NCBI GenBank assembly: GCA_964493325.1 | Contig: CAZBMD010000002.1 | Span: forward strand, 26,416-90,415 | Length of the DNA: 64,000 nucleotides | From: an uncultured Pseudomonadota bacterium | GTDB lineage: Bacteria; Babelota; Babeliae; Babelales; RVW-14 | Direction: 5' to 3' | Shown here: positions 1-64,000 of the stretch, one piece after another | Layout of the letters: every line of letters begins with the position of its first letter | Numbering within the stretch: the first letter of the stretch is position 1 | Translations under genes and position numbers: made by a program | Notes under the pieces: model-generated | What the model was told of the DNA's origin: nothing | The model's input: the letters and a program-made list of their open reading frames with translations, nothing else | Databases searched by the model: none

Positions 1-878
1 AGGTCTTTCGCATTGATCATTGGCTTGGTAAAGAGCTTGTTGGTAACATTGCGCTCATACGTTTTACCAATCGCGTACTTGAGCCTTTGTGGAATAACAA
101 GCATGTAGAGTCGGTTCAAATTGTTATGAATGAAGATAGAGGAATTGGAGCTCGCGGTTTGTATTATGATGCAGCAGGAATTGTGCGTGATATGGTCCAA
201 AGCCACATGTTGCAAATTATGGCATTGGTCGCTATGGAAGCTCCTGAGCATCTTACAGCTCATCATATTCGTGATGCCAAGGCACATGTTCTAAAAAAAG
301 TCAAAGTAGAGTCTGTTGTTCTTGGGCAATACGAAGGCTATCAAGACGAAAAAAATGTTAAGCAAGGATCGCAGACTCCAACGTTTGCGGCGCTTAAACT
401 TTCAATTAACAATAGGCGATGGCGTGGCGTTCCATTTTATGTAAAAACAGGTATTCAGCTTGCTAAGCGTTCTGCTGGTATTTATATCACTTTCAAGCGT
501 GTTGAATGCTTGCTTGATGCTTGCCCTTCTCAGCCAAATGGTTTGCGTATTAACATTCAGCCTGACGAAGGCTTTTTTTTACAATTAAACGCAAAAGTTC
601 CTGGAGTTGCCGACGAAGTGACCCCAGTGACGATGGCCTTTTCGCACAGTACCTTGTTTGGGCCAAATACACCTGAAGCTTATGAGTTGCTTCTCAGTGA
701 TGTGATCAAAAAAGATCATGCTGCATTTGTGCGACATGATGAAATTGAGGAGTCGTGGAAAATTGTTGAACAGATTAATCAATTTGATCAGACGATTTAT
801 CCCTATCTACAAAAAAGCAATGGACCTGACAAGCTAAAACAATTGAATACTGAGGAAGGATTTGTATGGCGCATTTAA
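1..878 (+). CDS. zwf: Glucose-6-phosphate 1-dehydrogenase, C-terminal ~290 aa (5' end outside window)
   Basis: Frame of ORF 87..878 is open back to base 3. Translation begins VFRIDHWLGKELV, a variant of the G6PD RIDHYLGKE active-site motif, then typical G6PD C-terminal domain sequence. Confidence 0.9.
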   Translation, partial: VFRIDHWLGKELVGNIALIRFTNRVLEPLWNNKHVESVQIVMNEDRGIGARGLYYDAAGIVRDMVQSHMLQIMALVAMEAPEHLTAHHIRDAKAHVLKKVKVESVVLGQYEGYQDEKNVKQGSQTPTFAALKLSINNRRWRGVPFYVKTGIQLAKRSAGIYITFKRVECLLDACPSQPNGLRINIQPDEGFFLQLNAKVPGVADEVTPVTMAFSHSTLFGPNTPEAYELLLSDVIKKDHAAFVRHDEIEESWKIVEQINQFDQTIYPYLQKSNGPDKLKQLNTEEGFVWRI

Positions 879-1780
879 ATATTGGACTCATTGGCTTGGG
901 GCGTATGGGTCTTTCTATTGCCTATCGTGCTGTACAAGCAGGGTTTATGGTAACCGGTTTTGATTTTAACAAACAAGCATGTGCAGAAGCTGAAAATCTT
1001 GGTGTGCGCATAGCAACAGATGTTGTTGCTGTTGCTGGGCAATCAGACATTATCTGGCTTATGGTTCCAGCAGGCTCCATTGTGGATGCAGTGCTGGATG
1101 AACTTTTTCCAGTTCTTGATCCTCAAAAAATAGTTATCGATGGTGGTAACAGCAATTTTAATGATTCGATAAGGCGGGCTAAAAAGTTATCCGAAAAGCA
1201 GTTTTCATTTCTTGATTGTGGGACATCTGGCGGTCTTCATGGCAGAGAGATTGGATTTTCTCTCATGGTTGGAGGCAATGAAGATGCATTCAACAAAGCG
1301 GAGCCTTTTTTTAAGGCAATTGCCGCGCCCAAAGGCTATGGATATATGGGGCGATCAGGTGCAGGGCATTACGTCAAAATGGTACACAATGGGATAGAGT
1401 ATGCGCTTTTGCAGGCCTATGCCGAAGGATTTCATTTGCTCAAAGAGGGTCAGTACAAGGAGCTTGACCTTGAAAAAATTTCTGGTGTCTGGGCCCATGG
1501 TTCGATTATTCGTTCGTGGATTGTTGATCTTGCTCAGGAGATTTTTGCAAAAGACCAAAAGTTTGATGATATCTCTGGGGCAATTGGGTCGCATGGTACG
1601 GGACAGTGGACGCTTGATGAGGCTGAACGCTGTAATATTCCGGTTGATATGATCAAAAAATCTCTAGAGATTCGTGAGTGGTCGCAAAGAAGTAGTGGCA
1701 ATTATGCAACTAAAATTGTTGCGATGCTTAGAAAAGCTTTTGGTGGGCACGCTGTTATTTCTTTGTCTAAAAAGAAATAA
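866..1780 (+). CDS. gnd: 6-phosphogluconate dehydrogenase, short (~300 aa) decarboxylating form
   Basis: Rossmann motif IGLIGLGRMG plus GGNSNF, CGTSGG and GAGHYVKMVHNGIEYA blocks typical of 6PGDH. Start overlaps the zwf stop by 13 nt. Confidence 0.8.
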   Translation: MAHLNIGLIGLGRMGLSIAYRAVQAGFMVTGFDFNKQACAEAENLGVRIATDVVAVAGQSDIIWLMVPAGSIVDAVLDELFPVLDPQKIVIDGGNSNFNDSIRRAKKLSEKQFSFLDCGTSGGLHGREIGFSLMVGGNEDAFNKAEPFFKAIAAPKGYGYMGRSGAGHYVKMVHNGIEYALLQAYAEGFHLLKEGQYKELDLEKISGVWAHGSIIRSWIVDLAQEIFAKDQKFDDISGAIGSHGTGQWTLDEAERCNIPVDMIKKSLEIREWSQRSSGNYATKIVAMLRKAFGGHAVISLSKKK

Positions 1781-1816
1781 CATAAAATTTTTTGAAAAAA
1801 TTAGAACAAATAAAAT

Positions 1817-1855
1817 CAAGCACGGTAGCAACAACTACCGTGCTTGAAATTTTTT
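1817..1855. terminator. Bidirectional rho-independent terminator between convergent genes
   Basis: Perfect 12-bp stem caagcacggtag / ctaccgtgcttg with 6-nt loop, followed by a T-run. Sits between the gnd stop and the stop of the minus-strand lectin gene. Confidence 0.8.
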
Positions 1856-2471
1856 ATTGCTTTGAGGTTCGATTTTTACGAGCTTTATGGTTAGTTTTTT
1901 CTACATTTTTGCTTCTGGTTTCAAGGATTTCCCTGTGTATGATTTCTTCTGTTTCTGCTCCAAGTAAACTGAGAAAGACAGCATTATCGGAGTGAAGGAA
2001 GCAGCCTCCAAAAAATGCTCGAATTTTTTCATCAACTGGAGCTGATAAACTAAATGGTGTTTGAGACTCCATACTGTCGCCGCTTCCAAAAGGACCGAAT
2101 TGTTTTCCTTTTCTTGTTTTAAAAACAACTTTTGCTAAATGCATTCCTCCATACCAGTATCCATAAACACCTGAGACTTTGACAATTGGATCGTTGGGAG
2201 AAACTCTGAATTCTGCATTGAAACTATTATCCAAAGGATTACAAGTTCCTAGCTTTTTTTTCCCATAGTAGACTTGTATACGATCAAAAATGCTTCCATG
2301 CCAAATTCTTATTCTTGTAATAGGCTTTGTTGCTTCATCTCGATGATCAAATGTCCCTGAAGAGTTTCCTCCAATCGGACCGAGCGTTGTGGCTTGACAG
2401 CTAAAGCCTCCTTTGATTAATGCTAGTCCGAATACCAGCATTGTGGCATATTGTATTTTATGAAAATTCAT
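1854..2471 (-). CDS. Secreted jacalin-like (beta-prism I) lectin domain protein
   Basis: Hydrophobic N-terminal signal (MNFHKIQYATMLVFGLALIKG). Blocks GGNSSGTF, ITRIRIWHGSIFDRIQVYYG, VSGVYGYWYGGMHLAKVVFKTRKGKQFGPFG and IRAFFGGC..LSLLGAE resemble jacalin-type lectin repeats. Basic C-terminal tail. Confidence 0.6.
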   Translation of the reverse strand: MNFHKIQYATMLVFGLALIKGGFSCQATTLGPIGGNSSGTFDHRDEATKPITRIRIWHGSIFDRIQVYYGKKKLGTCNPLDNSFNAEFRVSPNDPIVKVSGVYGYWYGGMHLAKVVFKTRKGKQFGPFGSGDSMESQTPFSLSAPVDEKIRAFFGGCFLHSDNAVFLSLLGAETEEIIHREILETRSKNVEKTNHKARKNRTSKQ

Positions 2472-2539
2472 ACGACTCCTTCATTTAGGGTTTAAAAAAT
2501 ATCTTTCTCTGTTTTAAATTAAGAAATTTTAAGTCGTCA

Positions 2540-3208
2540 ATGGTTAAGTTTGATTTGAGTAAAAAGGGGTTTCTAGTGAAATATTTTAAAAAAATTATTG
2601 ATATCAGTTGGCCTGTTTTGCCATCTATGACGGCTTACAAAAACAATCGGGTGGTTGAATTTAAGTCTACAAAAATATTCGAGCGCGATGCTGCGCGTGA
2701 GTCGGTTGTAACGCTTGGTGCTCACACCGGTACGCACGTTGATGCGCCGTCTCATTTTATGTGTGATGGCAGGACCATCGACCAACTAGACCTTGCCAGT
2801 TTGATTGGGTCTTGCGTGGTGATAGATATGACGCATAAAGAAGAAAAAATTACAGAAGAAGATCTTGCAACATATGATCTGCAAGAAGGTGGGATGATTC
2901 TTTTTAAAACAAAAAATAGTGCTTTTGCGCCTACCGATCTTTTTTGCCCGCAGTTTGTCTACCTTGATGCAACAGCTGCACAGTTTCTGGCATCAAAAAA
3001 GCTGCGCTGCGTGGGGATTGATTATCTGGGTGTTGAGCGCAATCAACCAGGGCACGAGACCCACACTATTTTATTTGAAGCTGGAGCCGTTATTATTGAA
3101 GGCCTGCGTTTGCAAGCTGTAGAACCTGGAGAGTATTTTTTATGCTGCCTACCGCTGGCGCTGGAAGGGCTTGAAGCAGCACCAGCACGTGCGGTACTGC
3201 TTCAATAA
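2540..3208 (+). CDS. Cyclase family protein / kynurenine formamidase-like
   Basis: Metal-binding signature GAHTGTHVDAPSHF (HxGTHxDxPxH) and ~220 aa length typical of the putative cyclase/arylformamidase family. Confidence 0.7.
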   Translation: MVKFDLSKKGFLVKYFKKIIDISWPVLPSMTAYKNNRVVEFKSTKIFERDAARESVVTLGAHTGTHVDAPSHFMCDGRTIDQLDLASLIGSCVVIDMTHKEEKITEEDLATYDLQEGGMILFKTKNSAFAPTDLFCPQFVYLDATAAQFLASKKLRCVGIDYLGVERNQPGHETHTILFEAGAVIIEGLRLQAVEPGEYFLCCLPLALEGLEAAPARAVLLQ

Positions 3209-4531
3209 TTACAACTTTTTATCTTGAGGCTCGTAGCCAAGTTGTTTCAGCTTGTCTCGAGTCTCGTCGGCAACAGCCCAATTTTTTTCTTTGCGGGCTT
3301 GCTCTCTTTTTTCAATCAATGCTTGAATTTCTGGTGTTATTTCAACCGTTGTTTCGGGCAAAGGTTGTAGCGTGAGTCCAAGAATGGACTGCAGCATCTT
3401 TTTGACAAGAGCTGCTGTTTGAGTATCCATTTTTTTAAGGTATTCAAACAAAAGTCCAAGAAACTTTGGTGTATTCAGGTCATCGCAAAGCGCTTCGAGC
3501 ATATCGCGTGTAACCTGGTAATCTGCATAATTATTTTCAGCGGCAGCGGGAACTGCTGCTAGAGCCGCAATAATTTTTTTGTAAGCAACTCCTGCTCCCT
3601 GAACATCCTGCAGATTGAAATCAATGGGAGTACGGTAGTGATGTTGCAGCAAAAAAAATCTAAAGACCATAGGGTCAATGGTTTGAAATGCATCGCGGAG
3701 CGTCAAAAAATTGCCCAACGATTTGGACATTTTTTCTTTGTTTACGTTGATGAAAGCGTTATGGAGCCAAAAGCGTGCAAATGTTGTATCGTGCAAACTT
3801 TCGGACTGCGCAATTTCATTTTCGTGGTGTGGAAAAATAAGGTCCATACCGCCACCGTGAATATCAAATGTTTCTCCCAGCAAGGCTTTTGCCATCACTG
3901 AACATTCAATATGCCAGCCTGGTCTGCCGTAGCCCCACGGTGATTCCCAAAATTTTCCAGCTTCGTTACCTTTCCACAATGCAAAATCGCCAGCATTTTT
4001 TTTGCGTGAGTCCACGTCAACGCGTGCTCCGGCTTCAAGCTCATCAAGTTTTCGGCCAGATAGCTTGCCGTAGCTGTTAAAAGATGAGATGTCAAAATAG
4101 ACGTCGCCATCAACAATGTAGGCGCAGTCTTTGGCAACAAGACCCTGGATAAATGAAATAATTTCTTTGATGTACTGGGTGACGCGCGGTTCGGCATCTG
4201 GGGTAACACAGTTCAGAAGAGCCATGTCTTGATGGTAAGCATCGATGTAGCGGGTAGCAACCTGTGTGTACGAATTGGGGTTGCCTTCGGCAATTGCCTT
4301 GTTGATGATTTTGTCATCAATATCGGTCAGATTGCGGATGTAATTAACTTTGTATCCTATTGATTTGAGCAGGCGTACAAGGACGTCAAAGTTAACGTAT
4401 GCTCGTCCGTGACCCAGGTGTGAGTAGTCATAGGGGGTAATGCCGCACACGTACATTGATACGGTGCCCGGTTTTTGAGGAGAGAATATTTCTTTTTTTT
4501 TGGTCAGTGAGTTGGTCAGGACGAGCTTCAT
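3209..4531 (-). CDS. cysS: Cysteine--tRNA ligase
   Basis: Class I aaRS motifs HLGHGRAY (HIGH) and KMSKSLGN (KMSKS). 440 aa with a CysRS-like sequence throughout. Confidence 0.95.
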   Translation of the reverse strand: MKLVLTNSLTKKKEIFSPQKPGTVSMYVCGITPYDYSHLGHGRAYVNFDVLVRLLKSIGYKVNYIRNLTDIDDKIINKAIAEGNPNSYTQVATRYIDAYHQDMALLNCVTPDAEPRVTQYIKEIISFIQGLVAKDCAYIVDGDVYFDISSFNSYGKLSGRKLDELEAGARVDVDSRKKNAGDFALWKGNEAGKFWESPWGYGRPGWHIECSVMAKALLGETFDIHGGGMDLIFPHHENEIAQSESLHDTTFARFWLHNAFINVNKEKMSKSLGNFLTLRDAFQTIDPMVFRFFLLQHHYRTPIDFNLQDVQGAGVAYKKIIAALAAVPAAAENNYADYQVTRDMLEALCDDLNTPKFLGLLFEYLKKMDTQTAALVKKMLQSILGLTLQPLPETTVEITPEIQALIEKREQARKEKNWAVADETRDKLKQLGYEPQDKKL

Positions 4532-4536
4532 AATTA

Positions 4537-5016
4537 TTATTTTGTAAAGGTGGTTTGAATTTTTGTCTTCAGTTCATCTTTTGAAACAAAACCTTCAATA
4601 CGGTCTTCTTGGCTTGTTTCTTTGCCATCTTCAAAAAAGAGGAATGCTGGGATACCTCTGATGCCGTATTGTTTTGCAATATCTCCAGCTTCATCAACAT
4701 CAATCATGGCAAACTTTGTTGATGCCAAGTCTGCATCATGAGCAAGTTCTTCATAAATTGGTTGCATGTCCTTACAAGCCCCACACCATTCAGCATGAAA
4801 CTTTACAATGACCGGTGCTTTTTCCTGAAGGACTGCTTCTTCAAATTGAGTATCATTTTTGATGTGTATGACGGATGAAGAGTTTTGATGTTGTGCTGTT
4901 ACATGTTTTTTACTGCCATGGTCGTGTCCACAGGGACACTTGTGGCAGCCCCATTTGCATGAACTAAGAAATACAAGGCTGATGACACTTACGCACTTTA
5001 AAAATTTTGTAATCAT
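4537..5016 (-). CDS. Thioredoxin-fold lipoprotein with Cys/His-rich N-terminal segment
   Basis: Internal ATG at 5016 gives MITKFLKCVSVISLVFLSSC (lipobox LSSC). This is followed by KWGCHKCPCGHDHGSKKH and a thioredoxin domain with a WCGACK active site. Confidence 0.75.
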   Translation of the reverse strand: MITKFLKCVSVISLVFLSSCKWGCHKCPCGHDHGSKKHVTAQHQNSSSVIHIKNDTQFEEAVLQEKAPVIVKFHAEWCGACKDMQPIYEELAHDADLASTKFAMIDVDEAGDIAKQYGIRGIPAFLFFEDGKETSQEDRIEGFVSKDELKTKIQTTFTK

Positions 5017-5130
5017 ATTGTTTTCCTGAAAAAAAGGAGGATTAAGATTCTTTAGACGATTCTTTTTATAATATCTGGAAAACAAAAGTAAGTATAGATA
5101 CCCTCAAGGAGAGGAGCATTTCTTTGCTTT

Positions 5131-5490
5131 ATGGTAAAGAAGAATGGGGAAATTATGAGAAAATATTTTTTTTTAAAGGCACTTTTGCCGTGTGCAATTT
5201 TTTTTATTTTTAGCACTATTTTTCAACACAACAAGGTTATCAAAATCAATTATGAAAAAAGACGGAATGAGCTCAAGCTTGGGCAGCTGAAAAAAGAATA
5301 TAACCGACTGATGGTTTATCATACGACGATGTGTGATTTTCAGATAACGCAAAGCATTGCTCAGCACCGGTGCGGTATGAAGCTTGTGTCGCTTGCTCAG
5401 ATTGAGACTCTAACAGATGGAGGTGGGTTTGATTTTTACACTGCGTCATCAAGTGATGCGATGTTTTTGATTAATCAGCGGTCAGCATAG
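5131..5490 (+). CDS. Putative cell-division protein FtsL-like (small bitopic membrane protein)
   Basis: One hydrophobic helix followed by a charged coiled-coil-like stretch (EKRRNELKLGQLKKEYNRL), located directly upstream of ftsI. ATG 5155 is an alternative start. Assignment rests mainly on position. Confidence 0.4.
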   Translation: MVKKNGEIMRKYFFLKALLPCAIFFIFSTIFQHNKVIKINYEKRRNELKLGQLKKEYNRLMVYHTTMCDFQITQSIAQHRCGMKLVSLAQIETLTDGGGFDFYTASSSDAMFLINQRSA

Positions 5491-5498
5491 GTGGGGTT

Positions 5499-7145
5499 GT
5501 GATTTATAAAGATTATCGAGTTCGGCTCTTTATCGTTTTTTGTGCGTTTGGGTTTGTGTACCTAGTTCTTGTGGCTCGGCTCTTTTTTATTCAAATTTAT
5601 TACAAAGATTTTTTTGTAAACCTTGCTCATGGACAACATCATGTTGCCGTTTCCATTAGTCCAGCACGTGGCGCTATTTATGATCGGTTCAAAGATAGGC
5701 CGCTTACGTTTAACAATGAGACATTGTCTGCATTCATTCTGCCTCATGAACTGAGTGAAAAAGAAAAGACATGCGCTTATCTCAAGCGTTCTTATCCAGA
5801 GGTTTTTGATCGTATGATCAAATTTCCTCAGAGGCATTTTTTATGGCTCGATCGGCATCTGCCCGAAGAGCGACTTACTTATTTACGAGGTAAAAAACTT
5901 AAAGATATTAATTTTATTGCTGAGCCTCAGCGCTATTATCCTGTCGAATCGCTTGCTCATGTTCTTGGCTTTACCGATATTGATAACAATGGCATAGCAG
6001 GTATTGAGCAAGAATTTAATAAACATCTGAGTGGCGCTTCGTCGTTTCTTGAGATGGAGCGGGATGCTCGTTCTGGTTGTTTTTATTTTGAAAAAAATGT
6101 GAACAAACAGGGTGAGCTGGGTTTGCCCGTGGTGCTCACCATCGATAGTGCCTTGCAGTCTTTTGCATATGAAGAGCTCAAAGAAACGGTTCTACGGCAT
6201 CGAGCCAAAACGGGGTCGGTTCTGGTCATGGATCCAGACTCTGGTGAAATTTTGACGATGGCTAACTATCCAAGCTTTAATCCGTCAGAAAAAAAGACAA
6301 ATCTTAATCTAGAGGTAACAAAAAATAATGTGGTGAGTGAGTGTTACGAGCTAGGATCTGTTTTTAAAATTTTTACCGCTCTTGCTGCGCTGGAAGAAGA
6401 GTTGGTAACTCCTGATGATTTAATTGACTGCGAGGGTAAGGTTACTTTTATTGATGGTATTCGTGTAGAAAACTGGAAGAGTGTTAATGTTGTACCTTTC
6501 AGTGATGTGGTCAGATATTCGAGCAACGTTGGTATTGCTAAAGTTGCCAAGCTTCTTGGCCCGCGATTGCACCATTATTTACGTCTGCTGGGGTTTGGGA
6601 AAAAGACTGGGATTCGATTTCCTGGTGAGAGAGATGGATTTGTTAATCCTCCCGAACGGTGGAGTAAGCCTTCGCTCATTGTGCTTGCCTTTGGCTACGA
6701 AATTATGGCTTCTCTTCTTCAGCTAGGCTCTGCTTTTTCTATCATTGCCAACGGTGGTTACTCAGTAAAACCGTCGCTGGTTATCGATCCTCCTCAAGAA
6801 CCTTGGCAAAAAACAAAGTTGCTAAGCGACAGAACTATCGAGCAAATTAAAGATATTATGGAAAAAATTGGCGAGCGTTACAAGATTTCTGGCTATCGGG
6901 TGATGGGCAAAACGGGAACAGCACGATGTGTCAAAGATGGCGTCTATTCAACCAAAGCTCATTTGTACACGTTTGCCGGCATTGTAGAAAAAGGTGATTA
7001 TAAACGGGTGATTGTGACTTTTATCAAAGAGCCTGAACGTGCTCACATGTGGGCATCTGAAGTCACGGCACCTCTGTTTCGGCGTGTTGCTGAGCGCATG
7101 GTTATTCTTGATACAACGCGGCGAGGGAAAAAGCTGAAGCCGTGA
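5499..7145 (+). CDS. ftsI: Class B penicillin-binding protein / peptidoglycan D,D-transpeptidase FtsI
   Basis: N-terminal TM anchor. Transpeptidase motifs SVFK (SxxK), SSN and KTGT in the correct order. GTG start. Confidence 0.9.
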   Translation: MIYKDYRVRLFIVFCAFGFVYLVLVARLFFIQIYYKDFFVNLAHGQHHVAVSISPARGAIYDRFKDRPLTFNNETLSAFILPHELSEKEKTCAYLKRSYPEVFDRMIKFPQRHFLWLDRHLPEERLTYLRGKKLKDINFIAEPQRYYPVESLAHVLGFTDIDNNGIAGIEQEFNKHLSGASSFLEMERDARSGCFYFEKNVNKQGELGLPVVLTIDSALQSFAYEELKETVLRHRAKTGSVLVMDPDSGEILTMANYPSFNPSEKKTNLNLEVTKNNVVSECYELGSVFKIFTALAALEEELVTPDDLIDCEGKVTFIDGIRVENWKSVNVVPFSDVVRYSSNVGIAKVAKLLGPRLHHYLRLLGFGKKTGIRFPGERDGFVNPPERWSKPSLIVLAFGYEIMASLLQLGSAFSIIANGGYSVKPSLVIDPPQEPWQKTKLLSDRTIEQIKDIMEKIGERYKISGYRVMGKTGTARCVKDGVYSTKAHLYTFAGIVEKGDYKRVIVTFIKEPERAHMWASEVTAPLFRRVAERMVILDTTRRGKKLKP

Positions 7146-7154
7146 CCAGTTAAG

Positions 7155-7697
7155 CTATGTTTTTTTTACGTAATGCCTTTGCTCAATGTCATTACTATAA
7201 ATAAATGCAGAAATTTCTCTTAATTGTTCTCTATTGAGAATTTGCTTTGGCAGTGCAATTCCTTCATGAATATCTACCGGAATGGTGGTGATGATATATT
7301 CATCAATCAATCCTGCATCATAGAATTGTTGTACCAGATGCGCTCCTCCCTCGAGCCAAATTCTGCACCCTGGCTGCTGGGTTTCAATTTGATCAACAAA
7401 GTCTTTGATGTCCATTGCAACAAAGGTGATATCTGAGCGTGGGCTTTCTGAGGTGCTTTCAGTGAAAACATATGTGTGTTTGCCAGCATTAGGCCAGTCT
7501 CCAAAGGTGAGCATCTGTTCATAGGTTTTTCTACCTATAACGATCAAGTCTATAGATTTAAAAAAATCTGCATATCCGCAATCCATACCTGGGGGCAACG
7601 CTGCTGAAAACTCATTGAGCCAGTCAACACCGCCATCTTTGTCGGCAATAAAACCGTCACGGCTGGTGGCAATATAAAGAATAATGTGTGGTTTCAT
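7155..7697 (-). CDS. Dihydrofolate reductase family protein (RibD C-terminal domain-like)
   Basis: N-terminus MKPHIILYIATSRDGFIADKDGGVDWL and ~180 aa length match the RibD_C/DHFR-like family pattern. Confidence 0.7.
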   Translation of the reverse strand: MKPHIILYIATSRDGFIADKDGGVDWLNEFSAALPPGMDCGYADFFKSIDLIVIGRKTYEQMLTFGDWPNAGKHTYVFTESTSESPRSDITFVAMDIKDFVDQIETQQPGCRIWLEGGAHLVQQFYDAGLIDEYIITTIPVDIHEGIALPKQILNREQLREISAFIYSNDIEQRHYVKKT

Positions 7698-7715
7698 AAG
7701 ATTCCCTCTGCTTGA

Positions 7716-8087
7716 TTAATTTGGTATAAAAGCATTTTCGATGTATTCAATACTGAATGAGCCATTACTGTGTAAAACAGTTGCGATATCAAATCGAAGC
7801 ACATGACTGAATAGTTTGTTTTCAAGTGCGAAGTGACGGGCAGCGCGGCCTATTTTTTGTTGCTTTGATTTGGTAATCAATTGACTGAGCGAGAAATATT
7901 GCGTGTTGCGCGTTTTCACTTCGACAAAGACAACGGTATCACCTTTTTGAGCAATAACGTCCACCTCGCCGCTGCGAACAAGATAATTTTGAGCAAGAAT
8001 CTTAAACCCTTGGTCTGCAAGCCATGCGGCAACAGCCGCTTCACCACCTGAGCCAAGGGCTTTTAATTGCTGATACTTTTTTGTCAT
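7716..8087 (-). CDS. yraN: YraN family endonuclease (UPF0102)
   Basis: GEAAVAAWLADQGFKILAQNYLVRSGEVDVIAQKGDTVVFVEVKTR matches the YraN/UPF0102 signature. 123 aa. Confidence 0.8.
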   Translation of the reverse strand: MTKKYQQLKALGSGGEAAVAAWLADQGFKILAQNYLVRSGEVDVIAQKGDTVVFVEVKTRNTQYFSLSQLITKSKQQKIGRAARHFALENKLFSHVLRFDIATVLHSNGSFSIEYIENAFIPN

Positions 8088-8090
8088 GAG

Positions 8091-8876
8091 CTAAAAAAGA
8101 AACGGAACTTTTTTAGCGACCAGAGCGTTTCCTTTTTCAAGAAATTCTGATTCGGGAAACTTGCTTGCAAGAATTTGTAGATTCTTTGCTACAAGCTCTT
8201 TATTTCTTTGTCGGTGAGCAAGCTTGCTTTCAAGAAACAGAAGGCGAGCTTCAAGGGCTGGGTTGTTTGGCAGGTATTTTTCTTTTAAGCTTTCAAGACG
8301 TTTTTCGGCTGCCGCATACTTTTTCTGATGCACATAAAAATCAAAAATGTAGACCTCTTTGTCAATAATCTTGCGTTGGCATGTTTGTTGAACACTAATC
8401 ACATCGTTGCGATAGGTAATGTATGAGTTGTCGTTTAGGTATTCTCGACAAAGCTTGAGTGCATTTTCGGTTGGAGTTTGATCACAATCTGAGCGGAGTG
8501 TCTGGTTGAACTGTGCAAGAATTGATTGGTATTTAGCGTATTCGGCTTTTTCGTCAGAAGGGTAAAATTGGTGAAAGTGCTCATATAGCTCGTGAGCTGC
8601 TGGATATTTTTCAAGTCTAAAAAGTGTATCAGCAAGCAGAATTTTGTAGGAGGCAATGTTGGGTTTTTCTGCGTGTTGCGAGATCATAGTTTCTAGGTAT
8701 TCGGCAGCGTCATCAAGATGTTTTTTTTCTAGAGCGACAAAGGCATTTTCTTTGAGCTCTTCAAAACTCATCTCTTCTTTGCTTTTTTGTTTTGCGCACG
8801 ATGACAGAAAAAGGGCAAAAAGAGCGACACCAAAAAAGCGGTGTAGGCAAAAAAAGAATCTGTTTTTTTGAGTCAT
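8091..8876 (-). CDS. bamD: Outer membrane protein assembly factor BamD-like TPR lipoprotein
   Basis: Signal peptide with lipobox (FLSSC). ~260 aa helical TPR-like repeats resembling YfiO/BamD. Confidence 0.55.
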   Translation of the reverse strand: MTQKNRFFFCLHRFFGVALFALFLSSCAKQKSKEEMSFEELKENAFVALEKKHLDDAAEYLETMISQHAEKPNIASYKILLADTLFRLEKYPAAHELYEHFHQFYPSDEKAEYAKYQSILAQFNQTLRSDCDQTPTENALKLCREYLNDNSYITYRNDVISVQQTCQRKIIDKEVYIFDFYVHQKKYAAAEKRLESLKEKYLPNNPALEARLLFLESKLAHRQRNKELVAKNLQILASKFPESEFLEKGNALVAKKVPFLF

Positions 8877-9155
8877 GATTATTCCCTTGAATCAACGGCT
8901 ATATGCTTCTTGTAACTATTACAACGTAGCAAAAAACCAGATGAATGGCAAAAGGCATCTCTGTTATTAATTTTATATCCTAATTGAATTTTATATATTC
9001 AGTTGGGGGTAAATAGCTTCAGAATGAGGGCAATATCAATCTTTTCTTGCTTGGCGCGTAAGCGAGTGTTTGGGCTTTAAAAAAACAGCGTAGTTGTCGG
9101 GGGTACGTTCATGGTGTGTCATAAAAAATTTGTTGAGTCATAAACTTATGGGTAT

Positions 9156-9182
9156 GAAAAAAAGCCCCGGAAATCCAGGGCC
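9156..9182 (-). terminator. Rho-independent terminator after paralog 1
   Basis: Stem gccccgg/ccagggc (one mismatch), loop aaat. The plus-strand A-run gives a T-run on the minus strand. Lies 35 nt downstream of the stop of 9217..9828. Confidence 0.6.
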
Positions 9183-9216
9183 TTAATTAGGCGAGACTTA
9201 CATATTTTAGTTTTTG

Positions 9217-9828
9217 TTAATCTGGGAGGTTAAAGTCTGTATCACCTTCTGATGACAAAGTCAGTACATATCCTTGAGCACCATCTCTTTTTGACGGGTC
9301 GATTACGCATAATTTGGCACGAGGGTCATCTGTTCTAACAAATCCTAATATTGCCCAGCGGTTTCTGTATTTTGTAATAACGGGACCTTCGTGTGATGGA
9401 AACATGTCTGCGGCAAATACGAGTACAACTTCAGGGTAATACTCTAGCATGTGTATTTTAAATGCTTGCTTAAATTCTAGGTCTGTAATTTTATTTTCAT
9501 CATAAGAACATGATCCAAGATATGCAGCTTCTTGTTCAATTCTAAATGTGCAAAAACCAATGCATTCTTCATTGTTATAGCAGCAGATAAGTTTAAGGGC
9601 TCCACTTTTAACCATATCTTTTAGACCATTCATGCGGTCTTGAAAGTACCCAGGGGGGGTCTTTTGACCAAGTTCTTCAAATAATTCAGTGTGCATTTTG
9701 ATGGCGATTTGTTCTACAATGGACCAGTCTTTAAGATTTCCACTGCTCATGGAAATATCTGCATTCAGGTTGCTGGCCATGGTGCTTGCGCAGATCCACA
9801 TAAACGCTAACCGTACGATGTTTTTCAT
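9217..9828 (-). CDS. Secreted protein of unknown function, tandem paralog 1
   Basis: Signal-like N-terminus MKNIVRLAFMWICASTMASNLNA and GAGGAG SD. Shares the C-terminal block FAADMFPSHEGPVITKYRNRWAILGFVRTD..AKLC..GAQGYVLTLS with the two upstream genes. Confidence 0.8.
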   Translation of the reverse strand: MKNIVRLAFMWICASTMASNLNADISMSSGNLKDWSIVEQIAIKMHTELFEELGQKTPPGYFQDRMNGLKDMVKSGALKLICCYNNEECIGFCTFRIEQEAAYLGSCSYDENKITDLEFKQAFKIHMLEYYPEVVLVFAADMFPSHEGPVITKYRNRWAILGFVRTDDPRAKLCVIDPSKRDGAQGYVLTLSSEGDTDFNLPD

Positions 9829-9894
9829 TTTTTAATCTCCTCTAAAATTGACAGACCGATAGAACATCTAGAATGTAATTTTTGCTCTGCGGAT

Positions 9895-10554
9895 TTATGT
9901 TGTCAATAGATTGAGTATGTATCCTTGTGCTGATGATTTTATTTGTTCATCTGGTGCATAAGAAAGTGCATAGGGATGATCTGTTTGAACAAACCCCAAT
10001 CTTAAGTAACGATTTTTGTGATACATGCAGATTGGATCTTGAGTTTCAGGAAAAAGATCTGCTGCAAACATGAACTTTACGTCATTGTAGTTTTCTAAAA
10101 GATATTGTTGAAGAGCTTGCGAAAAGTTTAAGTCATCAATAGCTTCTTCGTGATAGGCACAGGAATCAAAATAAGCATGTTCGCCTTTAACGCTAAAAGT
10201 ACAGTAGCCAATAAAATTTTCGTCTTTTCTTTGGTCTTCTTCGTAGCATACCATCAGGTCTACATGTTTTTCTTCGAAGATGTTTTTTTTCATTTTTTTA
10301 AGCCATGGCGAAAAGGCGTGCGCTGCTATAATCGTAAACTCAGATAGCATAAAATTTTCCATATAAAGTCGGTCTCTATTTTTAGTCTGGGCTTCGTTTA
10401 TTAAATTTGTGTATATCTTTGTTTCAAGTTCAATAATTTTGAGCCAGTCATTAATGATTCCTTTTCGAGTTGAAATAACTGCGGTTAGGTTGCTGATCAT
10501 AGTGCTTGAAAATAGTATTATACAGACTAATCGAACGAGATTGTTTATTATCAT
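9895..10554 (-). CDS. Secreted protein of unknown function, tandem paralog 2 (most divergent)
   Basis: Start moved to ATG 10554 (MIINNLVRLVCIILFSSTMISNLTA). That start aligns with the paralog N-termini and has AGGAG 6 nt upstream. Conserved block FAADLFPETQDPICMYHKNRYLRLGFVQTD..SAQGYILNL. Confidence 0.75.
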   Translation of the reverse strand: MIINNLVRLVCIILFSSTMISNLTAVISTRKGIINDWLKIIELETKIYTNLINEAQTKNRDRLYMENFMLSEFTIIAAHAFSPWLKKMKKNIFEEKHVDLMVCYEEDQRKDENFIGYCTFSVKGEHAYFDSCAYHEEAIDDLNFSQALQQYLLENYNDVKFMFAADLFPETQDPICMYHKNRYLRLGFVQTDHPYALSYAPDEQIKSSAQGYILNLLTT

Positions 10555-10631
10555 AAGGTCTCCTTTTTTTAACAGTTCTATCCTTTTGATAATCAAGGTT
10601 GCAAGCGACTGCTTCTATGTCAACCGATTGT

Positions 10632-10665
10632 AAAAAAGAAGCCCTGGACTTCCAGGGCTTCTTTT
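10632..10665. terminator. Rho-independent terminator after paralog 3 (A-run/T-run on both sides)
   Basis: Perfect 10-bp stem gaagccctgg/ccagggcttc with loop actt, flanked by aaaaaa and tttt. Lies 34 nt downstream of the stop of 10699..11337. Confidence 0.8.
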
Positions 10666-10698
10666 CAATTAAAACATCTTATTGAAAGAGTGTTGTTA

Positions 10699-11337
10699 CT
10701 ACAGTGGTACTGGGGTGTTCAGAGAAAGAACGTAGCCTTGGGCCCCGGCTCTCCTTGATTCGTCAGCAGCACACAACTTGGCATCTGGACTATCTGTTTT
10801 TACAAAGCCTAAATTATTCCAACGATTTCTGTATTTTGTCATCACAGGACCGTTGTGATTTGGGAACATATCTGCTGAATATACGAACTTTACTTGAGGA
10901 TAATTCTTTAGAAGATAGAGGTTGAAAGATTTTTTAACACTCTCATCATCAGTGAGCTCTTCATTGTAAGCGCATCCGCCAAGGTAAATGGCGTCGCCGT
11001 TTATTCTGAACATAACATAACCAACAAATTGTTCAGAAGAGTACCATTCAGATTGGTCTGACTGATTGTTATAACGTTCTGTTGTTAACACAAAAAGCTC
11101 CAGTTCTTTTTTTTCAAAAACAGAAACATGCCTGGCTACCATCAGTGAGTCTAAATGATTTGAAGGTATCTGTTGTCCAAGCTCTTCCATAAATTCAGTG
11201 TACATTTTAATGGCTGTGTTGGTAACTTCTTTCCAATCAAATTCTGTACCTTTGCGAGCTGTCAAATCAGCATGCAGATTGTTAATCATGGTACTTGCAC
11301 AGAGCATCGCACAAGCTAAGCGAATTATGCTTTTCAT
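10699..11337 (-). CDS. Secreted protein of unknown function, tandem paralog 3
   Basis: Signal-like N-terminus MKSIIRLACAMLCASTMINNLHA and AGGGAG SD. C-terminal block YSADMFPNHNGPVMTKYRNRWNNLGFVKTD..AKLC..GAQGYVLSL. Confidence 0.8.
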   Translation of the reverse strand: MKSIIRLACAMLCASTMINNLHADLTARKGTEFDWKEVTNTAIKMYTEFMEELGQQIPSNHLDSLMVARHVSVFEKKELELFVLTTERYNNQSDQSEWYSSEQFVGYVMFRINGDAIYLGGCAYNEELTDDESVKKSFNLYLLKNYPQVKFVYSADMFPNHNGPVMTKYRNRWNNLGFVKTDSPDAKLCAADESRRAGAQGYVLSLNTPVPL

Positions 11338-11376
11338 ATAATCTCCCTTCTAAAATAGAAAAACTACTCTGACATT

Positions 11377-11397
11377 CCTGAAATTGAGAATTTCAGG
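11377..11397. repeat. Perfect 9-bp inverted repeat (cctgaaatt gag aatttcagg) upstream of paralog 3
   Basis: Read directly from sequence. Lies 40-60 nt upstream of start codon 11337 on the minus strand. Function (operator or 5' UTR hairpin) unknown. Confidence 0.5.
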
Positions 11398-11624
11398 GTA
11401 CGATTATCATGTCAATAGTGTGTTCAAAAAAAAGAAGCCCGAGATTTCCGAGGACTTACTTGTCAGAAGCTAAACAAAATTAGTTTGAATCGAAAAGAGG
11501 ATTTGGTTCTGGCTGGTATAGGCAAAGTATGTCGCTCCGCTCATCAGATTGCATTTGTTGATAGAATATGACCTCAAGATCTTCAGAATCGCCTGTTGTG
11601 ACAAGTCCCAAGAAGTTGGCAGTT

Positions 11625-13817
11625 TTATCGCGCTTGAAGATCGCTGGTGAGAAATTGTTTGAGGAAAGTTAGGCGATCAACTTGTTTGTTGTTGTTGATA
11701 CCCATGGCAACCGCTTTAGTTTGTCCAACCAAAACGCAGAGCTTTTTTGCTCGCGTGATAGCTGTGTAAATAAGGTTACGCTGCAGCAGCATAAAATGTT
11801 GCATAAATAGAGGAATGATCACTGCTTGAAATTCTGAGCCTTGGCTTTTGTGAATGGAAATAGCATATGAGAGCATGAGCTCGTTCATTTCGGTAAAGTC
11901 ATATTCAAGGTCTCGTTCACCAAAGCGAACAATGACTTGAAGATTGACTCTATCGATATCAAGAATGGTGCCGATATCGCCGTTAAAAACAAATTTATCG
12001 TAATTATTTCTGATTTGCATAACGCGGTCGCGTACTTTGAATACTTGTCCAAATTGAACCACCTGTTTGGTTTCATCAACATCAGGATTTAAGATCATCT
12101 GGAGTTCTTGATTAAGCCTTATGGCTCCAGCTGTGCCACGATTCATGGGCGTTAATACAATCGCGTCATCAGGGCTGATGCCAAGCGCTGGGAGCTTGGT
12201 TTTGTAAATAGTGCGAAGAAGCGGGAACATCTCTTCTGGTTCGTTTTGTTTTACAAATGCAAAGTCTTTTTTTGATCCAGGTAATGCTGCTTGGGGAAAT
12301 TCTCCGTGATTGACGCGGTGAGCATTAACAATGATCATGCTGTCTTGTGCTTGTCTAAAAATTTGTGTGAGCCGGATGACTGGTATAATTTCTGAACCAA
12401 TTAAGTCGTGTAGCACATTGCCCGCGCCGACTGATGGCAGCTGGTCGATATCGCCCAAGAGGACGAGTGACGCGTTTTGAGGCATGGCTTTGAGCACAGA
12501 GTGCATTAAGAAAACGTCAATCATTGATGCTTCATCAACAATCAAGAAATCAATTTCAAGTGCATTTTGTTCATTGCGGGCAAAGCCCATCGACAGCGGG
12601 GTAAATTCAAGAAGTCGATGCAGTGTTTCGGTGTTGCGGCCGGTACTTTCGAACATGCGTTTTGCCGCGCGTCCTGTGGGTGCTGCTAGTCTAAAGCGAG
12701 CTTTATGTTCTTCAAGAACTTCGATAAGTCGCCTGGTTGTCGTCGTTTTTCCTGTTCCAGGTCCACCGGTAATGATAGTAATTTTATTTTGCAGGCAGGT
12801 TAAAATTCCTTGTTGTTGATCTTCATTAAGTTCTATCCCTTTTTTATCAGGCGTACGCAGGCTTTGATACACGGAGTGTGTGTCAAATTGGATGTGTGAC
12901 AGCGCTTGCTCCTGGAGCTTTAAAATTTTTTTGCTAATACCGATTTCTGAATAATAGAATTGTGGCAGCGCAAGAAAATGTTCATTTTCATAAGTTATGA
13001 GTTTTACTTTTTCTTGTTGATAGAGCTCTACAAGCGATCTCTTAAGTAGATCGGTAACAAGGGTGGCATCAAGACCAATAAGCTCAATTACCGCTTCTTT
13101 GGTTGCTTCAACTTTTTTATACAGGTGGCCTTCGGTTGTTGCTTGCGAAAGAACATGAAGCATGCTTGCTTTTACTCGTTCAATAGAATCGTGAGCAAGG
13201 CCCATCTTCAGGGCTATGCTATCGGCCGTTTTAAAGCCTACACCCCAGATGTCATCAACAAGCCGATAAGGATTTTCTTGCATTTTAGCGATTGATTCTT
13301 GGCCGTATTTTTTAAAAATTTTTACGGCAAATGTTGTTGGAACATCTTTGGATCGCAAAAAGATCATTACTTTGGAAATTTCTTTTTGCTCTTGCCAGGC
13401 TTGTGTAATGAGGTCAACACGTTTTTGGCCAACACCTGCAACTTCAAAAAGTCGAGAAGGTGTTTGTTCAATGATCTCAAGTGTTTGAGCTCCAAATTTT
13501 TTAACCAGCTTTTCAGCAAATTTTGGTCCTATGCCTTTGATAAGGCCCGACCCTAGATATTTTTCAATACCGACAATAGATGATGGAAGTGAGGTTGTGC
13601 AGGATTGTGCGTCAAATTGTCGACCAAATTTTGCGTGGAATGCCCATTGCCCAGTAAGTGTAACTTGTGCGCCTTGGTGAACTTCTGCAAAATATCCGCG
13701 AGCGACAATCGATTCTGAGGCACTGACTTTGAGTGCTATGACTGAATAGCCATTATCCGGGCTTTTAAAAAGCACACGATCAACGGCTCCAGAAATTTCT
13801 GTTATTTCTCCAGCCAT
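11625..13817 (-). CDS. recD2: RecD2-type ATP-dependent SF1 DNA helicase
   Basis: 730 aa. Walker A GGPGTGKTT, DEASMID (motif II), and a C-terminal SIHKSQGSEF..TAITRAK helicase motif. N-terminal HhH-like region as in RecD2. Confidence 0.9.
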   Translation of the reverse strand: MAGEITEISGAVDRVLFKSPDNGYSVIALKVSASESIVARGYFAEVHQGAQVTLTGQWAFHAKFGRQFDAQSCTTSLPSSIVGIEKYLGSGLIKGIGPKFAEKLVKKFGAQTLEIIEQTPSRLFEVAGVGQKRVDLITQAWQEQKEISKVMIFLRSKDVPTTFAVKIFKKYGQESIAKMQENPYRLVDDIWGVGFKTADSIALKMGLAHDSIERVKASMLHVLSQATTEGHLYKKVEATKEAVIELIGLDATLVTDLLKRSLVELYQQEKVKLITYENEHFLALPQFYYSEIGISKKILKLQEQALSHIQFDTHSVYQSLRTPDKKGIELNEDQQQGILTCLQNKITIITGGPGTGKTTTTRRLIEVLEEHKARFRLAAPTGRAAKRMFESTGRNTETLHRLLEFTPLSMGFARNEQNALEIDFLIVDEASMIDVFLMHSVLKAMPQNASLVLLGDIDQLPSVGAGNVLHDLIGSEIIPVIRLTQIFRQAQDSMIIVNAHRVNHGEFPQAALPGSKKDFAFVKQNEPEEMFPLLRTIYKTKLPALGISPDDAIVLTPMNRGTAGAIRLNQELQMILNPDVDETKQVVQFGQVFKVRDRVMQIRNNYDKFVFNGDIGTILDIDRVNLQVIVRFGERDLEYDFTEMNELMLSYAISIHKSQGSEFQAVIIPLFMQHFMLLQRNLIYTAITRAKKLCVLVGQTKAVAMGINNNKQVDRLTFLKQFLTSDLQAR

Positions 13818-13835
13818 AGCAGCTCCGTATACGTT

Positions 13836-14432
13836 TTACTTAGAATCAGTTTTCATTTTTTTGAGCTCTTCCACAGCTTTCTTTCTTGCTGTTTCAGATA
13901 TGCTTTTATACAGAGATGAAAAAACATGAGAGCAGTCATGGCAAAATTGTTCAAGCAAAGAAACTGAAGTAATTTCTTCAAGTGCAAAAGCTTCGACTGG
14001 TTTGGAGATGTTAAAAAGTTTTCCGAGCATGGTATCTGATGCGTTACGGCCAGTTCCTTCAAAACATTGATCAATCAACGGAGAGACCATCGATTTATTT
14101 TCACGAATAATATCAAAAAAGTCTTTAGCTGGATCAAGAATAAGTTTTAGTTGTGTTTCTATAAATCCTTTATCTACAGGATCTTTTTTCGCCGTGATGT
14201 TTTGGAGGACTTGTTTGATTTTTGCTTCTGCAAATTTAATGCGAACAGTAACCATTGGGTATTGCTCGAGTACTACGTTAAGAAGAGGCATTTGAGAGCC
14301 GGTGAGTGTTTTTGCGCCTGAGTATACAATTGTCTTATCATGTACGGCTTGAGTTGCTGCTTCTACTTTTGCAAACGTGATTTGTGTTGCAAGAAAGCCA
14401 ATTGATAGCGACAGGAGTAGTTTTTTCTTCAT
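13836..14432 (-). CDS. Secreted hypothetical protein
   Basis: Clear signal peptide MKKKLLLSLSIGFLATQITFAKVEA. No recognisable motif. Directly downstream of the outer-membrane barrel gene on the same strand. Confidence 0.6.
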   Translation of the reverse strand: MKKKLLLSLSIGFLATQITFAKVEAATQAVHDKTIVYSGAKTLTGSQMPLLNVVLEQYPMVTVRIKFAEAKIKQVLQNITAKKDPVDKGFIETQLKLILDPAKDFFDIIRENKSMVSPLIDQCFEGTGRNASDTMLGKLFNISKPVEAFALEEITSVSLLEQFCHDCSHVFSSLYKSISETARKKAVEELKKMKTDSK

Positions 14433-14503
14433 GATTGATTCCTCTAAATGTTATTATCTACACAAATATAGTTTATGTAACAAAGACAATGTTATTGGTA
14501 TTT

Positions 14504-15988
14504 TCAAAATGATGCTACAAATTTTAGGTAAACTGTCCAGTCATTGCCGATTCCTCTGCTCAGCGCTGTGACGTCACCGCCAAGACCCACTTGAAGATTG
14601 CGGGATGCAGATTTTTTTATTGAATAGAGAACTTCAGAAAAAATTTTATGCTGAGAAACCGTGTCAGATTCAGCATCTTTGATGCGTAGGTCAGTAATCG
14701 AAACAGATGGATTATTGATCGTACGAATAAATTCTTGTTGTTGTGCGTAAAAATCATATCCAACAGCAACAGACCAGCTATCTATGTTGCAGGATACACT
14801 TGTAATAAAGTTGAACACGCCACCTGGACTGACTAAACACTTAAATGATGATGGAAATATGTATTGCTTCATGTAATCATTAATAATATTTCCGTTGTTT
14901 GGATTGTTAGGTGTTACCATAAGAAGGTCTTCTGGCTTAAGAACTTGGTTAAACATAATGAGTCGGTCTTCGTAACCGTCAAATAGTTTATCGTATGATG
15001 CGCGCATCCAAATGGTTGCAATGTCATGAAAGATACCAATTTTTGATTCAAAATAAACACCAAGCCCGTAGTGTCCATTATTCCCAAGGGGGGCATTTAG
15101 CAAATAGTTTCGAATGTTTTGTAAAATACTGACGGCATTAGTTACTAAGGTGTCAGAATCAACGGCTCCAGCTATTTTGTCAACGTTAACGCTAATTGTT
15201 GGGCCGCGTGATAAATTACCGGTTGGAAGAATAGCTTCAAAGCCCACGTCAGTTTGAAAGTTTGTCATATTTAGAGAGTTGATTCCAAGTTTGATGCGTG
15301 TATCACCCATGCCATAGCGGATAATGAGCCCCTCGTCATCATCAAATGCAGCCCCGGGGAAATTCTTAGCTAAAATACTTTTAATTTCTTGTTGGCCACT
15401 GGAGTTAATCCAGAGGTTTCTTTCTGCAAGCAGAAGAGAGGTATGTAATTGAATAGTAAAGGGCCCTTTGGTAGCTCCAAATTGGATAAATGCACCGGCT
15501 TTGCGTTCCTGAATAGTAATATTTCGGAACAGCGGAATAAGTTGGACAATATCTTCTTTGCTAATCATTGATGATGGAAGGAGTTGAATAAGAAAGTTAT
15601 TTTCAAAGTCTTTGACGTCAAGAAGATTTTTGACGGTAACAGGCATCTTGTTGGTTTCATTAAAGAAGAAATTGACCGCTACGCCGCCTTTTTCAAGCGC
15701 TGCGAATTTGTGAGGGAAGTGGTACAAGATATTACGGGCAAAGGGGCTTTGTGTGTGGTTCCAAAGAGGGCTTGTTATGTTGCTGAGAACCAGTGCGATA
15801 AGCGTAGGATCAACAGGCAGGGTCATTGGGCCTCTGGTTTGCTCATACGCCTCGATATCGCTCAAATCGATATTGAATTCGTTGTTATCGCTGCCAAAAA
15901 AGTCAAAATCGTCCAGTTCGTCAGCTGAACAGCTCATGCCGAACATGATTATCGAAGCTAGTAAAGCGTTTTTGAGAAACAAGTTCAT
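14504..15988 (-). CDS. Putative outer-membrane beta-barrel protein (unknown family)
   Basis: Signal peptide MNLFLKNALLASIIMFGMSCSA. Alternating hydrophobic beta-strand-like pattern. Ends in the OMP-type C-terminal signature ..VYLKFVASF (terminal Phe). Confidence 0.55.
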   Translation of the reverse strand: MNLFLKNALLASIIMFGMSCSADELDDFDFFGSDNNEFNIDLSDIEAYEQTRGPMTLPVDPTLIALVLSNITSPLWNHTQSPFARNILYHFPHKFAALEKGGVAVNFFFNETNKMPVTVKNLLDVKDFENNFLIQLLPSSMISKEDIVQLIPLFRNITIQERKAGAFIQFGATKGPFTIQLHTSLLLAERNLWINSSGQQEIKSILAKNFPGAAFDDDEGLIIRYGMGDTRIKLGINSLNMTNFQTDVGFEAILPTGNLSRGPTISVNVDKIAGAVDSDTLVTNAVSILQNIRNYLLNAPLGNNGHYGLGVYFESKIGIFHDIATIWMRASYDKLFDGYEDRLIMFNQVLKPEDLLMVTPNNPNNGNIINDYMKQYIFPSSFKCLVSPGGVFNFITSVSCNIDSWSVAVGYDFYAQQQEFIRTINNPSVSITDLRIKDAESDTVSQHKIFSEVLYSIKKSASRNLQVGLGGDVTALSRGIGNDWTVYLKFVASF

Positions 15989-16020
15989 AAAATAAATATT
16001 CCTTTGTAATGGTCCGTGTT

Positions 16021-16040
16021 TTGGAATTATATTATTCCAA
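16021..16040. repeat. 7-bp inverted repeat ttggaat-N6-attccaa upstream of the OMP gene
   Basis: Read directly from sequence. Lies 33-52 nt upstream of start codon 15988 (minus strand). Confidence 0.4.
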
Positions 16041-16368
16041 TGATCTGATAGGATCGATATTTAATTGGTTGTTTTTCTGGTAATCGCTATCAGTACTGGA
16101 CTTTTGCGAAAAAAGCATAGTTAAACTGAAGATTGAATCATGTATGTCATTTACACAAACTTTTTTGAGAGCTTATGCAAAGAGCAAATTAAACTATAAA
16201 CCCTAAGTCTGTCAATGCACTTAAAGATTTGTAGGTTTTTCTCATTTTTTTTAAAAAAAATGGTATGTGATTTACAAAGGAGCTACACTGGGCGCTGTTG
16301 AAAATTGGCACAAAAGACAAAATAAGGCCTTAATAAAAGCTTTATTAGATTTAAGGGAGCTTCCATTT

Positions 16369-17100
16369 ATGGAGACACAGCTACAGGACAAACGATTATT
16401 TATTCTTGAGGGTAATATTGGCGCGGGCAAGTCGACGTTGCTCAAAATCCTTAAGGAAACGCTTAATATCGATATCATTGATGAACCTATTGATAAATGG
16501 CAAAACGTTGATGGTCAAGAAAATCTCCTTGATTTGTTTTACAAAGACACTAAGCGTTGGGCGTATACTTTTCAGTCGTATGCTTTTATTTCACGCGTTC
16601 AAGCCATTTTTGATAGTAGTAAACGGCCTGGGAGCTCACCTACTCAGATTCTTGAGCGTTCGGTTTTTTCAGATAGATTTTGTTTTGCAAAAAATGCCTA
16701 TGAAGCCGGTCTAATGAGTGATTTGGAGTGGCAAATTTATAAAGATTGGTTTGAGTGGTTAGTGGGTTCATACATGCCTAAGCCTCAGGGGTTCATTTAT
16801 CTCAGAACAACTCCTCACGTTAGTCACGCGCGCCTTACCAAGCGAAACAGGCATGAAGAAAGCAGCGTTGCCCTTGACTACATGGAGGCATTACACAAAA
16901 AACACGAGGATTGGCTCATTCATAAGGTTGAGCAGCCAGCTTATATCGCGCATATTCCTGTGCTTGCGCTGGAGTGTGATCATGATTTTGAAAAAGATCG
17001 TAACGAATTGGATCGCCACGTTGCGTTGATTAAGAGTTTTATTGAAACGGGAGTTTCTCCGCTTTCAGAAGTAGCGTCTTTAAAGCAGGTTGCTATTTAG
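16369..17100 (+). CDS. Deoxynucleoside kinase (dNK/dCK/dGK family)
   Basis: P-loop EGNIGAGKSTLL close to the N-terminus when ATG 16369 (METQLQDKRLFILEG) is used. ERS motif (LERSVFSD) and Arg-rich lid (RLTKRNRHEE). The track ORF starts at GTG 16267. Confidence 0.8.
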   Translation: METQLQDKRLFILEGNIGAGKSTLLKILKETLNIDIIDEPIDKWQNVDGQENLLDLFYKDTKRWAYTFQSYAFISRVQAIFDSSKRPGSSPTQILERSVFSDRFCFAKNAYEAGLMSDLEWQIYKDWFEWLVGSYMPKPQGFIYLRTTPHVSHARLTKRNRHEESSVALDYMEALHKKHEDWLIHKVEQPAYIAHIPVLALECDHDFEKDRNELDRHVALIKSFIETGVSPLSEVASLKQVAI

Positions 17101-17280
17101 TTTTTTGTGGTAGTTGCAGAGCAAATTGCACAAAGCCTGTGACTACCATTTTATAAATATTTTCAAAATATTTTCTCAAGATGAAGAGTTTTTTTGCAAA
17201 TGTATTCAATTAACAGGTAAAAAGCATATAATGAAAATACCAATAAAAAGTATGGCATTTTGGTTTAGATAGGGATTGTT

Positions 17281-17529
17281 ATGGCAGACGCAGAATCAGT
17301 AAAAATCGCAGCGTATATTGCGGCCGGTCTATGCATGGGCATAGGAACACTTGGTCCAGCGCTTGGAATGGGAATTATTGGTGGAAAATCATGCGATAGT
17401 ATCGGCAAGAGGCCTGAAGCTGCTAACGCAATTTTTAAAACCATGATTATAGCACTTGCATTTGTTGAAGCGGTAGCCGTTTACGCGTTGCTTATCGCGC
17501 TCTTACTCCTTATTTATTTGGGTAAGTAA
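17281..17529 (+). CDS. atpE: F0F1 ATP synthase subunit c
   Basis: 82 aa two-helix hairpin with a Gly-rich helix 1 (GLCMGIGTLGPALGMGIIGG), RPE loop, and the carboxylate in helix 2 (AFVEAVAVYAL). Confidence 0.9.
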   Translation: MADAESVKIAAYIAAGLCMGIGTLGPALGMGIIGGKSCDSIGKRPEAANAIFKTMIIALAFVEAVAVYALLIALLLLIYLGK

Positions 17530-17547
17530 CCCTCATTGTCGATTTGT

Positions 17548-17901
17548 ATGCTTAACGCAACATTTTTAGTTCAGATTATAAATTTTTGGGTTACATACCT
17601 ATTTCTCAATAGGCTGCTATTTAGGCCGATTGTTCAATTGCTTCAAGCTAAAGAGATAGCAAAAAAGCACTTGCAGCGTGATATGAAGCTTAAGGAAAAA
17701 GCTTTGTACGACTTGCAAGAAGATCGTCATCGGCAGCAAGTAGCATTTAAAATGTATCTCCAAAAAAATTATGTTGCAGATGTGCCGGATGGGATAGAAG
17801 ATGTTCCAGAGGTTACGTATGTTTGTGATGATGTTGAGCGAAAAAAACTGATTGATGAGTCAAGAAAGATCTTGGTAAAAAAGGTACGCCATGCTAGCTG
17901 A
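17548..17901 (+). CDS. F0F1 ATP synthase subunit b' (second b-type stator subunit)
   Basis: ATG 17548 gives MLNATFLVQIINFWVTYLFLNRLLFRPIVQLL, a typical b-subunit N-terminus, then a charged helix. Sits between atpE and atpF. Confidence 0.65.
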   Translation: MLNATFLVQIINFWVTYLFLNRLLFRPIVQLLQAKEIAKKHLQRDMKLKEKALYDLQEDRHRQQVAFKMYLQKNYVADVPDGIEDVPEVTYVCDDVERKKLIDESRKILVKKVRHAS

Positions 17902-18412
17902 TTTTTCATTACTCGAAGTGAGTTTTAAACTTCTGCTATTTGGCATTCTTGTTGGGAATTTGATTTATTTATACAAAAAATATGCGGTCCCGTTCCTTTA
18001 TCAAGAAATTATCGAAGAGAAAAATGCAAGAACAATGTTGCTTGAAAAAGAACGTTTGCTTGCCTCTACGTATCATCGCATTGAGAATCAAGTACAACAG
18101 CAAAAAAAAATGTTTGTTCTTTTAGAAAAAAATGTTCAGGCATGGCATCAGGCTATGAACGAAGAAATTGAAAAGAATAATAAAGAAGCTGCTGCAGAGC
18201 AGCAAGCATTGATTCAAAAACGTATCATCCAAAAAAAATATTTAGCTAATGCTCTTCTTGGCAAAGCGGTTATACCGCAATCTATCGCATTAGCTCGGCA
18301 TGATCTTATCGAGGGCCTCCAAGCTGAACGAGGAAGTGAAAGGCTTGCTGCAATGGTAAAAGAGTTGGAGAAACATAAGGCTTGTGTGCGGGATTCGAAC
18401 GATGTCTCATAA
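17891..18412 (+). CDS. atpF: F0F1 ATP synthase subunit b
   Basis: Single N-terminal TM helix followed by a long charged helical region. Overlaps the b' stop by 11 nt and precedes atpH. Confidence 0.7.
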   Translation: MLADFSLLEVSFKLLLFGILVGNLIYLYKKYAVPFLYQEIIEEKNARTMLLEKERLLASTYHRIENQVQQQKKMFVLLEKNVQAWHQAMNEEIEKNNKEAAAEQQALIQKRIIQKKYLANALLGKAVIPQSIALARHDLIEGLQAERGSERLAAMVKELEKHKACVRDSNDVS

Positions 18413-18956
18413 ACATGATTTGCTTGCAAAAAAATATGCTTGTGCCTTTCTAAACTTGTATGATAATCAGCTTAGTGAGTGGTACTTTGACAATATTGCG
18501 TCCTTGGGTGTTTTTTTAAAAAATAATCCTTGGATTTTTGTTTATCTGAGTATCCCTACCGTTGATTACGAAATTAAACAAAAAGTCATTCATCGCGTGA
18601 GTGAAAGTTTACAATTCTGCCATCATACGAGTATTCTGATTAATACTCTTTTAAAGCATAATCGTATAGAGCTTCTTGGTAGTGTGATCAAGCAACTTCA
18701 GATTAGAAATAGAGCTCGAAAGAACATTGAAGTATTTACGATAAAAACATCGCATGTACTTGATGATGAACAAAAAAATAGCATTATAGATTTTGTAAAA
18801 AAAATTACACCATCTCATATCACGGTACAGTTCTTACAGGATCCATCGTTGATCGTTGGCCTTAAAATTCAAAGTGATGTGCATCGATGGGAGCGATCGA
18901 TAGCAAGGCAACTGAGAGATATTGAACAGAACATTTTACGACAGGTGAGCTTATGA
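18402..18956 (+). CDS. atpH: F0F1 ATP synthase subunit delta (OSCP)
   Basis: ATG 18402 gives MSHKHDLLAKKYACAFLNLY (the delta-type ..YA.A. N-terminus). C-terminal IVGLKIQSDVHRWERSIARQL resembles the OSCP consensus. Positioned before atpA. Confidence 0.75.
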   Translation: MSHKHDLLAKKYACAFLNLYDNQLSEWYFDNIASLGVFLKNNPWIFVYLSIPTVDYEIKQKVIHRVSESLQFCHHTSILINTLLKHNRIELLGSVIKQLQIRNRARKNIEVFTIKTSHVLDDEQKNSIIDFVKKITPSHITVQFLQDPSLIVGLKIQSDVHRWERSIARQLRDIEQNILRQVSL

Positions 18957-20467
18957 TGGAAAAAGATACGGATATAATCTCGTTACTCGAAAAGGCTCTC
19001 AGTGACGAGCCCCAGGCTAGTCTTGATGAAATAGGAATTGTCATCAAAGTTGGAGATGGCATATGTAAAGTATATGGACTTGTTAATGCCATCTTTGGAG
19101 AACTTGTCCAATTTGATGGTGGTGGACAGGGCATAGTGCTTGATCTTGATGAGGATTATGTTTCGGTTGTATTGCTTGAAAATTCTGCAAATGTGATTGA
19201 GCAAGAAGTTGTTAAACGTACCGGCAGCGTGTTTTGCGTTCCTGTAGGAGAAGGTCTTTTGGGTCGTATAGTCAACGCAACAGGAAGTTCTCTTGATGCG
19301 CTTGGTGCTATTAAATCTGAAAAAATGATGCCTATTGAGCATACAGTTCCAGGTATTGTTGATCGAGCTCCAGTTAATGAATCTCTTGAGACTGGAATAG
19401 TTGTAATCGATACGCTCGTGCCGATTGGCAAGGGGCAACGAGAGCTTTTAATTGGCAATCGAAGTACAGGAAAAACATCTATTGTGCTCAGTACTATTTT
19501 GCACCAAAAAAATAAAGACGTTATTTGTGTTTATGTTTCTATCGGGCACAAGCAATCAAATACCGCTCGCCTTATTCACCAGCTTGAAAAGCATGGCGCC
19601 CTTGAATACACTATTATTGTTGATGCTGATGCCAAAGAAAGTGCACTCAATCAGTTTCTCGCTCCTTATACGGGATGTACGATTGGTGAGTATTTTATGA
19701 ATAAGGGTAAGGACGTTCTTGTTATTTATGATGATTTAACTAATCAGGCAATTGCCTATCGAGAACTTTCTCTTCTTCTACGACGACCACCTGGACGTGA
19801 AGCGTATCCTGGTGATATTTTTTATATTCACTCTCGACTACTTGAACGCGCTGGTCGGCTATCCCCTGAAAAAGGTGGAGGGTCGCTTACCGCAATTCCA
19901 ATTATTCAAACGCAGGGCGATGATATTTCGGCCTACATTCCAACAAATTTAATATCCATAACTGATGGCCAAATTTTTCTAGATACTGTTCTTTTTAATA
20001 ATGGAATCAGGCCTGCTGTGAATGTTGGTTTATCAATTTCGCGCGTAGGTAGTGCGGCTCAAACAAAAGCAATGAAAAAAATGAGTGGAAGTCTTAAGTT
20101 AGAACTTGCCCAGTACAATGAGCTGCAGGCTTTTGCTCAGTTTGGATCAGAACTTGACAAGGCCAGTCAACGAGCACTTGATCGTGGGCGTCGAGCTGTT
20201 GAAGTTTTAAAACAGACAGAACTTGCTACATATTCATTTGTTGATCAAGTTATCTTTCTTTATTTGCTCAAGGCAAATTACTTGGACAAGCTTCCGTTAG
20301 AAGATATTCGCCTTTTTGCCTTGCAATGTTGTATGTACATTAAAGGGGCGCATGCCCAGGTGTATGAATCAATTCTTGCATCAAAAGATACCAATGAACA
20401 AAGCTTGGGGCAGCTTAAAAAAGCAGCCGATGAATTTTCAATGATTTTCTCAAGGCCTTTGTCATAA
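18953..20467 (+). CDS. atpA: F0F1 ATP synthase subunit alpha
   Basis: Walker A GNRSTGKTS, LLLRRPPGREAYPGDIFYIHSRLLERA, ISITDGQIFL. Conserved along all 504 aa. Confidence 0.95.
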   Translation: MMEKDTDIISLLEKALSDEPQASLDEIGIVIKVGDGICKVYGLVNAIFGELVQFDGGGQGIVLDLDEDYVSVVLLENSANVIEQEVVKRTGSVFCVPVGEGLLGRIVNATGSSLDALGAIKSEKMMPIEHTVPGIVDRAPVNESLETGIVVIDTLVPIGKGQRELLIGNRSTGKTSIVLSTILHQKNKDVICVYVSIGHKQSNTARLIHQLEKHGALEYTIIVDADAKESALNQFLAPYTGCTIGEYFMNKGKDVLVIYDDLTNQAIAYRELSLLLRRPPGREAYPGDIFYIHSRLLERAGRLSPEKGGGSLTAIPIIQTQGDDISAYIPTNLISITDGQIFLDTVLFNNGIRPAVNVGLSISRVGSAAQTKAMKKMSGSLKLELAQYNELQAFAQFGSELDKASQRALDRGRRAVEVLKQTELATYSFVDQVIFLYLLKANYLDKLPLEDIRLFALQCCMYIKGAHAQVYESILASKDTNEQSLGQLKKAADEFSMIFSRPLS

Positions 20468-20468
20468 A

Positions 20469-20876
20469 ATGATTCGTATTGCATGCATGATAAGCGTTCT
20501 TTGTGTGCTTGCAGCCTGTGGTCGTAAGCAGCGCAATATTTTTATTTTTGATGATACTCAATCGTTTTCAATTAACAAGCTTGCGCTCGGAGTGCCAAGA
20601 ATAATTGAGGTTAAGTCGGTCGAAGATGGCAATCTGATTAGGTGGATGGCTCCAGTTGTTACTGACGATCGAATCTCTCTTGTAGGGTACAATGTGTATC
20701 GGTTAACACCGCAAGGCTTGATTCCAAAAAAACCACTACATACTCATCCATGCAGTGCGCTTGTTTTTATAGATAAAAATGGAAGTAAATCCAATCTCTA
20801 CGTGGTAAGAGCTGTTTTTTCAGCACCCAGTTTCAGCAAAGAGGGTCCTGTTAGTAACGTAAAAATGTGTATGTAA
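20469..20876 (+). CDS. Small lipoprotein, hypothetical (possible FN3-like fold)
   Basis: Lipobox VLAAC after a hydrophobic N-terminus. IRWMAPVV..LVGYNVYRL resembles an FN3 strand pattern. Occupies the position where atpG normally follows atpA. Confidence 0.5.
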   Translation: MIRIACMISVLCVLAACGRKQRNIFIFDDTQSFSINKLALGVPRIIEVKSVEDGNLIRWMAPVVTDDRISLVGYNVYRLTPQGLIPKKPLHTHPCSALVFIDKNGSKSNLYVVRAVFSAPSFSKEGPVSNVKMCM

Positions 20877-21077
20877 AAAAAACTCCCTCCAACTTAGGAC
20901 AAGCTGGAGGGTTGGGGGGGCGAACAATATTTTTACGTATTGTTCATTTAGGGATTTTTGGTGTGCATCGCGTGCACAATCTCTGATATCAAAATATAAA
21001 CAAAAAAATGAAATTCTTTTGTCAGGCAAGATCGTAACAAGCCCATATAGTGATGTCAAGAAAAATTAGGTCAATTC

Positions 21078-22325
21078 TTATTCTTGTTGATCCTCAGGGG
21101 TTTCAATCGTGTTGTAGAGCTGCAATGCTTTGCGTAAAATTAAATCTTTACGCTCTTTTAAATGATCTTTGGATTCAATATATTTTTCTAATAACGTTGA
21201 AAAACTCATATCAAAATTGAGCATTGCTCGTTTTTCACGTTTGACCTGTTTGTAGACAGGAATGACGCCAACAAGGAACATTGCATGAGCGCACGCTCGT
21301 TGTACGGCAAGCAAATCAACTTTGTCAGTTGAGCCGTCTGCAAGGTGATATAAAATTTTTACAATTGCTTCGTTAAGATCATATTGTTTTAGTGTAGCTA
21401 ATATTTGGGATGTTTGATCAGTTGAACTATTCAGTGTTATTTCAATTTGGATCATTGGTCTTGTTGGAAGCTTTATAACATCGTAAGAGCAAATTTTTGA
21501 TGATCCATGACGTTCGATGTTAACAGAACAAAAACTTTTTTCTTCTTTTCGTTCCCCAAAATCAACGCGCTCTATCGATCCGGAGTAGACAACTGGAGGG
21601 CTTCCTTGTGGATTAAGATTTTGATAGCGATGTAAGTGCCCAAGTGCAACGTAATCAAATTGAGGCAGCGCAAGCTGAGATGGTAAAAATACCGGGTCTG
21701 ATCCAAAAATGGCGCATTTTTCTGATCCAGAAAAAATACCACTGGTGACCGTTAAATGACCAGCAAGGACTGCTGGCATTGTTGTATCAATGTCTTGGGC
21801 AAACTGTGCAATTAATTGTCCTATGCGTTCTGAAAGATATGTTGTTACATCGGAGTGAGATTTAAATCGGTGCGAATCGTGTGTAACGACATTGTTACGG
21901 GCTGGCCATGGAATGCCAACAATTTGAACAGGTCCACTTTTTGTTGGAATAACTTTAAGCTCAGGTCGTGAAAATACGTGAAATCCATCAACGGGTAAAT
22001 AGTCAAAAACATCGAGAGAGTGGGTCTTTCCAAAGCTGAGTGGATGATCATGGTTTCCAACGACAATTGCAACAGGAATATTGGCCGCGTGTAATTTGAG
22101 AAGCTGTGTAACCAAAAGTTTTTGTTGAGTTGGTGTTGGATATGCTGTTTTGTACGCGTCTCCACAAAATAAAAACAAATCAATCTGTTTTTCTATGGCA
22201 GCGTTAACCATGTATTCAAGTGAATTTTTAAAATCCAAAAGACGGGTGTGAATGCCCGTCTTTGGATCGATTTTTCCATAATTCTCAACGCCAAAATGAA
22301 TGTCTGCTGTGTGGAAAAAAATCAT
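21078..22325 (-). CDS. sbcD: SbcD/Mre11-family nuclease (metallophosphoesterase)
   Basis: Phosphoesterase motifs ADIHFG, CGDAYK, GNHD, AGHL and GHLH in canonical order. 415 aa. Confidence 0.85.
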   Translation of the reverse strand: MIFFHTADIHFGVENYGKIDPKTGIHTRLLDFKNSLEYMVNAAIEKQIDLFLFCGDAYKTAYPTPTQQKLLVTQLLKLHAANIPVAIVVGNHDHPLSFGKTHSLDVFDYLPVDGFHVFSRPELKVIPTKSGPVQIVGIPWPARNNVVTHDSHRFKSHSDVTTYLSERIGQLIAQFAQDIDTTMPAVLAGHLTVTSGIFSGSEKCAIFGSDPVFLPSQLALPQFDYVALGHLHRYQNLNPQGSPPVVYSGSIERVDFGERKEEKSFCSVNIERHGSSKICSYDVIKLPTRPMIQIEITLNSSTDQTSQILATLKQYDLNEAIVKILYHLADGSTDKVDLLAVQRACAHAMFLVGVIPVYKQVKREKRAMLNFDMSFSTLLEKYIESKDHLKERKDLILRKALQLYNTIETPEDQQE

Positions 22326-22332
22326 ATGGATT

Positions 22333-23808
22333 CTAGCGATTTTCTTGATGTTCAGTTTCAGTTTTTATTGCGCCACGAAAATTAAATTGACCTTCTTGAG
22401 GGTCAACGTCATTTTTTTTTAAATCTTTTTTCTGCAATTTTTCTTTCATTTTTTTTGCGTAGCCTGCTTTATTTTCTTGCCGCGCTCTTCCAATTGCAAG
22501 GCTTTCTTCTGGGACGTTTTTACTGAGTACTGAGCCTGCAGCTGTATATGAGCCTTTGCCGATGGTAATGGGTGCAACAAGTGTGTTATTGCTGCCAATA
22601 AATGCATTGTCTTGAATGGTTGTTCTGCTTTTTTTAAAGCCATCATAGTTGCATGTAATTGTTCCAGCGCCAATGTTAACGCCTCGTCCTGCATCGGTAT
22701 CACCTATGTATGATAGATGTTTTGCTTTGCTGCTTGCTTCGATAGTACTGTTTTTAACTTCAACAAAATTTCCTATCTCTGAATTGTCACCTAGTGATAC
22801 ATGCTCGCGAATTCGAGCAAACGGACCAACATGTACGTCACAGCCAATTATGCTATCTTGTACAACAGAATGAGAGTGAATGGTACTATTATCTCCAACA
22901 ACGGTGTTCGCAATAATAGAAAAAGCTCCAACAAAACATTCTTCGCCAATCCTTGTTCCGCGGAGCAAGTGAGCGCCTGTACCTATAAATGATCCAGCAC
23001 CAATTTGTACGTCAAGATCGATGTGAATACTTTGCGCTAGTTCAAAGCGAACTCCTTGCAGCATCCAGTGTTTAATCATTTCGGAGCGTTTAATTTGTTC
23101 AACTTCCCACAGCTCTTGTAAAGTATTTACGCCTCTAACGTAATCAAATGGTACAGCTATAGTGTGCACTGGGTAGTTGTTATCACTGGCTTTTTTAATC
23201 AAATCCACAAAGTAGAATTCGCCAGATATTGGATTTTTTTCGATAGTGTTTATGTATTTTTGTAAGAATGCAGTTTTCATCATGTAAATACCTGCATTGA
23301 TGCACGTAATATTTCGTTGTTCTTCTGTGCAATCTTTTTCTTCAATAATCTGGTACATACCGTCTTGTTCTATAACTCGCCCATAACCGGTTGGATCAAT
23401 GACGTGTGTTGTCAAAAAACTGACCGTTGCATCACGCATTTTATGCTCTGTAATTAATTTTTCAATGAGGTCTTTGGTAACAAGAGGAGTATCTCCAGCA
23501 AGAACAAGAATGTTTTCAGTGTCCCATGTTGCCGCAGATAAGGCAACAGCGTGACCTGTTCCTAGCTGTTCAGTTTGATGTATGTAAGTAACTTGTGCAA
23601 TGCTTGCTGAAGTAATTTCTTGTTGCAGTGCATCTGCTTGATATCCAACAATAATGCTCATCGGAATTGCTAATTCCTCAAGAACTTTGAGTGGATAAAG
23701 AACCATTGTTCTTCCACAAATATTGAATAAGAGTTTGCTTTTTTTTGTTTTAAATCGGGTAGCTTTTCCTGCTGCAAGCACTACCGCTCTGGTCTTTAAG
23801 CTATTCAT
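22333..23808 (-). CDS. glmU: Bifunctional UDP-GlcNAc pyrophosphorylase / GlcN-1-P N-acetyltransferase
   Basis: N-terminal LAAGKATRFKTKKSKLL nucleotidyltransferase motif and a C-terminal left-handed beta-helix of hexapeptide repeats. Has an extra ~35-aa Lys/Glu-rich C-terminal tail. Confidence 0.9.
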   Translation of the reverse strand: MNSLKTRAVVLAAGKATRFKTKKSKLLFNICGRTMVLYPLKVLEELAIPMSIIVGYQADALQQEITSASIAQVTYIHQTEQLGTGHAVALSAATWDTENILVLAGDTPLVTKDLIEKLITEHKMRDATVSFLTTHVIDPTGYGRVIEQDGMYQIIEEKDCTEEQRNITCINAGIYMMKTAFLQKYINTIEKNPISGEFYFVDLIKKASDNNYPVHTIAVPFDYVRGVNTLQELWEVEQIKRSEMIKHWMLQGVRFELAQSIHIDLDVQIGAGSFIGTGAHLLRGTRIGEECFVGAFSIIANTVVGDNSTIHSHSVVQDSIIGCDVHVGPFARIREHVSLGDNSEIGNFVEVKNSTIEASSKAKHLSYIGDTDAGRGVNIGAGTITCNYDGFKKSRTTIQDNAFIGSNNTLVAPITIGKGSYTAAGSVLSKNVPEESLAIGRARQENKAGYAKKMKEKLQKKDLKKNDVDPQEGQFNFRGAIKTETEHQENR

Positions 23809-24046
23809 TGATTACTCCCACACGTGTCAGTCGTTTAGTACAATTTTGTATAAGCAAAAATTTGTACAACCTCTTTAAAATAATATTTACTTCAGTGTAA
23901 AGCCGGTTTAAACTAAAGCTAGTTAATTAAAACCACAGTTATAATACAGCTAAGCTTCTTGTTTTTGCAACTAGTTTTAAAAAATAAGAAGAAGCTTATA
24001 AATGATGAAAAAATGCTCTTAGAAATGCATTTAAAATGAATTTTAC

Positions 24047-24139
24047 GGAGAGGTGGCTGAGTGGTTGAAAGCGACCGTCTCGAAAGCGGTTATCCTGGTA
24101 ACCCCTGGATCGTGGGTTCAAATCCCACCCTCTCCGCCA
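24047..24139 (+). tRNA. tRNA-Ser (anticodon CGA), class II with long variable arm, CCA encoded
   Basis: Folded by hand. Acceptor ggagagg/cctctcc, 3-bp D stem, anticodon stem accgt/gcggt with loop ctCGAaa, long variable arm, T arm gtggg-ttcaaat-cccac, discriminator G, then CCA. Confidence 0.9.
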
Positions 24140-24304
24140 TTTGCCGTCGCAAATGCTAGTCTGCGGCGCAATAATTTTATCTAAAAAACAAATAATGCAG
24201 CGTCGCTTTTAATGCAAAGACGGTCTTACCTCAATTCAATCGACATAATCAATCATGAGCGGTACGTACAAGATCGTGGTTGCTGATTTTAAGATTGTGG
24301 AGTT

Positions 24305-25936
24305 ATGAAAAAAGGTTTATTCAAAACAATCAAAGAAAACATTGTACCAGGAGTAACTCTTGGTTTGGTTTCTCTCCCTCTTGCTCTTTCTCTTGCCATC
24401 GCATCTCATACAACACCACTGATTGGTATGATTACGTCAGTGTGGGCAGGGCTTATCGCGGCACTTTGTGGCGGCAGTCATTACAATATTGTTGGGCCAA
24501 CGGCCGCGCTGACTGGATTTTTGGCCAGTAATTCCATTAGTAGCCTTCCCATGCTTGCAATTATGGCGAGCGCATTTATTTTTTTTGCATATCTTTTGAA
24601 GTTGGAACGGTATCTTGTTTTTGTTCCAGCAAGTGCTATTCATGGATTTTTACTGGGCGTTGCTTCAATTATTATTTTAAATCAATTGGGTACGGCTTTG
24701 GGGCTTCAGGGGCTTGCAAAGCGGTCTTCAGTTTTGGGTAATGCTTTCCAATCATTAATGCATGCTCATCAGGCAAATTTTATCATTCTGGGAATTTTTA
24801 TTTCCGTGATAGCAATCCTGGTTATTTTTCAGAATTATGTAAAACGAATTCCTGGTATTATTATTGTAACGCCGCTTAGTCTTCTGCTTGGTTGGTTGAG
24901 CACACGCGGAATAATTCCTTTATCGCTTGAGACGTTAGGGTCGGAATTTTTGGATATGCCTTCTCAGATTATGGCATTTCCTTCTTTTGTTTTTGACAGG
25001 GGGCTTATTACACCAGCTTTGACCGTTGCCCTTATTGCAATCCTTGAGACAATGATTTCAGCAAAAGTTGCAGATGGTATGACTAAAACCAAGCATCATA
25101 AGGGAGCTGAAGTTCGTGGTCTTGCTTTTGCAAATTTTATATCTGGGATTTTTGGCGGTATGCCTGCAGGTGCAGCTCCAGCACGCACTGCACTCAATGT
25201 TAAAGCAGGGGCGACAAATCGTATGTCAGCGGTTATTAGTAGTCTGTGTGTAGCAATTATTGCACTTTCCAGTATGCGCTTGTTTGCATTTTTGCCACTC
25301 ATTGTTGTTGCTGCCATTCTTGTTTTTGCAGCATTTCATCTTGTGCAGTTTAATAATTTTTTGCGTATGTATCGCGGTGATCGCAAGAATTTTTATCTTT
25401 CGTTGGTTGTAGCGTTTACAACAATTTGCGAGGGACCAATTGTTGGTATTTTTCTTGGCATAGCAACAGCAATGCTTCTTTTAATGCAGCAGTTGTCTCG
25501 AGGCCATTATGAGCTAAGTGTTGGTTGTAATGATCATGCGGATCCGCTTGATAAGGGTTGTGAAAAAATTGATCAATGCAGAAAAAAAGATGGTGTTCTG
25601 ATTTATTCAATAAAAGGGCAGCTGGTCTATATCAATGCGCAAGCGCACATTGCACGATTTGAACGAGATCTTTCTCATTACTCGACAATTATTTTAAATG
25701 TAAAAAAATTATATTTTATCGACATGGATGGGGTTGACGCTTTGGCAGAAATCATTACCCTTGTTCAGTCGAAAAATAAAAAAGTTCTTATTGTTGGTGA
25801 TAATACATTTATTCTCACCATGCTTGCAGAAAGTGGGCCATTTAAATCTGTAAGGCGTGCAGGGCTTGTTTTCAAAGACCAACCCGAAGCTCTTGCGTAT
25901 TTAGGACTTGCAATGACTCATGAGAAGGATATTTAA
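24305..25936 (+). CDS. SulP family inorganic anion (sulfate/bicarbonate) permease with C-terminal STAS domain
   Basis: 543 aa with multiple TM segments, GxxGGxxxxxxxARTALN-like block (FGGMPAGAAPARTALNVKAG), and a soluble C-terminal STAS-like domain. Confidence 0.85.
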   Translation: MKKGLFKTIKENIVPGVTLGLVSLPLALSLAIASHTTPLIGMITSVWAGLIAALCGGSHYNIVGPTAALTGFLASNSISSLPMLAIMASAFIFFAYLLKLERYLVFVPASAIHGFLLGVASIIILNQLGTALGLQGLAKRSSVLGNAFQSLMHAHQANFIILGIFISVIAILVIFQNYVKRIPGIIIVTPLSLLLGWLSTRGIIPLSLETLGSEFLDMPSQIMAFPSFVFDRGLITPALTVALIAILETMISAKVADGMTKTKHHKGAEVRGLAFANFISGIFGGMPAGAAPARTALNVKAGATNRMSAVISSLCVAIIALSSMRLFAFLPLIVVAAILVFAAFHLVQFNNFLRMYRGDRKNFYLSLVVAFTTICEGPIVGIFLGIATAMLLLMQQLSRGHYELSVGCNDHADPLDKGCEKIDQCRKKDGVLIYSIKGQLVYINAQAHIARFERDLSHYSTIILNVKKLYFIDMDGVDALAEIITLVQSKNKKVLIVGDNTFILTMLAESGPFKSVRRAGLVFKDQPEALAYLGLAMTHEKDI

Positions 25937-25938
25937 TA

Positions 25939-26361
25939 ATGCTGAACAGTCTTCCTAATATTGTTTCAATGACCAATCGATCTGTTAAACGTGACCAACT
26001 TGAAGCGCTTGTGCCAAAAGAATGGGGCCATGAAGAATGGATTGTTAACAATGCTTTGTATTGCGGTAAAAAACTTGTTTTTAAGTCTCTACACCGTTGT
26101 TCGCTGCATCATCACAAAATTAAACATGAAACATTTTATGTTATTTCAGGTAAGGTGCTTTTAGAAACCGAGCTAAATGGTGTAACGCTTTCGCGCGTTA
26201 TGATGCCTGGTGATAGTGCTCAAATTCCGCCACTTATGTGGCACAGACTCACTGCAATTGTTGAGTCTGATGTTATTGAATTTTCTACGCATCATATGGA
26301 AGAAGATTCATACCGCGCAGTGCCAAGTGGCAAAGTTGATCTCAAAGATTTATCTCTGTGA
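25939..26361 (+). CDS. Cupin domain protein
   Basis: WGHEEWIV..YCGKKL..SLHHHKIKHETFYVISG..PGDSAQIPPLMWHRL..IEFSTHH matches the two-motif cupin His pattern. Confidence 0.65.
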   Translation: MLNSLPNIVSMTNRSVKRDQLEALVPKEWGHEEWIVNNALYCGKKLVFKSLHRCSLHHHKIKHETFYVISGKVLLETELNGVTLSRVMMPGDSAQIPPLMWHRLTAIVESDVIEFSTHHMEEDSYRAVPSGKVDLKDLSL

Positions 26362-26915
26362 AAATATCCAGCTTCTTTTTAATTATTTTAATCAGCCTCT
26401 TTGGAGGGGCTGTTTTCTTCTTGATTGATCAAGGATATCTTCTGGTTTTGTGGACGCAGGGATCAACAGAAATAGCTCGAGCTTCACATAATCAGTTGCG
26501 GTTTGCACGACAAAAAACGGTCAAATGTTTTAGTTGGAATAATAATCGCATGTATTTTGATGAAGCTCCTTTAGTGTGGATCGAGGGTGATGACGTTAAA
26601 AACCTCACCTCACTGGTTAAGCATTGGCTGAGTTTTATTCAGGGAGAAGGCCTTATTGCAAAGCATGTGGCTCTAGAGTCGGTAGCGATTGTTCACCAAG
26701 AGCAAGAAGCGCTGATTTCATTTGATCGAAGCATATTCTCTTCTGCCGCTTCTACACGACAAAAATGGGGAATATGTGAGAGCCTTTTGGCTACTATTCG
26801 TTATTCTGGTGTTAAAATTCAAAAAATCAGGCTTTTGGTCGAAGGAGCGCCGCTTAACGACGCTCATCTTGATTTGAGCATTTCATGGCCGATTGATGGA
26901 TTCTCTTCAATTTAA
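26358..26915 (+). CDS. Membrane-anchored hypothetical protein (possibly GerMN-like domain)
   Basis: GTG start overlaps the cupin stop (GTGA). Has an N-terminal TM helix. The C-terminal region (..VKIQKIRLLVEGAPLND..) only loosely resembles GerMN domains. Confidence 0.45.
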   Translation: MKISSFFLIILISLFGGAVFFLIDQGYLLVLWTQGSTEIARASHNQLRFARQKTVKCFSWNNNRMYFDEAPLVWIEGDDVKNLTSLVKHWLSFIQGEGLIAKHVALESVAIVHQEQEALISFDRSIFSSAASTRQKWGICESLLATIRYSGVKIQKIRLLVEGAPLNDAHLDLSISWPIDGFSSI

Positions 26916-27074
26916 AGCGTTTATATGTCTACAGGAGGAGGCTTTTATGTTCGCACTAGATAGTCCCTTCGATCTTTGATAGACTCTACCTTTCTCAAAA
27001 ATGTCGTGTTTGACTGGCAATAGGCCTCTATCGGATGTATTTATTGTAGTTTTTAAGAAAGGAATTGTTTTTTC

Positions 27075-28673
27075 ATGGATAAAAAATTTCTAACAGCGGT
27101 GCTTCTTTCGGTTGTGACCGTTTACGGCATCCAGTATTTTATGGGCAAAAAGGGTGGAGCAGAGGTCGATCCTGGAGTTATTAACTTATCTGAACAACAG
27201 CACGCTCCTGGTCAGCCGATCAAAGTGCCAACAACACAAGATTTATACAAGCCACTCAACTTTGATGTTCAATTCCTTGAAAAAAAAGTTCCAGGCAATG
27301 AAGAAATTACTGAAATTGATACCAATTTTTGTAAATTAACTTTCTCTTCATACGGGGCAATTCTCCAGAGTATTGATTTTAAAGAACATCTGGGCAAGAG
27401 TAATCAGCCATTGCGAACTGTTTATACCAAAAGCGTTTTTGATGAAGCGCAACGTAAACTAGGTTGCTTTTTGGTGGCGCTAGACGGCCAGACTCCTTTC
27501 TTTTTCAAGCTAGTCGAAAAGACTATTGGTGAGAAAAAAAGTGAGCTTTCTTACAAGGCTGAAACTGATGATTGGATAATCATTAAGACATTTGGCATTT
27601 TCAAGGATAGCTATCAGATTGATGTTGCTCTCGATTTTAAGCCAAAATCTGATAAAGCAAAGCAAATAACGCCGCGCCTCTTTTTTGTTGCTCCACATAT
27701 TGCTGAAGTACCGGAAGATACTATCAGTATTATCACGTATAACGAATCATCTGACAGTATCGATAAACGAGATATTCAGAAAGATCAAAGTTCTGTCTGG
27801 TACTGGAAAGAAATGCGAACGATTTTTGGCGCTGAAGATAAGTACTTTCTTCATACTCTTCTCAGTGATCCTGCAAAATTTGTAAAACGTGCATCATTTG
27901 TTGTTCATAGCGCCCAGAGCGTTCAGCCAATGCTTGAGGGTTTTACAATTTCAGCAGAGCAAAAAGCAAATCTTTCGTTTTACATGGGACCAAAGGTCAT
28001 AGATCACCTTTCATTTGTAGATGAAAAACTGGAAGAAGTTCTTTCCTTTGGTTGGTTGTCATGGATCTGTAAAGTATTGCTCAAGTTGCTGCAGTGGATT
28101 TATGATTACGTTCACAATTATGGCATTGCGATTATTCTTTTGACTATCTTACTCAAGCTTCCATTTATGCCATTTTCCATGTATTCACGTAAAAAAATGG
28201 AACATTACCAAAAGTATCTGCCAACAATTAACAAAATTCGAGCAAAATACAAACATGACCTTGAGACGCAACAGCGCGAAGTTATGCAATTTCATCGAGA
28301 TCATAATATTTCACCAATGACTCAGATGATTGGGTGTTTGCCTCAATTACTACAAATACCCGTTTTATTTGGTTTGTATCGCGTTCTTATGAACTATTTA
28401 GATATTTATCAGGCTCCTTTTGTGGGATGGATTGTCGACCTTTCGGCAAAAGACCCATATTATATATTTCCAATATTGATGGGCTTGTCGATGTTATGGC
28501 AAGGAATGATGACAGCAGTTGCTGACGAAAAACAGCGTGTTATCTCTATTTTCATGGCAATCATCATGACAGTGGTATTTGCAAATTTCCCTGCAGGTTT
28601 GGTGATTTATTGGTTCATGAATAATATTCTCACTATTGGTGAAGATTATTTGCGAAGAATTATTTATTCATAA
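27075..28673 (+). CDS. yidC: Membrane protein insertase YidC
   Basis: 532 aa. N-terminal TM, large periplasmic domain, then a conserved core (YGIAIILLTILLKLPFMPFSMYSRKKM, QPKI-like region, NFPAGLVIYWFMNNILTIGE). Confidence 0.9.
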   Translation: MDKKFLTAVLLSVVTVYGIQYFMGKKGGAEVDPGVINLSEQQHAPGQPIKVPTTQDLYKPLNFDVQFLEKKVPGNEEITEIDTNFCKLTFSSYGAILQSIDFKEHLGKSNQPLRTVYTKSVFDEAQRKLGCFLVALDGQTPFFFKLVEKTIGEKKSELSYKAETDDWIIIKTFGIFKDSYQIDVALDFKPKSDKAKQITPRLFFVAPHIAEVPEDTISIITYNESSDSIDKRDIQKDQSSVWYWKEMRTIFGAEDKYFLHTLLSDPAKFVKRASFVVHSAQSVQPMLEGFTISAEQKANLSFYMGPKVIDHLSFVDEKLEEVLSFGWLSWICKVLLKLLQWIYDYVHNYGIAIILLTILLKLPFMPFSMYSRKKMEHYQKYLPTINKIRAKYKHDLETQQREVMQFHRDHNISPMTQMIGCLPQLLQIPVLFGLYRVLMNYLDIYQAPFVGWIVDLSAKDPYYIFPILMGLSMLWQGMMTAVADEKQRVISIFMAIIMTVVFANFPAGLVIYWFMNNILTIGEDYLRRIIYS

Positions 28674-28687
28674 GAGCGAGAGGGTTT

Positions 28688-29287
28688 ATGTTTGGTCAGT
28701 TGCCAGTGTTACAAAAGTTGGTTAGACAGCTTCAGCACATTCCATATCTAGCGTCAAAAAATGTTTACAAGGTTGCGGCCTATTTTTTGAAGAGCGATAT
28801 TAAAACTGTTGAACAGCTGTGTCGAACAATTTTGGAAGCAAAGCAAACAATCAAATTATGCTCTCGCTGCTTTACATGGACAGAGGGAATGGATATTTGT
28901 GGTATCTGTTCTTCCTCCCGTCGAGACTCTTCTGTGATCTGTGTTGTTGAAACATGGCATGATCTTTTGGCTATTGAAAAAGCTGGAGAGTATCAGGGGC
29001 ATTACCACGTTTTAGGCGGCTCGCTGTGCCCTTTGGAGGGTATAGGGCCAGATAACTTGAGGATTAATGAACTTGTTATTCGTATTGATGCAAGCATCAA
29101 AGAGTTGATTTTTGCAACCAATCCAACGCCAGAGGGTGAAGCAACAGCGAGTTATATTGCTACAAAAATTAGTCATGTACCAGTCTCAATTTCACGGCTT
29201 GCAAGTGGCGTGCCCATTGGCTCTAGTTTAGAGTTTATGGATCGGGTGACGATTGGTAAGGCATTGCAGGGTAGACGACCATTTTGA
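28688..29287 (+). CDS. recR: Recombination protein RecR
   Basis: HhH N-terminus, Cys4 zinc finger CSRCFTWTEGMDICGIC, and a Toprim domain (ICVVE..D..A). 199 aa. Confidence 0.9.
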   Translation: MFGQLPVLQKLVRQLQHIPYLASKNVYKVAAYFLKSDIKTVEQLCRTILEAKQTIKLCSRCFTWTEGMDICGICSSSRRDSSVICVVETWHDLLAIEKAGEYQGHYHVLGGSLCPLEGIGPDNLRINELVIRIDASIKELIFATNPTPEGEATASYIATKISHVPVSISRLASGVPIGSSLEFMDRVTIGKALQGRRPF

Positions 29288-31665
29288 AGCACACAGTGCC
29301 TATTAAAAAACTTTTTCTTTTTATCGTAAGCGTTGCCTTGCACGGCAGCGCTTACGCTCTGTTTAACAATATCGCATCGTCGGTAAAACAACTTTCTGTT
29401 AACAGTATTAGTCAGCATGTTCTGGATAAAGACCATGTTATTTTTCAAGGAGATGTTGAAGTTTTTGTCGATCAGAAGATACATCTGTGGGCTGACACGG
29501 TTGAGGTTGATAAGAAACTAAAAACGCTTACTGCATATGCCGATATTGGTAAAAGTATTGTTGTTGAAAATGATGAAGTCGTTATGCTTGCAACCAAAGT
29601 TTTTTTAGATATTGGAACAAAGACCGGGTACGTTGAGCAGGTCAAAGTGCACATCAATGAGGGTTATTTTTTAGCTGATCGTGCTCAAAAAGATGGTGAT
29701 GACTGGATAATGCACAAGGTGCTCTATACACCATGTGACGCTCCCCATCCTCATTGGCATTTTAAAGCAAGCAAAATGGCAATAGAAGGTAGCTATTTTA
29801 TTAAAGCTTCAAATATTCTTTTTAAGATAGGTCATGTACCCATTTTTATGTTTCCATGGATTATGTTTCCAATTCATGATGGTTCAAAAACGCGTGCTTC
29901 AGCTAAATCTGGTTTTTTGATCCCAAAATTTTCAATTGATTACGAATACGGATTGGGTATCAAGCAGGAATACTATAAATATTTTAGTCCTCACTGTGAT
30001 TCAACCCTTTCAGTGGATTGGCGTGATAAGCGAGGGCTTGTTTTATTTGATGAATTCCGTTGGGCTCGTGCGCCCGAAAATCATTTGCAGGTTAAAGCTC
30101 ATTACGCTATTGCGCGCGATTCATTTGTACAAAAACGCGGTAAAATTTTTAAAGCGACAGATCGGCGTTACTGGATTAACGCAGAAGATTTTAGATCGTC
30201 AGAAAAACTTTTTGATGGAGCGCTTGTCGCGAGTTTGCTGCGGCTTGATTTTGGAACTGATAAGAAGATTGGGTATCACTTTTTTAACAACATTGAGGGC
30301 GTGGATGATTCATTTCATAATAGTTTTCATGTTCGTTCGCTTTGGCAAAGACACCAGATAGAACTAAAAATTGATGACGAAAAAACAACCCGAAAAAAAT
30401 TTCTGGAATTAACTCAAGACGAACTAAGAAAGTGTCAGGTGAAGCCGTTACAGAATACGGTGATTGCTCAAAAAGAATTACTCGACCGTGTGGATGTTAT
30501 ACTTCTTCCTCACATTGAGTGGAATACAGCATATAAATCGTGGGGTAATATGATTGCTTACCGGCACGATTTTTTTATTGATCAGGGAACAGCTCGACAA
30601 GATGAGCGTGAAAAAATATATATAGCAGGTCAGCTTGTCAGTGATCAGCGTATTATCCCACGATGGTCAGCGGATGTTTTTCGGTTGAACTATCGTGGAG
30701 ACATTCGACAGTCTGTGCAGTGCAAAGGTAATACGTTGAGTTTGTGGATTGATCCGTATGTTCAGCTTCGCAGTCAACTTTTAGAGGATGCTCAATTTTC
30801 TAAAAATGTTTTCGAACGACGAGCTTTTGGTCGCGGCGGCTATCGATTATTTTTATCTTCCGGTGCTGAATGGTCTCTTCCAGAGGGAGTTGTTTCGAGC
30901 AACGATGGTTCATATCAGTATTTTTTACATCCACTTTTGAAGTGGGATTATTTACCAAAGTTTTATCAACAACACTGGGTTTATATGGATCGTTGGGATA
31001 GGGCATATCCAACGAACAAGTTAACTTTTCAACTTCGTAATAATATGCAGCTAAAAGATCTATCTGTTGATTTGAATGTGCGTCAGTCTTACGATTTTTA
31101 TAGCCGTTCTGATATTTTTCCTCTTGATCGTGCAGCTATTGATCAGCATATACAGCCCATTCGGTTTGACCTTTCTATGAACAAATCTCCTTATTCTCTG
31201 TTTGTTGCACAAGAGTATGAATGGCGCACTGGAAGACTTTTGCAATCTGAGATGCAGGTTAACTTTTCTCTTGATAAAATAAACCTGAGTGCTGGGTATT
31301 TATTTCAGGATCCTACTATGCAGGTGCAACGAGAGCTTCTTTCAAATATTCCTCATTTCGCTACACTGAGTGTCTCTTTTCCAGTATCTCGATGTGCAAT
31401 GATGCTTTATGATGGACAATTTTATTTAGAAAAATATCCTCATTTTTTTGATATTGCCCACGTTAAGCCATTACTCCATCGTATTCGTCTAGATTATGAT
31501 GGGCATTGTTGGGGTTTTTATATTGGATTTGAAGAGAAAAAATACCGAGAATATGGAAATTGGAAGAAAGAACGTGCAATTGTTTTTTGTTTACGATTGG
31601 AATCGTTAGGTTCATTTGCACAAAAATTTAGGCGCCCTCAATTTTTGAAATTTAATGGAAATTGA
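29284..31665 (+). CDS. lptD: LPS-assembly outer membrane protein LptD (OstA)
   Basis: TTG start overlapping the recR stop. Signal peptide, OstA-like N-terminal domain (VIFQGDVEVFVDQKIHLWADTVEVD..), then a large ~600-aa beta-barrel region. Confidence 0.75.
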   Translation: MKHTVPIKKLFLFIVSVALHGSAYALFNNIASSVKQLSVNSISQHVLDKDHVIFQGDVEVFVDQKIHLWADTVEVDKKLKTLTAYADIGKSIVVENDEVVMLATKVFLDIGTKTGYVEQVKVHINEGYFLADRAQKDGDDWIMHKVLYTPCDAPHPHWHFKASKMAIEGSYFIKASNILFKIGHVPIFMFPWIMFPIHDGSKTRASAKSGFLIPKFSIDYEYGLGIKQEYYKYFSPHCDSTLSVDWRDKRGLVLFDEFRWARAPENHLQVKAHYAIARDSFVQKRGKIFKATDRRYWINAEDFRSSEKLFDGALVASLLRLDFGTDKKIGYHFFNNIEGVDDSFHNSFHVRSLWQRHQIELKIDDEKTTRKKFLELTQDELRKCQVKPLQNTVIAQKELLDRVDVILLPHIEWNTAYKSWGNMIAYRHDFFIDQGTARQDEREKIYIAGQLVSDQRIIPRWSADVFRLNYRGDIRQSVQCKGNTLSLWIDPYVQLRSQLLEDAQFSKNVFERRAFGRGGYRLFLSSGAEWSLPEGVVSSNDGSYQYFLHPLLKWDYLPKFYQQHWVYMDRWDRAYPTNKLTFQLRNNMQLKDLSVDLNVRQSYDFYSRSDIFPLDRAAIDQHIQPIRFDLSMNKSPYSLFVAQEYEWRTGRLLQSEMQVNFSLDKINLSAGYLFQDPTMQVQRELLSNIPHFATLSVSFPVSRCAMMLYDGQFYLEKYPHFFDIAHVKPLLHRIRLDYDGHCWGFYIGFEEKKYREYGNWKKERAIVFCLRLESLGSFAQKFRRPQFLKFNGN

Positions 31666-31691
31666 GGAGTGTAGATTAAAAAAGGAGCTCT

Positions 31692-32987
31692 ATGATTTTT
31701 ATTCCACCAACAAATTTTAGTCTATTTAAACAACGAAGAAACCTTTTGCTTGAGCTTGTTCAAGAACAATATCCACAGGCTGAGCGGGGTTTTATTCTCT
31801 TGTTTGCAGGGTTTGAAGCTTCAGAGCGAACGCCGTTCCGGCAAGAGAGTTCATTTTATTATCTAACCGGTATTACTGAGCCTGCGGCCGTTCTTGCTAT
31901 CAGTCTTGATGGGCATGACGTGCTTTATCTGCCGCGGTATGGTGATGCACGTGAAAAGTGGGTCAATGTTTCGCTCAGGATTGGAGAGTCAGCAAAGCAT
32001 TATGAGATTGATGAAGTACGAGCGCTTGGTCAGCAAGAGCGTGGTTACAGCTTTATTCCTGAGTTTGAAAAGAATAAGTATGACGGATTATTGAGCGATT
32101 TGCATCAGTACCTGGATCAAGACTCATACGTTTTTACCCTGCTTGATGGAGCTACTGGTAGCTATCGTCTAGGCCGTCAATTATACGAAAAAATGTATCG
32201 TTGGCTGCCTATTTTGCACACAGCAACCAAAGATATATCTTCAATTGTTCATGAGATGCGTCGAACCAAAGATCAATATGAAGTTGATCAAATTTACAAG
32301 GCAGTGCAAGTGACTTCAATGGCGCAAAAAGCTGCTGCTCAGGGCATAGTTCCAGGGAGATTTGAATATCAGGTTCAAGCTGCATTGGAGTATTTGTTTA
32401 CCTATGTTGCTGCGGCTCAAAAAGCCTTTCCAAGTATTGTTGCTACGGGAAAAAACTCTACTATTTTACACTATACCGACAACTGCCAGCAAATTGGCGA
32501 CGATGATTTAGTTGTTGTTGATATCGGTGCTGAGTATGGGTTTTATGCTGCCGATCTGACTAGGACCTACCCATCTAACGGGACATTTTCTCCGCGACAA
32601 AAAGAGGTGTATCAAACTGTTCTTGATACGCAGTTGTATGTTGAATCTATTGCTCAACCCGGTATGTTTTTAAAAAATCCTGCACAACCGGAAAAATCAC
32701 TTCATCACCTTGCTATCAAATTTTTGCAGCAGCGTGGTTATGATAAATATTTTGTGCATGGCATTGGTCACTACATGGGTCTTGATGTGCATGATGTCGG
32801 TGATTATAATCTGCCACTCAGAGCTGGAGATGTTTTTACTATCGAGCCTGGCATCTATATTCCAGACGAAAAGCTTGGAGTGCGCATTGAGGATGATTAT
32901 GTCATGTCCGATGAAGGAGCTGTTTGTTTGAGCTTTGATTTGCCAAAGACAATTGAAGACATCGAAGAGTTTATGAAAAATACATAG
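31692..32987 (+). CDS. pepP: Xaa-Pro aminopeptidase (M24B)
   Basis: M24B metal-ligand blocks VVDIGAEYGFYAADLTRT, HGIGHYMGLDVHD, FTIEPGIY and RIEDD. Confidence 0.85.
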   Translation: MIFIPPTNFSLFKQRRNLLLELVQEQYPQAERGFILLFAGFEASERTPFRQESSFYYLTGITEPAAVLAISLDGHDVLYLPRYGDAREKWVNVSLRIGESAKHYEIDEVRALGQQERGYSFIPEFEKNKYDGLLSDLHQYLDQDSYVFTLLDGATGSYRLGRQLYEKMYRWLPILHTATKDISSIVHEMRRTKDQYEVDQIYKAVQVTSMAQKAAAQGIVPGRFEYQVQAALEYLFTYVAAAQKAFPSIVATGKNSTILHYTDNCQQIGDDDLVVVDIGAEYGFYAADLTRTYPSNGTFSPRQKEVYQTVLDTQLYVESIAQPGMFLKNPAQPEKSLHHLAIKFLQQRGYDKYFVHGIGHYMGLDVHDVGDYNLPLRAGDVFTIEPGIYIPDEKLGVRIEDDYVMSDEGAVCLSFDLPKTIEDIEEFMKNT

Positions 32988-33025
32988 TATTTTTTAAGAT
33001 TTAAAGGGAACCCAAGGGAGATAGA

Positions 33026-35317
33026 ATGAAGAGAGTAGTTCTTTTTTGTTGTCTTATGATGAGCCATGGAGTATTTGCTATGAATCGTTCAGTTCTGCCA
33101 CCAGCGCCAGAGCGAGTGGAACATGTCAAAGAGATTTTAGTGAAATTCAATCACGAAGTTGTAGATCTTTTTAATGGTCTTTCTGATGTTGAGCAAGCAT
33201 TTGTGGCGATGGTTTATCAAGCAAGTATTCCTTGGTACTCATTTGCGACCGATCAAATTCATCGATCTAGCCAAGACATCATTGATATTCTTAATGATAT
33301 TTTGAAGTATCAAAGTGAAATTAAAGATGCATGGAATAAGGAGTGGTTGAACCTTGAAGGTGTAGACGAAATCGATGATTTTCTTGCTCAAATTAGGCAA
33401 CTACTTATTTATGTTTTTTCTAATAACGGACTGTATTTTCTCAAAGAGCACGCCGATTCTAAGCGCACACCTGCTCGCCTAGGCTTATCACTGATAACGC
33501 CTAATAATCTTAAAGCTGTTTTGCGTTGTGTGCATCATAAAGGGTGTAGTGATATGATATTCATAGCGCAGCACACGGGTCCAGATATAGATGATATTTG
33601 GAATGACTTCGTGAAATTTTTTTTTGATGGGACATTTGAATCGACGTTGACGACAGATGGCAGCATTGCAAACAGTGCGGTTAATATCTATGGGCCAAAA
33701 GGTTTTCCTGCTGGTGATCATCGTAATTTTACAGATGAGGATTATAAACAATTTTTAGCGACGAATGTTCGGCATAACCCTTTGATTCATTATTACTCTG
33801 TTGATTACAACGAAGAAAGTGGTAATCGCGAGATATTTGCTGAGTCATTCCATGAGCGTTATAAAGAAAGTATCAAGATTTCAATAGGGTACCTTTCAAT
33901 GGCTCTGCGTCTTGCAGATGATCACCGTGAATATTTTGATGAGCACATGGTTGCCTGTCTTGGGTATCTGATTGATTTTTTAAAGACGGGAGACGAGAGG
34001 TGCTACGATGAATATTCCATCGCTTGGCTTAAAAGTAAGTCTCGAGTTGGCATTGAGATGGGATGGACCGAGGTTTATTACGATCCTATGGGTAATGTTG
34101 GATTTCCTCAAGCCGAAGTTACTATCGCCGATCCAGAAGCAGGGCTTGGTGCGATTATTGGGATGCTCCCTTCGATAGAGGAGCAATTACCCCTTCCGCC
34201 AGAATTTAAGCGAGATGTGCTTGGCAGTCAGGCTGCTTTTCCTAATGCGGAAGTGCGTCGACAAGTTTTTGGTATAGGCGGTCTTGGGCCTCTATCATCT
34301 ACAGCTGCTTATTGTTTGCCCAACAAAAGTGAGATTCGTTCTCTTTATGGAACTCGCCAAGTGATTTATCCTCCTGGTAAAAATATTCAGCGGCAGGTAA
34401 ATAATGATTTGACTAACAAGCTATTCTTTTTGCCCGAGCGCGCTGGGTGGTTTGCAAAGCATGATCCAGAGGCTTCAATCTTGCAAAAGTTGTGGTATGT
34501 GCATGTTGTACTGCATGAGACGCTTGGTCACGGGAGTGGACGTGTTGATAAACATACATTTGTTCCAGAAGATGATTTAACAGTTAATGGGATAACCTAT
34601 GAGGTTGGCGATCAGATACAGATAAATGAAAAAAATTGTTCACACTTCTTACGAGGCTATGGCAGTGCATTGGAAGAAATGCGTGCAGAAATCATAGCCT
34701 TGTACACATCTCTGGTGCATCTTGACCAGATCAAAGCTTGCAAACTTTTGGGTGATTGGGGTGACAAACTGAGCGATAAAGAACTTCAAGAGTGGCTGAT
34801 TTTTGACATGGCAAATACCGCTCTTCATCGCATGGTTCAGCAGAGTGATACAGCAACAGAAATTACCGGAGCTCATGCGCTCGCAAATTGTACTATTACC
34901 AATTATCTAGTGGACTGTGGCGGTATCGCCTATGAAGTGGCGCCGGTTGATATTAATGGTGTAGTGTATGATGTCGTGGGTATTAAGATTGTTGATCTTG
35001 ATCAGTCTATAGCTTCTGTTACAAAGTTAATGCAAGAAGTACAGCGTATTAAATCAACGGCAGATGGTGTTGCCGTTGAAAAACTGATCAACAGATTTGG
35101 TAAACCTCTTAATAGTAAGTTTATGAATATTTTAAAGGGCCACCAAAAAACTATTTCTGGAGACCTCAAGGCTACGGTGGTGATTCCTCCGCATTTAGAG
35201 CCCTTGTTAGGCATTGATGGTAACTGGACAGTGAAATCGTCGTGGCCAGAAGATTGTATTGATCTTTTAAATCGATGGACACTCCCAGATCCTAATATTC
35301 TTGATGAATTTGAATAA
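33026..35317 (+). CDS. Secreted M49 (dipeptidyl-peptidase III-like) zinc metallopeptidase
   Basis: Signal peptide MKRVVLFCCLMMSHGVFA. HETLGH (the HExxGH variant typical of M49) plus a downstream EEMRAE (EExRAE) second zinc motif. Confidence 0.7.
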   Translation: MKRVVLFCCLMMSHGVFAMNRSVLPPAPERVEHVKEILVKFNHEVVDLFNGLSDVEQAFVAMVYQASIPWYSFATDQIHRSSQDIIDILNDILKYQSEIKDAWNKEWLNLEGVDEIDDFLAQIRQLLIYVFSNNGLYFLKEHADSKRTPARLGLSLITPNNLKAVLRCVHHKGCSDMIFIAQHTGPDIDDIWNDFVKFFFDGTFESTLTTDGSIANSAVNIYGPKGFPAGDHRNFTDEDYKQFLATNVRHNPLIHYYSVDYNEESGNREIFAESFHERYKESIKISIGYLSMALRLADDHREYFDEHMVACLGYLIDFLKTGDERCYDEYSIAWLKSKSRVGIEMGWTEVYYDPMGNVGFPQAEVTIADPEAGLGAIIGMLPSIEEQLPLPPEFKRDVLGSQAAFPNAEVRRQVFGIGGLGPLSSTAAYCLPNKSEIRSLYGTRQVIYPPGKNIQRQVNNDLTNKLFFLPERAGWFAKHDPEASILQKLWYVHVVLHETLGHGSGRVDKHTFVPEDDLTVNGITYEVGDQIQINEKNCSHFLRGYGSALEEMRAEIIALYTSLVHLDQIKACKLLGDWGDKLSDKELQEWLIFDMANTALHRMVQQSDTATEITGAHALANCTITNYLVDCGGIAYEVAPVDINGVVYDVVGIKIVDLDQSIASVTKLMQEVQRIKSTADGVAVEKLINRFGKPLNSKFMNILKGHQKTISGDLKATVVIPPHLEPLLGIDGNWTVKSSWPEDCIDLLNRWTLPDPNILDEFE

Positions 35318-35494
35318 TTAAGTTAGGATTGCTGAATTGATCGGCGATCCTGACTATTTCACAGGGTATTACTTTGCTCTTTTGTACGCTTCCTTGAGTA
35401 AATTAGTTTGACCAGTGAGGGAATTTACTTTACAATTAAGGAAAATTTCATCGTTAAAATTTTATATGTTATGAAACAAAAGGTGACCAGAGCC

Positions 35495-35914
35495 ATGGAC
35501 ATGAACAAAGCGTTCCAGCTAAAAACACAAGACCGAGATCCAAAATGGCAGGTAATTGACGCTACTGATAAAGTATTGGGCCGTCTGTCTACTGAAATTG
35601 CAGATATTTTGCGCGGAAAAAACAAAGCAGAATACACACCTCATTGCGATGCTGGTGGATATGTTATTGTTACCAATTGCGAAAAAATTAAGTTGACTGG
35701 CAACAAGTGGAAAGACAAGATGTACGAGACCTATTCAGGTTGGCGCAGTGGTCTTAAAAAGACCGCAGCATGCGACGTTTTGAAAAAAGATCCTTCTCAT
35801 TTGATTCTTCATTCTGTCAAAGGAATGTTGCCTAAAAACAGACAAAGTGATCAGCTTATCAAGAAGCTCAAAGTGTATGCTGGAGCCCAGCACCCACACA
35901 AAGCTCAGATCTAA
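35495..35914 (+). CDS. rplM: 50S ribosomal protein L13
   Basis: ATG 35495 (AAGGTGA SD 8 nt upstream) gives MDMNKAFQLKTQDRDPKWQVIDATDKVLGRLSTEIA, a canonical L13 N-terminus. The track ORF is over-extended. Confidence 0.9.
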   Translation: MDMNKAFQLKTQDRDPKWQVIDATDKVLGRLSTEIADILRGKNKAEYTPHCDAGGYVIVTNCEKIKLTGNKWKDKMYETYSGWRSGLKKTAACDVLKKDPSHLILHSVKGMLPKNRQSDQLIKKLKVYAGAQHPHKAQI

Positions 35915-35940
35915 TAATTTAGAACATGAACTATTAAAAA

Positions 35941-35973
35941 GAAGCAGTACCGCAAAGTACTGCTTCTTTTTTT
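35941..35973 (+). terminator. Rho-independent terminator after rplM
   Basis: Perfect 10-bp stem gaagcagtac/gtactgcttc, loop cgcaaa, followed by a 7-nt T-run. Confidence 0.85.
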
Positions 35974-35991
35974 GCATCGAAAGTTCCATTC

Positions 35992-36849
35992 ATGCTATCT
36001 CAGCAAAAAACATTAAAAAAAGAACTTGTATTTAAGGGTATTGGAGTTCATTCTGGCGCTCCATCAACCATTCGTCTTAAACCAGCACCGTTCGATTCGG
36101 GCATTGTTTTCGTAAAAAATCAGAGCGCCGACCATATTATGCGAGTGGGAGATGTTATCCCCGAGGTTGCGATGCATGCAACGGTCATAAAATCAGGCTT
36201 CTGGGCGGTAAGTACGGTTGAACATCTCATGGCGGCTCTTTCTTTACTTGGTGTTGATAACGTAGAAATTGAGGTAGACGGCACTGAAATTCCCATTCTT
36301 GATGGAAGTGCGTTACCCTTTGTTCAAGGGATTTACGAAGTTGGTTTTGAATTACAAAGAGCCGAAAGTGCTTGGCTAACGCCTAAAGAGTTACTGACTT
36401 TTCAGGATAATCATGGGCGCCTGCTTGTTATTGAGCCTGCGCCGCAAGGCGAGCCTTCGTTGTTTATCGATTATAACGCTGGTTTTGTACACCCGCTCAA
36501 CGGGAGTTCGATTTTTAGTGGGCAGGTAACGCAAGATTTTTTCATTAATGAGATTGCTCCTGCGCGGACGTTTGGCAATCTTGAACAGTTTCCGTATCTG
36601 CGAGCACATGGACTTGCGCAAGGTTCATCACTGGGGAATACTGTAGTGATTGGAGATGGAGAGCTTTTAAATGATATGCGGCTTCCTAATGAGTGTGTTC
36701 GTCACAAATTTCTCGATTTATTGGGGGATTTGAGCCTACTTGGTAAGCGCCTTGCAGGACGAATTACTGCCCAAAAAACGGGTCATCAATTCAATAGGCT
36801 TGTAATTGAGCATTTTATTAACAATCCACAGCTCTGGGAACTGCGATAG
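35992..36849 (+). CDS. lpxC: UDP-3-O-acyl-N-acetylglucosamine deacetylase
   Basis: N-terminus QKTLKKELVFKGIGVHSGAPSTIRLKPA, TVEHLMAAL, and C-terminal HKFLDLLGDL..GH motifs characteristic of LpxC. Confidence 0.9.
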   Translation: MLSQQKTLKKELVFKGIGVHSGAPSTIRLKPAPFDSGIVFVKNQSADHIMRVGDVIPEVAMHATVIKSGFWAVSTVEHLMAALSLLGVDNVEIEVDGTEIPILDGSALPFVQGIYEVGFELQRAESAWLTPKELLTFQDNHGRLLVIEPAPQGEPSLFIDYNAGFVHPLNGSSIFSGQVTQDFFINEIAPARTFGNLEQFPYLRAHGLAQGSSLGNTVVIGDGELLNDMRLPNECVRHKFLDLLGDLSLLGKRLAGRITAQKTGHQFNRLVIEHFINNPQLWELR

Positions 36850-36883
36850 TGCCTTAGGCTTGTCGTATCCAGGCGTTTTATAG

Positions 36884-36912
36884 AAAAAAGGACCCGATAG
36901 GGCCCTTTTTTT
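36884..36912. terminator. Weak bidirectional terminator between lpxC and the EamA gene
   Basis: aaaaaaggacccgatagggcccttttttt: a short imperfect GC stem flanked by an A-run and a T-run between convergent genes. Confidence 0.4.
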
Positions 36913-36916
36913 AATT

Positions 36917-37816
36917 TTAAGCTTGCTTTGTCGTACGAAGCTCATCTTTATAAAAAATAAATAGTCCAATGCTGACGCACAACAGGCAGACAAAATAGTG
37001 CCATGAGACGTTGCCTCCGGTCAGTATCCACTCATAAAAAGTTGCAAATAGTGGGCAAAGAAAGCCTGCAAATGACAAAAAGGTGATTGAATAGCGAGTC
37101 ATCAAAAAGCCGAACAGATTGTAAAAAACGATATTTGCGGCAAAAATAAGTGCCAAAATCCAGAAGAAAAATCCCCAAATATCACTTACAGGAGGAACTA
37201 GCCCTTCGATTATCAGCGAAGTAATCCAGCTGAGAATTCCTCCGATGAACATGGTTATGCCGTTAATAAGAGCTAGCGGATAGCCCTTGTCGATCAGTTT
37301 TTTAATCAAAAACCAGGCGTATGCCGCTGATACCACTGCGGTGAGCAGTGCACATTCAGGCAATGAAATCGACCAGAGCTGCCCTGCGCTTTGTTCGGCT
37401 TGGCTTTGCGCTATTAGCACGGGAAATAGACCGGCAACGCCAAGCGCAATGCCTGCAATTTTCTGTATACTCAGTTTTTGTTTGAGTAAAAAATAAGCAA
37501 GAATTGCTGAAATAAATGGTGTGAGCGAATAGATCATGGTTGTCTTGATGGCTGAAACGTACGTGAGGCCCCAAAATTCCAGTACAAACGCAAAATAGAT
37601 GTAAAAAAGAGATGCGTTGAAAAACGAGCATAGATCTTTTTTACTAATTTTTGAAAAAATGCGATGATCTTTCCACCATTGAAAAGCGAGCAGAAAAAGG
37701 CCTGCAAGGGTCATGCGAAAACCTATAAAAAAACAGGGGCTTGCTGTTGCCACGCCTTGTTTTGCAAACCAAAAAGTGGACGCTAAGACTGCATATAAAA
37801 GTACAACAAGAAACAT
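36917..37816 (-). CDS. EamA/DMT superfamily transporter (10 TM)
   Basis: Start set to ATG 37816 (MFLVVLLYAVLASTFWFAKQG). The track ORF extends 66 codons further and would overlap the upstream gene. Two EamA-like 5-TM halves. Confidence 0.8.
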   Translation of the reverse strand: MFLVVLLYAVLASTFWFAKQGVATASPCFFIGFRMTLAGLFLLAFQWWKDHRIFSKISKKDLCSFFNASLFYIYFAFVLEFWGLTYVSAIKTTMIYSLTPFISAILAYFLLKQKLSIQKIAGIALGVAGLFPVLIAQSQAEQSAGQLWSISLPECALLTAVVSAAYAWFLIKKLIDKGYPLALINGITMFIGGILSWITSLIIEGLVPPVSDIWGFFFWILALIFAANIVFYNLFGFLMTRYSITFLSFAGFLCPLFATFYEWILTGGNVSWHYFVCLLCVSIGLFIFYKDELRTTKQA

Positions 37817-37826
37817 AGTGCTCCAT

Positions 37827-38603
37827 TTATAAGTTAGGCTGGTTATTAAAATTAAATTGTACGCTATTTCCAGCTTTTGCTCCAAAAAATTGTGCAGCTG
37901 AGCCGAGATTAATGGCGATTTCGAGCGTGTTGTTGCTTCCCTTATAGGCAAGTAATTGACCTTCTGGGACTGCGCTGAAAGTATTAGTAATAGGTAACGT
38001 TTCTGATATGTCATTGATTACGACTGTTGCTGTTTTATGCTTTGCATCGGGCGTATCTGGGAATTGAATATTAGTTTTGATATTTCCAAAGCTATCTATA
38101 AATGAAACGATTGTTTGGTTATCAAGTTCTGGTAAGATTTCTAACTGATTGATTTCAATGAGCTGCAAGAAATCTCGTTTGCCGTGGGCAAACGCTGCCG
38201 CAGCTGGCGAGAATAGATCCCGTCCATGGAAAGTATTGGAAGCAATCTTAAACTTTGTTTCATCAATTAGAAAGGCTGATGAAAGAGGATTGCTTTTGAG
38301 TAAAGCATGAAATATCCCATTGTTGGGCCCAAAAAAATGTTGATTGTTAGCGTGTAGATAAATGGGTTGGCGTTCACTGCCAACGCCTGGGTCGACTATG
38401 CAAATAAAAACGGTTTCTTTTGGAAAGAATGGGTGCACTTTATCGATGATAAATGCAGCGCTCACAAGATTGAATTTATCGACAGTATGATCGATGTCGA
38501 TAATAGTACATTCTGGAGCCTCTTTCAGTAAGACTCCTCGAATAGATGCAACTGCAAAATCATTGCCAAAATCGGTTAATAATCCAAAAATTTGTTTCTT
38601 CAT
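37827..38603 (-). CDS. DUF62 family SAM hydroxide adenosyltransferase / SAM-dependent halogenase family protein
   Basis: Family motifs LLTDFGNDFAV, VDPGVGSERQPI, FHGRDLFSPAAAAFA and IDSFGNIKTNI. 258 aa. Confidence 0.8.
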   Translation of the reverse strand: MKKQIFGLLTDFGNDFAVASIRGVLLKEAPECTIIDIDHTVDKFNLVSAAFIIDKVHPFFPKETVFICIVDPGVGSERQPIYLHANNQHFFGPNNGIFHALLKSNPLSSAFLIDETKFKIASNTFHGRDLFSPAAAAFAHGKRDFLQLIEINQLEILPELDNQTIVSFIDSFGNIKTNIQFPDTPDAKHKTATVVINDISETLPITNTFSAVPEGQLLAYKGSNNTLEIAINLGSAAQFFGAKAGNSVQFNFNNQPNL

Positions 38604-38995
38604 GGTTTTAGACTTTCTGATTTTAAAATCAAAATAACATAACGAACGGATGGCATCGTTGATAATTACATCTAAGCAGAAATATTAACGGCATAATTGA
38701 TAGTTTTGCTAATGGCTTTATTAAGCTGTTTAGGTAATTACCAAAAATTAAACTAAAAAATGAATAGTGAAGATAAAAAAATATGGCTTACGCCATCATA
38801 GAGATTGATGCTGAGCGCATTATGATAGAGAAGTGTACAGAGGAGATCTGGCGTTGTTTTGCTCCAAGGTGAGATACGGGTTTAAGCGCCGTGTCGGTCA
38901 TGGGGATAGCTCCTTGAAATTTTGAAAATAATTTTACATCACATGTGGAGTACTTTATCTTGTTTTAAAAAAATGTGCAAATGGTTCAAAACGAC

Positions 38996-39025
38996 AAACG
39001 AGCGGACTTTTAAGTCCGCTCGTTT
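38996..39025 (-). terminator. Rho-independent terminator after rseP
   Basis: Near-perfect long palindrome aaacgagcggactt / aagtccgctcgttt, 23 nt downstream of the rseP stop. On the minus strand the stem is followed by gtcgtttt. Confidence 0.75.
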
Positions 39026-39047
39026 AGTATAAAAATATGCTAAAAAA

Positions 39048-40211
39048 TTATTTGACCAGTGTCATAATGCTTGCAAAAAGCTTGCTAAGGCTGTCTCCAA
39101 ATATAGTGATGATGTCTTTGTAGGTCAAATAGAGAGCAAGGCCTATGAAAAGCGCCCATGAGGCAAGATTAATGGCCAATTTGACTGAATCTGGAATCCG
39201 ACGTCTAATAATCGCTTCAATTGTAACAAACAGAAGCTGGCCACCATCAAGAGCCCCGATTGGCAAAATATTCATGAGGGCAAGGTTAATGCTGATGATT
39301 GCAAGGAAGGCTAGGAGAGCCATTAAGCCGTTTTGTGCAGAGGTAAAGCTTTGAGAAAGGATCATCACAGGACCGCCAGCACCTTCAAGTGTACGTTGGG
39401 TGATCAAATATTTGACACTGCGTGCAATGTCGCAAATCCATTGATTGGTAAGCTTAATTCCTTCGCAAATTGCTTGCATGAAAGGGAGGCGTGGAATTGG
39501 TGCTTGTAACATGGCTCCCAGTGATCCAACTTGAGTAGAGCCATCTTGAAGTACGCCTATTTTGAGTCGCTTAACAATTTTTTTATTGTCCCTAATAAGA
39601 TGGAGTTTAACTTTTTCTCCAGGATGTTTACGAATTTCGCTCCAAAGAATTTGTCGTGCTTGCGGTAAGAGGTTTTGTTCTTCGTCTTGTAGCGAGGTTT
39701 TATTAATGGCAGTTATTTGATCTCCTGGATGAATATTGAATTTTTCAGCAGCAGAGTCTTTAACAATAGCGGCAACAGTGACGCCAATATTTTTAGTATC
39801 GGTCCCTGCCATGAAGAGCGTTACGAAGACGCCATAGGCAAAAATGAGGTTGAATAGAATGCCTCCAGAAAGAACGAAAAATTTTTGCCAGTAGGGTTTT
39901 ACGCCAAAAGAGTCAGATCCTTTCTGTTCGGCGTGTTCTTGGGATCCTTGGCCTATTTCGGCAAGCCCTGAAATTTCGACGTAGCCGCCTAGGGGGATGA
40001 TTGCAATTCTAAAATTTGTATTTCCGATCTTTTTTTTAAAAATTTCTGGGCCAAACCCAATTGAAAAAGTAGGGGTATGGATCCCAAAAATCTTACAAAA
40101 GAGAAAGTGCCCTAGTTCATGAATGGTGATGAGCAGCTCGAAGCCAATCAGCGCGTACAAGAGAGGGAGTAGTTTTGACGAGAAAAATATGCAAAATGTA
40201 TGAAAAAGCAT
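39048..40211 (-). CDS. rseP: RIP metalloprotease RseP (site-2 protease, M50) with PDZ domain
   Basis: HELGHF zinc motif in TM1, central PDZ-like region, and C-terminal NILPIGALDGG motif. Confidence 0.9.
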   Translation of the reverse strand: MLFHTFCIFFSSKLLPLLYALIGFELLITIHELGHFLFCKIFGIHTPTFSIGFGPEIFKKKIGNTNFRIAIIPLGGYVEISGLAEIGQGSQEHAEQKGSDSFGVKPYWQKFFVLSGGILFNLIFAYGVFVTLFMAGTDTKNIGVTVAAIVKDSAAEKFNIHPGDQITAINKTSLQDEEQNLLPQARQILWSEIRKHPGEKVKLHLIRDNKKIVKRLKIGVLQDGSTQVGSLGAMLQAPIPRLPFMQAICEGIKLTNQWICDIARSVKYLITQRTLEGAGGPVMILSQSFTSAQNGLMALLAFLAIISINLALMNILPIGALDGGQLLFVTIEAIIRRRIPDSVKLAINLASWALFIGLALYLTYKDIITIFGDSLSKLFASIMTLVK

Positions 40212-40612
40212 TTGTTTTTCCTTTTTTATTTGAAATAAAGGGTGAACACATTACTCCCTAGTATCTCAGATTCTTGTTAAAAAGACTACACTACGAGAGG
40301 TTTTCTTTGCTATCCCCTTATTCAATTATTCTTTTCGTTATAGCCCGCTTTAAAGTAGGGTTTATAAGAAATGTGCGTAGGTGAGGGATATTTTTACTTG
40401 AAAAAATTGTAAAAAAATATAAAATCAATCCAGTAATTGTTCTCGTTTGGTGGACTTTTCTTTAACAAAAGTTTGCAAAGTGGCAATACGCACGGTTCTA
40501 TAATTTAAAAGTAAGAGCCACGGAAAAAGCATTTAGAGCGTTCAACAGCGAGTTCTGTGTTGTTTACCAGCAATAGTAACGGTTTTTTTATAATAAGGTA
40601 GGATTTTTAGAT

Positions 40613-40999
40613 ATGCCAACGATTAATCAACTTGTACGCGATAAGCGTAAAAAGGTTGGGAGCAGAACCAAGGCTCCTGCGTTAAGTTCTTGTCCGCAAC
40701 GACGCGGTGTTTGCGTTCGTGTTTACACTCAAACGCCCAAAAAGCCTAACTCAGCGCTTAGAAAAGTTGCTCGTGTCAAGCTTACAACTGGCAAAGAAAT
40801 AACCGCGTATATTCCTGGTGAAGGCCATAACTTGCAAGAACACTCTGTTGTCTTGGTGCGTGGTGGGAGAGTAAAAGATTTGCCCGGTGTACGCTATCAT
40901 ATTGTTCGCGGAACGCTTGATGCTGCTGGAGTAGCAGGACGAAACCAAAGTCGTTCGTTGTATGGTACAAAACGTAAGAAGGGTGAGAAGAATGCCTAG
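40613..40999 (+). CDS. rpsL: 30S ribosomal protein S12
   Basis: [14 protein letters not shown].. and [14 protein letters not shown] are the canonical S12 sequence. Confidence 0.97.
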
Positions 41000-41474
41000 A
41001 CGTCAATCGGTCAATTTTATCAGAGATATTGGAGTTGATCCTCGCTTTAAATCTGAATTGGTACAAAAATTTATTAACATGGTCATGGAAAGTGGCAAGA
41101 AGAATATTGCACGTCGCTTAGTGTATGATGCATTTGATATTCTTGCTCAAAAAAGTGGCGGAGATGACAGAAAAGCTTATGCCCTTTTTGAAAAAGCCCT
41201 TAACCAAATTAAGCCATTTGTTGAGGTAAAGTCTCGCCGTGTTGGCGGTGGTGTTTACCAAATTCCTACAGAAGTTCGACCAAGTCGGGCTGTTGCTCTA
41301 TCTTACCGCTGGCTTATCGAGTCCGCAGCAAGTCGCTCAGACAAAACAATGGGCAAGCGTCTTGCGCACGAGATTATCGATGCTGCAGAAGGTCATGGAA
41401 ACGCTGTAAAGAAAAAGAACGATGTACATCGTATGGCTGAAGCGAACAGGGCATTCTCGCACTACGCTTGGTAG
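40992..41474 (+). CDS. rpsG: 30S ribosomal protein S7
   Basis: ATG 40992 (MPRRQSV..) overlaps the rpsL stop by 8 nt. S7 sequence ends ..RAFSHYAW. Confidence 0.95.
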
Positions 41475-41489
41475 TAATTGGGGTTATCT

Positions 41490-43562
41490 ATGAGTATGAG
41501 TAAATTATTAAAACAGAGAAATATTGGGATCATGGCTCACATCGACGCCGGTAAGACGACGGTGACTGAGCGTATTTTGTTTTATACCGGTGTTTCTCAC
41601 AAGATTGGTGAAGTTCATGAGGGCGAAGCCGTTATGGACTGGATGGAGCAAGAGCGTGAACGTGGTATTACTATCACCGCAGCCGCAACCACTTGTTCTT
41701 GGAAAGACCATCTTATTAACATCATCGATACTCCAGGTCACGTAGATTTTACAATTGAAGTAGAGCGTTCGTTACGTGTTCTTGATGGAGCTGTAGGTGT
41801 TTTCTGTGGAGTTGGAGGCGTACAGCCGCAGTCTGAAACCGTATGGAAGCAAGCTGATCGCTACGAAGTTCCTCGCATTGCTTTTGTTAATAAGCTTGAT
41901 CGTATAGGCGCCGATTACTTTGCGGTTGTTGAAGAAATTGATAAAAAGTTGGCAGGCAATCCGCTTGCTATGCAAATTCCTATAGGTGAAGCCGACACGT
42001 TTAGCGCTATTATTGATGTTCTTGAGCGCCGTATGGCGGTTTTTGAAGACTCCGTGCAAGGTTCAACAATTCGTTGGGAAGAAATTCCAGCTGAATACAA
42101 AGAGCAAGCGGATGATTTATACGAAAAAATAGTTGAGCGAGCTTGCGACTTCAATGATGATCTTGCAGAGCGATATCTTGACGGAAAAGCCTATACTCTA
42201 GCAGATGTGAAAGCTGCTTTGCGTAAAGGTGTATTAGCTCAACAAGTGACGCCGGTATTTTGTGGAGCGGCATTTAAGAATAAAGGTGTTCAGCTTTTGC
42301 TTGATGCTGTTATTGATTATATGCCATCTCCGTTGGATATTCCTTTTGTTCGTGCAATGGAAGCTGAGACAAAGGCTCCAATCGAACTTAAGAATGCTGA
42401 TTCGAGCGGCCCATTTTGTGCACTTGCATTTAAAATTATGATAGATCCTTTTGTTGGATCTTTAACCTTTATTCGCGTATATTCTGGAAAATTAGAAGCC
42501 GGATCATATGTTTATAATGTTACAAAAGGCAGAAAAGAACGCGTTAGTCGTCTTTTAAAAATGCATGCCAATAAGCGTGAAGAAATTAAATCAGTGGCAG
42601 CAGGAGATATTGCTGCTGTTGTAGGTCTTAAAGACGTTGTAACAGGGGATACGCTTTGCGACGAAGGAAACAATATTTTACTTGAGTCGATAACGTTTCC
42701 AGATCCAGTTATTCATATTGCAATTGAGCCAAAAGGCAAAGGCGATTATGAAAAAATGGTTCTTGCTTTGCGTAAATTAATGCAAGAAGATCCTTCGTTC
42801 CGATTTACCTATAACACCGAAACTAACCAAACAATTATTTCAGGAATGGGTGAACTTCACCTTGAAATTATTGTTGATCGTTTGTTGCGTGAGCATAAAA
42901 TTGAATCAAATGTTGGTAAGGCACAAGTAGCTTACAAAGAAACAATTCAGAAATCAGTTGAGTCTGAAGGAAAGTTCATTCGTCAATCTGGTGGTCATGG
43001 TCAATATGGTCACGTGTGGTTGAAGGTTGAGCCTCTTGAGCGCGGTGAGGGTGTGAAATTTGAAAATGATATCACTGGTGGTGTTATTCCTCGTGAATTT
43101 ATCCCTGGGATTGAAAAAGGTTTCATGGAATCACTTTCAACTGGAGTTCTTGCTGGGTATCCAGTTGTTGATGTGAAGGCGTCTGTTTTTGATGGTTCAT
43201 ATCACGATGTGGATTCTTCGGAACTTGCATTTAAGATTGCAGCTTCAATGGCATTTAAAGATGGTATGGCCAAAGCGTCACCAGTTCTTTTGGAACCAAT
43301 TATGAAGGTTGAGGTGGTAACGCCTGAAGAGAATATGGGTGATGTGATGGGAGATCTTAACTCTCGACGTGGAAGAATTTTGGGCATGGATGCGCATAAA
43401 AATTCCCACATCGTTACAGCGGAAGTACCACTTGGGGAAATGTTTGGTTATTCCACGGAACTTCGTTCTATGACTAAGGGACGTGCGAGCTATTCAATGC
43501 AATTTGAAGTGTATCGTGAAGTTCCAAGAAACGTGCAAGAAAGTATAGTAAGTAAAAAATAA
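41490..43562 (+). CDS. fusA: Elongation factor G
   Basis: G motifs [17 protein letters not shown] and NKLD. ~690 aa. ATG 41490 is preferred over TTG 41478. Confidence 0.97.
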
Positions 43563-43599
43563 GTATATGATGTTTTTAGTCTCTGGAAGGATTTAAATA

Positions 43600-44790
43600 A
43601 TGGCAAAAAGCGTATTTGAGCGTAAAAAGCCGCATTGTAACGTTGGAACTATTGGTCACGTTGATCATGGTAAAACGACCTTGACAGCAGCGATTACAAA
43701 AGTTCTTGCTGAAAAAGGTATGGCTGAGTTTAAGGCCTACGATCAGATTGATAAATCACCTGAAGAAAAAGCTCGTGGTATTACCATCGCAGCAACTCAC
43801 GTTGAGTATGAAACTCCAAATAGACACTATGCTCACGTTGACTGTCCTGGTCACGCTGACTATGTTAAAAACATGATCACCGGTGCTGCACAGATGGATG
43901 GAGCTATTTTGGTTGTTTCTGCAGCCGATGGACCAATGCCTCAGACACGTGAACACATCTTGTTGTCTCGTCAAGTTGGTGTGCCTGCGCTTGTTGTTTT
44001 CTTGAACAAGGTAGACATGGTTGATGACCTTGGAATGGTTGAGCTTGTTGAAGAAGAAATCAGAGAGCTATTGACAAAGAATGGTTTCCCTGGTGATAAA
44101 ACTCCGATTGTTCGTGGATCAGCGCTTAAAGCGTTGCAAGGCGATAATTCTGAGCTTGGCGTTGACGCTATCATGAAGCTTATGGAGGCTGTTGATTCTT
44201 TTATCCCAACTCCAAAGCGTGATAAAGAAAAGCCTTTCATGATGCCTATTGAAGACGTATTCTCTATTTCTGGTCGTGGAACTGTAGTAACCGGTCGTAT
44301 TGAATCAGGTGTTGGTAAAGTTGGCGATACTGTTGAGATCGTTGGCTTTAGAGATACTCAAAGCAGTACCATTACCGGTATCGAAATGTTCAATAAAGAA
44401 ATGAAAGAAGGCGAAGCTGGCGAAAACGTTGGTGTGCTTCTTCGTGGTATTAAAAAAGAAGATGTTGAGCGAGGACAAGTTGTGTGTGCTCCGGGTTCAA
44501 TTAAGCCTCACAAGAAGTTTAAAGCCCAAATCGTTATTCTTACCAAAGAGGACGGTGGACGACACAGCCCATTTTTCTCCGGATACAGACCTCAGTTTTA
44601 TTTTAGAACAACTGACGTTACCGGTTCGATTACGCTTCCAGCTGATCGTGAAATGGTTATGCCTGGCGATGACGTCACCGTATCTGTCGAACTAGTAAGC
44701 AAAATCGCTATGGATAAAGAGTTGCGATTTGCAGTTCGAGAAGGTGGACGAACCATTGGTGCAGGAATTGTTACTGAAATCATCGAGTAA
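43600..44790 (+). CDS. tuf: Elongation factor Tu
   Basis: [18 protein letters not shown] and NKVD motifs. 396 aa. Confidence 0.98.
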
Positions 44791-44812
44791 GTATTAGCTG
44801 GATATAGCAAAA

Positions 44813-45118
44813 ATGAAAAAGCATAAGATTCGTTTAACTTTAAAATCTTACGATCATCAACTGCTTGATAATGCAGTAAAACAGATCGTCATGACGGTAA
44901 AAAGAACAGGATCCCAAGTGTTGGGACCTGTTCCTCTGCCTAGTAGGAAAAAGTGCTTTACAGTTCTTAGGTCGCCGCATATTGATAAAAAATCAAGAGA
45001 GCAGTTCGAGCTTACGACACACAAACGAATTTTGGATATTGTGTCTCCCGCAGAACAGACCATGGATGCTCTAATGAAGCTTAACATTTCCGCTGGTGTA
45101 GATGTGGAAATTAAGTAA
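44813..45118 (+). CDS. rpsJ: 30S ribosomal protein S10
   Basis: [29 protein letters not shown] is the S10 signature. First gene of the S10 block. Confidence 0.96.
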
Positions 45119-45137
45119 GACTGCTTGAGAGGCTGCT

Positions 45138-45764
45138 ATGTTGAATAGTGTACTAGGTAAAAAAATTGGAATGACTCAGGTATTCGATGCAAAAGGCAAT
45201 GTTGTGCCTGTAACTGTTGTCGACATCTCCAATCTATTTGTAACACAAATTAAGACACCTGAAAAAGATGGTTATACTGCTGTGCAAGTCGGTATGTTGC
45301 GTAAGCGCTACCGTGGTGAATCTTTTTCTCCTGCTTGGTTAGAAGCTAAGAAGGACATTTTCTTGCACATTAGAGAGGTTCAAGCTGAGCACATTTCTGA
45401 GCTTACACAAGGTCAAGCTCTTACCATTGACAACTCTTCAATCCAAGAGGGTATGAAAGTTGTAGTAACTGGAACGAGCAAGGGTCTTGGTTTTCAGGGT
45501 GTTGTAAAACGCTGGGGCTTTGCAGGTGGTCCAAAAGCTCACGGGTCTAAGTTTCACCGTCGACCAGGTTCGAGCGGAAACATGAGACGACAGGGTGAAG
45601 TTTTGAAGGGAAAGAAATTTCCTGGCCACATGGGTACTGACCAAGTTTCTGTTAAGGGTCTGACTGTTGTGCGGATTGATAGAGAGAATGGTTGCCTGTT
45701 CATCAAGGGAGCATTACCGGGAAAGAAAGAATCTCTGGTGCTCGTTAAAAAACAAGGAAACTAA
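45138..45764 (+). CDS. rplC: 50S ribosomal protein L3
   Basis: GKKIGMTQVFDAKGNVVPVTVV and FQGVVKRWGFAGGPKAHGS motifs, plus synteny. Confidence 0.96.
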   Translation: MLNSVLGKKIGMTQVFDAKGNVVPVTVVDISNLFVTQIKTPEKDGYTAVQVGMLRKRYRGESFSPAWLEAKKDIFLHIREVQAEHISELTQGQALTIDNSSIQEGMKVVVTGTSKGLGFQGVVKRWGFAGGPKAHGSKFHRRPGSSGNMRRQGEVLKGKKFPGHMGTDQVSVKGLTVVRIDRENGCLFIKGALPGKKESLVLVKKQGN

Positions 45765-45766
45765 TT

Positions 45767-46399
45767 ATGGCAACTATACAGGTTTTCGGCATTAATGGAA
45801 CATCGAACTCAGTTGACATAGCACAGGATTTTGTTCGTAAAGATGCGAATCCAACAGCTTATGCATGCGCTGTTCGAGTTCTTCTTCAAAACTGGAGACA
45901 AGGCACCGTAGGGTGTAAGGATCGTGGCGAAGTTTCTTTTTCCAACCGTAAGCCATGGAAGCAAAAAGGAACTGGGCGCGCTCGAGCAGGAACTCCTCGA
46001 TCTCCTTTGTGGAGAAAAGGTGGCGTGACTTTTGGTCCGCAGCCCCGCGTTCGTACGCTATCGCTTAATGCAAATCAAAGAACTTTGGTTTTTAATAACT
46101 TATTTTTTGGAATGCTTGATAAAAAGAGTATCTATTGCTTGGATCGTGAAAATGAACAAAAACCTAGCACCAAAGCTGCTGTTGCAGCATTAAAAAGCAT
46201 GGATTTAACAAATAAAAAAGTTGTTGTATTCCTTGCATTTGGTGATGTGGTTAATTTTGCATCATTTAGAAATCTTCCAAATGTTAATATTCTATCGTTC
46301 GATCAGCCAAATGCATTTGATTTGAGCAATGCGGATTATTGGGTGTTTTTGAAAAAAGATATGGACCTCTTTAATGGAATGATTGCACGATGGAATTAA
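45767..46399 (+). CDS. rplD: 50S ribosomal protein L4
   Basis: KPWKQKGTGRARAGTPRSPLWRKGGVTFGP is the L4 signature, plus synteny. Confidence 0.95.
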   Translation: MATIQVFGINGTSNSVDIAQDFVRKDANPTAYACAVRVLLQNWRQGTVGCKDRGEVSFSNRKPWKQKGTGRARAGTPRSPLWRKGGVTFGPQPRVRTLSLNANQRTLVFNNLFFGMLDKKSIYCLDRENEQKPSTKAAVAALKSMDLTNKKVVVFLAFGDVVNFASFRNLPNVNILSFDQPNAFDLSNADYWVFLKKDMDLFNGMIARWN

Positions 46400-46734
46400 G
46401 TATTTATGATATCATCAAGCGCGCAGTAATAACGAGCAAAAGTGCAGAACTTTATCGCACGCTTGGTCAAATAACATTTGAAGTAAACAACAATGCAAAT
46501 AAGATTGTTGTTCGTAATGCTGTTGAGAAAATTTGGAATGTCGAAGTTGCAGCTGTTCGCATTATTAATAATAGTGGGAAAGTAAAAACATTTGCTCGAC
46601 GAACATTTAAATCTCCTGACAGGAAGAAGGCGATTATAACACTTAAAAAAGGTTATAAAATCGAAATTCCTGGCATGTTTGAAGGCGCGACTATGCCTTC
46701 AGAAACACCTTTTGTAGAAGCTGAAGGAAACTAA
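46390..46734 (+). CDS. rplW: 50S ribosomal protein L23
   Basis: Position between rplD and rplB. YDIIKRAVITSKS..ITFEV..NANKIVVRNAVEKIWNV is L23-like. Overlaps rplD by 10 nt. Confidence 0.9.
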   Translation: MELSIYDIIKRAVITSKSAELYRTLGQITFEVNNNANKIVVRNAVEKIWNVEVAAVRIINNSGKVKTFARRTFKSPDRKKAIITLKKGYKIEIPGMFEGATMPSETPFVEAEGN

Positions 46735-46735
46735 G

Positions 46736-47551
46736 ATGCCTATAGTTAATAGAAAACCGAGAAACCCATCTTTGCGTCAGCAGCAATATATCGTACAACC
46801 AGATCTTTCTAAAGATGCGCCAGAAAAAAGTTTACTTGCGCCGCTTAAAAAGACTGGTGGTCGTAATGCGTATGGAAGAATTACATCTCGTCATCGTGGC
46901 GGTGGTGCAAAAAAAACATACAGAATTATCGATTTCAAACGCATGCATAAAGATGTTCCGGGTAAGGTTATTTCATTACAATATGACCCAAATAGAAATT
47001 TACCTATCGCGCTTGTTTTGTACGAAAACGGAGCTCGAGGTTATATTTTGAGGGCTGAAGGTCTCAATTTAGGTATGCCTGTTCTTGCAAGTGAAAAAGC
47101 TGAAGCAAAAATAGGAAACTGCATTCCATTGAGAAATATTCCTATTGGATTTTTTATTCATAACGTTGAATTGACCCCTGGTCAAGGTGGTAAATTTGCT
47201 CGCAGCGCTGGTTGTGCAGTGCAGCTTATGGCTAAAGAAAATGATTTAGCCATTTTGAAGATGCCGTCTGGCGAATTGCGTACTGTTGGTGTAGCAAATT
47301 GGGCCACAATTGGAACGCTTTCTAATGCTGACTATAGAAATATGGTTATCGGAAAAGCAGGAAGATCTCGTCGTATGGGTATAAGACCAACGGTGCGAGG
47401 TATGGCCATGAATCCAGTTGATCACCCACATGGTGGTGGTGAAGGTCGTTCAAAATCGGGATCTCACCCAACGACACCTTGGGGTAAAAATTGTAAGGGC
47501 GCGCGTACTCGAAAACGTAAGAGTTCTGCAATTTTGAAGAGAAGAAAGTAA
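46736..47551 (+). CDS. rplB: 50S ribosomal protein L2
   Basis: GRNAYGRITSRHRGGG and MNPVDHPHGGGEGR motifs. Confidence 0.97.
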   Translation: MPIVNRKPRNPSLRQQQYIVQPDLSKDAPEKSLLAPLKKTGGRNAYGRITSRHRGGGAKKTYRIIDFKRMHKDVPGKVISLQYDPNRNLPIALVLYENGARGYILRAEGLNLGMPVLASEKAEAKIGNCIPLRNIPIGFFIHNVELTPGQGGKFARSAGCAVQLMAKENDLAILKMPSGELRTVGVANWATIGTLSNADYRNMVIGKAGRSRRMGIRPTVRGMAMNPVDHPHGGGEGRSKSGSHPTTPWGKNCKGARTRKRKSSAILKRRK

Positions 47552-47578
47552 AAATTACATAGAGGATTGGAATAATAC

Positions 47579-47860
47579 ATGGCAAGATCTATTCACAAAG
47601 GACCTTATATTGCGCCTTCCTTGCTTGAAAAGATTGAAAAATCAAAAGCATCAGGCAAGCGAGAGCTTATTAAGACGTATAAGCGTTCGAGTATGATCAT
47701 TCCTGAGTTTGTGGGGCTTACAATAGCTGTTCATGATGGCCGAAAATTTGTTTCTGTTTATATTACAGAAAATATGGTTGGGCATGCATTGGGAGAATTT
47801 GCAGCTACACGTACTTTTAGACTTCATAGTGGTCAGCGTAAAGCAGAGAAAACAAAGTAG
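47579..47860 (+). CDS. rpsS: 30S ribosomal protein S19
   Basis: [37 protein letters not shown] is the S19 signature. Confidence 0.96.
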
Positions 47861-47903
47861 TGTTTTGATATGCTAGAAATTTTGTTAGAATTAGGGAAAA
47901 GAT

Positions 47904-48251
47904 ATGTTGTCTTCAGCGAAAAGTAGATATATACGCATTTCTCCGTATAAGCTTCGCCCGTTTGCCGATGTAATTCGTGGATATTCTGTCGATAAGGCGC
48001 TTGCATGGTTAAAGACCTGTGGAATCAAGCGAGCTCGTCCTATCGCCAAGACTTTGCATTCTGCCTATGCAAATGCAAAAAACTTGCATCCCGATATTGA
48101 ATCAATGGACAAGGTTTTTATAAAAGAGATCCGCATTGATCAAGGTCCAATTATTAAGTATTTTAAGCCTGGTGCAATGGGACGAGCTTCTATGCAGCGA
48201 AAAAGGCTTAGCCATATTGAAATTACACTGGATCAAAGATTAAAAGCGTAA
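47904..48251 (+). CDS. rplV: 50S ribosomal protein L22
   Basis: RYIRISPYKLRPFADVIRG and MGRASMQRKRLSHIEI are L22-like, plus synteny. Confidence 0.93.
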   Translation: MLSSAKSRYIRISPYKLRPFADVIRGYSVDKALAWLKTCGIKRARPIAKTLHSAYANAKNLHPDIESMDKVFIKEIRIDQGPIIKYFKPGAMGRASMQRKRLSHIEITLDQRLKA

Positions 48252-48279
48252 AGCACATTAAAATAGGTTGAGGTGTCTT

Positions 48280-48900
48280 GTGGGACAAAAAGTACATCCT
48301 TTGGGATTTAGACTAGGTATTTATGAAGATTGGCATTGCCGGTGGTTTGCAAAAAAATCATACGGTGCCGAGCTTATGGAAGATTTTCAAATTAGAAAGT
48401 ATTTGAAAAATCGGCTTAATGATAATGATGTATCAAAAGTAGTCATTGAAAAAGCTGTTGGCAATGTTCGCATTACGGTCCATTCTTCGCGTCCAGGTAT
48501 GATCATCGGAAAAAAAGGACAGGGAATTGAACAGCTAAAGCAAGAATTACATGCTAAGCTCAAGAAAAACATCGACATTTCTGTACAAGAAGTGAAAACA
48601 ATTGAAACAAATGCTCATTTGGTTGCAAAAAGCATTGCTGAGCAATTGCAAAAGCGTGTAAGTTTCAAGCGTTTGATGAAAAAAGCTGGGTTTGCTGCAA
48701 TGAAAAGTGGAGCAAAAGGTATTAAGATCTGTTGTGCTGGTCGCCTTGGTGGTGCAGAAATTGCACGAACAGAATGGCTTCGTTTGGGTTCAGTTCCTTT
48801 GCACACCTTGCGAGCTAATATCGATTTTGCTTTGGCAGAAGCTTTAACGACATACGGCATTATCGGTGTAAAGGTATGGATCTGTAAGGGTGAGTACTAG
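48280..48900 (+). CDS. rpsC: 30S ribosomal protein S3
   Basis: GTG 48280 (GAGGTG SD) gives [14 protein letters not shown], the canonical S3 N-terminus. Contains a KH domain with [11 protein letters not shown]. Confidence 0.94.
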
Positions 48901-48924
48901 TCATCTGAGAATAAGGACAAAACA

Positions 48925-49374
48925 ATGTTAATGCCTAAAAAGACAAAATATAGAAAAGTACAAAGAGGCCGCATGACAGGTCGATCAAAAGGTGCAACTT
49001 CTGTTGCATTTGGAGATTATGGCCTTGTGGCTGTTGAGCCTTGTTGGCTTACTGCTAAGCAAATAGAAGCAGTTCGTGTTTCAATTAGCAGAAAACTTAA
49101 AAAAATTGGCGCTCTTTATTTGCGAGTTTTCCCAGATAAACCTGTTACCAAGAAACCTGCTGAAACTCGAATGGGTAAGGGAAAAGGTAATCCTGAATTT
49201 TGGGTTGCAGTAGTAAAGCGTGGTCGCGTTCTTCTCGAAATCGGTGGTGGAGTAAGTTTGGAAGATGCAAAAGAAATTTTGCATGCAGCAACTTACAAGC
49301 TTCCTATTAAGACGAAATTTGTGACTAAAGAAGTTGCTCCAAAAGTTGCAACACAAGAAGTAAGCGTAAATTAA
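48925..49374 (+). CDS. rplP: 50S ribosomal protein L16
   Basis: [15 protein letters not shown] and [24 protein letters not shown]-like block. Slightly extended C-terminus. Confidence 0.95.
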
Positions 49375-49386
49375 AGCGGGTATGCT

Positions 49387-49581
49387 ATGGATATTTCAGA
49401 ATTAAAAAATTTAGACACTTCTGCTCTCAGGATTGAAGTAGAACTGCTAAAAAAAGATATATTTAATTTAAAATTGAGATTGCTTACTGGCGAGGTTAAA
49501 GATCTTTCTGAATTTAAAAAAATGAGAAAGAAAATAGCCCAAACCTTAACGATTCTCCGTCAAAAACAGCTTTCGCAGTAG
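49387..49581 (+). CDS. rpmC: 50S ribosomal protein L29
   Basis: 64-aa helical protein ([28 protein letters not shown]) in the L29 position. Confidence 0.9.
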
Positions 49582-49606
49582 CCGAAGGCATAGAGGTATA
49601 GCTATA

Positions 49607-49885
49607 ATGGCAGAAAATTTAAAAGTAGTACCAGAAGTGAATGTTAAAAGTCGTGTACTTGTTGGCGAAGTTGTCTCCGATAAAATGGAAAAGACAATTG
49701 TCGTTAAAGTTGAAAGAACTTTTAAGCATCCACAGTACGGAAAAGTAATTCGACGATCAAAAAAATATAAAGTGCATGATGAAGAAAACGTGGCAAAAAT
49801 TGGTGATAAAGTTGAGATTGCCGAGTGTCGCCCGTTGTCTAAAACGAAGCATATGGCATTGAGTCGAGTTATTTCTCACTCATAA
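49607..49885 (+). CDS. rpsQ: 30S ribosomal protein S17
   Basis: [40 protein letters not shown] is the S17 signature. Confidence 0.95.
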
Positions 49886-49906
49886 CATTCATATTAAGGA
49901 ATAGCG

Positions 49907-50275
49907 ATGGTTCAAGAACGAGCAATGCTAGAAGTTGCAGACAATTCAGGGGCAAAAAAATTACAAGTGATTCGGGTATGTGGAAGTACCGGAAAACGAT
50001 ATGCCTATTTGGGTGATATTGTAAAAGTTGCTGTTAAGAAGGCCATTCCAGGTGGAACGGTCAAAAAAAGTGATGTTCTGGACGCTGTCATTGTCAGAAC
50101 ACGCAAAGAATTTAGACGACCAGATGGAAGCTATATTAGATTTGACGATAACGCTGCAGTAATTATTAATAAAGATAGACAGCCAATTGGGTCTCGAATT
50201 TTTGGACCAATTGCGCGAGAATTGCGAGCAGCTGGTTATACAAAAATCATTTCACTAGCTCCTGAGGTATTGTAA
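49907..50275 (+). CDS. rplN: 50S ribosomal protein L14
   Basis: [17 protein letters not shown] and FGPIARELR motifs. 122 aa. Confidence 0.97.
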
Positions 50276-50292
50276 GATTTGAAGAGGTTGAA

Positions 50293-50607
50293 ATGTTAAG
50301 TCGTGTAAAAAAGAATGACACAGTCTATGTTCTTGCTGGCAAAGATAAAGGTAAGCAAGGTCTGGTGATTGCTGTCGATCACAAAAGTGATCAAGTGCTA
50401 GTTAAAGATGTTGGTATTGTGACACGCCACATCAAAGCAAAAAGAACTGGCGAAAAAAGTAGAATAGTGAAAGAAGAAAGTTACATTCCTCTTTGTAAAG
50501 TTATGCCTATCTGCTCTTCATGTAAAAAGGCTTGCCGTGTCCAGGTAAAGTTTTTAGACAGTGGCGATAAAATGAGAATTTGTAATCGTTGTAAAGAAAC
50601 TTTTTAG
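50293..50607 (+). CDS. rplX: 50S ribosomal protein L24 (with C-terminal CxxC..CxxC zinc-ribbon-like insert)
   Basis: KKNDTVYVLAGKDKGKQGLVIAV KOW motif. C-terminal ICSSCKKACRVQVKFLDSGDKMRICNRCKE. Confidence 0.93.
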   Translation: MLSRVKKNDTVYVLAGKDKGKQGLVIAVDHKSDQVLVKDVGIVTRHIKAKRTGEKSRIVKEESYIPLCKVMPICSSCKKACRVQVKFLDSGDKMRICNRCKETF

Positions 50608-50628
50608 GGTAGTAGGTAAGGCTTTTAT

Positions 50629-51183
50629 ATGAAATCACAATTAGAAGATATTTACAAATCTCAGATACGTGCGGAGCTCAAACAAGAGCTTGGCTTGCAA
50701 AATATTATGCAGGTTCCGCGAATCATAAAAGTAGTTCTTAACGTAGGTGTAAAAGATGCTGTTTCTGACAGCAAAACCTTGGTTCAAGTAAAAGAAATTT
50801 TAGATCAAATTTCTTGTCAATCATCAGTAAGAACATTGGCAAAAAAATCGATTGCAAGTTTTAAATTACGACAAGGTATGCCAATTGGGGTCATGGTTAC
50901 TTTGCGAGGAGCAAAGATGTACCACTTTTTGGATAAGCTGATTAACATTGTTCTTCCCGCTGTTAGAGATTTTCAAGGCGTTGGAACAAAGTTAGATGGA
51001 AACGGATCTTATAATTTGGGCATTAAGGACTGGATGGTTTTTCCAGAAGTCGATTACGACAAAGTTGGAAAAAGCCGTGGTATTAATATTACGATTCAGA
51101 CTTCATCATCTTCTGACGAGCATGCATTCGCTCTCTTGAAGAAAATGAGAATGCCATTTCAAACAGCCGCTAAGGCAAGATAG
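50629..51183 (+). CDS. rplE: 50S ribosomal protein L5
   Basis: NIMQVPRIIKVVLNVGV and SYNLGIKDWMVFPEVDYDKV are L5 blocks, plus synteny. Confidence 0.95.
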   Translation: MKSQLEDIYKSQIRAELKQELGLQNIMQVPRIIKVVLNVGVKDAVSDSKTLVQVKEILDQISCQSSVRTLAKKSIASFKLRQGMPIGVMVTLRGAKMYHFLDKLINIVLPAVRDFQGVGTKLDGNGSYNLGIKDWMVFPEVDYDKVGKSRGINITIQTSSSSDEHAFALLKKMRMPFQTAAKAR

Positions 51184-51190
51184 GTGACCT

Positions 51191-51376
51191 ATGGCAAGAA
51201 AAGCAATGATTGAGAAGGCTAATAAAACTCCTAAATTCTCAACAAGACAGAGAAATCGCTGCAAATTATGCGGGCGTCCACGTGGTTATATGCGAATTTT
51301 TTCCATGTGTAGATTATGTTTTAGAAAGTATGCATTAGAAGGTTTGTTACCAGGCGTCAAAAAGACAAGCTGGTAA
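51191..51376 (+). CDS. rpsN: 30S ribosomal protein S14, short zinc-binding (type Z) form
   Basis: 61 aa with [22 protein letters not shown] (CxxC..CxxC), ending in ..GVKKTSW. Confidence 0.95.
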
Positions 51377-51393
51377 TCAGTGGAGAATATACG

Positions 51394-51786
51394 ATGTCAA
51401 TAGATTCTATCGGAGATTTTTTAACGATTATTCGCAACGGCCTGATGATTGGAAAGCGTTCTGTAACGGCACCATCATCTGGTTTGAAAGTAAGTATTGC
51501 GAATGTGTTAAAAGCAGAAGGCTATATTAAAGAATTTGAGCAAATAGAAGAAGACGGCAAGCTCTTTCTTACAGTTCATTTGAAGTATGTGAATGGCGAA
51601 CCTGCAATTCACGAGATTACTCGTATTAGTAAGCCGTCACGTCGTCATTATGAACGTAGTGACAAATTAAAGAGTGTTATTGGTGGCTTGGGTATCTCAA
51701 TTATTACCACAAGCTCTGGAGTCATGACTGATCAGAAGGCTCGTAAGCTTTCGGTTGGTGGTGAAGTTCTTTGTCACGTCTGGTAG
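51394..51786 (+). CDS. rpsH: 30S ribosomal protein S8
   Basis: DSIGDFLTIIRNG and GGEVLCHVW are S8 termini. 130 aa. Confidence 0.95.
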   Translation: MSIDSIGDFLTIIRNGLMIGKRSVTAPSSGLKVSIANVLKAEGYIKEFEQIEEDGKLFLTVHLKYVNGEPAIHEITRISKPSRRHYERSDKLKSVIGGLGISIITTSSGVMTDQKARKLSVGGEVLCHVW

Positions 51787-51795
51787 GAGCGGTAC

Positions 51796-52335
51796 ATGTC
51801 AAAAATAGGAAGAAAACCAATTGCGTTTTCGGCTGCTAAGATTGAAATCACTGGAAATGATGTGGCAATATCTGGGCCAAAAGCTCAATTCGTTCATACT
51901 CTGCCAGAGGGATTGATGGCAGAAATCGATGAGAAAAATTTAAAAATTTCGATGCGCGAACCTTCTCGAAATGCAAGAATGTTGTGGGGACTCCATCGAG
52001 CATTACTTGCTAACAAGGTAAAGGGTGCTGAAACTGGGTTTGAACAAAAGATGACTATTGTTGGCTTGGGTTACAAAGCTCTGCTTACAGGTAGTAAAGT
52101 TGTTTTCTCTTTGGGATATACACATAAAATTGAGTATGACCTTCCTAAAGAGGTAACGCTTGAAGTAGATAAGTCTGGTCAAATTCTTATATTTCGATCA
52201 TCAGACCGCTTTATTTTAGGCAACGTATGCGACGCTGTCAGATCGTTTAGACCACCAGAACCTTACAAAGGTACCGGTATTATTCGAGATGGTGAAGTAG
52301 TTTTGCGTAAAGCTGGAAAAACAAAATCCTCATAA
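51796..52335 (+). CDS. rplF: 50S ribosomal protein L6
   Basis: MSKIGRKPI.. and PEPYKGTGIIRDGEVVLRKAGK are the L6 signature. Confidence 0.95.
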   Translation: MSKIGRKPIAFSAAKIEITGNDVAISGPKAQFVHTLPEGLMAEIDEKNLKISMREPSRNARMLWGLHRALLANKVKGAETGFEQKMTIVGLGYKALLTGSKVVFSLGYTHKIEYDLPKEVTLEVDKSGQILIFRSSDRFILGNVCDAVRSFRPPEPYKGTGIIRDGEVVLRKAGKTKSS

Positions 52336-52369
52336 GCTGAGAAATGATAACTGATGAAAGGATTTCAGT

Positions 52370-52726
52370 ATGAGTTTGCAAAAAAAAATTAAATTAAGAG
52401 CTCAGCGTCGTACGTTTAGAGTTCGTAATAAATTTGTTAGTAAAGGTTTAAAGCCGCGTATATCTGTTTTTAGAAGCTTGCAGCACATTTATGCTCAAAT
52501 TATTGATGATGCTAGCCAGATTACCTTACTCAGTTTTTCTTCAAAGAACTTTACAGAAAAAGTTGGAGATAAAAAAGAAGTGGCAAAGCGAGTTGGCGTT
52601 GAGCTAGGAAAAATGGCTGCAGCCAAAGAGATTACCGATGTATTTTTTGATCGAGGATCATATTTGTACCATGGTCGGGTCAAAGCGCTTGCCGACGGGC
52701 TGCGTGAAGGCGGATTAAAGTTTTAA
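52370..52726 (+). CDS. rplR: 50S ribosomal protein L18
   Basis: PRISVFRSLQHIYAQIIDD and FDRGSYLYHGRVKALADGLREGGLKF are the L18 signature. Confidence 0.95.
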   Translation: MSLQKKIKLRAQRRTFRVRNKFVSKGLKPRISVFRSLQHIYAQIIDDASQITLLSFSSKNFTEKVGDKKEVAKRVGVELGKMAAAKEITDVFFDRGSYLYHGRVKALADGLREGGLKF

Positions 52727-52738
52727 TTATACTGGAAA

Positions 52739-53293
52739 ATGGTTATGGCAGAAGAAAGAAACAAAAGATCACAAATGCAAGGTAAAGGCGCCCCAGTTGA
52801 AGAATTTGCAGAAGCAGTTCTTAACGTGCGTCGTGTAGCAAAAGTGATCAAGGGTGGTAGAAGATTTGCATTTTCAGCACTTGTTGTCGTTGGGGATAAA
52901 AAGGGAAATATTGGCGTCGCTCTAGGAAAAAGCCGCGAAGTTGCATCCGCAATTTCAAAGGCTCTTAAAAGAGCGAAGAAAAATATGTTCGCAGTTCCTC
53001 TTTATAAGACAACTATTCCGTTTACCGTTATGGGAAAACATGGAGCAAGTGAAGTATTGATTCGTTCTGCATCCAAGGGAACAGGATTGATCGCTGGAGG
53101 AGCTGTTCGCTCAGTAATGGAATCTTTGGGTGTGCGTGACGTTCTTGCAAAATCTATTGGAGCCTCGAATCCACAGAACGTTGTGAAAGCAACGATCAAT
53201 GCACTTATGAAGTTGAAAGCAGCTAAAGATGTTGCAGCTATCCGTGGTAAAACATTAAAAGATTTGTTTGAGGTTAAGAATGTTGCAGCTTAA
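52739..53293 (+). CDS. rpsE: 30S ribosomal protein S5
   Basis: NVRRVAKVIKGGRRFAFSALVVVGDKKGNIGVALGKSREV is the S5 signature. Confidence 0.95.
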   Translation: MVMAEERNKRSQMQGKGAPVEEFAEAVLNVRRVAKVIKGGRRFAFSALVVVGDKKGNIGVALGKSREVASAISKALKRAKKNMFAVPLYKTTIPFTVMGKHGASEVLIRSASKGTGLIAGGAVRSVMESLGVRDVLAKSIGASNPQNVVKATINALMKLKAAKDVAAIRGKTLKDLFEVKNVAA

Positions 53294-53750
53294 TTCGTTA
53301 CATGCGATTACCAAAAAACGCAAAAGAGTTGGTCGAGGTGGGCACAAAGGTGGCCACTCCGGACGAGGCAAAGACGGACAAAAGTGTCGATCTGGAGCTG
53401 GTGGAGAATTAAAAGCATTCTTCGAAGGTGGACAGATGCCTTTGTCTCGAAGAATTCCTCGAAGAGGGTTTAATAACCCATTGAAAAAGGAGTTTAAAAT
53501 TATCAGCTTAAGTGACCTTGACGTTAAATTTATGGCCGATGAAACGGTAAGTCGCGAGACTTTATCTACAAAAGGCTTGATAAAAGGCAACGGCAAGTTT
53601 TTGATCAAAGTTCTTGGTAATGGTACTTTGACAAAAAATTTAAAGGTCGTGGTGGATTCGTGTAGCAAGTCTGCATCTGAAGCCATCCAAAAGGCTGGTG
53701 GCTCGGTGCAGTTGATAGGGGAGATGAGCAGTGGTGGTCTTGCTTCATAA
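53280..53750 (+). CDS. rplO: 50S ribosomal protein L15
   Basis: ATG 53280 gives MLQLNSLHAITKKRKRVGRGGHKGGHSGRG. It directly follows and overlaps rpsE, so there is no rpmD between them. Confidence 0.92.
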   Translation: MLQLNSLHAITKKRKRVGRGGHKGGHSGRGKDGQKCRSGAGGELKAFFEGGQMPLSRRIPRRGFNNPLKKEFKIISLSDLDVKFMADETVSRETLSTKGLIKGNGKFLIKVLGNGTLTKNLKVVVDSCSKSASEAIQKAGGSVQLIGEMSSGGLAS

Positions 53751-55050
53751 TTTAAAGAATATTTTTCTTGTATCTGATTTGCGAAAAAAATTAGCGTTTA
53801 CGTTGGGCATTATAGCGGTATACCGTTTCGGTGCCCACGTACCGATTCCTGGGATTGATGGTCAGGCGCTAAGTAATTTGTTTAAGTCTGGTATGGGCGG
53901 TGGTTTGTTATCTTATTTAGATCTTTTTTCGGGCGGTGCACTGCAAAAATTTGCAATTTTTGCATTGGGAATGTCTCCGTACATTAGTGCTTCAATTATG
54001 ATGCAACTTTTGACGATAATGCTTCCTTCACTTGAAGCATTATCAAAAGAAGGTGGATATGGTCGACAAATCATTGGGCAGTATACACGTTATTTGGCTT
54101 TAGGTATTGGTGTTGTTCAAGCGTATACGGCTGCATCAATTATTGAGAGACAGCCAGGAATTGTACTCAATCCTGGATGGGGATTTAAGTTAACTGCCAT
54201 TCTTATTTTGAGTGTTGGTGCTTTATTTACCATGTGGCTTGGAGAGCAAATTAATACAAGAGGTCTTGGTAATGGAAGCTCTGTTTTGATTTTTGCTGGT
54301 ATTGTAGCTTCTTTTCCAAATGCATTATTTACTTTGCTGGAAAATTTACGTTTAGGACAAATAGATCTAATCCTTGTTCTACTATTGCTGGCAATAGTAT
54401 TAGCAGTAATTAGTTGTGTTGTGTTTCTTGAACGTGGTGAGCGAAAAATTCCTGTACAGTATGCTAAGCGGGTTGTTGGTCAGAAAGTATATGGAGGGCA
54501 AAGCTCTTATATACCTTTGAAGATTAATCCCTCAGGAGTTGTTCCGGTTATTTTTTCGAGCGCTATTATGGGCTTACCTTTGACAATTGCTGGAATTTTG
54601 GCTGTTAGATGGCCAGAGATAAATCGTTTTATAACAGAATGGTTTTATCAAGAAAAACTATTGTATAACGTAGTGAACGCTGGTTTAATTATATTCTTTG
54701 CATTTTTTTATACTGCAATTATTTTTAATCCGGTTGAGCTTGCTGATAATATTAGGAAATCTGGAGGATTTATTCCTGGAATTCGTCCCGGGAAAAAAAC
54801 AGCAGAATTTTTTGATTATCTTTTAACACGTGTTGGATTTCCAGGTGCGGTCTATTTAGCTTCGCTTGCAATTTTTCCAAGTGTTATCAAAAATATTTTT
54901 TCGTTTCCGGTAATGTTTAGTGGCGTTAGCTTGTTGATCGTTGTTGGAGTAGCTCTTGATATGTCGGCTCAAATAGAGTCTCATTTGATAGAGCGAGGCT
55001 ATGAGAAGTTTTTGGCATCTGGCAGATTAAAGGGGCGTTACAGCCGCTAA
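53731..55050 (+). CDS. secY: Preprotein translocase subunit SecY
   Basis: ~439 aa polytopic membrane protein. LRKKLAFTLGIIAVYRFGAHVPIPGID is the canonical SecY N-terminus. GTG start overlaps rplO. Confidence 0.95.
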   Translation: MVVLLHNLKNIFLVSDLRKKLAFTLGIIAVYRFGAHVPIPGIDGQALSNLFKSGMGGGLLSYLDLFSGGALQKFAIFALGMSPYISASIMMQLLTIMLPSLEALSKEGGYGRQIIGQYTRYLALGIGVVQAYTAASIIERQPGIVLNPGWGFKLTAILILSVGALFTMWLGEQINTRGLGNGSSVLIFAGIVASFPNALFTLLENLRLGQIDLILVLLLLAIVLAVISCVVFLERGERKIPVQYAKRVVGQKVYGGQSSYIPLKINPSGVVPVIFSSAIMGLPLTIAGILAVRWPEINRFITEWFYQEKLLYNVVNAGLIIFFAFFYTAIIFNPVELADNIRKSGGFIPGIRPGKKTAEFFDYLLTRVGFPGAVYLASLAIFPSVIKNIFSFPVMFSGVSLLIVVGVALDMSAQIESHLIERGYEKFLASGRLKGRYSR

Positions 55051-55090
55051 TTGCAGATAAATTAGATTACAATAGTGATTTGTGCACGTT

Positions 55091-55759
55091 ATGAAAAGCA
55101 TACTTAGAAATACAGTATTTTCTTTTTTTGGACCTCCGGGGTCAGGAAAGGGCACGCTGGCTGAAAAATTGATTGAAAAATATGAATTCCGAGTTTTATC
55201 AACCGGTAATTTATGTAGAAAACACATTGCTCTTGGAACAGAATTTGGAAAAATGCTCAATGAGTATTTGAAAAATGGACAGCTTATTCCTGATGATCTT
55301 GTTACCAAAATGGTTATCGAATGGATTCAGGATGAAGGTCAGTCTGGGCATCCTCTTATTTTAGATGGATTTCCTAGAACGCAAGGACAAGCTGAACGAT
55401 TTTTGGAGTTCTTACAATCTGATAAGCACAATAAGTTGTTTCGGATAGTTCTTATCGAGCTTTCCGTTGATGAAATTGTGAAGCGATTAAGCTTACGGTT
55501 GGTATGTGAAAACAGGAATTGCCAAAAAGTTTTTCAAATGCTTCCCGGAGTAGAGAAGGTATGCGATGCGTGTGGCGGGCTTCTCGTCAAAAGAGATGAT
55601 GATCGAGAAGAAGTTGTAAGAGAACGCTTAAAACTTTACCCTTCATATAGAGATGCTCTTTTAAATTTTTATAGATCAGTTGGTCAAAATATTGAGATTC
55701 TTGATGGAGAAGGATTAACTCCGGATCAGGTTTTTGAACAATTTCAATTGATGCTTTAG
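55091..55759 (+). CDS. adk: Adenylate kinase (Cys-containing lid)
   Basis: P-loop GPPGSGKGT, LILDGFPRT, and lid CENRNC..CDACGG. ATG 55091 preferred over GTG 55082. Confidence 0.93.
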   Translation: MKSILRNTVFSFFGPPGSGKGTLAEKLIEKYEFRVLSTGNLCRKHIALGTEFGKMLNEYLKNGQLIPDDLVTKMVIEWIQDEGQSGHPLILDGFPRTQGQAERFLEFLQSDKHNKLFRIVLIELSVDEIVKRLSLRLVCENRNCQKVFQMLPGVEKVCDACGGLLVKRDDDREEVVRERLKLYPSYRDALLNFYRSVGQNIEILDGEGLTPDQVFEQFQLML

Positions 55760-55782
55760 ATGATGTGGGATATGCAGTGAGT

Positions 55783-56532
55783 ATGATTACCATAAAAAAT
55801 AAAGTTGCGATTGAAAAAATGAGAGAGGCTGGCAGACTTCTTGCAATAGTTATGCAAGAAGTGGCCACCAGCGTGATTGAAGGCAAAAGCACCTGGGATC
55901 TTGATTTTCTCATTGAGAAAAAAATGCGACAAATAGGATTAAATCCTGAATGTAAAGGATATGCTGGCTATCAGCATGCATCCTGCATTTCAGTCAATGA
56001 TGTAGTTGTTCATGGAGTTCCATCGAAAGAAATTATTTTAAAATCTGGAGATTTTGTTAAAATAGACATTGTAGGCTCATATAAAAATTATTGTGCTGAT
56101 ATGGCAAGATTTTTTTTTATTGGGGATGTCTCTCCAGATGTTAGAAGATTAGCTGCAATTGCACAGCAAGCTCTCGATGCTGGAATAGGTTGCGCTGTTC
56201 CAGGCAGAAGACTCTCTGATATTTCGGCTGCTATTCAAAAAGTAGTAGAAGATGCTGGATTTGGTGTTGTTCGAACCTTTTTTGGGCACGGAATAGGACG
56301 AAATATGCATGAAGCTCCGGATGTACCAAATTATGGAAAGCCAGGTACTGGTCCGGTTCTTCAAAGTGGAATGACACTTGCCATTGAACCGATGATTACG
56401 CAGTATGGTTATGCTGTCAAAATTATGAGCGATGGTTGGACAGCAAAGACGGTCGATGGCGGCATGGCCGCTCACGTTGAGGATACTGTGTTGGTATCCG
56501 AGGCTGGTGCAGAGATTCTGACGAGAATTTGA
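55783..56532 (+). CDS. map: Type I methionine aminopeptidase
   Basis: ATG 55783 gives MITIKNKVAIEKMREAG. Metal-ligand blocks VKIDIV..YCADMARF, GHGIGRNMHE and LAIEP. Confidence 0.93.
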   Translation: MITIKNKVAIEKMREAGRLLAIVMQEVATSVIEGKSTWDLDFLIEKKMRQIGLNPECKGYAGYQHASCISVNDVVVHGVPSKEIILKSGDFVKIDIVGSYKNYCADMARFFFIGDVSPDVRRLAAIAQQALDAGIGCAVPGRRLSDISAAIQKVVEDAGFGVVRTFFGHGIGRNMHEAPDVPNYGKPGTGPVLQSGMTLAIEPMITQYGYAVKIMSDGWTAKTVDGGMAAHVEDTVLVSEAGAEILTRI

Positions 56533-56553
56533 AAGACTGAGGAAAAAGTTGCT

Positions 56554-56781
56554 ATGAAAAAAAAAGGCGATATTATTGTCATGGACGGAATCGTCGAAAA
56601 GGCCTTACCTAACGCCATGTTTCAGGTGAAAATGATAGAGGGTGGACATTTGATCCTTGCCCATGTATCGGGAAAAATGCGTATGCATTACATCAAGCTA
56701 CTGCCTGGTGATAAGGTGACCGTCGAACTTTCTCCATATGATTTGAGTAAAGGTAGAATTATATCGCGGCACAAAGTTTAA
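56554..56781 (+). CDS. infA: Translation initiation factor IF-1
   Basis: 75 aa S1-like fold. [49 protein letters not shown]. Confidence 0.96.
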
Positions 56782-56830
56782 AATGATAGTGGTAACACAA
56801 TTGTATTTTTAGCATAGTTGAGAAGATATC

Positions 56831-56947
56831 ATGAAAGTAAGAACATCGGTAAAAAAAATTTGCAGTGACTGTAAGGTCATAAAGCGTTCTGGCGTTGTGC
56901 GTATTATTTGTAATAAGAGCAAAAAGCACAAACAACGACAAGGTTAA
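56831..56947 (+). CDS. rpmJ: 50S ribosomal protein L36 (zinc-binding form); below the ORF-track size cutoff
   Basis: Hand translation gives [38 protein letters not shown] (38 aa). Located between infA and rpsM as in other bacteria. Confidence 0.95.
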
Positions 56948-57022
56948 TTGTTATAGAGGAACATAAGGAATGCCAACAAGACAAAATAATTGTTTGCAAT
57001 ATATCTTAGAGAGGTTTTTTTA

Positions 57023-57412
57023 ATGGCTCGTATAGAAGGTGTTCATCTACCAAATGATAAGCGTGTTGAAATAGGTCTTACCTATTTGTTTGGTATTGGG
57101 CTTACAAGATCTCAAGAGATTCTTGCTCAAATAAAAGTTAATCCAGACACGCGTATAAAAAATTTAACTCACGAAGAAGTAGCAGCAATCCAAAAGTTTA
57201 TTACACAAAACTATAAGGTTGAGGGTGAGCTTCGTAAAGAAATCACTTTGAATATCAAGCGATTGCAAGAAATTGGCTCATACCGTGGTTTGAGACACAA
57301 GAAATCTTTGCCTGTTCGTGGACAGCGAACAAAAACAAACGCTCGTACGCGTAAGGGACCTCGTAAATCGGGCAGCGTTGTTCCAAACAAGAAGCAGGTA
57401 TCAAAGAAGTAA
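57023..57412 (+). CDS. rpsM: 30S ribosomal protein S13
   Basis: ATG 57023 (AGAGAGG SD) gives [26 protein letters not shown], the canonical S13 N-terminus. Confidence 0.95.
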
Positions 57413-57434
57413 TCGTTAGTGCTCAAGGATAAAG

Positions 57435-57818
57435 ATGGCATATAAGAAAAGTAAAAAAAAGCAATTAAAAAACGTTGAATCGGTTATTGCTCACGTAAAA
57501 TCATCGTTTAACAATACACTTGTATCTGTTACAACTATGGATGGGGATGTTATTGCTCGAGGAAGTGCTGGTCAGCACGGCTTTAAAGGAGCTCGCAAAG
57601 GAACTCCTTTTGCTGCGACACAAATAGCAACTCGCCTTGCAAAAGAATTGGGCGGCTTTGGTGTAAGACTTGTTGAAGTCAATATGCAGGGGCCTGGCTC
57701 TGGACGTGATGCTGTTGTTCGAGCATTGCAGTCATCAGGACTCAACGTTACGGTTTTACGAGACGTAACACCACTTCCTCACAACGGATGTCGAGCTCCT
57801 AAAAAACGAAGAGTGTAG
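57435..57818 (+). CDS. rpsK: 30S ribosomal protein S11
   Basis: AHVKSSFNNTLVSVT..G and DVTPLPHNGCRAPKKRRV are the S11 signature. Confidence 0.96.
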   Translation: MAYKKSKKKQLKNVESVIAHVKSSFNNTLVSVTTMDGDVIARGSAGQHGFKGARKGTPFAATQIATRLAKELGGFGVRLVEVNMQGPGSGRDAVVRALQSSGLNVTVLRDVTPLPHNGCRAPKKRRV

Positions 57819-57875
57819 ATACCGATTTAATGTGCAAAGATTCTGAATAAGTTAGAAAGATTATTAAAGGGATAT

Positions 57876-58511
57876 ATGGCAACGAATGCGACCTGCAGCA
57901 GATGTCGACAAGCTGGCGAAAAACTGTACCTTAAAGGTGCCAAATGTCGATCTGCAAAATGCACTTTGGAACACAGACCAGCTATGCCGGGACAACATGT
58001 CAAAAAGGCAAGTACAAAAAAATTGTCTGAATATGGCAAGCAGCTTCAGGAAAAACAAAAAGTTAAATTAATGTACGGTATGTTAGAGCGCCAATTTCAT
58101 CGTTTTTTTGAAATGGCAGCTAAACAGCGTGGTGTTACTGGTGATAACCTGATAACTCTGCTTGAAAGACGCCTTGACAACGTTGTTTTTCGTCTTAAGA
58201 TGGCTATTTCTCGCACACAAGCTCGACAAATGATTGTGCACGGCCATATTTATGTTAACGGAAAACGTGTTGAAACTCCGTCTTTCTTGGCAAACATAAA
58301 TGACGTTATTACATTTTCAAATAACACACTTGGCAACACAAACTTTATTGAAAATATTATCGATAAACGTTTGAGTGCTGGAACCAAAGTTCCTGAGTGG
58401 TTAGAATTACAAAAGAAGGATCGTAAGGGTGTTATTTTAAGACTTCCTATTCGTTCCGATGTCAATGTGCCAATTGAAGAGCACTTGATTGTTGAGTTGT
58501 ACTCCAAGTAA
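57876..58511 (+). CDS. rpsD: 30S ribosomal protein S4 (N-terminal Cys cluster form)
   Basis: CSRCRQAGEKLYLKGAKCRSAKC N-terminus, an S4 RNA-binding domain (RLDNVVFRL..SRTQARQMIVHGHIYVNGKRV). Confidence 0.95.
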   Translation: MATNATCSRCRQAGEKLYLKGAKCRSAKCTLEHRPAMPGQHVKKASTKKLSEYGKQLQEKQKVKLMYGMLERQFHRFFEMAAKQRGVTGDNLITLLERRLDNVVFRLKMAISRTQARQMIVHGHIYVNGKRVETPSFLANINDVITFSNNTLGNTNFIENIIDKRLSAGTKVPEWLELQKKDRKGVILRLPIRSDVNVPIEEHLIVELYSK

Positions 58512-58596
58512 TCAGTAATGCGGTTGTACCATTTTTTGGTCGCATTGATGCGTAGAGGTTGAAGATCGTTGTTGTTTTTAGGGATGGATCCAGGAG

Positions 58597-59646
58597 ATGA
58601 ATTATAAGCCGTTGATACTTCCGAAATTAAATTGGGAAAAAAAATTATCATCAAGTACGTTAGGAGAGTTGATTGTGCAACCGCTAGAGCCAGGTTTTGG
58701 CACTACGCTGGGTAATGCATTAAGGCGAGTTATCTTATCTTCCGTTGAAGGTTCGGCCGTAACATCGGTAGTCATCAAAGGCGTTAATAACGAATTTTCA
58801 GTTATTAAAGGCGTGATTGAAGATACGCTCCAAGTGATTTTGAACATAAAAGAGATCGTTGTTAAAAATTCAACAGGTAATCCTGGCAAGATGCGCCTTT
58901 CTCTTCAGGGTGAAGGTGTTGCTCGAGTTGCTGATATTGTTGCTGATGAGCATCTTGAATTAATTAACAAGGATCATGTTATTGCTCACTTGGCAACTGA
59001 TGGCGATCTTGAAATTGAATTTTTTGTTGAAAATGGTCGTGGATACGTTCCTGCACAGTGGGCGGTTGGCAAAGCTCTTCAACCAGACGGTAGAATTTAT
59101 CTTGACGCAATGTTCTCACCAATGAAGCGTGTTGAATTCAATATTGAAAAAACACGTGTTGGTCAAGAAATTGACTATGATAAACTAACAATGCGTATTG
59201 AAACCAATGGTGCAGTGGACCCTCGTGATGTTGTCCATTATGGTACATCCGTACTTCGAACCCAATTAGAGCATTTTTTAACAGCTACAGAAATTCCATT
59301 CAATGAGATCTCAAAAAGTGAAGAAGATAAATCGGTTAAAGATAGCAAGATTGACTTTGATGGACCAACTCAAGGCCTTCCAGTTGATCTGTTCTTGAAG
59401 CCTATCGATGAGCTTGAATTCTCTGTGAGAGCGCATAATTGTCTCAAGGGTGCAGGTATTAATCGGGTTATTGATTTAGTGAACTTAACTGATGATGATG
59501 TTCTTAAAATCAAAAATTTTGGTCGTAAGTCATTACGTGAAGTAAAAGAAATTTTATCCGCATTTGGTCTTCGTTTAGGTATGAACATCAAAGAATTGGA
59601 TTTGAAGAAGGCTATTAAAGAACAAGAAGGTAGTGTAAAACCATGA
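58597..59646 (+). CDS. rpoA: DNA-directed RNA polymerase subunit alpha
   Basis: GELIVQPLEPGFGTTLGNALRRVILSS N-terminal domain and a C-terminal domain with ELEFSVRAHNCLKGAGI..NFGRKSL. Confidence 0.96.
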   Translation: MNYKPLILPKLNWEKKLSSSTLGELIVQPLEPGFGTTLGNALRRVILSSVEGSAVTSVVIKGVNNEFSVIKGVIEDTLQVILNIKEIVVKNSTGNPGKMRLSLQGEGVARVADIVADEHLELINKDHVIAHLATDGDLEIEFFVENGRGYVPAQWAVGKALQPDGRIYLDAMFSPMKRVEFNIEKTRVGQEIDYDKLTMRIETNGAVDPRDVVHYGTSVLRTQLEHFLTATEIPFNEISKSEEDKSVKDSKIDFDGPTQGLPVDLFLKPIDELEFSVRAHNCLKGAGINRVIDLVNLTDDDVLKIKNFGRKSLREVKEILSAFGLRLGMNIKELDLKKAIKEQEGSVKP

Positions 59647-59999
59647 ATCACCAAAATGGCAGAAAAAAATTAAATATGAAGCCTGCTCACCGCAAAGCCG
59701 TTTTGCGGAACCAGATTATTCATTTTATTAAATTTGGCTTTTTACAAACAACAAAGCCTCGTATTAAAGAAGTTCAGCGCTTGACTGAAAAAATTGTTAC
59801 CATTTCACGAGTAGGTAATGATTTTAATACAATCAGACGTGTTAAGCAGCTTTTGCCTTATGACTTTGCAGCTGTAACAAAATTGATTAAAGAAGTTGCG
59901 CCAAAGTATGTTGGCAGACCAGGCGGTTATACGCGCGTTATTCCTTTGGGAAGACGTGAAGGTGATACAGCGCCTATGGCTCGTCTTGAGTGGGTCTAG
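59643..59999 (+). CDS. rplQ: 50S ribosomal protein L17
   Basis: GRKKLNMKPAHRKAVLRNQ and GGYTRVIPLGRREGD are the L17 signature. ATGA overlap with the rpoA stop. Confidence 0.94.
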   Translation: MNHQNGRKKLNMKPAHRKAVLRNQIIHFIKFGFLQTTKPRIKEVQRLTEKIVTISRVGNDFNTIRRVKQLLPYDFAAVTKLIKEVAPKYVGRPGGYTRVIPLGRREGDTAPMARLEWV

Positions 60000-60026
60000 T
60001 TTCTAGCTCTAGATTTAAGATTGCAA

Positions 60027-60055
60027 GGGCATCGGAAAAACCGGTGCCCTTTTTT
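60027..60055 (+). terminator. Rho-independent terminator ending the ribosomal super-cluster
   Basis: Stem gggcatcgg/ccggtgccc (one G-U pair), loop aaaaa, followed by a 6-nt T-run. Lies 28 nt after the rplQ stop. Confidence 0.85.
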
Positions 60056-60210
60056 ATTGAGCTGCAACAATTAAGATCGATGTTGTTAAAGTTCATCATT
60101 GAGAGTGTGTGATTTGGATAAAAAATAATTTGTTGAATTATAAGTGTGGAGCTGTTTAAAATGAGCAGTTAATTATGAAAAAATTATGAGCCAATGAAGG
60201 GAGATAGATA

Positions 60211-61182
60211 GTGGCACAAGCATCGGATGCATATCTTCGGTCGTTCAAAGTAGCCATTATTGGCGCTGGGTTTGTTGGCAGTACAACGGCTTATGCTCTC
60301 ATGCTACAGGGAATATCTTCAGAAATAGCACTCATTGATATCAATAAAGAAAAAGCTGATGGTGAAGCTCTTGATCTTCAGCATTGTCTTCAGTTTACAC
60401 ATGCAACTCATATTGTTTCTGGTAGTTCTTTTGACCTTGTAAAGGATGCATCAGTGGTGGTCATTACTGCTGGTAAGGCGCAGTCTCCTGGAGAGACAAG
60501 GACCAATCTTTTAGAGGCAAATGTTAATCTTTTTAAAACGATTATTCCTAAAATTGTTCAAGTAAACAAAGACTGCATAATCTTAGTGGTTACAAACCCG
60601 CTTGATGTTTTGACTTACGTTGCGTGGAAACTATCAGGGTTTCCTTCGTGTCGCGTTCTTGGCGCTGGAACAGTTCTTGACACAGCGCGCTTGCGTTTTT
60701 TAATTGGTCAGCATTTTGACATTAGTCCCAAAGATATTACAGCTCATATTTTAGGTGAGCACGGTGATTCAGAGTTTATTTGGAAAAGTCATGCAAATAT
60801 AGCAGGAGTGCCATTGAGTAGTTTTGCGGGATATTCTGATGGTCTTATGAATCAGTTTCATCAACAGACAAAAAATGCTGCATACCAGATTATCAATAAA
60901 AAAGGTGCAACATATTATGCAATTGCCCTTGTTGTTGCAAAAATTGTTCGTGCCATAATGCTTGATCAATCTAGGGTTTTTACTGTCTCTTCACGCCTTG
61001 ATAATTACCAAGGAATCAGTGACGTTTGTCTGAGTGTTCCTACTATTGTTCGAAGAAGTGGCGTGTGCCAGCAGCTTGAGCTTAATTTAAGTCAAGACGA
61101 AAAAAAATTATTTGCTACATCTGCTGAAAAAGTTGCACAAGATATCAAAGTGAGCTTAAAGTTTTTGAACAATAAATTATGA
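60211..61182 (+). CDS. ldh: L-lactate dehydrogenase (LDH/MDH superfamily)
   Basis: KVAIIGAGFVGSTTAYAL Rossmann motif and catalytic GEHGDS. The substrate loop AGKAQSPGETR has Gln at the LDH-discriminating position (MDH has Arg). GTG start with GGGAGA SD. Confidence 0.8.
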   Translation: MAQASDAYLRSFKVAIIGAGFVGSTTAYALMLQGISSEIALIDINKEKADGEALDLQHCLQFTHATHIVSGSSFDLVKDASVVVITAGKAQSPGETRTNLLEANVNLFKTIIPKIVQVNKDCIILVVTNPLDVLTYVAWKLSGFPSCRVLGAGTVLDTARLRFLIGQHFDISPKDITAHILGEHGDSEFIWKSHANIAGVPLSSFAGYSDGLMNQFHQQTKNAAYQIINKKGATYYAIALVVAKIVRAIMLDQSRVFTVSSRLDNYQGISDVCLSVPTIVRRSGVCQQLELNLSQDEKKLFATSAEKVAQDIKVSLKFLNNKL

Positions 61183-61416
61183 TTTTTGCTGGATATAGCC
61201 TTTTAGCCGTTGTTTTAATAGAGTGTCGAAAACGTTTTATCAAAATAAAATTGAATTTTTTTACAAATCTTTACAAATATACAAGGCGTTACTAGACTCA
61301 AGTTTCAATTATATTATGGGCATTTGAGAGAGTTTGTGGACAACATAAATTCATAAACGTACTGGCTACTTTGGAGAGTAGTTACCAGGCGTAGTGTTGG
61401 AAAAAGGAGAAAAGTA

Positions 61417-64000
61417 ATGAATAGAGCGTTTCGTGCGCTTGCACTTGCAGGCGTTCTTCTTGGATCTTTAAACCCCCTTATGTGTCGAATAAATTTTAGC
61501 AGTCAGCAGTCAGGTATTGCCGTTGATGCTGGCGCGCGTTTTAATGTGAGTTCCTCTAATCTCGCGATTGATGGAACGTTGCATGGGGATAATGCGGCTG
61601 CTATTTCTGGGAATGATATCTCGTTCAATCGAGGAGTTCTTGATCAGAATGGAACAGAAGTCGAAATGACTGGTTTTTATGTTCCAACGGGAAGCGATGC
61701 TCTTGAGCTTCGTGGCAATGGTCGATTTAAGGCTGAGCCAGGAACCGTTATTCATCAACTTACCTTACTCATGACAGGTAATAGACTTGAAGGGCAGCCT
61801 CTTTTTCAGCAGCCTATTCTGCTGACCGATTCAAGCACAAGCCTAACCATTGCGATTCAAAATAAATTAAATCAGGATATTTCGTTGAACGGTGGAACGC
61901 TTCAGCTTGATGATGATTTACGGTTAACCGATGACTCAAGAGTTAACGGTCCGGGTATTGTTAAACTAAATAAGCGACAACTGAGTCTTGGAGGTTTTTA
62001 CTCAGCTCCATGGACTGGTGCTCTTGTTTTTGATCATGCAACAGATGTTGCTCTGAATGGACATGTGCAATTAGATGGACAGTGGACGTTTAGTGGTACA
62101 AGCAATCTGAATGGTCATGGATCAGTTCTTGATCTGACCAATGGTGGAACAATTTTTGTAACAAATGGAAGTACTCTTTATCTCAATGATGTCTATATCA
62201 AAGGATTAGGTGATCCATATAATTATGGGAAAATAGTTTTTGGAAATCATAATTCCTGCATTCGCACATCAGGGTCGTATCTTGAATTCGAACAAGACTA
62301 TAATGTTCCAACCGGTGGATTTTATGTTGATGGCGACACGACTTTTGTTCTGAAAGAAAATAATCTGATATTTGATCAACACGCGTCGCTTACTGTTGAT
62401 GGTGCTACATTGTGGCTTGATGTTAATAATTTTGATTTAACAACTCCTGGTCAACTACGCGTGCCGCTTCCTGTATTTGTTGAGCATGTTTGGAGTACTT
62501 CTGGTGTTGCTTATGATACAGCTGTTGGAACATTAACGCTTCTCAATACAGGGACAATTAAAGAAACGGCTGATAAGTCTTTGGTTGCTGCATCATTTGG
62601 ATGTGATGACGATTGTTTGTTGCTGAGTGGGTCGATTACAACAACGCTCAATTTGAAGAAGAGTGTGCTTGTCCCAGCAGATAAAATTATTAAAGTTGAT
62701 GCAAATGTCTGCATAAATGGTAATGGTCAGACTGTATACTTTTCTCATCCAAAGCATCCTCAGTTTATTGTGTCAGAAAATGTTACTGTGATCCTGAAAA
62801 ATATTGATTTTACACGGATCCGTTCAAATACTTTTGATTTGCGCCCTGGTGCTCGTGTTTATGTTGAGCGTTGTGTAGGCTTTGAGTTGTCAGAAGATAT
62901 GACATTTTCGTCAGGCCGCTTGAAAGTTCTTGATATCCCTGGTGGTAATATTTTCAATATTCGTGGTCTTGCCGGAAGAAAACGATTCTTGGTTAAACCG
63001 CTTATCCCTACTCACAATATTCTTGATCTTGGGCAAAATTCTATTTTGCTTAATGCTATTGAGTTTAGTGGGTTTGATTCAGTGCTTCATCGCAATGCAG
63101 AGCTTTTTGGAACATTTGGTCTTTCGGGTGAAAGTGCCGCTGCTATTGATGCGGATACTGCAATGAATTTCTTTATTGAAGGAATAGGCAATGAGATATT
63201 GCTCCTTAATGATGAAATAAACCTTTCAGGAGCAATCACATTTGGTGATTTTGCTGCTAACTTCCTGCATATCAAGACTGCAATTACAGCACCTATTCTT
63301 GCAAAGCCTGACGTTAATATTGGGTTTCCTCTTCTTGTGCTTTCTGGTGACCCAGGAATCTTTGTTGCGTCAGAATTTGGTGAAGCAGGTGTCTTTCTTG
63401 ATGATCTAAGTATTGCCATTCAAAATGATGCAGGGAACTCGTTTGTTTTTGATGTCAATTCTTTCCTTGTTTGTAAAAATTTACAAATTCTTGGCAATGA
63501 CATTAAGCAGTCTTCACCTCTATTTGGAGTTGAGGCATTGAGTATCTTAGGTGGAAAAATTAATCCATCATTTGTAAGATCTCCAGCGCTTGCTCATGAG
63601 TTCTCAAGTCGTCCTGTTTCAGCAATTCATTTGATGAGAGAGCGTGAACGACAAGCGTTTGCTGCGTCAAGTGCTTCGGCAAAGGCTCAATCCTCTCATT
63701 ACCCAACAAGTCACAAAAATGATAAGAAAAAAGAGAATAAGTCAAAAAAGAAAAAATCAAAAACTCATCATCGTTATGCAGAATTGCTTGGTCTAGAAAT
63801 ACAAGATTTTGATTTTGATGATTATGTGATTCGTGGTCAGAAAATAAAACGGCGAAGAGACTTTATTCAAGTTCCTGCTGACGAAGATCTTGACGTTATT
63901 TACGATGGAACGCTTATCATCCCTACCGAGGAGGTTACTGGTAATGTACTTGTTCGTAATGGTGGACGTATCGAAAACTTTCAAGTTGATCCAGATGTTG
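61417..64000 (+). CDS. Large secreted beta-helix/adhesin-like protein, 3' end outside window (>861 codons)
   Basis: Hand translation of frame +1 from ATG 61417 (AGGAG 8 nt upstream) finds no stop up to base 64000. Signal-like N-terminus MNRAFRALALAGVLLGSL. Gly/Asn/Thr/Asp-rich with recurring NGGT[LI].., FxxN and ..L.L.D. rung-like motifs. Absent from the ORF track because there is no stop in the window. Confidence 0.8.
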   Translation, partial: MNRAFRALALAGVLLGSLNPLMCRINFSSQQSGIAVDAGARFNVSSSNLAIDGTLHGDNAAAISGNDISFNRGVLDQNGTEVEMTGFYVPTGSDALELRGNGRFKAEPGTVIHQLTLLMTGNRLEGQPLFQQPILLTDSSTSLTIAIQNKLNQDISLNGGTLQLDDDLRLTDDSRVNGPGIVKLNKRQLSLGGFYSAPWTGALVFDHATDVALNGHVQLDGQWTFSGTSNLNGHGSVLDLTNGGTIFVTNGSTLYLNDVYIKGLGDPYNYGKIVFGNHNSCIRTSGSYLEFEQDYNVPTGGFYVDGDTTFVLKENNLIFDQHASLTVDGATLWLDVNNFDLTTPGQLRVPLPVFVEHVWSTSGVAYDTAVGTLTLLNTGTIKETADKSLVAASFGCDDDCLLLSGSITTTLNLKKSVLVPADKIIKVDANVCINGNGQTVYFSHPKHPQFIVSENVTVILKNIDFTRIRSNTFDLRPGARVYVERCVGFELSEDMTFSSGRLKVLDIPGGNIFNIRGLAGRKRFLVKPLIPTHNILDLGQNSILLNAIEFSGFDSVLHRNAELFGTFGLSGESAAAIDADTAMNFFIEGIGNEILLLNDEINLSGAITFGDFAANFLHIKTAITAPILAKPDVNIGFPLLVLSGDPGIFVASEFGEAGVFLDDLSIAIQNDAGNSFVFDVNSFLVCKNLQILGNDIKQSSPLFGVEALSILGGKINPSFVRSPALAHEFSSRPVSAIHLMRERERQAFAASSASAKAQSSHYPTSHKNDKKKENKSKKKKSKTHHRYAELLGLEIQDFDFDDYVIRGQKIKRRRDFIQVPADEDLDVIYDGTLIIPTEEVTGNVLVRNGGRIENFQVDPDV

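Follow-up and report, generated by a model that had tools for sequence, protein, structure and literature searches.

Putative exported GNAT-fold proteins encoded in a strain-variable array between recD2 and bamD

The recD2-bamD locus and its three paralogous genes

The window, that is, the whole stretch of 64,000 nucleotides analysed here, carries three intact open reading frames, c1, c2 and c3, all on the minus strand and exactly where a preliminary description of this DNA had placed three same-strand paralogs (Table 1). Pairwise BLASTP comparisons gave 45% identity for c1 and c3 (E 2e-64), 35% for c2 and c3 (E 2e-44) and 34% for c1 and c2 (E 2e-40), and MAFFT identities of 48% and 38% were obtained between copies, so that the overall range is 34-48%. 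Judged by these alignments, the paralogy of the three genes is far above chance, and c2 is indeed the more distant copy, c1 and c3 being the closest pair. The sequence motifs quoted previously (DW, AIKM[HY]TE..EELGQ, [FY][AS]ADMFP, KYRNRW..LGFV and AQGYVL) are present in the copies. According to the alignment, it is chiefly surface-loop insertions that set the paralogs apart, among them 17 additional residues of c2 in the α1-α2 loop (the c2 model has low pLDDT at residues 62-74) and a paralog-specific insertion of about 14 residues in the β2-β3 hairpin of c3. For c3, an NCBI protein of identical sequence was found.

Each gene is preceded by its own AGGAG-type Shine-Dalgarno site, as had been proposed, at a spacing of 6-8 nt from the ATG. 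In the list of open reading frames, c2 begins at a TTG at 10596; only the ATG at 10554 is accompanied by a Shine-Dalgarno site, and gene calls made independently for related contigs start at this ATG as well. A terminator-like hairpin sets c3 apart from the c2-c1 unit. As c2 and c1 are only 66 nt apart, with no terminator between them, these two probably form a two-gene operon. A promoter consensus scan returned 6 sites compared with 9.2 expected in shuffled sequence, and a promoter is not claimed. The array is framed by two conserved genes, recD2 upstream and bamD downstream. The former fixes the position of the array and assigns the organism to the Dependentiae/Babeliales, while the product of the latter displays the true lipobox of this genome.

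Table 1. Features of the array and of its flanks (positions refer to the window)
Feature	Position	Strand	Remarks
RecD2-type helicase (recD2)	11625..13817	-	conserved upstream flank; Pfam architecture also on loci L063 and L067
c3 cassette	10681..11622	-	gene and 285 nt upstream; present in the window strain
Terminator-like hairpin and T-run	11438..11452	-	downstream of recD2, upstream of c3
Shine-Dalgarno of c3	11348-11343		AGGGAG
c3 (P0004)	10699..11337	-	212 aa; signal-like residues 1-23, then predicted GNAT-fold domain
Signal-peptide-coding part of c3	11269-11337	-	putative; equivalent of the c1 part
Terminator-like hairpin and T-run	10637..10653	-	after c3; followed by a TTGACAT motif
Shine-Dalgarno of c2	10564-10560		AGGAG
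c2 (P0005)	9895..10554	-	219 aa; signal-like residues 1-25, then predicted GNAT-fold domain
Signal-peptide-coding part of c2	10480-10554	-	putative; equivalent of the c1 part
Shine-Dalgarno of c1	9843-9837		AGAGGAG
c1 (P0001)	9217..9828	-	203 aa; signal-like residues 1-23, then predicted GNAT-fold domain
Signal-peptide-coding part of c1	9760..9828	-	MKNIVRLAFMWICASTMASNLNA/D (slash, predicted cleavage); heuristic
Recombinant block within c1	9303..9783	-	sliding identity versus strain L005
Strong terminator-like hairpin and T-run	9161..9184	-	after c1; 10 bp, 6 GC pairs
BamD/YfiO-type outer-membrane lipoprotein (bamD)	8091..8876	-	conserved downstream flank; PF13525, E 9e-15; lipobox LSSC

Distribution, age and variation between strains

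None of the three proteins has a significant match in Pfam, NCBIfam, PADLOC, PHROGs or among PDB sequences, nor was any housekeeping family matched, in keeping with the earlier statement that no function is recognisable. With PADLOC, which was consulted for anti-phage defence and immunity, 0 families were retrieved at E<=10 for c1, c2 and c3. Matches to the TscT toxin (E 0.029), DUF2735, DUF5634 and others were taken as noise. The family is very rare: a search of 1.84 billion proteins yielded 10 representatives and one of 5.8 billion yielded 6 clusters, and relatives were found neither by a scan of genome contigs from 185,579 species representatives with c1 peptides nor by a metagenome contig scan with a four-sequence alignment. 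A family HMM detected no further members in the whole window and none at 55 RecD2 loci taken from further Dependentiae and from other bacteria. Wherever genomic context was recovered, it was Dependentiae-like, and the open reading frames are intact in at least eight independent assemblies.

The preliminary description had spoken of a tandem triplication. The three tandem paralogs stand; a recent triplication in situ was rejected, since dS between the copies exceeds 2 and is saturated (2.1-3.1) and since copy number varies among close relatives. By these measures, the array is old and comprises two to four genes. Values of omega (dN/dS) range from 0.16 to 0.34 across comparisons, which indicates that the genes are functional; being below 1, they give no direct sign of positive selection.

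A two-gene array from which c3 is missing occurs in strains whose flanks are 99.5% identical, and in strains with 96-99.5% identical flanks the c3 cassette is swapped for a 69-nt sequence that does not occur in the window and is homologous to the spacer between recD2 and P0015 of a four-copy species. A sister species has a four-gene array. The genes at the first position, c3 and P0015 of the four-copy species, are only 26% identical, although the respective recD2 genes share 88% nucleotide identity. Within c1, the recombinant block has 63-80% nucleotide identity to strain L005, compared with 93-100% in its flanks, which include the signal-peptide codons. The c1 allele of the other strain is 69% identical, with a dS of 0.60 as opposed to 0.015 in the adjacent c2, and omega in the variable block is 0.34. 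High synonymous divergence led us to reject a diversity-generating retroelement (DGR) or other hypermutation in situ, and together with the omega value it argues for imported alleles rather than mutagenesis. A reverse transcriptase was found neither among the ten flanking open reading frames (Pfam) nor in the Pfam annotations of related loci. We likewise rejected simple gene conversion from c3 as the source of this second c1 allele (B), which contains one 36-nt c3-like patch (94%); the rest is nearer to c1-type genes and equidistant from both known c1 lineages. Taken at the level of sequence comparison, the recD2-bamD interval behaves as a hotspot for variation and cassettes.

Export signal, predicted fold and donor site

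Signal peptides were judged by a home-made heuristic that considers the Kyte-Doolittle mean over 10-mers, the n/h/c layout and the cleavage site, an SPase I signal being taken to comprise a basic n-region, some 10-15 hydrophobic residues, and small or neutral residues at -3 and -1. The hydrophobic cores of c1, c2 and c3 reach 1.9-3.0; two reference exported proteins of the window score 2.4-2.7, and two cytoplasmic controls score 1.2. The n-region is basic (K2 and R6), an L-x-A/D cleavage motif is conserved at residues 23/24, and the complete n/h/c architecture with this site recurs in 11 of the 12 family members. In the c1 model, β1 begins 2-3 residues after the predicted cleavage site. The signal-like N-termini noticed earlier thus read as type I Sec signals (SPase I) by this heuristic. 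A lipoprotein reading (SPase II) was rejected, as a lipobox ([LVI]-[ASTVI]-[GAS]-C) is absent from the family: Cys13 follows W-I in c1 and M-L in c3, and c2 has phenylalanine instead. Within the window, the STM..NL.A motif is confined to the three proteins. The signal region is 52-61% conserved between the paralogs, compared with 36-46% for the mature domain, and the AF2 models of c1 and c2 render it as one long helix.

A vague resemblance to GNAT acyltransferases had been suspected in the preliminary description and proved to be real at the level of predicted structure. AF2 models were calculated for c1 (ma364f590f8d0, pLDDT 83.1, pTM 0.75) and c2 (mca2fe65ec453, pLDDT 76.6), both with an alignment of the same six family sequences. 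According to their DSSP strings, the models have the element order β1-α1-α2-β2-β3-β4-α3-β5-α4-β6-β7 in common, the domain of c1 extending from β1 (residues 26-29) to β7 (residues 185-190). Foldseek searches against the PDB retrieved 251 matches at E<=1e-3 for c1 and 39, all of them GNAT, for c2. The 50 matches listed for each model were GNAT-superfamily acyltransferases throughout, and no other fold was found among them. For hundreds of GNAT structures the Foldseek probability was 1.00, at target-normalised TM values of 0.55-0.69, and the viral library agreed with the GNAT fold. As modelled, c1 and c2 display complete GNAT topology. At the sequence level, no significant statistic for GNAT homology was obtained with Pfam gathering thresholds, hhalign or PDB profile searches. 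The best Pfam match among 12 members was Acetyltransf_1 at E 0.072 (13.8 bits versus a cut-off of 20.7); the sub-threshold matches to Acetyltransf_1 (E 0.07-0.11), Acetyltransf_10 and a PHROG acetyltransferase are all in the correct register. An hhalign comparison with a RimI profile, which was shallow as all retrieved homologs were >80% identical, was not significant (probability 0.2%) and paired the LGF of RimI with that of the family.

The Q/RxxGxG/A motif of the CoA pyrophosphate loop (motif A) had been reported as not visible, and it is indeed absent from the β4-α3 loop of all three proteins. This loop and the N-terminus of α3 read DENKITDLEF in c1, HEEAIDDLNF in c2 and NEELTDDESV in c3; the loop is acidic, devoid of glycine and of negative net charge, which should disfavour binding of the CoA pyrophosphate. 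In the same hhalign comparison, at a probability of 0.2%, QRQGLG of RimI is set opposite ITDLEF, and the weak Acetyltransf_1 alignments end at profile position 65-66 of 116, presumably just before motif A. Use of the cofactor is uncertain given this replacement. Trp35, Gly162 and Phe163 are invariant in all 12 members, and Gly30, Asp34, Gly91 and Phe95 are nearly so; most of these residues are structural, and Asp34 is the sole near-invariant polar residue across the family. Gly162-Phe163 aligns with the LGF of RimI and would form the hydrophobic-G-F signature of motif B after α4, a helix that is kept basic (KYRNRW). The position of the general-acid tyrosine often present in GNATs, four residues before the glycine, is occupied by Trp158 in c1 and c3, by Tyr in c2 and by Cys, Thr, Phe or Leu elsewhere; another tyrosine, Tyr154, is conserved one helical turn earlier. 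In a low-confidence alignment, Asp141 at the end of β5 adjoins the position of the catalytic Glu of RimI.

Compared with the GNAT superfamily (RimI/RimL, SpeG, AAC(6')-Ib, HP0935; Pfam clan CL0257), the family thus matches in predicted fold and in strand and helix order throughout, in the invariant Gly-Phe of a putative motif B and in the similar domain size of about 165 residues. It differs in lacking significant sequence similarity, in the acidic loop that replaces motif A, in the Trp or variable residue at the general-acid position and in its predicted Sec signal peptide, whereas GNATs are typically cytoplasmic. On the strength of the models, the family is a new, divergent variant of the known GNAT fold.

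Possible functions and competing explanations

The explanation that we favour, with a rough probability of 0.45, is that the array encodes exported effectors, possibly directed at a host, which are acyltransferase-like and possess a non-canonical donor site. Its components deserve different degrees of confidence. It is highly probable that the family is real, functional, exported and of GNAT fold; on this explanation, c1, c2 and c3 each consist of a type I Sec signal peptide followed directly by a single, highly divergent GNAT-fold domain. A host-directed effector role can be proposed tentatively, and catalytic activity as an acyltransferase appears somewhat doubtful. After Sec export across the inner membrane and cleavage behind L-x-A, the proteins may act as acyltransferase-type effectors on host (protist) or envelope targets. 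CoA thioesters such as acetyl-CoA are not expected in the periplasm or elsewhere outside the cytoplasm, and activity would therefore require delivery beyond the outer membrane. The donor site would be non-canonical, combining the acidic, glycine-free loop with the retained α4 and LGF segments. In canonical GNATs, the α1-α2 loop is part of the acceptor site; the paralog-specific insertions in surface loops may thus confer different targets. Genes and alleles would be exchanged by homologous recombination between related lineages, and cassette swapping at a hotspot is as expected for proteins engaged in host-parasite conflict. Exit from the cell could proceed via a type II secretion system, which with two gspD copies belongs to the core of TM6 (Dependentiae) genomes (PMC4776705), or via outer-membrane vesicles as observed during infection by C. 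destructans, an organism in which 44% of the coding sequences and 78% of the ankyrin-repeat proteins carry signal peptides (PMC6561590). Those Dependentiae that have been cultured live as obligate intracellular parasites in protists (PMC6561590). The function in host interaction or in the envelope that we, like the preliminary description, infer is strengthened by the Dependentiae organism and the strain-level cassette variation. We consider it rather improbable that the proteins constitute an unrecognised class of effectors, exported via Sec and the type II system, which possess a rebuilt donor site (P-loop missing, β4-α3 loop acidic, α4 basic) that employs a non-CoA or host-derived acyl donor outside the cytoplasm, or act as decoys, and diversify by whole-gene and intragenic cassettes at one fixed hotspot in the chromosome of protist-parasitic Dependentiae.

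A serious alternative, which we nevertheless regard as less likely, is that the proteins are exported, non-catalytic GNAT-fold pseudoenzymes that serve as a binding module or decoy in the periplasm, at the cell surface or in the host, the paralogs recognising different partners. The loss of motif A, the acidic donor loop, the absence of family-wide conservation of catalytic residues among 12 members and the expected lack of CoA thioesters beyond the cytoplasm all point in this direction, and non-enzymatic GNAT-like folds exist, e.g., ornithine decarboxylase antizyme. However, even though dS is saturated, the close paralogs show strong conservation of KYRNRW in α4, ADMFP after β5 and AQGY in β7, segments that correspond to the cofactor contacts of canonical GNATs; this suggests that a site for a small molecule has been preserved. 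The location of Asp141, in so far as the low-confidence alignment holds, also speaks against the pseudoenzyme reading. The N-terminal helix could instead remain uncleaved and anchor the proteins in the inner membrane for the acylation of envelope lipids or peptidoglycan precursors, either as a signal-anchor with a periplasmic GNAT domain or, against the positive-inside rule, facing the cytoplasm. The N-terminal region is better conserved than the mature domain, which is unusual for a disposable signal and suggests an extra role, AF2 predicts one long helix, and bamD adjoins the array; yet the uncharged stretch of 13-21 residues is polar in its second half (S-T-M-x-S-N), leaving a core that is short for a stable transmembrane helix, the L-x-A/D site is conserved, and K2 and R6 predict an N-in, C-out orientation, so that the domain would still be extracytoplasmic. 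Anchoring is very unlikely.

There is also a slim chance that the array confers immunity or defence in the periplasm, protecting the cell from toxins with which competitors attack that compartment, comparable to orphan immunity-gene islands, for which small exported paralogs in tandem and presence/absence and allele swapping between strains are typical. Against this stand the absence of any PADLOC match, the housekeeping nature of the flanking recD2 and bamD without a toxin, Rhs, VgrG, CDI or T6SS gene nearby, the fact that GNAT is not known as a periplasmic immunity fold, and the obligate intracellular life of cultured Dependentiae (PMC6561590), which probably limits contact with bacterial competitors. 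We regard as effectively refuted the possibility that the open reading frames are spurious or in decay, or that the fold assignment is an artefact of how few sequences were aligned. The alignment behind the models does comprise six sequences and significant sequence-level homology is absent, but reading frames intact across assemblies, omega values of 0.16-0.34, a Shine-Dalgarno site for each gene and transcription units ending in terminators speak against pseudogenes, and two models of different target sequences, albeit based on the same six members, arrived at one topology with only GNAT among the listed matches.

The favoured reading, i.e., exported acyltransferase-like effectors, can be set beside several known systems. 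In LuxI-type AHL synthases, FemX, Leu/Phe-tRNA protein transferase and antizyme, the GNAT scaffold has lost or altered motif A and is used with other donors or without catalysis; these proteins are cytoplasmic, and their acyl-ACP or aminoacyl-tRNA donors are unavailable outside the cell. None of them was preferred among the Foldseek matches listed. GNAT-type effectors, among them Legionella VipF and Mycobacterium tuberculosis Eis, keep a recognisable GNAT signature with the CoA-binding motif, and Eis lacks a classical signal peptide. Intracellular bacteria provide two further examples, BspF of Brucella (PMC10534853) and Ceg10 of Legionella (PMC12773746), both of which are delivered by type IV secretion. 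The present family resembles these four in its GNAT fold, its host-dependent bacterium, its putative delivery to a eukaryotic host and its lineage-restricted occurrence, and differs by the predicted Sec signal and the lack of motif A, with secretion and target being putative. Hg-GLAND1 of cyst nematodes also combines an N-terminal secretion signal with a GNAT domain in a parasite and is proposed to act inside the host; it is a eukaryotic gene derived from actinomycetes with a sequence-recognisable GNAT domain (InterPro IPR000182; PMC4828791) and shares neither homology nor a tandem cassette array with the present family.

Almost half of the predicted proteome of C. destructans bears export signals, for the most part on proteins of unassigned function (PMC6561590). 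Hardly any of these putative effectors has been assigned a fold or mechanism, and the models for this locus provide one orphan family with a predicted GNAT fold. Strains that are otherwise 99.5% identical differ here by whole genes and by alleles that are 30% divergent, and the combination of a GNAT fold, a replaced cofactor loop and a recombination hotspot points to host-parasite conflict. Should the proteins prove active beyond the bacterial cytoplasm, they would widen our view of where, and with which donors, a GNAT enzyme can operate; should they prove inactive, they would provide a clear case, from bacteria, of a GNAT pseudoenzyme that is secreted.

Gene array and its surroundings

The three open reading frames occupy exactly the coordinates given in the preliminary description and are all encoded on the minus strand; their paralogy is confirmed by BLASTP (E-values of 2e-64 for c1-c3, 2e-40 for c1-c2 and 2e-44 for c2-c3). 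As c1 and c3 combine the lowest E-value with 48% identity in a MAFFT alignment, compared with 38% for c1-c2, they are the closer pair and c2 the more distant copy, just as proposed. Each gene indeed has its own AGGAG-type Shine-Dalgarno sequence, 6–8 nt before the ATG. Since terminator-like hairpins occur after recD2, c3 and c1, but none was found in the 66-nt c2-c1 gap, the sequence suggests two transcription units, c3 alone and c2 together with c1. A common module, consisting of a GC hairpin, a T-run and TTGACAT about 10–15 nt downstream, is present upstream of c3 and c2; gene and regulatory region were apparently duplicated together. A scan for the sigma-70 consensus called neither TTGACAT-module site as a promoter.

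Features of the window discussed in the text
Feature	Position	Strand	Remarks
Jacalin-like lectin domain protein	1854-2471	-	205 aa; signal-like N-terminus; PF01419, E 1e-14
Thioredoxin	4537-5085	-	N-terminal extension of ~70 residues; possibly exported
BamD/YfiO lipoprotein	8091-8876	-	Flank of array
Terminator-like hairpin, T-run	9184-9161	-	After c1
c1 (P0001)	9217-9828	-	203 aa; signal region 9760-9828
c2 (P0005)	9895-10554	-	219 aa from ATG; signal region 10480-10554
Module upstream of c2	10600-10660	-	
Terminator-like hairpin, T-run	10653-10637	-	After c3
c3 (P0004)	10699-11337	-	212 aa; signal region 11269-11337
Module upstream of c3	11400-11455	-	
Terminator-like hairpin, T-run	11452-11438	-	After recD2
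RecD2-type helicase	11625-13817	-	Other flank of array
Protein next to recD2	13836-14432	-	198 aa; signal-like N-terminus; no Pfam match
Further protein	14504-15988	-	494 aa; signal-like N-terminus; no Pfam match
Deoxynucleoside kinase	16267-17100	+	
tRNA	24047-24136	+	90 nt; the only one in the window

YraN and a RibD_C protein follow beyond BamD/YfiO. RecD2 relatives at 55–73% identity stem almost exclusively from MAGs labelled Dependentiae, TM6 or Babeliales, and a near-identical locus resides on a 1.35-Mb contig, which fits a small genome. In many Dependentiae loci, a counterpart of the 198-aa protein (21–33% identity) immediately precedes recD2, with which it thus forms a conserved gene pair. 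The thioredoxin and the deoxynucleoside kinase fit a lifestyle of host dependence and nucleotide scavenging. GC content is 37–43%; GC skew is positive in nearly all 2-kb bins of the window (1–64000), so that cumulative skew rises nearly monotonically.

Fold and cofactor site

That no function is recognizable by sequence still holds: searched singly or as profiles, c1, c2 and c3 gave nothing significant in Pfam, NCBIfam, PADLOC, PHROGs or PDB sequences. Among 5.8 billion clusters, a word-indexed search returned only six; an HMM search covering all of 1.84 billion representatives found ten proteins at E<=1e-3; and with the family HMM, neither the rest of the window nor the surroundings of recD2 in 55 other genomes yielded a further member. 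Two distant single-copy members sit elsewhere in their genomes: P0019 (L064, 2995–3600) adjoins a WD40 beta-propeller protein, while P0020 (L065, 8001–8705) is flanked by a pyridine-nucleotide oxidoreductase and ruvX/mraY.

The structure model of c1 (pLDDT 83, pTM 0.75) has the predicted order b1(26–29)-a1-a2-b2-b3-b4(101–109)-a3(116–130)-b5(136–141)-a4(149–160)-b6-b7(185–190), with helices (a) and strands (b) numbered along the chain, which is GNAT topology. Foldseek found 251 matches in the PDB at E<=1e-3, and all 50 of the matches listed are GNAT acyltransferases (target-normalised TM 0.55–0.69 at 10–15% identity); RimL, SpeG, AAC(6')-Ib, HP0935, PaiA and Gcn5 are among the matches. The c2 model (pLDDT 77), the fold search run with it and a search of a viral structure library gave the same answer. 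Weak sequence echoes lie in the correct register: Acetyltransf_1 matches (E 0.07–0.11) span a2 to b4 and stop at profile position 65–66 of 116, and a non-significant hhalign alignment sets the LGF of RimI opposite that of the family. Judged by models, fold searches and these echoes, the GNAT resemblance previously called vague is correct at the level of the fold.

The cofactor motif Q/RxxGxG/A (motif A) of canonical GNATs is located in the b4-a3 loop. As described, it is not visible here; the loop reads DENKITDLEF, HEEAIDDLNF or NEELTDDESV, is acidic and devoid of glycine, and hhalign, again non-significantly, pairs RimI QRQGLG with ITDLEF. The position of the RimI general acid, Tyr115, is occupied by W158 in c1 and c3 and by Tyr in c2, and varies in other members. 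On these sequences, canonical CoA binding cannot be assumed. Conserved elements are D-W at the start of a1, A-D-M-F-P after b5, the basic a4 (T-K-Y-R-N-R-W), A-Q-G-Y in b7 and the G-F of motif B (hydrophobic-G-F after a4), invariant in 12/12 members; constraint therefore acts on the fold and on part of the donor-side surface. Because the proteins share the modelled fold with the GNAT superfamily but fall below the Pfam threshold and lack motif A, we file them as a highly divergent new GNAT variant outside every described GNAT family.

Selection and variation of the array

The paralogs are old (dS 2.1–3.1) and under purifying selection (omega 0.19–0.27 between paralogs, 0.16–0.34 between orthologs), and are not pseudogenes; omega does not directly point to the diversifying selection contemplated for the copies. 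The array is highly variable among close relatives. The order c3-c2-c1 is shared with L001, a locus with 100% flank identity, whereas L067, L068 and L069 contain c2-c1 only, within flanks 99.5% identical in nucleotides over 6.6 kb (L067, L068). In L067 and L068, 69 nt homologous to the recD2-proximal spacer of a sister species stand in place of a 942-nt c3 segment (10681–11622). L005 and L006 (flanks 96–98% nt in L005) carry c2 (96% aa) and a c1 allele that is 69% identical. Its divergence in L005 is a sharp block (9783–9303; 63–80% nt identity to the window), outside of which signal-peptide codons and 3' end are 93–98% identical, and dS between window and L005 is 0.60 in c1 versus 0.015 in c2. 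Both features indicate an imported allele, and hypermutation was rejected as its source. Further c1 alleles, e.g., P0010, have a different C-terminal mosaic.

The sister species (sample ERR1356746; L063 8001–8663 with L004 1–1943; recD2 88% nt) has four genes, P0015-P0006-P0002-P0014. The first of these, P0015, shares no more than 26% identity with c3 and no longer contains the AQGY and ADMFP motifs. Insertions affect surface loops, a1-a2 in c2, b2-b3 in c3, and b5-a4 (8 aa) and b6-b7 (12 aa) in P0014; of these loops, a1-a2 and b6-b7 border the acceptor site of canonical GNATs. Several assemblies, made separately from different samples, contain these arrangements; this speaks against an assembly artefact, and we consider any artefact extremely improbable.

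Probable export and possible function

The N-termini, earlier called signal-like, retain this assignment by a heuristic considering n-region, Kyte-Doolittle 10-mer hydrophobicity and cleavage site. All three have a basic n-region (K2 and R6, R8 in c2), a hydrophobic core (10-mer mean 2.1–3.0; 2.4–2.7 in two bona fide exported window proteins, 1.2 in two cytoplasmic controls) and a conserved L-x-A↓D/V site at residues 23–25; the pattern is present in 11/12 members, and no lipobox was found. As predicted cleavage would occur only 2–3 residues ahead of b1, the mature proteins (20–23 kDa, pI 4.9–5.1, 2–6 cysteines) would essentially be the GNAT domain alone. Signal regions are 52–61% identical between paralogs versus 36–46% in the mature part, with dS saturated, and STM..NL.A occurs in the window only there, which suggests constraint beyond generic Sec targeting, e.g., a sorting signal.

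The family is thus functional, exported-looking and of GNAT fold, with a non-canonical donor loop and cassette-type variation at its locus; we put the probability of a real exported GNAT-fold family at roughly 0.85. After predicted Sec export and SPase I cleavage, the proteins may be released via a type II secretion system or outer-membrane vesicles and could act as acyltransferase-like effectors on targets in the host or the envelope, with acceptor specificity differing from paralog to paralog. A host-directed role is proposed tentatively, and catalytic activity is somewhat doubtful. Loss of motif A and the expected lack of CoA outside the cytoplasm speak instead for a pseudoenzyme or binding module, either secreted or periplasmic; this is the main competing explanation and a serious one, though less likely than not. 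That the signal remains uncleaved and anchors an envelope-modifying protein in the membrane is improbable, and a periplasmic immunity array, for which neither a toxin nor PADLOC support was found, is more improbable still.

The Jacalin-like domain is a eukaryote/plant-type lectin fold, and its presence in a Dependentiae genome makes host-glycan binding possible. Those Dependentiae that have been cultured live as obligate parasites inside protist cells. For Chromulinavorax destructans, signal peptides were reported in 44% of CDS and 78% of ankyrin-repeat proteins, and outer-membrane vesicles were seen during infection (PMC6561590). A type II secretion system, with gspD in duplicate, belongs to the TM6 core genome (PMC4776705).

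Functionally, the nearest parallels are GNAT effectors from intracellular bacteria, namely BspF of Brucella and Ceg10 of Legionella; VipF and Eis are further examples, and effectors of this kind generally retain the canonical cofactor motif. BspF (PMC10534853) and Ceg10 (PMC12773746) are delivered by type IV secretion, and nematode Hg-GLAND1 is an analogous GNAT candidate effector with a signal peptide (PMC4828791). While the fold is ordinary, it is unusual to find a Sec signal and a rebuilt donor loop together with extreme rarity and the swapping of cassettes within a species, and this in a parasitic phylum that has hardly been studied; the combination is experimentally tractable. The evolution of the locus, with its variable array, extends past the original observation of three paralogs.

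Follow-up and report, generated by a model that had tools for sequence, protein, structure and literature searches.

The stretch of DNA analysed here, 64,000 nucleotides long and referred to below as the window, comes from a member of the Dependentiae (TM6/Babeliales), and the locus of interest within it is best explained as a three-part transcription unit, in which a methionine-rich leader open reading frame (sORF) is followed by a DUF62 S-adenosylmethionine (SAM) hydrolase and then by an EamA carrier. In the direction of transcription, the features are:

38995..39026: rseP terminator, upstream of the unit (-22.6 kcal/mol)
38931..38941, minus strand: candidate promoter with an extended -10, TGATGTAAAAT, about 30 nt 5' of the leader start
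38788..38901, minus strand: leader sORF MTDTALKPVSHLGAKQRQISSVHFSIIMRSASISMMA, 37 codons plus stop, with a GGAG Shine-Dalgarno
38783..38796, minus strand: conserved hairpin AUGGC-GUAA-GCCAU, with the stop UAA in a GNRA loop
38604..38782, minus strand: spacer of 179 nt, from the leader hairpin to the DUF62 start
37827..38603, minus strand: DUF62 / SAM hydroxide adenosyltransferase (SAM hydrolase, adenosine-forming), 258 aa
36917..37816, minus strand: EamA/DMT (DME-type) 10-TM carrier, 299 aa, with Pfam EamA in two stretches
36884..36911, minus strand: terminator hairpin 3' of the EamA stop, preceded by an A-run and followed by a U-run (-16.5 kcal/mol, z -4.15)

Both protein-coding genes lie where the first-pass annotation had placed them, and the DUF62 product carries all four of the motifs quoted there. 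The mechanical reading frame of the carrier is longer (36917..38014), its 5' extension sharing sequence with DUF62 in a different frame; the ATG at 37816 is the real start, and it has a GGAG 5 nt before it and lies 10 nt from the DUF62 stop on the same strand. Within that gap there is neither structure nor an internal terminator, and the short distance with its GGAG, together with the terminators that bracket the unit, makes the co-transcription proposed at first pass likely. The terminator behind the carrier, which is common to EamA and the convergent lpxC, is folded as well by none of 200 shuffles. At the other end, the candidate -10 of the window fails a strict promoter test; the aligned position in L142 (the L numbers denote individual loci) is a perfect TGATATAAT, L082 also has TGATATAAT, L081 has TGATATTAT, and in L150 a TTGACA-17-TATCTT ends 7 nt 5' of the sORF ATG. 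The minus strand of the spacer holds no sigma-70-like site. It does hold a hairpin of 8 bp (38615..38634), and the weak Shine-Dalgarno of DUF62, GAAAG (38613..38617), lies partly within its 3' arm; the identical hairpin in L142 says little, since L142 is a close relative.

The enzyme matches Pfam SAM_HAT_N at 1.3e-43 (148.7 bits, cut-off 26.3) and SAM_HAT_C at 4.3e-19 (69.1 bits, cut-off 25.5), and its best PDB match is PH0463 (4e-34), with whose triad D68/R75/H127 its residues D71, R78 and H126 align, all three being invariant across 44 homologues. The best NCBIfam models are (R)-SAM hydrolase models, both below cut-off (NF058624, 152.2 bits against 350; NF053629, 134.7 bits against 470), and because these models are narrow and the scores fall short of them, we treat the protein as a family member and not as an equivalog. 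The Asp-Arg-His triad activates water, and the halogenases are without it (PMC10491745); from its presence it follows that this DUF62 is not a halogenase, and a fluorinase or chlorinase identity is ruled out by the intact triad together with the fluorinase model TIGR04507, which stays far under its cut-off of 400 with 44.5 bits and aligns to no more than residues 15-79. The first-pass annotation had named a SAM-cleaving enzyme and asked for exactly this comparison with the halogenases, which comes down on the side of the hydrolase type. To judge from its sequence, the enzyme would hydrolyse SAM to L-methionine and adenosine and, by analogy, would act at least on the inactive (R)-sulfonium epimer. 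In the DUF62 hydrolases of reported selectivity (Salinispora tropica, Sulfolobus acidocaldarius and Haloferax volcanii), the SAM epimer selectively cleaved is the inactive (R) form, and for characterised SAM hydrolases both (R)-SAM selectivity and an in vivo effect have been described; given this selectivity, we favour a role in salvage or in pool clean-up rather than in the bulk breakdown of SAM. What DUF62 does physiologically is itself disputed (PMC12120602), one view being that it clears the inactive (R)-SAM epimer and the other, suggested in a 2025 paper, that it has some other function.

The second protein was described at first pass as a 10-TM EamA/DMT transporter, and it bears this out: Pfam EamA is found in two stretches (6.3e-32, 111 bits), there are ten hydrophobic segments, and the AlphaFold model (pLDDT 85) consists of helices in a DMT fold, with TM-scores of 0.70-0.75 to LicB, YddG and the CMP-sialic acid transporter (7paf, 5i20, 6oh3). 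With two EamA domains, ten TM helices and the modelled fold, it sits within the 10-TMS DME group of the DMT superfamily. It was the fold search that was informative, the profile of the protein finding no match among PDB sequences even at E<=1. More than 120 homologues at 49-93% identity carry names that include Babeliales, Dependentiae and TM6, and the A2 profile gathers 627 clusters (50% identity level) at E<=1e-30; the carrier is a member of a large Dependentiae-specific orthologous group. The best curated-model matches are to generic or exporter models and fall far short of their cut-offs (2A78, 55.7 bits against a cut-off of 230, plus YedA and YddG).

Rickettsia and Chlamydia import SAM via 10-TM DME carriers, RP076 and CTL843, which were tested by expression in E. 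coli, and the class is defined experimentally, by uptake of SAM or by rescue of an E. coli metK mutant on external SAM (PMC3104491). The two share about 20% identity and no phylogenetic relationship, and because SAM carriers cannot be recognised by similarity (PMC3104491), the family that the window's protein shares with them, offered at first pass as support for SAM import, is not evidence. SAM import by such a 10-TM DME carrier is also reported for Amoebophilus (Haferkamp et al. 2013, as cited elsewhere). A Rickettsia sam/EamA gene has been reported on integrative conjugative elements, and our plasmid search for it returned only generic EamA genes, about 25% identical to the window's.

In the Babela paper's table, Babela massiliensis and TM6SC1 have 0 MetK, SahH, Pfs, LuxS, MetE and MetH, MetK also being 0 in Amoebophilus, Chlamydia and Rickettsia bellii, and the same paper gives 2 DMT permeases for Babela and 4 for TM6SC1. 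A tblastn search with approximate E. coli MetK and Pfs queries found no match in the window or in 1.26 Mb of loci gathered for comparison. Since sequenced Dependentiae are without MetK, SahH, Pfs and LuxS, SAM would have to come from the host, and the co-transcribed EamA protein is, by analogy, most likely a SAM carrier that feeds DUF62, probably through SAM/SAH exchange.

The leader had previously gone unnoticed. An equivalent sORF of 30-46 codons stands 5' of DUF62 in 11/11 Dependentiae loci. Across the ten loci analysed its frame alone is open (stops per frame 0/27/10/21/10/32), and a GGAG-type Shine-Dalgarno precedes it in 8 of the 10 checked, the eleventh, L150, looking leaderless. Methionine makes up 38 of 120 residues (32%) in the last 12 codons versus 1 of 237 (0.4%) elsewhere (ten loci; Fisher p = 3e-19), all 38 ATG triplets within the last 36 nt are in frame in these ten loci, and the sORF of L150 likewise ends in MMA and a stop. 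The 5' arm of the hairpin consists of the final Met codon followed by GC from the Ala codon, the sORF stop usually lies inside its loop, and a U7 run follows on the 3' side (38775..38781); the scan flagged this hairpin as terminator-like, and its energy is weak (-6.1 kcal/mol). The exact 14-mer is found only upstream of DUF62, and in 477 kb the covariance model R1 recovers nothing beyond the 10 copies it was trained on; it also detects the one in L150, which lay outside the training set. Variants include a GCAA loop in L081, a 6-bp stem in L141 and L140 and GGCC-UGAG-GGCC in L150, and the canonical stem has no base-pair covariation, only such shifted or extended forms. A U-run lies directly 3' of the hairpin in 3 of 10 loci (the window, L142 and L141), and L081, L113, L138 and L139 have a second hairpin and U-run 40-55 nt downstream.

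From the list of attenuator features, the leader thus has an open short 5' ORF with a start signal and clustered codons for one amino acid; constrained folds yielded no antiterminator alternative, and the classical four-region geometry is not matched. A literature search turned up no Met-codon leader already described, and Rfam, at a relaxed threshold, gave no SAM riboswitch at the locus. A SAM-II match (19.8 bits, E 2.3) was set aside as chance, since it covers the rseP terminator and is on the wrong strand. Four matches on viral contigs to the hairpin's exact 17-mer we also regard as chance because none has a Shine-Dalgarno, a U-run or DUF62, and the idea of the sORF as a RiPP precursor was dropped, the literature lead being to DUF6229, a different family, and no modifying enzymes lying nearby. 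Because the leader stays with DUF62 in loci that have no EamA (L081 and L140), it was not built for the carrier, and its codon content supports a link between DUF62 and methionine supply.

Whether the adjacency of enzyme and carrier is conserved was put forward at first pass as something to be checked in relatives. In 8 of 11 Dependentiae DUF62 loci an EamA orthologue lies directly 3' of DUF62, on one strand (the window, L142, L082, L001, L138, L139, L141 and L150) and with spacings from a 10-nt overlap to an 80-nt gap; the pair is also present in L113, L118 and L123, which were anchored on EamA. It occurs in at least five flanking contexts (rseP/lpxC; rny-ymdB-lptFG/gmk; ligase/tetR; two with uncharacterised neighbours) and is spread over lineages with EamA proteins at 31-93% identity to that of the window, and in these relatives it moves as a unit from one context to another. 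As an out-group we took 79 DUF62 loci of other phyla, among the matches listed in a profile scan of genome contigs; that scan had one Dependentiae DUF62 locus among the matches listed, and a single-protein search of genome contigs found no relative. None of the 79, among the matches listed, has an EamA neighbour, nor have the Patescibacteria loci L144 and L145. The commonest neighbours of other-phyla DUF62, again among the matches listed, are class I methyltransferases, and because Pfam EamA is absent from the families matched by at least two of the 142 immediate neighbours (matches listed), chance adjacency of the two genes must be rare. Seen from the carrier, the picture is different: DUF62 is found in 3 of 40 EamA-anchored loci, the other 37 having neither DUF62 nor leader, and 27 show a different conserved context, lptFG-EamA-gmk. 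This asymmetric linkage (3/40 versus 8/11) makes the carrier a widespread Dependentiae gene and DUF62 an add-on.

Our preferred reading, to which we give rather less than an even chance, is that the unit is a methionine-linked operon that frees methionine from imported SAM, with EamA as a putative SAM(/SAH) carrier. EamA would bring in host SAM, probably in exchange for SAH, and feed it to DUF62, which would split it, at least in its (R)-epimer, into L-methionine and adenosine. The leader may make expression depend on how much charged Met-tRNA is available (or on Met/SAM), according to whether a ribosome sits on the tandem Met codons and the stop within the hairpin or fails to reach them; if it works as the trp, his, phe and leu leaders do, a shortage of methionine would switch the unit on, this polarity being a guess. 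The whole would be a methionine-controlled module for SAM import and for salvage of methionine (and adenosine) from SAM. An import-and-split pair had been suggested at first pass, and the hydrolase triad, the retained adjacency and the Met leader speak for that idea; the family argument gives it nothing, and neither does the deoxynucleoside kinase that was brought in to support it, which is indeed encoded at 16267..17100 (PF01712, 1.8e-60) but lies 20 kb off and is unlinked to the locus.

Several other readings deserve a hearing. EamA might carry methionine or another amino acid or metabolite instead of SAM, so that enzyme and carrier would be independent methionine routes under one leader. 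The leader does point to methionine and not to SAM specifically, the nearest curated models are amino-acid or carboxylate transporters, EamA occurs mostly without DUF62, and with 2 to 4 DMT permeases in Babela and TM6SC1 another of them could carry SAM. We nevertheless think this unlikely, given that the leader remains with DUF62 where EamA is missing and that the SAM importers of Rickettsia, Chlamydia and, reportedly, Amoebophilus are all 10-TM DME proteins. To our knowledge, known bacterial SAM importers number three, all of this type, and we know of no DME-family methionine importer. A quite improbable variant has EamA as an exporter that removes adenosine, SAH, MTA or (R)-SAM: many DME members export, YedA and YddG are among the weak matches, the Chromulinavorax paper places eamA among multidrug exporters, and an organism with neither SahH nor Pfs must dispose of its SAH. 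Exporting methionine or adenosine would make little sense for an auxotroph, however, and since CTL843 exports SAH in exchange for SAM, this reading largely merges with the salvage operon that we prefer.

The two genes might also have no functional coupling at all, a leader-DUF62 cassette having been inserted 5' of a housekeeping carrier whose transcription unit it rides. In L113, L138 and L141 the cassette does sit exactly between lptFG and EamA, at a site that is empty in 27 loci, and DUF62 stands alone in L081 and L140. Against this, the pair recurs in its several unrelated contexts with widely diverged EamA proteins and with genes overlapping or closely spaced, and EamA is not among the recurrent families at the 142 other-phyla neighbours (matches listed), all of which leaves the idea with little probability in our eyes. 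The most serious doubt concerns the leader, whose sORF and hairpin might not regulate DUF62 in the way supposed, being either an independent small-protein gene with its own terminator or a nascent-peptide arrest element of the TnaC/SpeFL kind, for which a small molecule and not Met-tRNA would be the signal. Semi-conservation extends to residues besides Met (F-S-x-x-M-R-x-S-S..MMA), the geometry is unlike that of a four-region attenuator, and the operons tnaC-tnaA-tnaB and speFL-speF-potE are precedents for a leader, an enzyme and a transporter in one unit. We hold this to be somewhat unlikely, because all 11 loci carry the element 5' of DUF62 and 477 kb of Dependentiae DNA have it at no other place, conservation does not reach the N-terminal two thirds of the peptide, and the Met enrichment is limited to the last 12 codons.

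The methionine-linked salvage operon is built from known protein families, and we have not found the combination described. In its boldest form, which we consider possible but on balance doubtful, it would comprise the first Met-codon leader-peptide switch, controlling methionine salvage by DUF62, and an EamA group that is the SAM/SAH carrier of the Dependentiae. If true, this would be the first regulatory evidence for methionine salvage from SAM as the disputed role of DUF62, and the EamA group would add one more case in which a DME-type protein was independently recruited to cofactor parasitism. A Met leader that is always present and a carrier that usually is, in bacteria that probably lack SAM synthesis, provide a concrete hypothesis, namely methionine-controlled salvage of imported SAM, and EamA becomes a candidate for an importer of SAM, which Dependentiae need and of which we have found no report. 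Because the group is so well defined (627 clusters at 50% identity), a single transport assay would provide an annotation for many proteins. In any case, a leader that places its stop codon inside a GNRA loop and its tandem Met codons in the hairpin stem is an unusual regulatory design.

Set beside known systems, each part has its relatives. The DUF62 hydrolases (PH0463 of Pyrococcus horikoshii and those of Salinispora, Sulfolobus acidocaldarius and Haloferax volcanii) are like the window's enzyme in their two Pfam domains and triad, at about 35% identity over the full length and with no halogenase features, and the window's protein differs from the known (R)-SAM hydrolases in scoring under the NCBIfam equivalog cut-offs. 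It differs in its setting, too: it follows a Met-codon leader and in Dependentiae is usually joined in an operon with the EamA carrier, whereas neither is present at the 79 other-phyla loci among the matches listed, and the Sulfolobus gene has a triphosphate tunnel metalloenzyme and an NMN adenylyltransferase as neighbours. The SAM carriers RP076 (Sam/EamA), CTL843 (SAMHT) and that of Amoebophilus asiaticus share the 10-TM, two-EamA DME architecture and the setting of a host-dependent lineage without MetK, SahH and Pfs, as tabulated for Babela and TM6SC1; the likeness of the window's EamA to them is one of architecture and setting and not of compared sequence, their mutual kinship does not go beyond family level, and none is reported beside a SAM hydrolase.

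For the leader, the attenuators trpL, hisL, pheL, leuL and thrL have in common a short 5' ORF with a late cluster of codons for one amino acid and a hairpin and U-run before the structural genes, as in the window, though here the U-run is adjacent in only 3 of 10 loci (for pheL, see PMC3082878). In contrast to these, the codons here are for Met, the last of them and the stop lie within the hairpin itself, no antiterminator was found, and the genes under control would be those for a hydrolase and a carrier instead of a biosynthetic pathway. The leaders of the tnaC and speFL operons respond, within the ribosome, to free tryptophan or ornithine and block Rho; of such ligand sensing and Rho dependence there is no sign here, and the spacer is T-rich. 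They do share with our leader a conserved C-terminal end beside the stop codon, and their operons have the same order, from leader sORF to a metabolite enzyme to the transporter of that metabolite (for TnaC, see PMC8429421).

A hydrolase-type DUF62 gene very probably shares an operon with the gene of an EamA carrier that is widespread in Dependentiae, and to this host-dependent phylum the window (G+C about 40%) is assigned by sequence, since close homologues of both proteins carry the source names Babeliales, Dependentiae or TM6. The relevant features are these:

38995..39026, rseP terminator, upstream of the DUF62-EamA unit
38901..38788, minus strand, small leader ORF (sORF), MTDTALKPVSHLGAKQRQISSVHFSIIMRSASISMMA and stop, ending in the nearly invariant motif
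38796..38783, minus strand, leader hairpin, AUGGC-GUAA-GCCAU, then U7
37827..38603, minus strand, DUF62, 258-aa ORF (Pfam SAM_HAT_N 1.3e-43, SAM_HAT_C 4.3e-19)
36917..37816, minus strand, EamA carrier, 299 aa, two EamA stretches (Pfam 6.3e-32), ten hydrophobic segments

The DUF62 gene called in the first-pass annotation was recovered with all its quoted motifs and both Pfam domains, and sequence comparison makes it almost certainly a family member of the hydrolase type. Where that annotation had set the hydroxide-transferase triad against halogenase residues, it is the triad that is present: D71, R78 and H126 do not vary across 44 homologues and align with Asp68/Arg75/His127 of the best PDB match, Pyrococcus PH0463 (4e-34), and such a triad is reported only in hydrolytic DUF62 proteins, being missing from fluorinase and chlorinase (PMC10491745). 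Against the fluorinase model the protein reaches 44.5 bits, far below the cut-off of 400; among NCBIfam models it fits best two '(R)-S-adenosyl-L-methionine hydrolase' equivalogs, with scores under their narrow cut-offs. For the SAM hydrolases of Salinispora tropica, Sulfolobus acidocaldarius and Haloferax volcanii, the inactive (R)-sulfonium epimer is the only one cleaved; knock-out in Sulfolobus raises its cellular share from 8% to 17%, and in Haloferax, where it is otherwise undetectable, to about 5% (bioRxiv 10.1101/2025.08.29.672840); another group doubts (R)-epimer removal as the physiological role of DUF62 (PMC12120602). Taking triad, model scores and epimer selectivity together, the earlier claim that the enzyme splits SAM into methionine and adenosine is well founded as a family-level prediction, and is not well founded for bulk SAM catabolism.

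The two genes are very probably co-transcribed as one unit, since just 10 nt without structure separate the DUF62 stop from the EamA ATG, as first claimed, and terminators flank the pair: that of rseP upstream, and 3' of the EamA stop a hairpin (36884..36911; A-run before, U-run after, -16.5 kcal/mol, z -4.15). The mechanical ORF 36917..38014 is too long, the true EamA start being the ATG at 37816 with GGAG 5 nt upstream. Around the pair lie rseP, rpsL-rpsG-fusA, lpxC, rplM and an M49-like peptidase gene. This last (33026-35317, plus strand), kept next to rplM in the related locus L081, encodes a protein of 763 aa whose N-terminus carries a hydrophobic, signal-like stretch and which matches Peptidase_M49 (dipeptidyl-peptidase III) weakly (1.6e-19) and no NCBIfam model. 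Elsewhere in the window a Jacalin-like lectin domain protein (1854-2471, minus strand), an unexpected domain in a reduced intracellular bacterium, adjoins a putative cyclase (PF04199; 2540-3208, plus strand).

The pair recurs in relatives and moves jointly among contexts. An EamA orthologue is the next gene after DUF62, on the same strand, in 8 of 11 Dependentiae-type DUF62 loci, overlapping it by up to 10 nt or separated from it by up to 80 nt: the window, L142 (DUF62 83% identical to the window's), L082, L001 (a Babeliales MAG), L138, L139, L141 and L150. The pair has at least five flanking contexts, namely rseP/lpxC (window); rny-ymdB-lptFG, pair, gmk (L113, L138, and L141 with mutS inserted); DNA ligase, pair, tetR (L139); unknown genes (L082); and a DEAD-box helicase on one side (L001). 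EamA does not follow DUF62 at L081, L140 and L143. L081 shares the window's synteny rseP-DUF62-lpxC-rplM-M49 without EamA, with just 90 nt from DUF62 to lpxC (L081 5284-6133 against window 36849-38603), so the carrier has recently been lost from, or added to, this exact site. The L143 context is DUF62-glycosyltransferase, as at the Patescibacteria locus L144; in both (L143 2853-7395, L144 3501-7267, one an Azambacteria genome) DUF62 is accompanied, in this order, by Glycos_transf_1, a ~255-aa unknown gene and more glycosyltransferase-like genes (Glyco_transf_9 in L143, a weak Glyco_transf_92 in L144). At L150 (1801-4769) the leader-DUF62 cassette sits between two EamA paralogues, 38% identical to each other, of which the downstream one is the orthologue of the window carrier (41.5% identity) and the upstream one (31%) about as distant as a divergent carrier in L082 (32%).

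Seen from the carrier, the association is much looser, so that adjacency in relatives, raised in the first-pass annotation, holds from the DUF62 side and not from the EamA side. An EamA-anchored survey covered 54 metagenome loci, and DUF62 was present at 3 of the 40 with enough upstream sequence; lptFG lies directly 5' of EamA in 27 EamA-anchored loci, a conserved rny-ymdB-lptFG-EamA-gmk block. This usual block (L084-L137; for example L138 57-6322) holds RNase Y, YmdB, an LptF/LptG-like permease and EamA, with guanylate kinase on the opposite strand. At E<=1e-30 an EamA profile (A2) matches 627 clusters (50% identity level), and in a neighbour-joining tree DUF62-linked carriers are dispersed among unlinked ones, deepest branches included. 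The carrier is a widespread Dependentiae gene and DUF62 its optional partner, mostly attached to the carrier when present. Outside Dependentiae, among the matches listed, no EamA-like ORF lies near DUF62 at 79 loci, and EamA is not among the Pfam families seen at least twice in 142 immediate neighbours from other phyla; class I SAM-dependent methyltransferases lead these (7/142; L002-L080), followed by DnaN (6) and EPSP synthase (5). In a Paceibacterota (Patescibacteria) locus (L145 3501-5186) the gene after DUF62, in the same orientation, encodes a deoxynucleoside kinase (PF01712), an order that would fit phosphorylation of adenosine freed from SAM; the window's own deoxynucleoside kinase (16267-17100) lies 20 kb from DUF62.

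What does the carrier move? The call of a 10-TM EamA/DMT product is borne out by the ten segments, the two EamA stretches and an AlphaFold model (pLDDT 85.3, pTM 0.80) that superposes on LicB (a choline importer), the CMP-sialic acid transporter, YddG, the triose-phosphate translocator and SLC35B1 (TM-score 0.70-0.75, identity 14-17%). The proposed SAM-scavenging module keeps its hydrolase-type enzyme, its operon and its recurrent pair, and loses its argument for the cargo from shared family: the SAM carriers RP076 (Rickettsia prowazekii) and CTL843 (Chlamydia trachomatis) are only ~20% identical and unrelated within the family (PMC3104491). A methionine carrier or exporter is possible: the closest curated models describe generic transporters or exporters and are matched far under cut-off, and most orthologues lack DUF62; the Chromulinavorax paper lists eamA among multidrug exporters. 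The case for SAM is indirect: SAM is the enzyme's only known substrate, the carrier is its habitual operon partner, the phylum seems unable to make SAM, and the known bacterial SAM importers all have the same 10-TM DME architecture. Babela and TM6SC1 have 0 genes for MetK, SAH hydrolase, Pfs, LuxS, MetE and MetH, with 2 and 4 DMT permeases respectively; Amoebophilus, the Chlamydia species and Rickettsia bellii likewise have none for MetK (COG table, Babela massiliensis paper, PMC4378268 supplement). Rickettsia and Chlamydia import SAM through such carriers (PMC3104491; PMC5615194). Neither MetK nor Pfs occurs in the window or the related loci analysed, partial sequence that says little on the whole genome, and the literature searched makes no mention of a SAM carrier in Dependentiae. 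Amoebophilus, too, reportedly (Haferkamp and co-workers, 2013) imports SAM through a 10-TM DME carrier. We therefore put SAM import by EamA forward as the likeliest, if tentative, reading, possibly in exchange for SAH, which nominates a candidate SAM carrier for a whole phylum.

Alignment of upstream regions revealed a nearly invariant TATGATGGCGTAAGCCATAT 5' of DUF62, and the leader sORF that ends in it precedes every Dependentiae DUF62 examined (11/11). Equivalents of 31-46 codons, with ATG and mostly a GGAG-type Shine-Dalgarno, occur in 10/10 loci with upstream DNA, and theirs is the only frame stop-free in all ten (stops per frame 0/27/10/21/10/32). Their N-terminal parts are not conserved; the tail, F-S-x-x-M-R-x-S-S..M-M-A, is. 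Methionine fills 38/120 (32%) of the last 12 codons against 1/237 elsewhere in the ten sORFs (Fisher p = 3e-19), its frequency in four window proteins being 2.3%, and all 38 ATG triplets of the last 36 nt are in frame (elsewhere 1 in frame, 6 out of frame). At L150, the eleventh locus, the sORF reads MKVLYSTIQLLFSFCFELFHISLFMSPMMA and stop, and a promoter, TTGACA-17-TATCTT, ends 7 nt before its ATG. Because the leader is kept at L081 and L140, where EamA is missing, it belongs to DUF62.

The 5' arm of the leader hairpin is made up of the final Met codon plus GC from the Ala codon, and the stop codon lies within the GNRA loop. L081 has loop GCAA (still GNRA) and the stop two codons later, L141 and L140 a 6-bp stem AUGGCC..GGCCAU, and L150 again a stop, UGA, in the loop (GGCC-UGAG-GGCC). 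Across 477 kb of Dependentiae-like DNA, a covariance model built on the element recovers its ten training copies and no others, with no match 5' of EamA genes unlinked to DUF62 or at L143, L144 and L145, loci of Patescibacteria type; out of sample, it matches the expected place in L150 (26.2 bits, E 0.01). The Met-codon leader is thus specific to DUF62; Rfam holds nothing like it, and the literature searched yielded no leader with Met codons. Only the window, L142 and L141 have a U-run immediately after the hairpin; a second hairpin with U-run lies 40-55 nt further downstream in L081, L113, L138 and L139. No antiterminator emerged when the region was folded with the end of the sORF blocked. 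An 8-bp hairpin at 38615-38634 (minus strand), UUUUGAUU-UUAA-AAUCAGAA, overlaps the weak DUF62 Shine-Dalgarno and is identical in the close relative L142, which could reflect translational control or merely recent shared ancestry.

The constituent proteins belong to known families; within the literature searched, the operon is undescribed, and so are its confinement to Dependentiae and, most notably, the Met-rich leader, which has its stop codon in a hairpin loop and is probably translated and regulatory. Codons for one amino acid clustered at the end of a translated leader, then a hairpin and U-run, are the signature of leader-peptide attenuation, and from this likeness we infer that ribosome progress across the Met codons would set the transcription or translation reaching DUF62-EamA. 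Ribosomes positioned over the tandem Met codons or stop would mask the hairpin and block its formation; stalled at the earlier Met, 8-11 codons upstream, they would not obstruct it. Both polarities are arguable; the precedent of the trp, his, phe and leu leaders inclines us to a unit switched on when methionine runs short. The unit would supply methionine (and adenosine) out of SAM, at least from the dead (R)-epimer, which, in a cell dependent on SAM import, no fresh synthesis could dilute. The whole chain, a Met-linked unit turning SAM brought in by EamA into methionine and adenosine, is rather less than an even bet, and it opens the question of DUF62 function to simple experiments. A live alternative to attenuation is an arrest peptide sensing methionine or SAM, as in the TnaC and SpeFL systems, whose operons have the same order as the DUF62 unit: leader, enzyme, transporter.

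Follow-up and report, generated by a model that had tools for sequence, protein, structure and literature searches.

The window, a stretch of 64,000 nucleotides, ends inside a reading frame that stays open to the last base, and we asked what this frame encodes and what its product might do for the bacterium that carries it. The Dependentiae, a widespread phylum, live inside protists as obligate parasites, and to our knowledge there is hardly any information on how they attach to their hosts, how they enter them, or how they build their LPS-poor envelope. An earlier note on this DNA had read the frame as the start of a secreted beta-helical surface protein of the autotransporter or chlamydial Pmp type, and had taken its owner for a host-associated bacterium. 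The latter suggestion agrees with the assignment to the Dependentiae, which are host-dependent (PMC4776705, PMC6561590).

The open frame is the 5' part of a 1309-codon gene

We translated frame +1 from the ATG at 61417 to base 64000 and observed 861 codons with zero stops. This ATG is the earliest ATG, GTG or TTG after an in-frame TAA (61354-61356), and an AGGAG Shine-Dalgarno sequence is located at 61405-61409, 7 nt 5' of it. A public protein of 1309 aa (P0001) is 100% identical to the window product over 861 aa. Therefore, the frame, which the earlier note had proposed from the same start codon and Shine-Dalgarno sequence, belongs to a real gene that is truncated by the end of the window. 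The gene continues for 448 codons past the window end, and its continuation is supplied by the locus of a near-identical strain (L018), which has 99.66% nucleotide identity over 12,584 bp. The same 1309-aa product with the same stop is found in three independent assemblies. Reading past base 64000, as had been proposed earlier, thus yielded the C-terminus (aa 862-1309) down to the stop at 1309 codons. What lies in the window is the 5' two-thirds of this gene. It belongs to a Dependentiae (TM6/Babelota) bacterium, and its product is the long-form member of the family described below.

The biggest complete ORF in the window has only 793 aa compared with the 861 open codons of the giant gene, and the description of the latter as the largest gene of the window thus holds. 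Its G+C content agrees with that of the surrounding genome. The shadow ORFs named earlier (61510..61758, 62511..62714, 62930..63166 and 63087..63419) all appear in the mechanical ORF list, and the peptide motifs quoted with them are all present in the translation. The "several FxxN" motifs, on the other hand, are no more frequent than expected by chance (6 in the full protein versus 5.2 ± 2.1 in shuffled sequences). The low charge ascribed to more than 800 aa is a fair description of the product only if it is not taken as uniform, as aa ~721-820 consist of a helix and a Lys/Arg-rich disordered linker with 23% K+R.

Features of the locus

We assigned the following features to this end of the window, where AF2 refers to the structure models.

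60211..61182, forward strand: L-lactate dehydrogenase (ldh) gene (TIGR01771, E=1.5e-110), conserved in its position 5' of the giant gene
61183..61416, forward strand: intergenic leader of 234 bp, with two weak sigma-70-like sites and the AGGAG Shine-Dalgarno sequence
61417..61485, forward strand: start codon and predicted Sec-type signal peptide, aa 1-23, MNRAFRALALAGVLLGSLNPLMC before R
61504..62472, forward strand: beta-helix A, aa ~30-352, modelled with short strands (AF2 pLDDT mostly 85-97)
62494..62631, forward strand: short helical insert or hinge between A and B in the AF2 model, aa ~360-405, including GCDDDC
62659..63561, forward strand: beta-helix B, aa ~415-715 (AF2 pLDDT mostly 90-97)
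63583..63696, forward strand: long alpha-helix after beta-helix B, aa 723-760 (AF2 helices at 723-729 and 736-760)
63700..63870, forward strand: Lys/Arg-rich disordered linker, aa 762-818, containing KNDKKKENKSKKKKSK (pLDDT <50)
63889..64000, forward strand: start of beta-helix C, aa ~825-1230 in the full protein; the gene runs beyond the window

The ldh gene lies directly 5' of the long-form gene at L001, L002, L003, L008, L015, L016/17 and L018-20, and at L016 this adjacency is kept despite a rearranged ribosomal operon. The two sigma-70-like sites of the leader (61270-61298 and 61324-61351) are consensus matches only, and four such matches were found versus 1.6 ± 1.0 expected. The leader matched no Rfam family. 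A terminator-like hairpin at 61435-61454 falls within the signal-peptide codons and probably arose by chance.

We also compared this locus between strains. The leader has 0 differences in 234 bp. In the giant gene we observed 5 differences in 2584 bp, 4 of which are synonymous, and this rate is lower than that of the upstream ribosomal genes. The giant gene is not hypervariable between strains.

Domain organization and predicted fold

The predicted signal peptide is helical at residues 2-16 of the AF2 model and has a hydrophobic core (KD 2.29). Of 31 relatives, 28 have an equivalent N-terminal core, in agreement with the signal-like N-terminus recognized earlier. The N-terminus has no lipobox, and the Cys located there is not conserved in the relatives. 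Beta-helix A is the most conserved module of the family, with the motifs GQPLF, NGGxLxLxDDL, NGNGxxLDL and TVDGxTLWLD and invariant Gly/Asn/Trp/Phe columns, and it occurs 8-16 times in giant relatives. It is followed by the hinge, which was modelled with helices at 361-370, 387-393 and 399-403 and with pLDDT <50 at 386-396. Beta-helix B is distantly related to A (hhalign probability 95.5%, E=1.4e-8), and A and B modules alternate along the multi-module relatives; all three helices, A, B and C, are distant relatives of one another. The basic linker, 40-133 aa in length, is present in 31 of 31 relatives, and the protein closes with a conserved, all-beta tail of 80 aa ending in [ND]GxRx (here NGVRS).

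The AF2 models were confident, with a pLDDT of 83.2 for the window part and of 87.9 (pTM 0.88) for aa 800-1309, and the modelled strands are short (3-6 residues, median 4). In Foldseek searches, the best matches of the window part were two-domain PL6 alginate lyases (E=1.9e-3 to 3e-2), while those of aa 800-1309 in the PDB were TibA, Ag43, pertactin and pectate lyases, with PfbA and tapirin also listed. The EspP passenger was also among the best fold matches of the giant protein. The top PDB and BFVD matches were exclusively right-handed parallel beta-helices (adhesins, lyases and fibres), as the beta-solenoid reading of the earlier note had anticipated. All of these matches are weak (best E=1.4e-3, TM ≤0.27), and they support the fold class and no particular relative. 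As modelled, the giant protein is of the right-handed parallel beta-helix fold class, and homology to any specific member of that class is unsupported. Its comparison with Pfam, NCBIfam and PDB sequences gave no match, either with single sequences or with profiles.

A large protein family of the Dependentiae

The named relatives of the giant protein are all hypothetical proteins of Dependentiae/TM6/Babeliales. The family amounts to 2,363 representative clusters at 50% identity, has no Pfam model, and includes architectures from ~700 aa to 4,562 aa with up to 17 modules. Orthologs of the long form are found throughout the phylum and agree with it in length, architecture and synteny. Shorter and multi-module paralogs, which the earlier note had proposed to count, are present in numbers that differ between genomes. 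Module expansion of the kind seen in this family is typical for surface proteins that form fibrils. Nearly every conserved column holds a structural residue (Gly, Asn, Leu, Trp, Phe or Pro) and not one of a catalytic type, and none of the invariant residues is Lys, Arg, His or Glu.

The only Pfam family that recurs among the members is PF20585, the "pectate lyase-like adhesive domain", which gave weak matches, all of them under Pfam's threshold, in 3 of 31 members (best E=7.5e-5) and did not match the window protein itself. The sample of 7 members in which the position of this domain was considered did not include the three matching ones. Pfam matches on two giant relatives, P0051 and P0052 (PEPCK_GTP, DUF3438, CinA and others), were rejected as repeat-summation artefacts with none or one short matched stretch. 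In the literature on Dependentiae, we found no description of this family.

A conserved gene follows the long form

The cluster is arranged on one strand in the order ldh, giant gene, d1 and shorter paralogs, and the intergenic gaps in the cluster of the near-identical strain are 18, 66 and 33 bp. Eleven independent loci have enough sequence downstream of the C-domain-bearing form, and in 11 of 11 the d1 gene comes after it on the same strand. Co-expression, and not a role of d1 in transport, might also explain why the two genes stay adjacent.

The d1 product is an orphan protein of ~550-675 aa and consists of a signal peptide, a TolA-like charged segment (a faint match, E=0.023) and a domain of ~430 aa ending in Phe. 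The final Phe is shared by 21 of 21 members and belongs to the motif YTFAGxNVPKxF...[YH][SA]F. Searches with d1 against Pfam (with five orthologs and with 21 members), against NCBIfam and, with a profile, against PDB identified no relative, and large homolog searches, both with a single sequence and with a profile, yielded nothing but Dependentiae proteins without annotation or low-complexity noise. The number of amphipathic strands in d1 is not raised (17 versus 19.3 ± 2.5 in shuffles), whereas the OmpA control was higher, and this count thus lends no support to a barrel. Because of its signal peptide and invariant C-terminal Phe, d1 is probably an outer-membrane protein, and the idea that it forms a barrel is drawn from these termini only.

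Comparison with type V and other secretion classes

A type Va autotransporter or a chlamydial Pmp-like protein would export its beta-helical passenger through its own C-terminal beta-barrel. The giant protein resembles the type Va passengers (pertactin, Ag43, TibA and EspP/Hbp) in its predicted Sec signal, its long Gly/Asn/Thr/Asp-rich right-handed beta-helix and its likely surface or adhesive role. Ag43, pertactin, TibA and EspP passengers are among its best fold matches, and, like the Pmp proteins (PF02415), it belongs to a large beta-helical, multi-paralog family of an obligately host-associated bacterium. However, the full C-terminus, aa 862-1309, is made up of the third beta-helix and the all-beta tail of 80 aa and contains no 12-stranded barrel, with 1 strand of at least 9 residues in the C-terminal model. 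There is no autochaperone match; PF03797 and PF02415 gave no match in the 31 members at a cut-off as loose as E≤5, and no autotransporter, Pmp or TPS model of Pfam or NCBIfam matched any family member. GGA[ILV] occurs 0 times, FxxN does not exceed chance, and the C-terminal residue is aromatic (F, W or Y) in 1 of 30 family members. Moreover, a hinge and a basic disordered linker divide the protein into three beta-helices, the place of a fused translocator is taken by d1, a separate conserved gene, and the family is unrelated in sequence to the Pmp proteins and lacks their polymorphism between strains. As the barrel and the Pmp, TPS, RTX, T9SS and LPXTG signatures are all absent, we concluded that the giant protein is not an autotransporter or a Pmp. 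As a claim of membership, this part of the earlier reading is already refuted, and we regard it as having next to no chance of being correct.

Two-partner secretion of type Vb, with the giant protein as the TpsA exoprotein and d1 as the TpsB transporter, offers a parallel in its logic. As in the FHA, EtpA and CdrA systems with their TpsB partners, a fibre-like, multi-module beta-helical exoprotein is encoded beside a dedicated, probable outer-membrane protein, here a signal-peptide protein of ~550-675 aa with an OMP-like C-terminal Phe. But the TPS domain (PF05860) and the NPNL and NPNGI motifs are missing from the giant protein. POTRA, ShlB and Omp85 (PF03865, PF08479 and PF01103) matched 0 of 21 d1 members at E≤5, and the charged low-complexity segment of d1 sits where POTRA domains would be. 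A barrel of this type in d1 would have to be a very divergent one. The exoprotein gene also comes first, an order that is less common in TPS systems. The likeness is one of logic and not of demonstrable homology, and we consider true two-partner secretion very improbable. Among other classes, the GGxGxD motif of type I RTX adhesins is absent and a signal-like N-terminal segment is present instead, while NCBIfam and motif scans of the full-length protein were negative for a T9SS CTD (TIGR04183-type), PEP-CTERM, LPXTG and a lipobox.

Possible roles as an enzyme or envelope component

The best fold matches of the window part, PL6 alginate and chondroitin lyases such as AlyGC, BcAlyPL6 and Patl3640 (E=1.9e-3), share with it a tandem arrangement of two beta-helices, and pectate lyases recur among the matches. 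The giant protein might be a beta-helical enzyme, similar to pectate or alginate lyases or to glycosidases, that leaves the cell through the type II secretion system and breaks down polysaccharides of the host or the environment. Beta-helix lyases are classic cargo of this secretion system. Components of this system, including two copies of GspD, are among the core genes of TM6 (PMC4776705). However, the E-values and TM-scores are poor (TM ~0.13-0.15 and ~10% identity to the PL6 lyases), and adhesins score as well. No CAZy-type Pfam family and no PL6, PL1 or PL3 profile was matched. The conserved columns contain no invariant Lys, Arg, His or Glu suggesting a catalytic or Ca2+ site, and tandem multiplication to 8-17 modules is unusual for enzymes. 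We therefore consider an enzymatic role improbable. Beta-solenoid modules of this shape also serve adhesion, as in the pectate-lyase-like adhesive domains (PF20585, the binding region of the L. reuteri SRRP, and PfbA), a class of fibrillar adhesins that has been described (PMC9210967). Most of those adhesins are attached to the cell wall of Gram-positive bacteria, whereas the giant protein has no LPXTG.

The protein may instead be a structural component of the envelope, such as a surface coat, an S-layer-like lattice or a periplasm-spanning scaffold, which would compensate for a degenerate, LPS-poor outer membrane and would not bind the host. The reported loss of LPS synthesis in the Dependentiae (PMC4776705, PMC6561590) would fit such a component. 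It would also suit a long form that is a single-copy ortholog conserved in length, architecture and synteny across the phylum, that adjoins highly expressed housekeeping operons, and whose strain variation is low and mostly synonymous. Further, the giant protein and d1 both have long basic or charged segments, that of d1 being the TolA-like one. The many shorter and multi-module paralogs, with their varying number, resemble an adaptive surface repertoire more than a fixed scaffold, and we hold the structural reading to be unlikely.

A proposed surface fibre with a probable outer-membrane partner

With moderate confidence, we infer from the fold models, the family architecture and the gene order that the giant protein acts at the surface, as a fibre or adhesin, together with an outer-membrane protein dedicated to it, in a way analogous but not homologous to type V secretion. 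It would cross the inner membrane via Sec. At the LPS-poor outer membrane, d1 would assist either its passage or its attachment, and the part of the giant protein involved may be the conserved C-terminal tail or the basic linker. The conserved type II secretion system of the phylum may instead provide the route, as an alternative to d1. Once outside, the protein would project as a rigid, jointed fibre and contact the protist host or other surfaces.

A more far-reaching form of the surface-fibre proposal, which we regard as speculative and doubtful, is that the long form and d1 constitute an unrecognised, phylum-wide system of export or anchoring. As an orphan outer-membrane protein with a charged, periplasm-spanning arm, d1 would recognise either the basic linker or the conserved [ND]GxRx tail, and would then display the jointed triple-beta-helix fibre on the LPS-less outer membrane. 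Such a system would be a type V analogue built of unrelated parts, serving thousands of paralogous fibres for contact with protists.

The beta-helix family described here may be among the largest of the phylum without a Pfam model. Some of its members are several thousand residues long, none has a characterised relative, and the family merits a Pfam entry. If the pair formed by the giant protein and d1 serves surface display, it would provide a concrete candidate for host contact in the Dependentiae and a new export route for beta-helix proteins. If its role is structural, it would bear on how a diderm envelope works without LPS.

The reading frame and the complete gene

From the translation, we observed that frame +1 stays open from position 61417 to the window end, giving 861 codons with zero stops. 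The ATG at 61417 is the first possible start after the in-frame TAA at 61354–61356. The AGGAG that the earlier note had described precedes it, at 61405–61409. The peptide motifs that the note quoted are all present in the product, and the short shadow ORFs that it named are exactly those in the mechanical ORF list for 61417–64000. This is also, as claimed, the largest gene in the window; the largest complete ORF elsewhere encodes 793 aa.

A search of 5.8 billion proteins returned the exact product, P0001 (1309 aa), together with about 50 relatives, and all the named ones are 'hypothetical protein' of Candidatus Dependentiae, TM6 or Babeliales. P0001 and the cluster member P0185 share 1307 of 1309 residues. 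Locus L018, taken from the 1.35-Mb metagenomic contig carrying P0185, was used as the continuation of the locus because it shares 99.66% identity with the window over 12,584 bp. The giant gene is preceded by the str/S10/spc/alpha ribosomal operon, then rpoA, rplQ and an L-lactate dehydrogenase gene (ldh), and the G+C content (~0.39) is uniform over the gene and its neighbours.

A terminator-like hairpin (61435–61454; 8 bp stem with 5 G–C pairs, T-rich tail) lies within the signal-peptide codons. With 0.6 ± 0.8 such hairpins expected per region in the scan, this one most likely arose by chance. Elsewhere in the window, a 793-aa ORF just downstream of yidC (29284–31665, + strand) and a 494-aa ORF (14504–15988, − strand) do not match Pfam at E ≤ 1e-5. 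The sole tblastn match of P0001 in the window is the giant gene itself, and both ORFs are, judged by sequence, unrelated to the family.

Domain organization and fold

The full protein has a Sec-type N-terminus, three beta-helical rods, a hinge, a flexible basic linker and a conserved C-terminal tail.

Domain organization of the full-length protein (residues)
1–23: signal peptide
about 30–352: beta-helix A
about 360–405: helical hinge
about 415–715: beta-helix B
723–760: alpha-helix
762–818: basic disordered linker
about 825–1230: beta-helix C
about 1230–1309: conserved all-beta tail ending [ND]GxRx, with G and R invariant

Neither the window part, the full protein nor the family profiles gave any Pfam, NCBIfam or PDB sequence match. 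AlphaFold2, with the family alignment as input, modelled the 861-aa window part at a mean pLDDT of 83.2 (residues 30–720 mostly >90; strands of 3–6 residues), and residues 800–1309, likewise made of short strands, at pLDDT 87.9 and pTM 0.88. With either model as query, Foldseek ranked exclusively right-handed parallel beta-helices at the top of its PDB matches (PL6 alginate lyases, Ag43, pertactin, TibA, EspP/Hbp, pectate lyases, PfbA, tapirin and tailspikes), while BFVD yielded giant-virus fibre proteins, phage appendages and pectate lyases. All these matches were weak (best E = 1.4e-3, TM ≤ 0.27). The models support the beta-helix as the fold class and leave any specific relative unsupported.

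In profile–profile comparisons, helix A matched B (95.5% probability, E = 1.4e-8) and C (89.5%, E = 2e-6), which indicates a distant relationship among the three helices; the tail had no relation to any of them. A signal-like N-terminus was found in 28 of 31 relatives, and the remaining three look like truncated gene calls.

A family of modular architectures

The N-terminal profile, used in an exhaustive HMM search, matched 2,363 representative clusters (50% identity) at E ≤ 1e-3, including 1,174 at E ≤ 1e-30. The members fall into three architectures: single units of about 670–740 aa, long forms of about 1,300 aa, to which the window protein belongs, and giants of 1,600–4,562 aa, whose A-type modules alternate with B-type ones up to 17 times. 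Pfam hits on the giant relatives were discarded as repeat-summation artefacts. The largest members, P0051 (4562 aa) and P0187 (5208 aa), lie on contigs of 301–420 kb, carry many beta-helix module repeats and are among the largest proteins of their small genomes. Metagenome loci hold several paralogs per contig.

Beta-helical surface proteins are a known kind; the Dependentiae family is without a curated model or characterised member, and our literature searches on Dependentiae did not turn it up. Loci L001, L002, L007 and L009 (CAYSDC01, CAYVQB01, CAZFDQ01) carry genes of this otherwise Dependentiae-only family in MAG records titled 'uncultured Pseudomonadota bacterium'. The ribosomal operon of L001 and L002 has 68–83% protein identity to that of the window. 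These records are probably mislabelled Dependentiae bins.

Comparison with known export classes

The earlier note had read the product as an autotransporter/Pmp-like surface protein. Its view of an exported, beta-helical protein with paralogs in a host-associated bacterium stands, and the family assignment does not. The C-terminal barrel that defines autotransporters is absent from the profiles, the model of the C-terminus and the fold matches, and Pmp motifs and a Pmp profile match are lacking: GGA[ILV] occurs 0 times in the full protein, and the 'several' FxxN (6) are at chance level (5.2 ± 2.1 in shuffles). Low charge does not extend throughout, as residues about 721–820 form a helix and then a Lys/Arg-rich disordered linker. 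The term 'polymorphic' is also ill-suited; strains differ at 5 positions in 2,584 bp of the ORF, 4 of them synonymous (0.19%, versus 0.38% in the 10 kb upstream). A TpsA reading was rejected, there being neither a TPS domain nor a TPS motif, and the giant protein shows no RTX, T9SS, PEP-CTERM, LPXTG or lipoprotein signal.

A conserved partner gene

In L018, three genes follow the giant gene in an operon-like arrangement.

Genes downstream of the giant gene in L018 (all on its strand)
d1: 18 bp downstream, 619 aa
d2: a further 66 bp on, 688 aa
d3: a further 33 bp on, 1,089 aa

The d2 and d3 products are paralogous to helices A and B, and d1 belongs to an unrelated family. Among fetched loci with enough sequence downstream of a long form, a d1 gene follows every long form on the same strand (11/11 independent loci, one with two pairs). 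Forms without a C-domain cluster in tandem arrays. The ldh gene is immediately upstream in many loci, one of which has a relocated ribosomal operon.

The d1 protein consists of a signal peptide, a Lys/Glu/Arg-rich segment of ~90–190 aa (with a faint, composition-driven TolA-like match, E = 0.023) and a conserved domain of ~430 aa. It ends in ...YTFAGxNVPKxF...[YH][SA]F, the terminal Phe being invariant in 21/21 members. The classic signal for the assembly of outer-membrane barrels is a terminal Phe that follows an alternating aromatic strand. The amphipathic-strand count of d1 was not above shuffles, while that of the OmpA control was. Searches of Pfam, NCBIfam and PDB yielded no relative, and large homolog searches returned solely unannotated Dependentiae proteins. 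It is plausible that d1 is an outer-membrane protein. The source name of one JGI homolog, P0227, 'actin-related protein', had no support in the sequence analyses and looks like a spurious automatic annotation. The family lacks every known export or anchoring module and is paired instead with an orphan, probably outer-membrane, protein.

Other features of the family loci

The ldh, long-form and d1 genes are kept as a trio in L016 (8815–15955) and also in L015, L008, L003, L001 and L002, even where the ribosomal operon is inverted to the other side. The d3 gene (L018 17975–21244, in the same strain, about 10.5 kb beyond the window end) encodes an array of near-identical ~33-aa repeats (LRLTTNNSNALLFCCKNLSNSLLFDSKNLSNTI...) at roughly residues 380–780, inserted between its A-type and B-type modules; this array could vary in length from strain to strain. 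Just downstream of the cluster, a 663-aa protein (L018 21317–23308, − strand) has faint ankyrin-repeat matches. In Dependentiae, ankyrin proteins have been proposed to be effectors of host manipulation (PMC6561590).

In a second Dependentiae clade (L005 2147–9731 and L004 2460–9788, both − strand), the long form is preceded by a conserved, divergently oriented block of five genes (about 420/356, 296/315, 352/320, 1013/1014 and 452/433 aa). The 419-, 296- and 1013-aa genes of L005 had no Pfam match when scanned. Between d1 and the giant gene is a 402–443-aa gene whose hits are weak and of helical/coiled-coil type.

Possible role at the cell surface

The giant protein would first be exported by Sec and then reach the cell surface either with the aid of d1 or, alternatively, through type II secretion, whose machinery belongs to the core of TM6 genomes (PMC4776705). 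At the surface, it may be a fibre or adhesin directed at protist hosts. An adhesive or fibrous function is favoured over an enzymatic one because the conserved columns of the family alignment are nearly all structural residues, because the family expands by module multiplication, and because the only recurrent Pfam signal is PF20585, the 'pectate lyase-like adhesive domain' (3/31 members, best E = 7.5e-5), a class described in connection with fibrillar adhesins (PMC9210967). A serious rival is that the protein is a structural component of the envelope. Phylum-wide conservation of the long form, its low variation between strains and an outer membrane without LPS, as reported for Dependentiae (PMC4776705, PMC6561590), would all suit such a component. 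If the giant protein and d1 prove to be a distinct display system, the interest of the pair would be substantially higher.
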